Made by a program: the position numbers and the translations under genes
Shown here: piece after piece, positions 1-25,838 of the stretch
Position numbering within the stretch: the stretch's first letter is position 1
Layout: every line of letters begins with the position of its first letter
Assembly (NCBI GenBank): GCA_030612025.1
Contig: JAUWOR010000011.1
Span: 1 to 25,838, forward strand
Direction: 5' to 3'
Length of the DNA: 25,838 nt
Origin: Dehalococcoidia bacterium
GTDB taxonomy: Bacteria; Chloroflexota; Dehalococcoidia; GIF9; AB-539-J10
Notes under the pieces: model-generated
The model's database searches: none
Told to the model about the DNA's origin: nothing
What the model saw: the letters and a program-made list of their open reading frames with translations, nothing else

Positions 1-1386
1 GCTCAGTTAATTGCCTTTAATATCACAGAATACGCCTTGCCGGCAATTGCTGCAGGGGTTCTCCTGAAATTCTTTCTTGGTCGTCGGAAATGGATATATG
101 TGGGAGATGTCCTCCTGGGCTTTGGCCTGGTCTTTTTCGGCCTGGCTACCATGAAGGCGGGCTTCGCACCGTTAAAGGATAGTCCTGCTTTTATCTCATT
201 TTTTACCCGATTCAACGCAGACAGCCAGGGTGGCATCTTTCTGTGCGTCCTGGCAGGAAGTATTCTCACCATGATTCTTCAAAGTTCGAGCGCCACAGTG
301 GGAATTACCATGGCCCTTGCAATAGAGGGCCTCTTGGGTTTTGAGGCAAGCGTAGCGTTGATTCTCGGGGAGAATATTGGAACCACCATCACAGCGCAGT
401 TGGCCAGTATGGGGACAAATGTTAAGGCACACAGGACTGCAAATGCTCATACTCTTTTTAATGTTATTGGAGTTCTTTTAGTCATTTTGTTTTTTCCTCT
501 GTTTTTACAAGTGGTCGAATGGCTCACGAGTTCCTTTCTGGGTATTGGGCCTCCTGATCTTGTTGTCGGTGGAGAAAAACCCAATATTGCAAGGTATATC
601 GCCAATTCCCATACCATGTTTAATCTTGTCAGTGCTGTTTTTTTCCTCCTGCTTCTACCGTACTTAGTAAAGGCGACCATCTGGCTTACACCACACAAAA
701 AGGAGGAAGAAGAACTCGATGAGCTCCGCCACATCAAGTACCTGGATACCAAATTCGTTGATATGCCTTCGGCAGCCATAGGGCAGGCAAGGGCAGAGAT
801 TGTAAGAATGGGTGAGGCTGTTCAGGTGATGTATGACGACGTTATAAAGTCCTTCACAGAAAGGAAACCCAAAGAGCTATCCAAATGGAGAAAAAGGGAG
901 GACGACCTCGACAATCTTTTAAGGGAAATTACCCAGTTTCTCGTTCACGTGGTCCAGAAGCGTATCAGTCCGGAAGAGTCCAAAGAAATAACTTCCTTAA
1001 TGCGGATGGCCAACAACCTGGAGAGAATTGGCGACGCCATTGAAAATATCGCACAATTGAGCGAAGAGCTTATTGAAGAGGACCTAAATTTTTCTGAAGG
1101 AGCAGTACGCGATCATGGACTGATATCCACCGAGGTTCGGAGGTTTTTGGATGTTGTTGTTGAAGGCATCAGGACCGAGGACAAGGAAATTATGGCACTG
1201 GCCCAGGAATTGGAGGATAACATTGACCGCATGAGAGAAGAGATGAAAAGCAATCACATTATGCGCCTCCAAAGCGCTGCCTGCGCGGTCGATCCGGGAC
1301 TGGTTTTTGTAGATACGCTTACGGCCTTTGAAAAGATAGGAGACTTCTGTTACAACATCGCCCAGGCCGTTGCAGGATTGAAGTAA
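1..1386 (+). CDS. Na+/Pi cotransporter family protein with C-terminal PhoU domains (5'-partial)
   Basis: Frame is open from base 1 (AQLIAFNITEYALP...), so the TTG at 37 is not the true start. Has LQSSSAT and GENIGTTITA motifs, hydrophobic helices and a PhoU-like C-terminus (NLERIGD, FEKIGD). Confidence 0.92.
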   Translation, partial: AQLIAFNITEYALPAIAAGVLLKFFLGRRKWIYVGDVLLGFGLVFFGLATMKAGFAPLKDSPAFISFFTRFNADSQGGIFLCVLAGSILTMILQSSSATVGITMALAIEGLLGFEASVALILGENIGTTITAQLASMGTNVKAHRTANAHTLFNVIGVLLVILFFPLFLQVVEWLTSSFLGIGPPDLVVGGEKPNIARYIANSHTMFNLVSAVFFLLLLPYLVKATIWLTPHKKEEEELDELRHIKYLDTKFVDMPSAAIGQARAEIVRMGEAVQVMYDDVIKSFTERKPKELSKWRKREDDLDNLLREITQFLVHVVQKRISPEESKEITSLMRMANNLERIGDAIENIAQLSEELIEEDLNFSEGAVRDHGLISTEVRRFLDVVVEGIRTEDKEIMALAQELEDNIDRMREEMKSNHIMRLQSAACAVDPGLVFVDTLTAFEKIGDFCYNIAQAVAGLK

Positions 1387-1389
1387 TAA

Positions 1390-2079
1390 ATGGAACAACC
1401 AGTTACTAATGAAAGAACCCACTGTATCCGATGTGGCGAGTGCTGCCTCGGATCGAGCCCCACCTTGCAGATAGCGGATGTTTCCTTAGTATATGACGGG
1501 TTTATTGAGAGAGGGAATCTGTACACTATACGGCTGGGAGAGCTTGTCCGGGACAACATCCGTGGTGAGCTGAGAGTAACTGAAAAAGAGATCATTAAGA
1601 TAAAGGAAAAGGAAAAAAACCGGGGGTGTATCTATTACGATGAAAAGGCAAAGGCATGTACCATATATGAATACCGACCCATCCAGTGTAAAGCCCTTGC
1701 TTGCTGGGATGAGAATGAATTCATGCGGGTTTATGCCAGGCCTAAAGTGGACAGGAGGGACATCATCCGTGATAAAATCGTCCTGGGCCTCATGAACGAG
1801 CATGATAAGAGATGCAGCTATAGTGAGCTTGATAAGTGTGTAAGTCAGATCAAGAAAGAGGGGGAGGAGGCTGTTGGGAAAATCCTGGAAATATTAAGAT
1901 TTGATCATCATATCAGGGCGTTTACCTCAAAAAAGCTGGGCATCGATTTAAGTGAGATGGGATTTCTTTTTGGCAGACCCCTTACACAGACCATCACAAT
2001 GTTTGGGCTAAAGGTGATAAAAAGTTCTGACGGTTCATTTTTTCTGACTGTTTTAGATCCTCCCTCTACACCGTTATAG
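1390..2079 (+). CDS. YkgJ family cysteine-cluster (CxxCxxCC) protein
   Basis: CIRCGECC and CIYY...CTIYEYRPIQC motifs; starts 3 nt after the upstream stop. Confidence 0.85.
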   Translation: MEQPVTNERTHCIRCGECCLGSSPTLQIADVSLVYDGFIERGNLYTIRLGELVRDNIRGELRVTEKEIIKIKEKEKNRGCIYYDEKAKACTIYEYRPIQCKALACWDENEFMRVYARPKVDRRDIIRDKIVLGLMNEHDKRCSYSELDKCVSQIKKEGEEAVGKILEILRFDHHIRAFTSKKLGIDLSEMGFLFGRPLTQTITMFGLKVIKSSDGSFFLTVLDPPSTPL

Positions 2080-2143
2080 GCCCCAGCCCGGCGTAAAGGG
2101 GCACTGAAAAGTCCTTTGTGGGAGGCTGCAACTACCTTAGAAC

Positions 2144-2178
2144 AAAAAAAAGAGGACTGAAAACCAGCCCTCTTTTTT
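2144..2178 (-). terminator. Intrinsic terminator of fhs (possibly bidirectional)
   Basis: Minus strand GAGGGCTG-GTTTT-CAGTCCTC stem followed by a T-tract; A/T tracts on both sides; lies between convergent genes. Confidence 0.8.
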
Positions 2179-2193
2179 AGTTATACAATTTTA

Positions 2194-3957
2194 TCAGAAT
2201 AAACCACTAACCTTGCCAGTCGCAGTATCCACGTCCACCCTTCTGAAGGCGGGGTTGGAACTGGTTCCGGGCATCAGGCTGATGGTTCCGGCGCAGGGGC
2301 ACAGGAATTTGGCGCCTGAGTAAATCAACACGTCCTGGATAGGCAGTATCCAACCTTTTGGAACACCCTTGAGTCCCACGTCATGGGTGAGGCTCAGGTG
2401 GGTCTTCACCATCATGGTGGCATATTCATCATATTTGGGTTCGGACTCAAGCATCTTAGCCTTGGCTTCGGCATCAGGGGTCCACGACACGCCATCAGCT
2501 CCATAGACTGTTTTGGCAATCTTGTCTACCCGCTCCCGCAACTTCATTTCCATGGGGTAGAGGAATTTGAGTTCCTGCTCCTGTTGGCAGGCTTCTATAA
2601 CCGCATCGGCCAGCTCCAGGGCACCGTCGCCGCCATTGGCCCAGTGAGTGGACACGGCACAGCGTGCCCCTGCTGCCTCAGCCGCCTTTCGCACCATGGC
2701 GATTTCTTCCTTGGTGTCCGTAGGGAAGGCGTTAATGCACACCACCGGATTGATGCCTGCCATCCTGATGGTATTGATATGGTGTAGCATATTAGGAAGG
2801 CCCTTCTCCAAGAGTCCCAGATCCTCTTTGGAATAGGATTCGGGTAAAAGTAGACCGGCTACCACCTTTGGTCCACCGCCGTGCATCTTCAGCGCCCTGA
2901 TGGTGGTGGTGAGCACCGACACGTGTGGCTGGAGCCCACTCAAGCGGCACTTGACATTCCAGAATTTCTCAAAGCCGATGTCGGCGCCGAAGCCACTCTC
3001 AGTGACATGATAGTCGAACATTTTCAGGCCGAGGCGGTCGGCAATGATGGAGGACTGACCCACGGCGATGTTGGCAAAGGGGCCAGCATGCACCATGCAG
3101 GGCTGATACTCCACCGTGCAAGCTAGGGTGGGGTTAATGGTGTTGCGCATCCACGCAGTCATAGCGCCGCCCACTTCCAGGTCGCCAGTGGTAACTGGGT
3201 TGCCCTTCTTATCAAAGGCTACGGTAATGTTATCCATTCTTTGGCGTAGGTCTGCCAGATCCGTGACAATTGATAGCATAGCCATAAGCTCAGAACTCAC
3301 CGTGATGGCAAAGAAGGACTGCATAGCGTAGCCATCCATACGTCCGCCAAGGCCTATGGTAATATTACGGAGGCTCTGGGCGCAAAAATCCATTACCCAG
3401 CCCATCGCCACTCTGGTGGGGTCAATGTCTAAGCGGCGCATCTTGCTGCGCTTAGCCAGTGTCGCATCATCATAGTTGCGCTCATGTTGCATTCTGGCGG
3501 TAAGCGCCACCATAGCCAGGTTGTGAGAATTCGTTATGTCGTTGATGTCGCCGGTAAGCCCCATAGAGAATTCGGTCATGGGAATGAGCAGAGCATTGCC
3601 ACCGCCAGCAGCGGTTCCTTTGATATTCATGGTCGGACCACCCGAGGGCTGGCGTATACAGCCGCCGACATTTTTGCCTCGCTTGCCCAGACCCTCCAGG
3701 ATACCCATGGTGGTCGTCGTTTTTCCCTCACCCAGTGGTGTAGGAGTTATAGCGGTTACCTCAATATACTTCCCGTCTGGCTTGTCCTTGAGACGCTCGA
3801 TAATCTTCAGGAAATCGAGTCTGCATAGCCTCCCGTAAGGAATGGCCTCATCCTTTTGCAGGTTGAGTCTTTTCCGCCACTCGTCAGGGGTTGGCATGTT
3901 CTCTTCAGCTGCTTCTGCAATCTGCCAGTCCTTCATTTTTGTAGCATCGTAAGGCAT
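2194..3957 (-). CDS. fhs: Formate--tetrahydrofolate ligase
   Basis: [34 protein letters not shown] and [13 protein letters not shown] motifs; AAGGAGG RBS upstream. Confidence 0.97.
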
Positions 3958-4068
3958 TAGTAACCTCCTTGTTGAATTTTGATTAATATTTTTGGCTGTG
4001 TAGCTTTAATTAAAGCCAAATTTGTACTCGTTCAGTATCTTAGTGACACGTCACCTCCTTTCCCTGTT

Positions 4069-4188
4069 GAAGCTGTCTAATTTCGTCTCAGATTGAAAAC
4101 TAGATTTGCCTCGTCCGGATTCTCGTAGTGCGACCCTTTAGGGTCGTGCACGAGTCCGAAGCCTCGCACTACATTTCTAAACACTCTC
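4069..4188 (-). mobile_element. MITE-like element carrying a GTAG REP doublet (copy 1)
   Basis: Minus strand reads GAGAGTGTTTAGAAATGTAG...CTAC...AAATTAGACAGCTTC, the same layout as 11107-11240. Core 4125-4172 has a 9-bp IR GTAGTGCGA/TCGCACTAC with two internal hairpins. Confidence 0.65.
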
Positions 4189-4190
4189 AT

Positions 4191-4973
4191 TTACGCTGTC
4201 CTATATAGTGTTGGTTCAATAATTCGAGCAACAATGTCCTCTACCTCGCGCATGACCCTTTGACTCGAATTGACCAGAGGAAAACCGGCAAGGTCGGCTT
4301 CTACTATGGCTTGGTCGTAGGGGATAAAGCCGAGGAATTCGAAGCCTGGCATGCTGGAAATGAGGGCATCTTTGTCTTTCTCGCTTCGAATCTTGTTACC
4401 TACTACGCCAATATTTTGTAAACCTATATCCTTTGCCAGCTCTCTTATCCTGTAAGCTGTTTCCACACTTCTTCTACTTGGCTCTACTACTGTAATTAGC
4501 TTATCTACTGCTTTGGCCGTCCCTCGTCCTAGATGTTCTACTCCAGCTTCCATATCCATGATGACAACTTCATCCCTTTCCAAAAGCAAGTGGGTAACTA
4601 AGGCTTGTAATAAGGCATTTTCGGGGCAATAGCAGCCACTGCCACCCTTTTTTAACCGACCCATTACCATTAATTTTACCCCGTTATGTTCTACACAATA
4701 CTTCTCCGGGAGGTCATTGACCTTAGGATTTAACTTAAAAAAGGTTGCCACCTCGCCAGGACGCACCCCTGTCCTTTCTTCAATTAGATCAGCCATCTCA
4801 GATATAGGTATTATCCTTTCAGAATTAGGAAAGCCAAGAGTAGCTGCCAAGTTGGCATTTGGATCGGCATCTATCGCCAGGACAGAATAACTAGACTGGG
4901 CAAATATAGTAGAAAGGAGGGACACTAACATTGTCTTACCTGCCCCTCCTTTGCCGCTAATAGCGATTTTCAT
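4191..4973 (-). CDS. cooC: CO dehydrogenase/acetyl-CoA synthase nickel-insertion ATPase (CooC/AcsF family)
   Basis: MKIAISGKGGAGKT deviant Walker A, IDADP, GSGCYCPEN (CxC metal site) and DMEAGVEHLGRGTA. Confidence 0.93.
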   Translation of the reverse strand: MKIAISGKGGAGKTMLVSLLSTIFAQSSYSVLAIDADPNANLAATLGFPNSERIIPISEMADLIEERTGVRPGEVATFFKLNPKVNDLPEKYCVEHNGVKLMVMGRLKKGGSGCYCPENALLQALVTHLLLERDEVVIMDMEAGVEHLGRGTAKAVDKLITVVEPSRRSVETAYRIRELAKDIGLQNIGVVGNKIRSEKDKDALISSMPGFEFLGFIPYDQAIVEADLAGFPLVNSSQRVMREVEDIVARIIEPTLYRTA

Positions 4974-4987
4974 ATTGCAAACGTTAC

Positions 4988-5017
4988 ATTATATCTTCCA
5001 TTTTTATGGGAAGTCAA
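4988..5017 (-). promoter_or_regulatory. sigma70-type promoter for cooC
   Basis: TTGACT (5017-5012), 18-nt spacer, TATAAT (4993-4988), 14 nt before the ATG. Confidence 0.65.
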
Positions 5018-5053
5018 GGAGTTTCAGCGGGAAAAATTTAATTTTTTTCAGCT

Positions 5054-5206
5054 TTAGCTGCTGGCTTGCCTTTCTGTCGCTGTCACTGTATTGACCAGGA
5101 GTATAGTGACCAGCATTGGCCCTACCCCTCCCGGAACTGGTGTTAGCGCCTCGGTTTTTCCCTTTACCGCTTCAAAGTCCACATCGCCAATCATCTTTCT
5201 TTTCAT
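5054..5206 (-). pseudogene. Second, diverged copy of the FolD C-terminus (50-aa mini-ORF or gene remnant)
   Basis: Manual translation [50 protein letters not shown]. 28/41 aa are identical to the adjacent FolD C-terminus. Its ATG overlaps the folD TGA (ATGA). Confidence 0.85.
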
Positions 5207-6096
5207 TCCGCTGTTATCCCAGTCTGGACTTCAGCAGCCATTATTGTGTTCCACATGAGCATGGTGACTGTCATCGGACCAACTCCACCGGGAACAGGGG
5301 TAATAGCCTCAACCTTTTCCTTTAAAGCCTCGAAATCGGTATCCCCCACCAGCCTAAAGCCAGATTTTGTGGTCGGGTCTTCAATACGGTTGACTCCTAC
5401 GTCTACCACCACCGCTCCCTCTTTCACCATATCCGCCTTGATGAATTTAGGAGACCCCATGGCAGCTACCAGGATGTCAGCACTCCGGGTTATTTCGTGC
5501 AGATTCTTCGTCCCGGTATGGCACACGGTGACGGTGGCATTAGCTCCTGTCTTCTTCTGAATTAGGATGGCAAAGAGAGGCTTGCCGTTAAGGTTGCTTC
5601 TCCCACAGATGACCACGTGCTTCCCCTCCGGACTATAACCACTGCGGATGAGGATCTGCTGCACCCCGTGGGGGGTACAGGGCAAAAGGTAGGGCTTTCC
5701 AATGAGGAGTTTACCCACATTGATCGGATGGAAACAATCGGCATCCTTTATGGGATCAATGGCGTTTATCACCCGGGCCTGATTGATGTGCCTGGGCAAG
5801 GGGAGCTGGACTAAAATCCCGTGAAATTTGGGGTCTTTGTTGAGTTCAGCTATTTTGGCCAAGAGCACCTCCTCCGAGGTATCCCCGGGGAACACAAGCG
5901 TCTCCGAATAAATGCCCACCTCCTCGCTGGTCTTTCCCTTTTGCTTCATGTAGGACACCGACGCCGGGTCCTCTCCTACTCGTACCATGGCTAACCCAGG
6001 GGTAAGCCCTTTTGCCTTAAGTTTTTCCACTTTCTCCTTTAACTCTCTTCTCACCTCGGCTGAGATTTCTCTTCCCGATAGAATTTTTGCTGGCAT
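5203..6096 (-). CDS. folD: Bifunctional methylene-THF dehydrogenase/methenyl-THF cyclohydrolase
   Basis: [24 protein letters not shown] and [12 protein letters not shown] motifs; GGAGAGG RBS. Confidence 0.97.
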
Positions 6097-6180
6097 TTCT
6101 ACCTCCTTCGTTTTAATTGCTTACTTGTGGCTAACAAGACAATCCAATTCTACATTTCTATCTCCACCAAAATCAAGCCT

Positions 6181-9100
6181 TCAGCACTTGTTTATCTGTG
6201 TTCCTATCTCTTGAGTAACCGCTCCTAGCACTTCCGGCCATTTATCCCCAAGACGTTTAGTATCTAATCTCATCTGTCTGGTGCTGACCTCGATGGCATC
6301 TTTGTATTCTTGCCAGGAAGGTAGATTAGTCAACGTTTTCCCGTCAGCCAGGTTTAATACCACTTGTTTTCCTCGAGTATAGATAGATTCTACTCCCACC
6401 TTAGCTGCCAGTATTTTTATTTCTATTATATAAAGCAAGTTTTCCACTGGCTGTGGCAGGTCACCGAATCTATCTTTGAGTTCTTGTGTCATATCTTCTA
6501 TTTCCTCGGTACGCTCTATCTTTGCTAGCCGGTGGTAGAGACTTAAGCGAGTGCTTAGATTTGGAACATACTCTTCAGGTATATAGGCAGTTAGTGGTAG
6601 GGCTATGCTGGGGGAAGGCAACTTGGCTTCCTTTGGCTTAACTTCTCCAGCTTGCTTTGCTTTTAATTCATCAACCGCCTCAGCTAGCAATTGGCAATAG
6701 AGGTCGAAACCTATGGCGGCTATATGACCACTTTGTTTAACACCCAGAAGGTTTCCCGCCCCCCGAATCTCCAGGTCTTTCATAGCTATGCCGAATCCAG
6801 CACCAAGCTCTGTAGCCTCGAAGATGGTCCTGAGCCGCTTATAAGCTTGAGGAGTCAGTTGCTTAGCTTTATCAAAGAGGAAATAAGCATGAGCTTGGTT
6901 GGTGCCACGGCCTACCCTGCCTCTTAGCTGATAAAGTTGGGTTAAGCCGAATTTATCAGCTTGGTCGACAATTAACGTGTTAACATTGGGCATATCCAAA
7001 CCCAACTGAATGATGGTAGTGGTGACCAAGATATCGTAGTTACCAGCGATGAAATCTGCCATTACCCTTTCCAATTTCTCCTCGGGCATTTGTCCATGAG
7101 CTATGGTTATTTTCGCTTCAGGCACCAGGGTTTGTAATTTGCTGGCAACCAAGGCAATGCTCTGAACTCGATTATGAACAAAGAAAACCTGACCATTTCT
7201 CTCTAACTCGCGCAGTATTGCCTGCCGCACTAAAGTATCATCATAGGTGCCAACGTAGGTCTTAATAGATAGACGTTCCTCAGGTGGTGTTTCCATAAGG
7301 CTCATATCCCTGATCCCGGTCAAAGACATGTGAAGGGTGCGTGGAATGGGGGTAGCACTCAGGGTAAGAACGTCCACCTCTTTTCTCATTTGCTTAAGCT
7401 TTTCTTTTTGCACCACGCCGAATCGCTGTTCCTCGTCAATTATCACCAGTCCTATGTCTTTAAAGGCGACATCCTTCTGCAACAAGCGGTGAGTGCCAAG
7501 GCATATATCAACAGTGCCATTAGCCAAGCCTACAAGTATTTTCCTTTCCTTTTCCGAGGAGCAAAAGCGGCTTAACATTTCTATTCTTAAAGGGAAAGCT
7601 TGCAATCTTTGGCTAAAGGTAGTGAAATGTTGCTGAGCTAGCACGGTGGTGGGGACCAGTATAGCCACCTGTTTATTATCCATCACCGTCTTAAAGGCAG
7701 CACGTAGAGCCACCTCAGTTTTACCATATCCCACATCTCCGCAGATAAGCCGATCCATTGGCTTAGTTTTTTCCATATCCTCTTTGGTAGCCACTACTGC
7801 CTCAGCCTGGTCTGGTGTTTCCAGGTAAGGGAATGAGGCTTCCAGTTCTTGTTGCCATAATGTGTCAGGAGAGAAGGCAAAGCCAGGTGTTATCTCTCTA
7901 GTGGCATAAAGGGCGAGCAGCCCTTGAGCAATATCAGCCACTGATTCTTCCACCCTTCTCTTTGTTCTCTGCCATTCCTGAGTCCCCAGCCGGCTCAGGG
8001 TTGGTGGTTGGTCACTGGCGCCGATATAGCGGCTGACACGCCCGATCTGCTCGGTAGGCACATAGAGCTTATCACCGGCAGCATATTGCAAAACAAGATA
8101 TTCCCGTTCAGTCCCCTCAGTGGATATTTTGGTTAAACCGCTAAATTTGCCGATGCCGTGGTCAACATGGACTACGTAATCACCGGGACTTAGCTGTGGG
8201 AGAAGCCAGCTAGCGCGTATGGGAGTCTTTCTACTCAGGCGTCTTTGTTTTACAAAGCCAAAGAGCTCAGCATCGGTAATCAGGTTTAGCTCTTCGTCCA
8301 TCACCCAGCCTTTAGCTAGCGAACCTTGAAGCAAGGTGATTGAACTACGAGGTGACACCTGCTCTATTTTTGAAGTGGGAGAAGTATGGACGTCTCTCTC
8401 CCGAAGAAGCTCAGCTAAACGATTTGCCTGATGGCTAACTATGATCAGGCGTTGTTTTTCTCGAATCATCTGCTTAGCTGCCTTGAGAAACCTTTCCAAA
8501 TTGCCTCCGTAGCTTTGAGGCAAGGTAAAAGGCAGGGCTTGTATATAATTCCCAGTAGCCGGGGCCAAAGTAGCATCCCAGGGTTCTAGGATTAAATGTT
8601 GCTTTGCCTTCACCTTCAATTGTAATTCCCCCCAAGTAAGATAGGGAGAAGGAAAGCCTTGGGGCAGCTCACCATTTTGCCATTTTACCCTTCTTAGTTC
8701 TTGAGTCTCCTTGTTTAACCTTTCAATGATAGCTTGGATTTCCTCAGGAGCATCGAGGATGATGAGGGCAGTATCGCCTAGGTAATCAACGATGCTTTCA
8801 CTATTGAACAAAGGGAAATAGAACTCAGCACCTGAGAACCATTGCCCTTGCTGTAGTCTTGCTATATCTTCTTTGAAGCGCTGTTTCATCTCAGCAGTGC
8901 AGCTATCTAAATTTAAGGCATTGGTTATTTGCTTTGCTCGGGATATAAGGACTTCTTTGGCTGGAGTAATGGTTAGCGAGGATATTGGTTTGGTTGAGCA
9001 TTGGTTCTCGGGGTTGAATAGCCGCATGCTCTCTACTTGGTTACCCCAAAACTCTATTCGAGCTGGTGATTGGCTGCAAACGGGGAAAATATCAATGATG

Positions 9101-9858
9101 CCACCCCGGCGGCTTAGCTGTCCGGGCACTTCAACCACATCCTCCATTTCATAGCCCATATTTTGCCACCTGCGTAGCAGCTCCAGTGGCTCAGCAGTCA
9201 TGCCTTGCTGTAGCACATGACAGGAAGTGGCGAAATCCTCCCGGGGGATAGTTTTGCTTATCACTGCCAGGGCGGAAGCTATTATCAAAGGAGGACGTTC
9301 AACTGTCACCCCTGCTCCTGACCCCTTCACTTTTTTGTCATTCTGAGGGAGCACTTTGGTTTCGCTCAGTGTAAACTCCGCGACCGAAGAATCTCGCTCA
9401 GGGTAAACTTTATGAGGGGAAGAGTCTCCAGATTCTTCGTGGGGCCTGTCCTGAGCGTAATGAGATTGCTTCACTTCACTCGCAATGACAGGGGAAGCAA
9501 GAGGCTCATAAAAGGCTAAAGTGGCTAATGCTTGTAATCTTTCCACCATCGTATTGCTGGGATAAGAAACAAAATACTCATAAGGCGAGAAATCGAGTTC
9601 GGGGAACCCGTGCAAATTAGCTGAAGGCGGACACCAAGCTTGAAGTTGCTCCTGGAGCCTTTTAGCGCCTTCGGGCTGAGCAGTTATTACCATCAGAGAC
9701 CGGTTAAGCTCTTCATAGAGGGCAGCTACGAGATAAGGCTCGGCGGCATCAAGCACTATTACCTTATGCTCGTCTTTAGTAGTAAGTAGCCCCTCAACCA
9801 ATTGCCTATAGACGGGCACTTCTTTAAGTAAAGAAAGCAAGCAAGAAAGATTCATCAC
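6181..9858 (-). CDS. mfd: Transcription-repair coupling factor, with an in-frame insertion of about 62 aa near the N-terminus
   Basis: RGGIIDIF, CarD/RID domain (GDYVVHVDHGIG), MDRLICGDVGYGKTEVA, DEEQRFG, QLRGRVGR and a TRCF C-terminal domain. Confidence 0.97.
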   Translation of the reverse strand: MMNLSCLLSLLKEVPVYRQLVEGLLTTKDEHKVIVLDAAEPYLVAALYEELNRSLMVITAQPEGAKRLQEQLQAWCPPSANLHGFPELDFSPYEYFVSYPSNTMVERLQALATLAFYEPLASPVIASEVKQSHYAQDRPHEESGDSSPHKVYPERDSSVAEFTLSETKVLPQNDKKVKGSGAGVTVERPPLIIASALAVISKTIPREDFATSCHVLQQGMTAEPLELLRRWQNMGYEMEDVVEVPGQLSRRGGIIDIFPVCSQSPARIEFWGNQVESMRLFNPENQCSTKPISSLTITPAKEVLISRAKQITNALNLDSCTAEMKQRFKEDIARLQQGQWFSGAEFYFPLFNSESIVDYLGDTALIILDAPEEIQAIIERLNKETQELRRVKWQNGELPQGFPSPYLTWGELQLKVKAKQHLILEPWDATLAPATGNYIQALPFTLPQSYGGNLERFLKAAKQMIREKQRLIIVSHQANRLAELLRERDVHTSPTSKIEQVSPRSSITLLQGSLAKGWVMDEELNLITDAELFGFVKQRRLSRKTPIRASWLLPQLSPGDYVVHVDHGIGKFSGLTKISTEGTEREYLVLQYAAGDKLYVPTEQIGRVSRYIGASDQPPTLSRLGTQEWQRTKRRVEESVADIAQGLLALYATREITPGFAFSPDTLWQQELEASFPYLETPDQAEAVVATKEDMEKTKPMDRLICGDVGYGKTEVALRAAFKTVMDNKQVAILVPTTVLAQQHFTTFSQRLQAFPLRIEMLSRFCSSEKERKILVGLANGTVDICLGTHRLLQKDVAFKDIGLVIIDEEQRFGVVQKEKLKQMRKEVDVLTLSATPIPRTLHMSLTGIRDMSLMETPPEERLSIKTYVGTYDDTLVRQAILRELERNGQVFFVHNRVQSIALVASKLQTLVPEAKITIAHGQMPEEKLERVMADFIAGNYDILVTTTIIQLGLDMPNVNTLIVDQADKFGLTQLYQLRGRVGRGTNQAHAYFLFDKAKQLTPQAYKRLRTIFEATELGAGFGIAMKDLEIRGAGNLLGVKQSGHIAAIGFDLYCQLLAEAVDELKAKQAGEVKPKEAKLPSPSIALPLTAYIPEEYVPNLSTRLSLYHRLAKIERTEEIEDMTQELKDRFGDLPQPVENLLYIIEIKILAAKVGVESIYTRGKQVVLNLADGKTLTNLPSWQEYKDAIEVSTRQMRLDTKRLGDKWPEVLGAVTQEIGTQINKC
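9304..9490. repeat. Nested palindromic elements (TGTCATT family) inserted in frame in mfd
   Basis: TGTCATTCTGAG (9336-9347)/CTCGCAATGACA (9479-9490); CGAAGAATCT (9385-9394)/AGATTCTTCG (9430-9439); CGCTCAG(T/G)GTAAACT twice; TGTCACCC at 9304. These match the intergenic elements at 9877 and 17286. Confidence 0.85.
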
Positions 9859-9864
9859 TAAATA

Positions 9865-9873
9865 ATTTTAGCA
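9865..9873 (-). promoter_or_regulatory. Extended -10 for mfd (probable leaderless transcript)
   Basis: TGcTAAAAT lies 6 nt before the GTG-ATG start; no SD. Confidence 0.5.
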
Positions 9874-9876
9874 TAA

Positions 9877-9951
9877 TGTCATTGCGAGGAGCTTTGCGAC
9901 GAAGCAATCTAGGGGGAGGAACAAGATTGCTTCGCTTTGCTCGCAATGACA
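9877..9951. repeat. 75-bp palindromic element (TGTCATT family)
   Basis: Perfect 12-bp terminal IR TGTCATTGCGAG/CTCGCAATGACA and an inner 11-bp IR CGAAGCAATCT/AGATTGCTTCG. Confidence 0.92.
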
Positions 9952-9974
9952 AGGTTGTTGACCTTGCTTGCTAT

Positions 9975-9983
9975 TGATATAAT
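9975..9983 (+). promoter_or_regulatory. Extended -10 for proB (probable leaderless transcript)
   Basis: TGaTATAAT ends 8 nt before the ATG at 9992; no SD. Confidence 0.55.
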
Positions 9984-9991
9984 TCGAGATA

Positions 9992-11104
9992 ATGTCTTAT
10001 CACCGCATAGTAGTTAAATTTGGCACTAGTCTCCTCACCTCAGGCACAGACCATCTTGATTTACCGGTTATGACTAACTTGGTACAGCAGGTGGCCCAAC
10101 TTCACCGCCAAGGTAAGGAGATAATAATAGTTTCCTCGGGAGCTATTGCTGCTGGAAGGGAGAAATTCAGGGGAATTCCAGAACGTAAGAACACACCCTT
10201 TAAACAAGTTCTGGCTTCAGTGGGGCAAAGTCATCTTATGCACACTTATGAGCAACTCTTTAGCCAGCATGGCATAATCATAGCTCAGGCACTACTTACT
10301 AAAGCAGATATGTCTGACCGTAGTGGCTATCTTAATGCGCGCAATACCTTACTGGCTCTCACTGAGCTTGGCGTAATCTGCATTGTCAACGAGAATGATA
10401 TTGTTGCCCTTGATGAGATCGAAGAGTTTAAGTTTGGAGATAATGATAACCTTTCCGCCATGGTAGCTAACTTAATTGATGCTGACCTTTTGGTGCTGCT
10501 CACTGACATAGGAGGCTTATATACTGCTGACCCAAGACTGCAACCTGAAGCTCAACTCATCCGTCGAGTGGATAAGATTGATACCGAAATCGAGCGCCTA
10601 GCTAGTAGTACCACTAGCCATCAAGCAAGGGGAGGCATGGTAACTAAGATTGAGGCGGCTAAACTAGCTACCTCTTCAGGTGTGAGCGTAATCATTGCTG
10701 ATGGGCGAGATCCTGATGTTTTGGCGAGGATTAGCAATGGTGAAGATATTGGTACACTCTTCCCGGCGCAAGGGGGTAAGGTGCAAAGTAGGAAGAGGTG
10801 GATGCTCAGCGGACTGGCTTCTAAAGGCAAAATGGTTGTGGACAAAGGTGCTACTTTAGCTCTTAGGAAGCAAAACAAAAGCTTGCTCCCTGCTGGTGTT
10901 ATGAAGGTGGATGGTGATTTCCAGCGTGGTGATATTGTGGATATTCTGGATGAGGGAGGCGTACATATTGGTTGCGGCATTTGTAATTACAGCTCTGCTG
11001 ATATGGCTATTATCAAAGGAGCACACTCCGATAAGATCCTCGGCCTTCTGGGACACGATTACGGCGACGAGGCGATTCACCGGAATAATATGGTGATAGT
11101 GTGA
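9992..11104 (+). CDS. proB: Glutamate 5-kinase with PUA domain
   Basis: [42 protein letters not shown]-terminal PUA domain (SLLPAGV, IHRNNM). Confidence 0.97.
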
Positions 11105-11106
11105 AG

Positions 11107-11240
11107 GAGGCTGTTTAAAAATGTAGTTGCCCAATTCATTGGGCGATCGTGCCTGATTTATCAGGCAACTACAAAAATTTGGGGGTGAAAACTCTCCAAA
11201 ACGCCCAAAATCGAACGGGAAAACAAAATTAAACAGCCTA
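11107..11240 (+). mobile_element. MITE-like element carrying a GTAG REP doublet (copy 2)
   Basis: Perfect 11-bp terminal IR AGGCTGTTTAA (11108-11118)/TTAAACAGCCT (11229-11239). Core 11122-11173 has a 10-bp IR TGTAGTTGCC/GGCAACTACA with hairpins GCCCAAT-TC-ATTGGGC and TGCCTGAT-TT-ATCAGGCA. Confidence 0.75.
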
Positions 11241-11256
11241 TAAACAGAAGAGAGGT

Positions 11257-11502
11257 GTGAAAAAGATGATTGCTAAAAAGGAAGCAAGAAGAAAACGCTG
11301 CAAGAATTGCAATAGAATATTGGATCGCATTTGGTTTACGGCACTGATGACGGAGGAATGGTCATGGAATGGGGAAGGCTATAACGAATGCACCGCAAGG
11401 CATAGTCTTGTTACTGATGCGGAACAGCCTGTATGTTGCCCATACTGTGGCAAGGTTGTCGGTACAGGATTGGACCTCGGTTTTGGGGTAGGCTACAAAT
11501 GA
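11257..11502 (+). CDS. Small hypothetical Zn-ribbon protein
   Basis: Two Cys pairs (CKNC ... CCPYC); purine-rich RBS-like sequence upstream. The start may be GTG 11257 or ATG 11266. Confidence 0.65.
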   Translation: MKKMIAKKEARRKRCKNCNRILDRIWFTALMTEEWSWNGEGYNECTARHSLVTDAEQPVCCPYCGKVVGTGLDLGFGVGYK

Positions 11503-11648
11503 AGAAACCTAAAAAGAGAATTGGCGGCTTCAAAGAAACCCGCGGCATTGCCTATCAAGCAATGCACCAATTCTCTATACAAATGTATAATAGCATAATG
11601 TTAAATTTTGTCGATACCCCCTGTTTACACATATATTGAGGGACTGAT

Positions 11649-13271
11649 ATGGATACGTTGAAAACCAACGTTTTATATTATGGCGATAATCTAGAAATCT
11701 TGCGTAAGTATATTTCCGACAATTCTATTGACCTTGTTTACCTGGATCCGCCGTTTAATAGCAAGAAGGACTATAACATCCTGTTCAAGGAAAACGGCGG
11801 TGTCGAGTCTGAAGCCCAGATAAAAGCCTTTACCGATACCTGGGAGTGGGGGCCGAGTGCGCAGAATACCTATCATGATATTGTTACTAATGGACCATTG
11901 AAAGTGGGGCAGTTAATTGGCGCTTTACACGATGCCATAGGCCAAAACGACGTCATGGCGTATCTGGTTATGATGACCACCAGGTTAATAGAACTCCACC
12001 GTGTCCTCAAGCCAACTGGCTCTCTTTATCTTCATTGTGACCCCACTGCCAGCCATTATTTGAAGTTGGTGCTAGACCAGATATTTGGCCCAGCCAATTT
12101 CAGGAATGAGATTGTGTGGCAAAAAATACGCATCGAAAAAGCTCAAAGTAAACAATTCGCTAAGCTTCAGGACACAATATTCTGGTATACAAAAGCAGAC
12201 GAATATATTTTCAATCAACAACGGCTGTCGCCCTCAGGAGAGTACACTGATAAATACTATAGCCAAGTAGAACCTGAGACCGGCAGAAGATACCAACTGA
12301 TTAGTTTCATACAAGGGGGCCAAGGATCAGCGCGCAGGTTTGGAGACCGATTGCTTGAGCCTCCTCAAGGCAAGCACTGGATATGGTCACAGGAACGCAT
12401 TGATAAAGCAATGCAAGAAGGATTACTAGTTTTCACTGACCCAAATAAGCCACGGTTAAAGAGGTACCTTGACGAACACGAGGGACGAAACGTTGGCACG
12501 ATATGGTCAGACATATTCCCCATTAACGCCGTAGCAAAAGAACGTCTCGGCTATGAAACCCAAAAACCCCTCGCCCTTTTGGAGCGCATAATCAAAGCCA
12601 GCTCCAATGAAGGTGATGTTGTCCTTGACCCCTTCTGTGGCTGTGGCACAGCACTTGTTGCTGCCCAAAAACTGAATAGACGCTGGATAGGCATTGATAT
12701 TACTCATTTGGCTATTACCCTGATGCGCAACCGTCTCCGAGATAGCTTCCCTGGCATTCAATTCGAAGTTATTGGCGAGCCGGTGGATTTGGCTTCAGCT
12801 AAGGCTCTAGCAAGACAAGACCGCTACCAGTTCCAATGGTGGGCACTTGGCTTGATCAAAGCTAGACCGCTTGGCGAGAAAAAGAAAGGTGCTGACAAAG
12901 GGATTGATGGCGTTATCCAGTTCATAGATGACCCCAGTGGCAAGGCAAAGCGAGCCGTTGTCCAGGTAAAAAGCGGGCATGTAGGCGTCAATGCCGTCAG
13001 GGAATTGAAAGCAGTGGCAGCTCATGATGCTCTAGGTATCTTTATTACCTTGGAGCCACCAACCGGGCCAATGCAGACTGAAGCGGTAAGCGCTGGCTTT
13101 TACCACTCGCCGGGCTGGAATAAAGATTATCCTAAGATACAGATATTGACTATAGAAGAGCTACTACATAGCAAAGCTGTTGATATGCCGCCACAAACCC
13201 AAACAAATGTTACTTTTGCCAAAGCGCCGAAGGTTTCTCAAAAGGAAGGGGAGCAGCTATCTATGGAGTAG
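11649..13271 (+). CDS. Beta-class N6-adenine/N4-cytosine DNA methyltransferase with C-terminal Mrr-like endonuclease domain
   Basis: Motif IV YLDPPFNS comes before motif I VLDPFCGCGT; YETQKPLALLERII; C-terminal GADKGIDG...VVQVKSG (D..QxK). Confidence 0.9.
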   Translation: MDTLKTNVLYYGDNLEILRKYISDNSIDLVYLDPPFNSKKDYNILFKENGGVESEAQIKAFTDTWEWGPSAQNTYHDIVTNGPLKVGQLIGALHDAIGQNDVMAYLVMMTTRLIELHRVLKPTGSLYLHCDPTASHYLKLVLDQIFGPANFRNEIVWQKIRIEKAQSKQFAKLQDTIFWYTKADEYIFNQQRLSPSGEYTDKYYSQVEPETGRRYQLISFIQGGQGSARRFGDRLLEPPQGKHWIWSQERIDKAMQEGLLVFTDPNKPRLKRYLDEHEGRNVGTIWSDIFPINAVAKERLGYETQKPLALLERIIKASSNEGDVVLDPFCGCGTALVAAQKLNRRWIGIDITHLAITLMRNRLRDSFPGIQFEVIGEPVDLASAKALARQDRYQFQWWALGLIKARPLGEKKKGADKGIDGVIQFIDDPSGKAKRAVVQVKSGHVGVNAVRELKAVAAHDALGIFITLEPPTGPMQTEAVSAGFYHSPGWNKDYPKIQILTIEELLHSKAVDMPPQTQTNVTFAKAPKVSQKEGEQLSME

Positions 13272-13279
13272 TAATAAGG

Positions 13280-13948
13280 GTGATGGAAATGGATGACATT
13301 ATCACAAATATGCGCATCAGTTTGGAAGAAGCACATGTGAAGGGCGTTCCAGAGTATATAAAAAAATTGCGGGCTAATGCCAATAATAAGAAGAATTTTG
13401 AGGATGTTCGTCTTGAGGGCACGGCAGCACTCATGTTCAGTAAAGCAGGTTGCGAAGTGAGCATGCGAGAATCTCCCGACTTAGCTGTCAGATTCAATAA
13501 TGAACAATTCTATGCAGAAGTCAAACACTTTAGAAAGAAGGAGCAAGATAGAATTGACGATGCTAAAATGAGTGAGCCCGGTGATTTACTGGTGCCCTAT
13601 GGCGATACAGTTCCGTTAGAAGGTAAGCATGCCTGGGAGCAGGTTTATGATGTGGCGAAAGACAAGATAGAAAAATATAAGGAACACGCCCCTTATATCT
13701 TGGTCATTGAGAGCAGCAGCACTAGTATTGAAGATACAGAAATACCTACAGCAATTGATAGGATTAACCAAGATGTTCGTTCCGGCAAATGTGAGGGATT
13801 CGCCAAACTAAATGGCATTCTGTTGAGAATGTTGGACTGGTATAATATCTCTCAAAAAAGACGAGTGTATTTCCGCCCCATAAGCAATCCTGCTGTTTCG
13901 CTTAGTCGGGAACTGTTTTGGTTGCTTGATGGGATTTATTTTGGCTAG
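13280..13948 (+). CDS. Hypothetical protein, putative PD-(D/E)xK nuclease fold
   Basis: E...ESPDLAVRFNNEQFYAEVKH pattern; starts 8 nt downstream of the MTase stop. Confidence 0.65.
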   Translation: MMEMDDIITNMRISLEEAHVKGVPEYIKKLRANANNKKNFEDVRLEGTAALMFSKAGCEVSMRESPDLAVRFNNEQFYAEVKHFRKKEQDRIDDAKMSEPGDLLVPYGDTVPLEGKHAWEQVYDVAKDKIEKYKEHAPYILVIESSSTSIEDTEIPTAIDRINQDVRSGKCEGFAKLNGILLRMLDWYNISQKRRVYFRPISNPAVSLSRELFWLLDGIYFG

Positions 13949-13985
13949 CCAATACTCTACAGCGAACAAATAATCGTGGGAGTTA

Positions 13986-14046
13986 AAGAGGGGGCGGAGC
14001 CCCTCTTAGATATGCGGGAGAGTGAAAGAGAGGCGAAGCCTCCCTT
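13986..14046 (+). repeat. Two tandem REP-like hairpins with GCGRAGC tips
   Basis: AAGAGGGGGCGGAGCCCCTCTT (13986-14007) and AAGAGAGGCGAAGCCTCCCTT (14026-14046), 40-bp period. Confidence 0.75.
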
Positions 14047-14090
14047 ATATAACTAAAGGGGATAGGGTTACCATATAAGAGGAGCAAAAT

Positions 14091-15428
14091 ATGAAATCAG
14101 CTATAAAGGAACTAGAGCAAAAGGCTAAGGCAGCCAAGGCAGCGTCGAGGAAGCTTGCTTTCCTTTCCACCGAGGTTAAGAATAAGGCTTTGCTCAATGT
14201 TGCTGAAGCTCTTATTGATAAGCAAAGTGAAATCTTGGCTGCCAATAAAATTGATTATGAAGAAGCTAAAGCTTCAGGGATGAGTGAGGCTATGCTTGAT
14301 AGGCTTATGTTATCGCCGAGCCGTTTGGAAGCTATGGCTCAAGACGTAAAGGTGGTGGCTGCCTTGCCTGACCCTGTTGGCGAGGTATTCGAAATGCGTA
14401 CTCTGCCCAATGGTTTACAGATAGGTAAGAAAAGAGTTCCTCTCGGTGTTATAGGAGCTGTATATGAAAGCCGTCCCAATGTAACTATAGACATCTCAAG
14501 TCTGTGTCTTAAATCGGGCAATGCTGTTATTCTTCGTGGTGGTAAGGAAGCTATAAACTCCAACAGTGCGTTAGCTAAAGTAGCTCAGCAGGCTTGCCTA
14601 AATGCTGGTGTGTCTGAGGGAGCAATTCAATTCATCGAATCTACAGAGCGTGCTTTAGTCAACCATATGCTCCAGATGAAAGGGGTGATTGACTTAATAA
14701 TTCCCCGTGGCGGGCCTGGGTTGATAAAGCTTATCTCGGAAAATGCTGCTATGCCGGTGATCACCGGTGGAGTGGGTGTTTGCCATACCTACGTGGATAA
14801 AAGTGCTGACCTGAGTAAAGCTGTAGCCATTGCCTATAATGCCAAAGTTCAGCGTCCTACTGTGTGCAATGCCCTCGATTGCCTTTTAGTCCATAGTCAA
14901 ATTGCTCAAACTTATCTACCTTCCATTGCTGAGGAGTGGGCCAAGGCTGGAGTTGAAATGCATTGCGATGAGCAAGCTATGGCTATACTTAAGTCCTTTG
15001 TCCTTTCAAAAGTTGCTCGAGAGCTTGATACTGAACTTGCCGAGGCTGTTTTGGAGACCGCCTCTTCTTTAAAATTAGTCCCGGCGGTGGACGGGGATTG
15101 GGGAAGAGAATTCCTGTCACTGAAAGCAGCTATCAAGGTGGTTGATTCCTTAGACGAAGCTCTGGAGCATATTGAGAAATATGGCTCAGGGCATTCCGAA
15201 GCTATTGTCACCGAGGATTATTCCGCAGCGATGAGGTTCCTGAACGAAGTGGATGCTGCTTGTGTTTATGCCAATGCCAGCACTAGGTTTACCGACGGTT
15301 CGCAGTTTGGCTTAGGGGCTGAGATAGGCATAAGCACTCAGAAATTTCATGCTCGTGGTCCTATGGGTCTTAAGGAACTAACCAGTTACAAATGGATTAT
15401 CTTCGGCAGTGGACAGATTCGTCCTTAG
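14091..15428 (+). CDS. proA: Gamma-glutamyl phosphate reductase
   Basis: RVPLGVIGAVYESRPNVT, ILRGGKEA, RPTVCNA, NASTRFTDG and STQKFHARGPMGL motifs; GAGGAG RBS. Confidence 0.97.
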   Translation: MKSAIKELEQKAKAAKAASRKLAFLSTEVKNKALLNVAEALIDKQSEILAANKIDYEEAKASGMSEAMLDRLMLSPSRLEAMAQDVKVVAALPDPVGEVFEMRTLPNGLQIGKKRVPLGVIGAVYESRPNVTIDISSLCLKSGNAVILRGGKEAINSNSALAKVAQQACLNAGVSEGAIQFIESTERALVNHMLQMKGVIDLIIPRGGPGLIKLISENAAMPVITGGVGVCHTYVDKSADLSKAVAIAYNAKVQRPTVCNALDCLLVHSQIAQTYLPSIAEEWAKAGVEMHCDEQAMAILKSFVLSKVARELDTELAEAVLETASSLKLVPAVDGDWGREFLSLKAAIKVVDSLDEALEHIEKYGSGHSEAIVTEDYSAAMRFLNEVDAACVYANASTRFTDGSQFGLGAEIGISTQKFHARGPMGLKELTSYKWIIFGSGQIRP

Positions 15429-15439
15429 GAGATGTGCTA

Positions 15440-15901
15440 TCAGTATCCTGACTTTTTCCCAGTCATACTGTCTATTTCAATTTTAATGATCGCTACCTTA
15501 TTAATTTTATTTGCCGAATATTCATGGGAGTTACTCGAGTAGTGTTCCATAATAATATTCAACGCCTTTCTTTTTTCCTCAAGGTCGTCAATGAAAAAGG
15601 CTTTCCCAAAGCCGATAACGCTATAATATTTCATACTCCAGCTACAAGGGTCTTCTGGTTTTTTTACTAGTTCACAATCAATATCCAACTCAAAGCAGAC
15701 ATTATTGTTTTGTTTAATAATGTCAATTTTCCTGCCCTCGGGGGCGGAATGAAAATACAAACAATTATCTTTGTAACCAAAACTAAGAGGGACAATATAT
15801 GGAACGTTGTTTTCAGATAAAGCAATTCTGCAAACAGTGGCCCTTTTTATTATAGATTCTATTACCTTTTTATCTTCAATTTCTTTGTCTTTTCTTCTCA
15901 T
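15440..15901 (-). CDS. Pyridoxamine 5'-phosphate oxidase-like flavin-binding protein (NimA/NimC-like)
   Basis: MRRKDKEI start, PYIVPLSFGY, LYFHSAPEGRK, YYSVIGFG, MTGKKS end. Confidence 0.9.
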   Translation of the reverse strand: MRRKDKEIEDKKVIESIIKRATVCRIALSENNVPYIVPLSFGYKDNCLYFHSAPEGRKIDIIKQNNNVCFELDIDCELVKKPEDPCSWSMKYYSVIGFGKAFFIDDLEEKRKALNIIMEHYSSNSHEYSANKINKVAIIKIEIDSMTGKKSGY

Positions 15902-15983
15902 CTTTACTTACCTTTCCTTTTGGTGTGTTTCCAAATAAGGTTCCGCGTGTTTGCGAACTGTAAACGCTGTTACAGGACGCTCG

Positions 15984-16424
15984 TTATTCCAGTATTTGTT
16001 CGATAATCTCTGCTGCGTCTTGGACAAACTTTGGGCAGAGAGTAGTGGTGAGTTTCTTCTCTTTTACAAGCTTCATTCCCTCGGGAGTGCTCATATCATA
16101 CCCAAGCAATTCTCGACATACAATTGACCCATTACGAGATTTGAATCTGTCAACAAATTCCCTAACGAGGCTGTAAGCCCTCTCTTTTGCTTGCTTATCC
16201 TCAACCCTTGTATTTCCGTGTTTAAGCCCTATGACCATAAACGCACCGGTTACCGCTCCACATGTTTCGCCCATGCGCGCCATTCCACCTCCAAAAGCCC
16301 CAGAGGCCTTTAAGGCAAGTTCGTGGTTTAAGCCGAGTTGTGGCCCGTAAGTTGAAAGCATTGCTTGAGAACAGCTGAAACCTTCTTTAAAACAGGAAAC
16401 TGCACGTTCAACTCTGTCCATCAT
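15984..16424 (-). CDS. C_GCAxxG_C_C family putative redox protein
   Basis: FSCSQA, GAFGGGMA...TCGAVTG, IVCRELLG and LCPKFV motifs; GGAGG RBS. Confidence 0.92.
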   Translation of the reverse strand: MMDRVERAVSCFKEGFSCSQAMLSTYGPQLGLNHELALKASGAFGGGMARMGETCGAVTGAFMVIGLKHGNTRVEDKQAKERAYSLVREFVDRFKSRNGSIVCRELLGYDMSTPEGMKLVKEKKLTTTLCPKFVQDAAEIIEQILE

Positions 16425-16524
16425 TCAAACCTCCAATTCTTAAGCGGGTGTCGTGTGACATCCATATAGATGAACTCACAACCTACCCGCTTCACTCACT
16501 ATGAAATATTACCTTGCTACTTTC

Positions 16525-17238
16525 TTAAGGTAAAGCTCTTAGCGTTTCCTTTTGAATTTTGAATAGCTTTTCTATTCCCTGCTGGGCTAAAGAGAGCAGT
16601 GAATCAGCAGTTTCTCTGGAGAAGGGTTTGCCTTCAGCAGTTCCTTGAATTTCCACAAACTCATTTTTGTCGGTCATGACCACATTGAAATCGACTTCCG
16701 CTCGATAGTCCTCTTCGTAACAAAGATCGAGCAGCATATCGCCGTCTACAATGCCAACACTGGTGGCGGCTACCGTTCTATGTAACGGCATAAATGGCAA
16801 ACTACCTTGCTTTCTCAGATTGTGGAAGGCTTGAAATAGGGCGACGTACCCACCGGTGATGGCTGCCGTTCTGGTGCCACCATCTGCCTGAAGCACATCG
16901 CAATCCACAATGAGGGTTCTCTCCCCCAGGACTGATAAATTAGTTGCTGCCCTTAGACTGCGGCCAACAAGTCGCTGAATCTCCTGGTTTCTTCCTCCTG
17001 TCTGACCACGTGATGTGCGTGTCAGGGTGGAGCGAGGCAGCATAGCATATTCAGCGGTAACCCAGCCCTGGCCACTTCCTTTAAGGAAGTGGGGCACCCT
17101 TTCTTCCATGCTCACAGAGCATAGCACCCTTGTCTTCCCCAATTCAATTAAAGCTGAGCCTTCAGCGAAGCTCTGATAGCCCAGTGTTATGCGCACCGGG
17201 CGAAGCTCATTATTAGCTCGAGCATCTATTCTTGTCAT
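16525..17238 (-). CDS. rph: Ribonuclease PH
   Basis: [50 protein letters not shown]. Confidence 0.97.
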
Positions 17239-17285
17239 AAAGGTGTTTTGCCACTAAAATACATGTTTGATATCGTTCACCTTGC

Positions 17286-17342
17286 TGTCATTCTGAGCGT
17301 AGTGAAGAATCTTAGAGACCCTTCGCTTTGCTCAGGGTGACA
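17286..17342. repeat. 57-bp palindromic element (TGTCATT family)
   Basis: TGTCATTCTGAGC/GCTCAGGGTGACA ends (two G-T pairs), inner GAAGAATCT/AGACCCTTC; shares CTTCGCTTTGCTC with 9930-9942. Confidence 0.88.
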
Positions 17343-17364
17343 CAGAGCGGCTGAGCGTTCATAC

Positions 17365-17393
17365 TTGATATACTAAACAAATTTAGCTAAGAT
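17365..17393 (+). promoter_or_regulatory. sigma70-type promoter for the NEW3/ABC operon
   Basis: TTGATA, 17-nt spacer, TAAGAT, followed by AGGAGG RBS at 17409-17414. Confidence 0.55.
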
Positions 17394-17423
17394 GTAAAAT
17401 CAAAGCTTAGGAGGATGTAAAGG

Positions 17424-18338
17424 ATGAATAAATCCAAACTAGCTTGCCTTACAAGCTGTCTTATCCTATGTCTAGCAATATCTAGCGGGCTGATTGCCCA
17501 AGCAGTGGTTAGGGCTCAACCAGAGGAGCAAACTTCACCTCCGGAGGAAACACTAGAGCTTAGTACCAAGTATCCGGTACTATCCGGCGCAGCGGGCGAA
17601 ACTTTTAATTTTGAAGTGGAATTGAGGTATAGGGGCGGTGTTGAACCACGTCCTTTTGACCTCTCGGTTGAAGGGCCGAAAGGCTGGCTAGCATTGATAC
17701 AAAAGGGGAAATATGAGGAGGAAACAATATCAGCTATTAGTCTTACCCCAGGTTTGCGTGAAACGATTTTAGTTGTGGCTATGGCACCACCTTGGGCACC
17801 GCCAGAACCAGGGGAGTACGCTATACGGCTAGAGGCTGTAGAAAGGGAGACAGGAGAGCCGAGGAATAGTTTCGATCTTGTAGCTGAAATCACTGCCAGA
17901 TATGGTTTTACAGCGGAAACAACTAGCGGCCGGCTCAATATTAAGGCTACCGCGGGGAAGGAGAGCCACCTCTCTCTCATTATCACCAACACGGGAACAG
18001 CTACCTTGGGTGAAATTAGGCTCTCATCAAGCAAACCAAGTGGAATTGCCGGTGAGGAATGGCGCATAACCTTTGAGCCAGATAAGATAGAGTCTCTTTC
18101 ACCATGGGATGAGCAAGAGGTCGAGGTTACCATAAAGCCACCATCCAAGACCATAGCCGGGGATTATATGACTACCTTGAGATTTGATAGCGACCCCAAA
18201 CCTTCAACGGAACCTCCTAAGTTAGATATCAGGGTAACGGTAGGAACACCCACTAAATGGGGGTGGATAGGGGCTGGCATTGTAGTTGCTGTGATAGCTG
18301 GCTTAGTAATAGGCTTTAGGCAGTTGGGCCGAAGATAA
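17424..18338 (+). CDS. Membrane-anchored extracytoplasmic protein with NEW3/Ig-like domains (ABC transporter partner)
   Basis: N-terminal signal peptide, two Ig-like repeats (NTGTATL...WRITFEP...IAGDY), C-terminal TM ending in GRR; in an operon with ABC genes. Confidence 0.8.
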   Translation: MNKSKLACLTSCLILCLAISSGLIAQAVVRAQPEEQTSPPEETLELSTKYPVLSGAAGETFNFEVELRYRGGVEPRPFDLSVEGPKGWLALIQKGKYEEETISAISLTPGLRETILVVAMAPPWAPPEPGEYAIRLEAVERETGEPRNSFDLVAEITARYGFTAETTSGRLNIKATAGKESHLSLIITNTGTATLGEIRLSSSKPSGIAGEEWRITFEPDKIESLSPWDEQEVEVTIKPPSKTIAGDYMTTLRFDSDPKPSTEPPKLDIRVTVGTPTKWGWIGAGIVVAVIAGLVIGFRQLGRR

Positions 18339-18341
18339 AAA

Positions 18342-19271
18342 ATGGAGCAAATTGTTGAGACGAAGAACTTAACTAAAACCTACAATGGCTTTACCGCTGT
18401 TGATAAGCTCACCCTTACTATAAAGGAAGGAGAAGTTTTCGGCTTTCTCGGTCCTAATGGTGCCGGCAAAACGACAACTTTATTAATGCTCTTGGGGCTT
18501 ACTGAGCCCAGCTCAGGGACAGTACAAGTTTGTGGCTATAACCCCACTAGGGAGCCCTTAAAGGTAAAGAGCATCGTCGGTTATCTGCCAGAGAAGGTCG
18601 GTTTTTATGAAGACTTAACCGCAAGGCAAAACTTGAGCTACACGGCGGAGTTAAACAATTTACCCAGAAGGGAGGCCGGGGAAGGGATAAGCGAGCTTTT
18701 GGCTACAGTGGGCTTGTCTCAGGTAGCGGACCAGGAAGTTAACACGTTCTCCCGAGGAATGAAGCAGAGGTTAGGTATAGCGGACATATGGGTCAAAAAG
18801 CCAAAGCTTGCCTTTCTTGATGAACCTACCTCGGGCATAGACCCCGAGGGCATTGACGATGTCCTTAAGCTTATAGTAAGTATGGCTAAGAAAGGAATAA
18901 CCGTTGTCTTCTGCTCACATCAACTGCACCAAGTTCAGAAAATATGTACTCGAGTGGGGATATTAGCCAAGGGACATCTGGTAGCTGAAGGAGAGATAGA
19001 CCGTCTGGGAAGGCGAACCATAGGTGGGGGACGATATCGCATTGAGGCCGAGGTAGCCCAGTTGAAGCCAAAACTTAGCGATTCCATAAAACGGGTTAAA
19101 GGGGTATTAGAGGTGCAAGCTTCTGGCAACTCGCTGCTTATTAGCTGTGGTAAGGATTTGAGAGGGCAGATAGCCAAAACAATTGTTGATAGTGGCAGTC
19201 TATTGCTTGGGATGAAGATAGAAGAGTATAGCCTGGAAAGAATTTATAAAAAATACTCTAAGGAGGCTTAG
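18342..19271 (+). CDS. ABC-2 type transporter ATP-binding protein
   Basis: GPNGAGKTT Walker A, FSRGMKQRL signature, FLDEPT Walker B. Confidence 0.95.
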   Translation: MEQIVETKNLTKTYNGFTAVDKLTLTIKEGEVFGFLGPNGAGKTTTLLMLLGLTEPSSGTVQVCGYNPTREPLKVKSIVGYLPEKVGFYEDLTARQNLSYTAELNNLPRREAGEGISELLATVGLSQVADQEVNTFSRGMKQRLGIADIWVKKPKLAFLDEPTSGIDPEGIDDVLKLIVSMAKKGITVVFCSHQLHQVQKICTRVGILAKGHLVAEGEIDRLGRRTIGGGRYRIEAEVAQLKPKLSDSIKRVKGVLEVQASGNSLLISCGKDLRGQIAKTIVDSGSLLLGMKIEEYSLERIYKKYSKEA

Positions 19272-19273
19272 CT

Positions 19274-20212
19274 ATGTATGCTGTCTTTCGCAAGGAGCTA
19301 GCTGACCACCTGAGTAGTAAGAGATTCGGTATCCTCTTCATTTTGGTTTTATTGGCAGCAATGTTTGCCACTTATCTAGCTATTAAGAATATAAGGGGAG
19401 TGGTAACCCCGACTACTGAGTTTGTCTTCCTGAAAATCTTTACTACCTCTGGTGAGACGCTGCCATCTTTTCTTTTTTTCCTCTCCTTATTCATTCCTAT
19501 TATAGGCATAGCCCTTGGCTTCGATGCTATAAACAGTGAGCGAACCAGTGGCAACCTGAGTCGGCTTTTATCCCAGCCAATCTACAGAGATTCGGTAATC
19601 AATGGCAAGTTTCTGGCCGGGCTAGCTGTCCTGGGCATCATGACAGCAAGTGTAATTGCCATTATCTCCGGATTGGGGCTCCGCATCGTTGGTGTGCCGC
19701 CGAGCTCGGAAGAAGTTTTGAGGCTTGTGGCCTTTGTCTTGATAAGCATAATTTACGGGGCATTCTGGATGGCGTTAGCCGTTCTTTTCTCGGTTTTCTT
19801 CGACCGAGTAGCTACCTCTATGTTAGCTTCCATAGCATTATGGATATTCTTTTTTTTCTTTATGTCTATGATTGCTGGGGCCATTGCTGATGCCCGAGTC
19901 CCGATCGACCAAAATTCTAGCCTTGAAATGGTAGCTCAAAACGTTGAAATTCAAGGGATGATCGGGCGTATTTCCCCGTGTACCCTTTATGGGGAAGCTA
20001 CCAGTGCTTTATTAACACCGGAACTTGGTAGCCTTAATCCGGCGCTAATGATGATAAGCATCTTGGCTGGTGGAAGGATGTTAACGCCTCTTCCTTTCAG
20101 CCAGAGTCTTTTACTTGTCTGGCCTCAGGTAGTAAGCATAATTGCTTTAGCAGCTATATGCTTCGCTGTCTCCTACATAAGGTTTATGAAACAAGAAATA
20201 AGGTCAATATAA
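19274..20212 (+). CDS. ABC-2 type transporter permease
   Basis: About 6 TM helices and the GFDAINSERTSGNLSRLLSQPIYR...GKF motif. Confidence 0.92.
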   Translation: MYAVFRKELADHLSSKRFGILFILVLLAAMFATYLAIKNIRGVVTPTTEFVFLKIFTTSGETLPSFLFFLSLFIPIIGIALGFDAINSERTSGNLSRLLSQPIYRDSVINGKFLAGLAVLGIMTASVIAIISGLGLRIVGVPPSSEEVLRLVAFVLISIIYGAFWMALAVLFSVFFDRVATSMLASIALWIFFFFFMSMIAGAIADARVPIDQNSSLEMVAQNVEIQGMIGRISPCTLYGEATSALLTPELGSLNPALMMISILAGGRMLTPLPFSQSLLLVWPQVVSIIALAAICFAVSYIRFMKQEIRSI

Positions 20213-20220
20213 AGTCAAAA

Positions 20221-21096
20221 TCAGTGCTCGCTTTTCACCCATAGTTTCTCACCGTCGGTAATAAATTCAATAGTGCCATTCTTTGATGTCAGATAAACTT
20301 TATCATCACCCAACCTGTCAACTAATCTCTCTACCACTTCAGGGCTGGGGTGGCCAAAGGGGTTATCCGCACCTACTGAAATCACGGCTATTTCGAGGTC
20401 AACTGCAGCCAAAAACTGTAGAGAAGTAGACGTCTTGCTGCCGTGATGGGCTACCTTCAGCAAAGTGCTTCTTAAATTGGCTCGCTGTCTGATAAGCTCA
20501 AACTCGGCTTCCTCTCTGATATCTGCGGTAAACAGAAAGCTAACCTTGCCCCAACTCAGCTTTATTACTACCCCATTGTTATCCACATCATGGCTGGTTC
20601 CCTGAAGCAATTCTGCTGGTGGGTTGAGCACCTCAAGCTTAATTCCATTGCCTAAGTCAATTACCTGTCCTGCTCTGGCTATTTCATGCTTGATTTGCCC
20701 TTCATCAACAAGCTTTAGCCACTCCTGATAGATGGAGGAGTCATAAGGCACCCCTGGCTCAAGCACCTGTTTTACCTTATACCTCTGAAGTATCTCCACC
20801 AGGCCGGTGACATGGTCAGCTTGAGGCTGAGTGGATATCATAAGGTCTATTGTCCTGTCCCAGAAGGGAAGCTTCTTACTTAGTTCCAAGTTTATCTTCT
20901 GTGGGTCGGGTCCACCATCAATGAGTATATTTTGATGGCTAGGAGTTTGAATCAGGATGGCATCTCCCTGTCCGACATCGAAGAAGCTTACATGGAGCTT
21001 GTCATCTGGCATGGTGAGGGTTACCAACCAGACCAGGATGGCAATTATCAAAAGAGGGGGTATAAGCCACTTTTTAGGAAAGCGTGACCAATCCAT
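20221..21096 (-). CDS. ComEC C-terminal metallo-beta-lactamase domain encoded as a separate gene
   Basis: FDVGQGDAILI, LIDGG, ADHVTG, LKVAHHGS, NPFGHP; its own AAGGAGG RBS and an N-terminal TM. Confidence 0.9.
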   Translation of the reverse strand: MDWSRFPKKWLIPPLLIIAILVWLVTLTMPDDKLHVSFFDVGQGDAILIQTPSHQNILIDGGPDPQKINLELSKKLPFWDRTIDLMISTQPQADHVTGLVEILQRYKVKQVLEPGVPYDSSIYQEWLKLVDEGQIKHEIARAGQVIDLGNGIKLEVLNPPAELLQGTSHDVDNNGVVIKLSWGKVSFLFTADIREEAEFELIRQRANLRSTLLKVAHHGSKTSTSLQFLAAVDLEIAVISVGADNPFGHPSPEVVERLVDRLGDDKVYLTSKNGTIEFITDGEKLWVKSEH

Positions 21097-21107
21097 TTTT
21101 CCTCCTT

Positions 21108-22601
21108 TTATTTTCTATGGCTAACGAGTGCCATGGCTACTGCAAGCCCGGCATAATATCCCCATATTTGCCACGTAGGAACACTAGTCACCTGAAAAGA
21201 TGAGAAGGGCAAAGCGTCAAAGCCCTGAACTACCAAGAGTAGGTAGCTAAGAAAGAGCCAGGCTAGCCAGCCAAGTATTTGAGCCGCAATCGGAATGAAG
21301 AGTCCAGTGAAGGCGACCAGCGCAGAGGTGGTGATAATAGCAGGCAAAGCGGGGAGGCAGAAAAAGTTTGCTGGCAAAGCGACCAGAGAGACAACGCCAA
21401 AGTTGTAAGCTATAAGTGGCCAGACCGCTACAATGGCTGCTAAGGTTACGGCGAAGCTAGCAGTTACCATATTACCTGTGGCTGCTATTGCCTCTTTGTC
21501 TCCAAACATAGCAATAACCCTTTTCCTTCCCCATGTCTGGAAATAGGGATAGAGGAGAATGAGCCCCGCCATGGCTAAAAAGCTGAGTTGAAAAGAAACG
21601 CTCCACAAAATCTGGGGCTTAATTCCTACCATCACTGCGGCAGCAAAAGCCAGGGCGGTGATAGCATTCCGCTGCCTCCCTAAAAATTCGGCCAGCAAAA
21701 ATAAACTCCCCATAATTGCTGCTCGAATTACTGGTGGGCGCATCCCGGTGAGCAAGGCATAAAGCCAGATAGCTAGAAGGGCTAGCCAGATATAGATGGA
21801 GCGCTGTCTGCCAAAGGCCAAGATGGCGAGGCTGAGAACCACGCCGATGACGATGCTGATGTGCAAGCCAGAAATAGCTAATAGGTGTGCTGTTCCTGTC
21901 CGGGAAAACGCCTGGTTGAGGGAATCAGGTATGTGGCTCCTTATGCCCAGCAAAATACCTTGAGCCAGCGAGCCTTGCGGTTCAGGCAAGGCTCTGGTCA
22001 GGGAACTAGAAAGGTGCTCTCTCAAGGAATAAAGCCATTGCAAGGGCTTAAAGCCTTTGCCTGTATCGAGGACTTCTATTTTGGGGTAATAAATAACAGA
22101 GTAAATTCCTTGCTGAGCTAGATAGCTTTTGTAGTCGAAATCATCAAATGGAGCTGGTGTCTCCAGCTCTCCTATCACTTGGAGCACATCCCCATAATGA
22201 TAAGCAGGATACCTGGGCACTCGTATTAGAGCAGCCCCTGATACCTCTTCCCTTGTGCCCCCTGTATTTATTTCGCTAGCCGAAAATTTTAAAAAGCAAA
22301 AGTTGCTCCTCACGTCAGGCTCGTCTGCTATCATGCCCTGGATTTCTGCTATTCCTTCATCGTTGTAGAAGCAAAGGGAACGCTCATCTATTTGAGGCAG
22401 GCTTGATGGGAAGCGTAAGCTGCCGCCGAGGAAGGCTAATAGGCATAATCCAGTCACTATCAAGGTTTTCTTGCTGTCAGGGAAAAGAGGGATAAGTAAG
22501 AAAGGAAGAAGCCCAGAGAAGATGGCAACAAGTGGCAAGCCGACTTTGGAACCTAGAAATACACCAACTACCCAGGCACAGCTAACATATAGAAGCCACA
22601 T
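21108..22601 (-). CDS. comEC: ComEC/Rec2 DNA-uptake channel (OB/DUF4131 + Competence domain)
   Basis: FDYKSYL, GTAHLLAISGLHIS, PVIRAAIMG, SFQLSF. Start placed at ATG 22601 (MWLLYVSCAW) rather than 22691. Confidence 0.9.
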   Translation of the reverse strand: MWLLYVSCAWVVGVFLGSKVGLPLVAIFSGLLPFLLIPLFPDSKKTLIVTGLCLLAFLGGSLRFPSSLPQIDERSLCFYNDEGIAEIQGMIADEPDVRSNFCFLKFSASEINTGGTREEVSGAALIRVPRYPAYHYGDVLQVIGELETPAPFDDFDYKSYLAQQGIYSVIYYPKIEVLDTGKGFKPLQWLYSLREHLSSSLTRALPEPQGSLAQGILLGIRSHIPDSLNQAFSRTGTAHLLAISGLHISIVIGVVLSLAILAFGRQRSIYIWLALLAIWLYALLTGMRPPVIRAAIMGSLFLLAEFLGRQRNAITALAFAAAVMVGIKPQILWSVSFQLSFLAMAGLILLYPYFQTWGRKRVIAMFGDKEAIAATGNMVTASFAVTLAAIVAVWPLIAYNFGVVSLVALPANFFCLPALPAIITTSALVAFTGLFIPIAAQILGWLAWLFLSYLLLVVQGFDALPFSSFQVTSVPTWQIWGYYAGLAVAMALVSHRK

Positions 22602-22612
22602 AAGATAACTTT

Positions 22613-22704
22613 CTAATCTGAAACTGTCACATAGCCAGGCGCTGTCACGAGCAAGCCAATAACAGCGGGAGCGGGTACCCCATAGAGCCATTTGTATTTT
22701 TCAT
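22613..22704 (-). pseudogene. Probable internally deleted comEA-like remnant
   Basis: AGGAGG RBS + ATG; adding one A to an A5 run gives MKKYKWLYGVPAPAVIGLLVTAPGYVTVSD*, directly upstream of comEC. Confidence 0.45.
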
Positions 22705-22850
22705 TACATACCTCCTGTTGTTACTAGACAGTTTATCAGTTTGCGTTGCATCAAGGGTAGCTCTAATTAGCTTGGTTATGATAAAATGTGGTCATATTGG
22801 AGATTGAGTAAGGCTTATAATATTAATCGCTATTGCAAAAGGGGGATAAT

Positions 22851-23078
22851 ATGCAGGTAGATTGGGAAGATTATATTGTGAGCACACCTGACGTGCTTCG
22901 AGGTAAGCCGCGAATTAAAGGGACTAGAATCCCAGTTAGCCTTGTCCTCGGATATTTGGCCGCGGGTAATACCACCGAGGAAATTATAGAGGAGTTTCCA
23001 GACCTTGCAAGGGAACATATTGCTGCTTGTTTGGATTATGCCCGTGAGTTATCGGAATTTGAAGTAGCAGCCACATGA
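22851..23078 (+). CDS. DUF433 family putative antitoxin
   Basis: IVSTPDVLRGKPRIKGTRIPV...EEIIEEFPDL...IAACLDYA; ATG 22851 follows AAGGGGGA. Confidence 0.92.
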   Translation: MQVDWEDYIVSTPDVLRGKPRIKGTRIPVSLVLGYLAAGNTTEEIIEEFPDLAREHIAACLDYARELSEFEVAAT

Positions 23079-23443
23079 GCTTGAGATTCTTTGCAGACCA
23101 CTGCATCTCCAATTTTGTAATCCAAACTTTCTGTGATGCAGGCTATGAAGTTTTTCGATTAAGGGACCACATTCCCATAGGTTCGGCTGATTCAGTTGTG
23201 ATTTCAAAAGCACAGGAGCTTGATTCCATTCTCGTTTCTTTAAATGGAGATTTCGCTGATATAGTGGCTTATCCTCCAGCAAGTTATAAGGGTATCATTG
23301 CCCTTCAAGTTGGAAATCATCCAGAAATCATCCCACAGCTTATGGCAACATTGAAAGATTACTTATCAGCCCATCCTGATGTGAATCATTATAAAGGGAA
23401 GCTGCTTTCGGTGGAGGTTCATAGAATCAGAGTTCGAGAGTAA
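23075..23443 (+). CDS. DUF5615 / Mut7-C-like PIN-domain putative toxin (VapC45-like)
   Basis: RFFADHCI, ADSVV, ILVSLNGDF motifs; ATGA overlap with the DUF433 gene. Confidence 0.88.
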   Translation: MSLRFFADHCISNFVIQTFCDAGYEVFRLRDHIPIGSADSVVISKAQELDSILVSLNGDFADIVAYPPASYKGIIALQVGNHPEIIPQLMATLKDYLSAHPDVNHYKGKLLSVEVHRIRVRE

Positions 23444-23619
23444 CTGATATTGGCATCAGCATGGGCTTTTTCCTTTAAGGAAGCTCCTTCAAGCGAAGCA
23501 TCTCGGTGGCGAAGTAGTTAACGATGTAAATGGAGTGGACAATCCTGATTCTGCAAGCGCTACAATTACGATGACTTGGACAACTGCATCTCCGGGGAGC
23601 GATATAAAGGGGGACGACT

Positions 23620-23979
23620 ATGACTGAAACAACAAGAACAATCCAAGTTAGCCGGAAGTACTCAGAGTGGCGAATCAGTGCATATGAGTGTAGACTTAAC
23701 TCCTCTGGTGACGTCCTCAAAAGAGGAAGGTACGTCATTGGTTGGTACGGGCTTTTCGATATCCACAGACTTAAGAGCGAAATCATGCCGAAGCTAGCTG
23801 AGTATGCAGCTCAAGGCTGGTCATATCCCTTCTTGGTTACCTCACATCGACTTAGGAGCAAAACCATGGTTAAAATTACTCCTCTCAAGGGTGTAAAGTA
23901 CTATCGACGTAGACCCGACTCAAGACAAACTTGGCACACTGTTGTTTTGTCAACTAGTAAATACAAAGACATTGCTTAG
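23620..23979 (+). CDS. Hypothetical basic protein
   Basis: 119-aa ORF with AAGGGGGA RBS; no recognised family. Confidence 0.55.
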   Translation: MTETTRTIQVSRKYSEWRISAYECRLNSSGDVLKRGRYVIGWYGLFDIHRLKSEIMPKLAEYAAQGWSYPFLVTSHRLRSKTMVKITPLKGVKYYRRRPDSRQTWHTVVLSTSKYKDIA

Positions 23980-24132
23980 CCCAGACATTTTATTCTGTCT
24001 ACTAATGCTAATAGCAGTCATTGCCAGAATGCTAGGCAGAAGCAAGTGCGAACCCAGTGTGTTCTGCCTTCCTAGAAGGAAAAAGTGTTATGATAAACTA
24101 CCTTTTCCCCCTGTAGAGAGGAGGAGTTTACG

Positions 24133-24705
24133 ATGCCGATACTTCCCAACATGAACCCGCCTAACATGTATCCAGAAGATTCACACGAAGCTTACGTGAC
24201 TATTAGGTTACTGAAAAAAGGTACGCTCAGTAGACACGAGCTCAAGAAAAGAATTAGGAGCATACAAAAGGAGGCGTGGGCGAGCTTCGGATATGAACGA
24301 CCATATCACGAAGTTGGAACTTACAACTACTGGATACGTGACTTAAAAAGGCGTGGGTTAGTTGAGGAGTTTGATGACCAGTTGCGTCTGACTGCATTGG
24401 GTAAGTGGCTTGCTAGCTCTAGCCTCGATAACCTTTTTGAAAGAGACAAATTTCTACGAATCTTCATTTGTGAGAAATGCAGTAGCCTACCTAATCATGT
24501 TGTATTGCTTAGCCCACAGCTGAGCACCATTGATGAAAGCAAGCCTAATGTTAGAGGGCTCATTTGGGTGGAGCTAAGATGTCCGAAATGTAGCACCCTT
24601 TTTCCGCAGCAGCTATTGCGCCCTAAGGCTGAACTGGTCAGATTCTATAATGAGGTAGTTGTGGAGCTAGGTCGATACGTGAAGTTGGAAGCACATAGGA
24701 TATGA
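24133..24705 (+). CDS. Hypothetical protein, wHTH-like N-terminus plus Zn-binding CxxC pairs
   Basis: GAGGAGGAG RBS; LKRRGLVEE...LRLTALGK wing motif; CEKC and CPKC. The start could be the later ATG. Confidence 0.7.
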   Translation: MPILPNMNPPNMYPEDSHEAYVTIRLLKKGTLSRHELKKRIRSIQKEAWASFGYERPYHEVGTYNYWIRDLKRRGLVEEFDDQLRLTALGKWLASSSLDNLFERDKFLRIFICEKCSSLPNHVVLLSPQLSTIDESKPNVRGLIWVELRCPKCSTLFPQQLLRPKAELVRFYNEVVVELGRYVKLEAHRI

Positions 24706-24804
24706 CTCAATGCCAATAATAGGGCCCATGCTGTAGCACTGGCAATGCAGCAGGGGCTTATCCCACTACAGGAGGTAAAACCAGCCAAGACTGCTTCAAA
24801 ATAG
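24706..24804 (+). pseudogene. C-terminal remnant of a LuxR/NarL-type HTH regulator
   Basis: Manual translation LNANNRAHAVALAMQQGLIPLQEVKPAKTASK* matches the final helix pattern of LuxR HTH domains; no start codon. Confidence 0.75.
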
Positions 24805-24813
24805 CCCTTGTAT

Positions 24814-24840
24814 TTGAGGTCGGTTGCTTGAGGTCGGTTG
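24814..24840 (+). repeat. Tandem 13-bp direct repeat inside a promoter spacer
   Basis: TTGAGGTCGGTTG at 24814-24826 and 24828-24840, between TTGTAT (24808-24813) and TATAAT (24845-24850). Confidence 0.9.
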
Positions 24841-25027
24841 GGAGTATAATAAGTTTTAGGAGGCGGTCGGAGTGAAGAGGCCAGTCGTTTTAGCCACTCT
24901 TGTAGCAGTACTTACAGCCCTGCTCCTACTAGGGCTTACCGATACTAGTGCTTCTGTCTCTCATAGCTTAGAGCTTCACTGCTTAGGAATACAGGCAAGG
25001 AGGATTAGATATGCCATTTTGCATATA

Positions 25028-25057
25028 TTGACAAGCTTCCGATGGCGGGTATATTCT
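25028..25057 (+). promoter_or_regulatory. sigma70-type promoter for the 25076 gene
   Basis: TTGACA (25028-25033) with TATATT/TATTCT 16-18 nt downstream; AGGAGG RBS at 25064-25069. Confidence 0.6.
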
Positions 25058-25075
25058 CAATATAGGAGGTCAATT

Positions 25076-25300
25076 ATGAAATTGAAGGTTATACTTGAAA
25101 TTAAAGACCTTGAATACTACGGGCGACTTGATAAAGAACTCCTTGAAGAATTCCGTGAAACAGGCAGGGTATATAGCTCAGATGAATTCAAAGGGAATGC
25201 TAAAGATGAGGAAGAACTAGAAAGAGGCGCTATCAGCAGGCTCAATAGAATTCTCTCAAACGAAGGCTTAACTGTGCATCAAATTGAGAGGATAGATTGA
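25076..25300 (+). CDS. Small acidic hypothetical protein (74 aa; 3' part of ORF 24872-25300)
   Basis: Has its own promoter, AGGAGG RBS and ATG (MKLKVILEIKDLEYYG...). Confidence 0.7.
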   Translation: MKLKVILEIKDLEYYGRLDKELLEEFRETGRVYSSDEFKGNAKDEEELERGAISRLNRILSNEGLTVHQIERID

Positions 25301-25328
25301 ACAAGGCTAGCCAAAGGAGGTTAATATT

Positions 25329-25634
25329 ATGGATAATGCCAAAGAGCGATCAAGCATCGCTTCGTTCAACTGCCCTAATTGTAATGCAGGCATGGTTATT
25401 GCTGCCGTTTTTGGCACCCACCATAACACTCGCTACGAGGCATGGGCGAAATTCTGGTTTAAAGAAGGCAAAACAGGCAGAGGGCTTTGTAAGATAATCT
25501 ACGAGGATCAGGAGCTTGCGCCTTCGAATGCCGCTCAAAAGATTACTGGATATAGTGTTGACGGCTGGAAGTTTTGGCGACATGAAGGCAAAGAAGGCGT
25601 CATCACACTAGATGAACTAGCGAGCAGCCTGTAA
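25329..25634 (+). CDS. Small RAMA/DUF4357-like domain protein with N-terminal CxxC
   Basis: APSNAAQKITGYSVDGWKFW...ITLDEL pattern; CPNC; AAGGAGG RBS. Confidence 0.65.
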   Translation: MDNAKERSSIASFNCPNCNAGMVIAAVFGTHHNTRYEAWAKFWFKEGKTGRGLCKIIYEDQELAPSNAAQKITGYSVDGWKFWRHEGKEGVITLDELASSL

Positions 25635-25773
25635 TGGAGAGTAAGCGCAGACTGCCGACCATACCTCCAACCAATTATGCTAAATTTGGACAACTGCACC
25701 TTTGCCAGAGGAGTAGCTAAACCAAGTGAATTTGGCTAAGATAAGCAGAGAAACGTAACTAAAGGATGAGACC

Positions 25774-25838
25774 ATGGGGGCAGAAGAAGAACTTAACAAG
25801 CAACTTAAGGATATCGTGGTCAAAATAGATAAGGATGA
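25774..25838 (+). CDS. 3'-partial hypothetical protein
   Basis: MGAEEELNKQLKDIVVKIDKD... stays open to the window edge; purine-rich sequence upstream. Confidence 0.45.
   Translation, partial: MGAEEELNKQLKDIVVKIDKD

Follow-up and report, generated by a model that had tools for sequence, protein, structure and literature searches.

A repeat-derived, in-frame mosaic segment in the transcription-repair coupling factor Mfd of an uncultured Dehalococcoidia bacterium

The window, i.e., the whole stretch of 25,838 nt analyzed here, contains the host gene mfd, which encodes the transcription-repair coupling factor (Table 1). The protein carries the Pfam domains UvrB_inter, CarD_TRCF_RID, DEAD, Helicase_C, and TRCF and matches Mfd chains in the PDB with E values of 1e-210 to 1e-225. 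The first-pass annotation had described a 187-bp repeat stack that leaves the reading frame of 1225 amino acids open. The frame is open, but 187 nt is not a multiple of three, and comparison with the empty site at the DNA level yielded 201 extra nt, i.e., 67 codons. This segment is missing in 8 of 17 aligned Mfd orthologs, where the empty site comprises 2 to 8 residues, and these eight orthologs are the more distant ones from this Mfd. In the structure model, amino acids 119 to 185 have pLDDT values below 50 and no secondary structure, and they are predicted to form a disordered loop of the N-terminal UvrB-homology module, in agreement with the surface loop that had been expected there.

Table 1. 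Features of the mfd locus and of the related intergenic repeats (positions are those of the window)
Feature	Position	Strand	Basis
mfd (transcription-repair coupling factor, host gene)	6181..9858	-	1225-aa open frame; Pfam and PDB matches
In-frame extra segment, aa 119-185, ~67 codons	9304..9504	-	Ortholog alignment, DNA comparison, structure model
c-type terminus TGTCACCC, other side of the split reversed c unit	9304..9311	+	Module map
Guest: long a-type composite, TGTCATTCTGAG..GCTCAGTGTAAAC..GAAGAATCT..GCTCAGGGTAAAC, reversed relative to mfd, read as ..YPERDSSVAEFTLSETKVLPQND	9336..9408	+	Genome matches, module map
3' box of reversed c-type unit, GGAGACTCTTCC, one side of the split host unit	9418..9429	-	Module map
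Module h with a-type 3' box, GCTCAGGACAGGC..GAAGAATCT, peptide AQDRPHEES	9430..9456	-	Module map
Unit b, TGTCATTGCGAG-N6-GAAGCAATCT, forward relative to mfd, peptide VIASEVKQS	9463..9490	-	Sequence matches, module map
Intergenic dimer A (palindromic), shortly upstream of mfd: two b units, the second inverted, 13 nt apart	9877..9951	.	DNA fold -24.1 kcal/mol, z -7.1
Intergenic palindromic dimer B: a unit and inverted c unit	17286..17342	.	DNA fold -14.4 kcal/mol, z -5.3

All parts of the 187-nt stack (9304-9490) were found again elsewhere in the genome by blastn. The segment is built from three recurring unit types of 28 to 60 nt that occur genome-wide, TGTCATTGCGAG..GAAGCAATCT (b), TGTCATTCTGAG..GAAGAATCT (a), and TGTCACCCTGAG..GAAGGGTCTC (c). 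The b unit matches 9924-9951 at 25 of 28 positions (blastn; 87% over 31 nt in a second comparison). TGTCATTCTGAG (9336-9347) and GAAGAATCT (9386-9394) are exact matches to 17286-17297 and 17304-17312, with 38 nt between the two boxes in the Mfd insert versus 6 nt in the intergenic copy, while TGTCACCC is the reverse complement of the end at 17335-17342. The module GCTCAG(G/T)GTAAAC is present twice in the insert (9364-9376 and 9396-9408). The coordinates and matches reported in the first-pass annotation for these four elements were thereby confirmed. Additionally, insert positions 33-92 are 93% identical to C15:4354-4413 over 60 nt, and 92% identical to C11:63979-64037 over 59 nt. Since 12- to 13-mers of the modules occur in 3 to 41 exact copies per strand of the 1.4-Mb genome, where 0.01 to 0.1 are expected, the matches between insert and repeats go far beyond chance.

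The stack had also been described as nested palindromes. When folded as a whole, it was no more stable than shuffled sequence (-29.5 vs. -27.1 kcal/mol, z = -0.72), and it is therefore assembled from palindrome fragments rather than forming a single large palindrome. Dimer A has a copy in this genome (G000) and in G001 and is missing from G002, G003, and G004. Comparison of its filled and empty sites gave no clean target-site duplication, with 15 unrelated bases and diverged flanks in the empty alleles.

Across the genome we identified 135 repeat clusters, 8,323 nt in total. The units start with a TGTC tag, followed by an AT-first stem of 5 bp, a spacer of 6 to 14 nt (up to 38 nt), and a CT(C) tail; those of relatives frequently carry CGTCATTGCGAG. 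Complementary 4-mers, falling into four covarying classes, were detected in 104 of 119 generic units (shuffled pairing: mean 40, maximum 56), while single units form weak DNA folds (-0.8 to -3.7 kcal/mol, z not significant). Under search patterns that miss diverged partners, the majority of strict units are scored as solo; dimers A and B are head-to-head, with inverted ends. Strict units lie within ORFs of at least 200 amino acids in 33 of 157 cases (21%), with a strong bias for the sense orientation (19 forward and 2 reverse for b, 9 forward and 3 reverse for a), and they are translated in all three sense frames. Besides mfd, all host ORFs tested (20/20) are conserved genes that carry units in frame, among them dnaE, polA, uvrA, topA, aroC, ispH, purC, leuC, and carA. 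In IspH and AroC, comparison with solved homologs revealed net insertions. The AroC alleles retain the 3' box GAAGCAATCT, with a different 5' mosaic in G004. Comparison of the sites on contig C8 with same-genus genomes showed differences in composition and no clean empty sites.

The aligned Mfd orthologs comprise the 8 empty alleles, 7 mosaics, 1 single reversed half unit, and 1 unrelated insert; an in-frame mosaic was also observed in G002, which is not among the 17. All eight repeat-bearing alleles of the aligned, related genomes are in frame, and they represent seven different compositions or lengths (segments of 273, 273, 231, 303, 264, 219, 186, and 141 nt, compared to 72 nt for the empty allele). 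Two environmental Mfd alleles on metagenome contigs show length differences of 78 and 36 nt. Together with the blastn matches, the eight empty sites and the DNA comparison bear out the earlier claim of an in-frame segment of repeat origin that orthologs lack. Alignment and tree place the insert in four genera or more. A single clade of the seven mosaic bearers is compatible with the tree, and the half unit of L014 is an independent presence at the Mfd site, sister to an empty allele (support 99/97).

Within the alleles, the b unit and the GGGTGACA end are unchanged and the interior is swapped. The space between the two boxes of the reversed c unit is occupied by a GTAG REP in L003, L005, L007, and a contig of run X2, and by an a-type composite in L001, L002, and L004. 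A further 36-nt hairpin sits inside module h in L003 and L004 and likewise in contigs from runs X5 and X10; an 8-nt duplication flanks the nested 28-nt hairpin, which belongs to a family other than the TGTC units. Successive insertion of elements into each other's loops, as proposed from the window, is thus supported by elements lying within the spacers of other units. A joint from 9395 to 9435 in contigs of runs X1 and X2 (39 nt exchanged for 7) was rejected as an Mfd allele, as its shorter side is just 33 nt and it probably represents another repeat copy.

RAYT or a small GIY-YIG gene flanked by these repeats had been suggested as a mobilizer. The GIY-YIG part of this suggestion holds in relatives: of 30 GIY-YIG genes in the class, 24 have TGTCATTGCGAG (allowing up to 2 mismatches) at most 150 nt upstream, 24 have its complement at most 150 nt downstream, and 20 have both, compared to 0/26, 1/26, 0/27, and 0/27 in control windows 750 to 900 nt away. 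The gene bracketed by inverted units in relatives encodes 95 amino acids; examples of such loci are L028, L035, and L037. Two of 80 repeat loci, L079 and L103, extend the arrangement to other phyla. The 95-amino-acid protein matches Pfam GIY-YIG with 63 bits and no NCBIfam family. The sole nuclease remnant in this genome is a truncated GIY-YIG copy followed by a unit (C4:187484-187699). A single-query search found no intact Ssn-type gene (see below) in this genome, four same-genus genomes (68 to 86% complete), or G015. As alleles vary within the genus all the same, their turnover may not need the nuclease. The Ssn-type GIY-YIG enzyme is, on the present analysis, the most probable agent of unit spread. 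RAYT was rejected for the TGTC units, both Y1_Tnp genes (C4 and C18) being flanked by their own GTAG REPs, as was a 150-amino-acid GIY-YIG gene between leuD and leuC (C8), which is of another subtype and has no units directly flanking it. GTAG REPs do occur as guests inside the Mfd stack of relatives.

The pairing of a GIY-YIG single-stranded DNA nuclease gene with hairpin repeats is known as Ssn/SRM (Chenal et al. 2025, Nat Commun 16:2388, PMC11893778). In that paper, characterized Ssn nucleases cut single-stranded DNA beside their own hairpin, an IS-like architecture is pointed out with mobility left open, and 2% of the NTS copies of N. meningitidis lie inside ORFs. The loci described here share the single-domain GIY-YIG gene of about 95 codons, inverted oriented hairpin repeats on both sides, and many solo copies. 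Their 5' tag (C/T)GTCAT and 3' ..AATC.. flank recall the Ssn NTS CGTCATTCCC..GGGAATCYRG, and like SRMs the units are oriented hairpins with a conserved 5' flank; the predicted stability of single units is weak. In contrast to Ssn/SRM, they have a 5-bp stem and a spacer of 6 to 14 nt or longer, the one nuclease gene copy of this genome is truncated, and the share of strict units in ORFs is 21% rather than the 2% given for NTS. The published degenerate SRM pattern, HGTCWYN(0-2)YYVSBRHN(0-5)WNVSBRGN(0-2)RNCYNB, matched 0/5 test strings (four real units and one consensus-like) and gave 5 matches in this genome versus 2 to 8 in five shuffles. Surveys based on the published pattern therefore undercount the system, because the pattern misses this unit class. 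A term search of the main text of PMC11893778 returned no mention of in-frame copies, RPEs, or Chloroflexota.

The first-pass annotation had further presented the Mfd insert as a parallel to the Rickettsia palindromic elements (RPEs) in an apparently unrelated lineage. An undescribed parallel it is not: the TGTC tag, the AT-first stem, and the head-to-head form of dimers A and B are those of the CGTC/TGTC-tagged REP superfamily, which includes Neisseria dRS3 and Rickettsia RPE-4 and RPE-6 (Di Nocera, De Gregorio and Rocco 2013, PMC3733652). That paper finds most intragenic copies in genes for DNA synthesis and repair (uvrA, polA, dnaE), describes grouped repeats that encode 43 to 82 residues read in frame, and assigns CGTC repeats to 5 phyla, chiefly alphaproteobacteria, naming no dedicated enzyme; mfd is not mentioned there. 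The units described here have in common with these REPs an unpaired TGTC tag, the AT-first stem, in-frame intragenic copies, and, in dimers A and B, the head-to-head arrangement. They differ from the 8- to 9-bp stem, 4- to 5-nt loop, and CCA tail given there by their 5-bp stem, 6- to 14-nt spacer, and CT(C) tail. In a MITE review (PMC10969869), nearly half of the RPE copies are placed in genes, and a conserved peptide is reported for RPE-1-type elements of about 150 bp. By that description, the units resemble RPEs as dispersed palindromic repeats that lie in frame within unrelated conserved genes and add peptide segments, and they differ from RPE-1 in forming blocks of 28 to 60 nt with three sense frames and a variable stacking order. 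Mosaic clusters of small hairpins and a single-strand-specific enzyme gene flanked by its own repeats are also features of BIMEs/REPINs with RAYT, in contrast to which the RAYT genes here are flanked by GTAG REPs and not by TGTC units. Our literature searches turned up neither these exact units nor their peptides; the supplementary lists of PMC3733652 and PMC11893778 may hold related cases. The repeats in Mfd thus appear to be of a known, widespread kind tied to a tiny nuclease, and a clear new example rather than a new kind of element. What is new is the lineage, a unit class beyond the SRM pattern, the high intragenic share, and the nested, polymorphic, in-frame turnover at one site in Mfd.

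We propose, with a probability of roughly three in four, that the 67 codons are a mosaic of oriented units of the TGTC/CGTC-REP or SRM kind, tolerated in one loop of Mfd and spread by a nuclease. Small oriented hairpin units of a divergent class would have entered the permissive N-terminal loop and stayed in frame. We think it most likely that the segment is translated and that Mfd tolerates it as a surface loop that is disordered and under weak constraint. The stack would have grown, and would still change, through small elements landing in the spacers of resident units, probably reshaped by exchange between dispersed copies as well, and frame-breaking versions of Mfd would be eliminated by selection. 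The most likely spreader would be the 95-amino-acid Ssn-type nuclease, unit-flanked in relatives and truncated in this genome.

Alternatively, the stack could have been remade mainly by homologous or microhomology exchange (gene conversion, template switching) among dispersed copies after one old insertion, a possibility we take seriously but consider rather doubtful. It overlaps with our proposal and differs only in the engine of change. Outer boxes common to the alleles around a swapped interior, with the b unit and the GGGTGACA end constant at Mfd, would be expected from exchange, as would the AroC 3' box kept beside a differing 5' mosaic; the single clade that the mosaic bearers can form and the failure to find an intact nuclease gene in the genus fit as well. 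The 8-nt duplication bordering the 36-nt hairpin allele, however, is what insertion would leave, and the L014 half unit arose at the Mfd site independently. Moreover, units are present at dozens of unrelated genome sites and therefore must have entered new sites by some route.

It is improbable that the insert is a selected functional addition, for instance a linker within the UvrB-homology module through which autoinhibition or the recruitment of UvrA is tuned. Such a role could explain its persistence in at least four genera and the presence of units in mfd, uvrA, polA, dnaE, and topA, in line with the predominance of DNA synthesis and repair genes in PMC3733652. However, aroC, ispH, purC, leuC, and carA, which are metabolic genes, bear units too, and the insert is composed differently in close relatives and inside a single habitat. 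For L001 and L002, nucleotide identity of the insert is 89% and amino acid identity 79%, compared to 94% and 93% for the rest of Mfd; the insert thus evolves faster than the remainder of the protein. With the low model confidence and no predicted structure, these values give no support to a creation of new protein function by the repeats.

Translation of the segment we infer solely from frame conservation; the 22 sequencing runs listed included none from RNA. Removal of the segment at the RNA or protein level before the mature protein is formed, with another cause for the conserved frame, seems very unlikely: an RNA-level role could produce the sense bias of units in ORFs, but the Rfam scan of the window gave no family at the gathering threshold, the Mfd peptide showed no signature of an intein or intron, and every length difference among the alleles is a multiple of three, a constraint not needed if the segment were removed before translation. 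Least probable of all is a repeat-caused assembly artifact, since, despite repeat modules at up to several hundred times the flank depth in metagenome contigs and no single Logan contig across 9391-9397, the Logan contigs from run X1 agree with 9038-9390 and 9398-9699 at every position, independent contigs from another assembler bridge both outer junctions, and inserts of repeat origin sit in frame at this codon position in eight further assemblies, seven of them as mosaics and one as a half unit.

Within the proposed mosaic of tolerated units, a more far-reaching and distinctly speculative idea is that the TGTC units are single-strand mobile elements that enter the exposed sense strand in fixed orientation and prefer the spacers of resident units. 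If so, permissive loops such as that of Mfd would be landing pads at which populations go on producing new in-frame peptide variants. The Ssn-type GIY-YIG nuclease would then represent a new mechanistic class of transposase-like enzymes and would supply the mobilizing enzyme for the long-orphan CGTC REPs and for some Rickettsia RPEs.

The polymorphic, always in-frame alleles at one codon position of Mfd provide natural evidence for hairpin units entering new places, and gene callers and aligners will show such inserts as odd low-complexity loops. The finding joins three literatures, those on RPEs, CGTC-tagged REPs, and the Ssn nuclease system, which are kept apart in the papers cited here. In the 1.4-Mb genome of this free-living, uncultured sediment Dehalococcoidia, the repeats are present in at least 21 conserved genes, five of them for replication and repair. 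Rickettsia-style translated selfish repeats are thus not confined to intracellular symbionts.

The mfd gene of the window encodes the complete set of Mfd domains (UvrB_inter, CarD_TRCF_RID, DEAD, Helicase_C and TRCF), and its product gave strong matches to solved Mfd structures. The first-pass annotation had described 9304-9490, inside this gene, as pieces of palindromes, and matches to the window's own palindromic dimers, elements A and B, bear this out. The GCTCAG(G/T)GTAAAC module occurs twice in the stack. The 12-13-mers of the stack's modules are found in 3-41 copies per strand against 0.01-0.1 expected for the 1.4-Mb genome, and blastn matches to other contigs tile the entire 187 nt. Chance is excluded as the source of the repeat matches.

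Features of the Mfd site and of the repeat units (stack pieces in gene orientation)
Feature	Position	Strand	Description
mfd	6181-9858	minus	1225 aa, open frame
Mfd insert	9304-9504		aa 119-185
Element A	9877-9951		intergenic palindromic dimer just upstream of mfd
Element B	17286-17342		palindromic dimer
Arm match	9463-9490		matches right arm of element A (9924-9951)
a-type boxes	9336-9347, 9386-9394		TGTCATTCTGAG and GAAGAATCT, boxes of element B; spacer longer in mfd
End match	9304-9311		TGTCACCC, opposite end of element B
Unit a			TGTCATTCTGAG..GAAGAATCT
Unit b			TGTCATTGCGAG..GAAGCAATCT
Unit c			TGTCACCCTGAG..GAAGGGTCTC
Stack, first			b unit, read VIASEVKQS
Stack, second			h module with a-type 3' box, read AQDRPHEES
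Stack, third			reversed c unit, boxes split by reversed long a-type composite, read ..YPERDSSVAEFTLSETKVLPQND..

Mfd sequences were collected from 30 related genomes, and the N-terminal regions of 17 were aligned. In eight of them the site is empty, only 2-8 residues separating the strand PPLIV from the helix that ends in ..LATLAL, and it is occupied by repeat-derived mosaics in seven (four from the same genus, three from other genera of the family). One sequence (L014) has a lone reversed half unit, translated RLLRHAVPRNDK, and another (L012) an insert unrelated to the repeats. A fifth same-genus genome (G002, L005) also carries an in-frame mosaic, readable until a run of N. Between fixed anchors, the DNA segment measures 72 nt in empty alleles and 273, 273, 231, 303, 264, 219, 186 and 141 nt in bearers, all multiples of three. 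We conclude that the extra Mfd segment is a genuine insertion.

Each unit is oriented, with a 5' and a 3' box. The four variable bases of one box are complementary to those of the other in 104 of 119 generic units (shuffled pairing: mean 40, maximum 56), in four covarying classes (TTCT/AGAA 49, TTGC/GCAA 41, CCCT/AGGG 11, TCCT/AGGA 3), copies within one class being non-independent in this count. The complementarity points to a small hairpin. Predicted hairpins of single units are weak, and paired inverted units form strong intergenic palindromes (z -7.1 for element A, -5.3 for element B); the Mfd stack overall is no large palindrome (fold z -0.72). Elsewhere in the window, a back-to-back GTAG-type REP pair (GTAGTGCGACCCTTTAGGGTCGTG / CACGAGTCCGAAGCCTCGCACTAC) lies at 4125-4172, matching in type the REPs that flank the RAYT gene at G000:C4:187854-188141, and a repeat of about 132-150 nt at 11107-11257 has dozens of 80-95% matches among four same-genus genomes.

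The proposed Russian-doll nesting of the elements is supported by allele comparison. In L003, L005 and L007 a GTAG REP (MAGMNPATT) lies between the boxes of the corresponding c unit and replaces the a-type composite, while L003 and L004 have an extra 36-nt hairpin within the h module. Environmental alleles were found in Logan contigs of cold-seep, marine-sediment and vent metagenomes. Contigs of the cold-seep run X1 cover 9038-9390 and 9398-9699 with zero differences and none spans 9391-9397; both outer junctions are thus present in an independent assembly, X1 possibly being the sample of origin. In a contig of run X2, 118 nt (9306-9423) are swapped for 40 nt with a GTAG-type REP (net 78 nt), and contigs of runs X5 and X10 differ by a net 36 nt, made up of a 28-nt hairpin and an 8-nt duplication at 9441-9448, the frame being preserved in both alleles. 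Over 9350-9510, the summed contig depth of the repeat modules in these four runs exceeded that of the mfd flanks by a factor of tens to hundreds, and the unit family is therefore common to many organisms of those communities.

In a maximum-likelihood tree built from the portion of Mfd downstream of the insert (17 rows), the seven mosaic bearers may form a single clade, a weakly supported grouping (51/69; 45% of bootstrap trees), and L014, which bears the half unit, is sister to an empty allele (99/97). The likeliest history is at least two entries at one codon position, followed by turnover in place. Element A is present in G000, the genome of the window, and in the same-genus genome G001; G002-G004 do not have it. 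A target duplication is unreadable there because those three have 15 unrelated bases and diverged flanks.

In an AlphaFold2 model of Mfd residues 1-420 (from 11 sequences; mean pLDDT 70), residues 119-185 have a pLDDT below 50 and no secondary structure. This stretch lies in the N-terminal module between helix 100-114 and strand 190-194, before the UvrB-interaction domain (216-302). Identity to the nearest relative is 89% (DNA) and 79% (protein) over the insert, against 94% and 93% over the rest of mfd. The simplest reading of model and divergence is a tolerated, weakly constrained loop. Residues 305-352 (window about 8800-8945) form a confidently modelled helical segment of about 45 residues, limited to closer relatives and absent from more distant Mfd; in G004 (L004) a repeat-derived peptide (..GVYPERDSSVAEPVLSGEILRFAQND..) replaces it, a second repeat-occupied Mfd site.

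Across G000, 30 of 135 repeat clusters lie within open frames that extend at least 30 residues to either side, and 33 of 157 strict units in ORFs of at least 200 aa. All 20 host ORFs tested with Pfam (a set that excluded Mfd, two ORFs of 241-246 aa and five of <150 aa) are conserved genes. Bearers include dnaE, uvrA, polA, topA, purH, hisG, leuC, aroC (two sites), carA, pgi, purC, nadC, ispH and others. Against solved homologues, IspH has a net insertion of 12 residues (..SVIASEAKQ..) and AroC one of about 20 at one site; at the first AroC site the unit takes the place of an equal-length loop. The b unit is translated in all three sense frames (VIAS 10, SLR 7, CHC 2). By a crude gene model, ORF-borne units run with the gene (b 19 vs 2, a 9 vs 3), and the tendency is weaker (40 vs 22) for solo units located between co-directional genes. 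In aroC (G000:C8:25588-25615) a single b unit occupies the codon position at which G004 (L244) has a 116-nt mosaic of c, a and g modules, ending in a 3' box identical to that of G000; this position is a second example of in-place turnover. The topA unit (G000:C8:40131-40158) is nearly intact in G003, 3 nt longer and diverged in G001 and G004 (..GCTTCTTGCTCGTGGCTAACAT), and G018 is 18 nt shorter at the site; the unit may be decaying to ordinary coding sequence.

As the enzyme of the TGTC units, RAYT was rejected: both RAYT genes in G000 have GTAG REP flanks of their own. The suggestion of a small, repeat-flanked GIY-YIG gene held in relatives, where a 95-aa GIY-YIG gene is bracketed precisely by a forward b unit, 20-50 nt before the ATG, and a reversed b unit directly after the stop codon. 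Of 401 genomes sampled across the class, 138 have the gene (a tally counting one unpublished genome, G274), with up to 12 matches per genome. At the best 30 loci, the b 5' box (<=2 mismatches, within 150 nt) was present upstream in 24 and its complement downstream in 24, on both sides in 20 and on either side in 28; control windows 750-900 nt away gave 0/26, 1/26, 0/27 and 0/27. The exact b-unit pattern occurs in at least 123 places in a species-representative genome collection, hosts among the matches listed being Chloroflexota, Patescibacteria, Bacteroidota, Desulfobacterota, Planctomycetota, Nitrospirota, Proteobacteria, Bacillota and others. Among 80 repeat loci in other phyla, only 2 have the 95-aa gene within 400 nt, a loose relation that is expected because gene-less copies dominate the family. 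The sole copy in G000 (G000:C4:187350-187700; L023 about 1000-1390) is an Ssn-like pseudogene lacking the first 23 residues, with a GTAG REP just upstream and a reversed b unit after it. Since it adjoins the RAYT gene, two hairpin-repeat systems collide at this spot. The same query found no copy in G015 or in the four genomes of the same genus (68-86% complete). Between leuC and leuD (G000:C8:118600-119050; L022 1297-1749, minus) lies the gene of a 150-aa protein whose N-terminal half is GIY-YIG; it is of a subtype unlike the Ssn-like genes, with no units directly at its ends, and the adjacent leuC has an in-frame a-type stack.

Ssn proteins are described, in the main text of Chenal et al. 2025 (PMC11893778), as small GIY-YIG proteins that cleave single-stranded DNA beside an oriented hairpin repeat (NTS/SRM, CGTCATTCCC..GGGAATCYRG), which borders the ssn gene and is scattered through the genome; the authors call this layout IS-like and leave mobility open, and in N. 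meningitidis only 2% of NTS are intragenic. CGTC-tagged REPs, according to the main text of Di Nocera et al. 2013 (PMC3733652), often have the tag TGTC and stems beginning with AT, include Neisseria dRS3 (CGTC-1) and Rickettsia RPE-6 (CGTC-1) and RPE-4 (CGTC-4), lie, when intragenic, chiefly in DNA synthesis and repair genes, and had no dedicated transposase found by the authors. The units of the Mfd type resemble both, as there described, in tag, orientation, gene association and preference for repair genes, and in the dimers that form elements A and B, and behave in frame as RPEs do in a review's account (PMC10969869). However, the published SRM pattern gave 5 hits in G000 against 2-8 in shuffles, and the units do not have the 8-9-bp stem and 4-5-nt loop reported for the CGTC families. 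We therefore class the finding as one that works like the Ssn/SRM and CGTC-REP kind, to which the units very probably belong as a divergent class. Most of the first-pass annotation stands (the observation, the nesting and the GIY-YIG guess), except its claim of an undescribed system. In the main texts of PMC11893778 and PMC3733652 there is no mention of mfd, of CGTC repeats in Chloroflexota or of SRMs in frame. What is new is a free-living Dehalococcoidia host, an unusually large fraction of units within genes, a class of units overlooked by the published SRM pattern, and clear natural evidence that one loop of an important repair protein undergoes nested allele turnover, always in frame.
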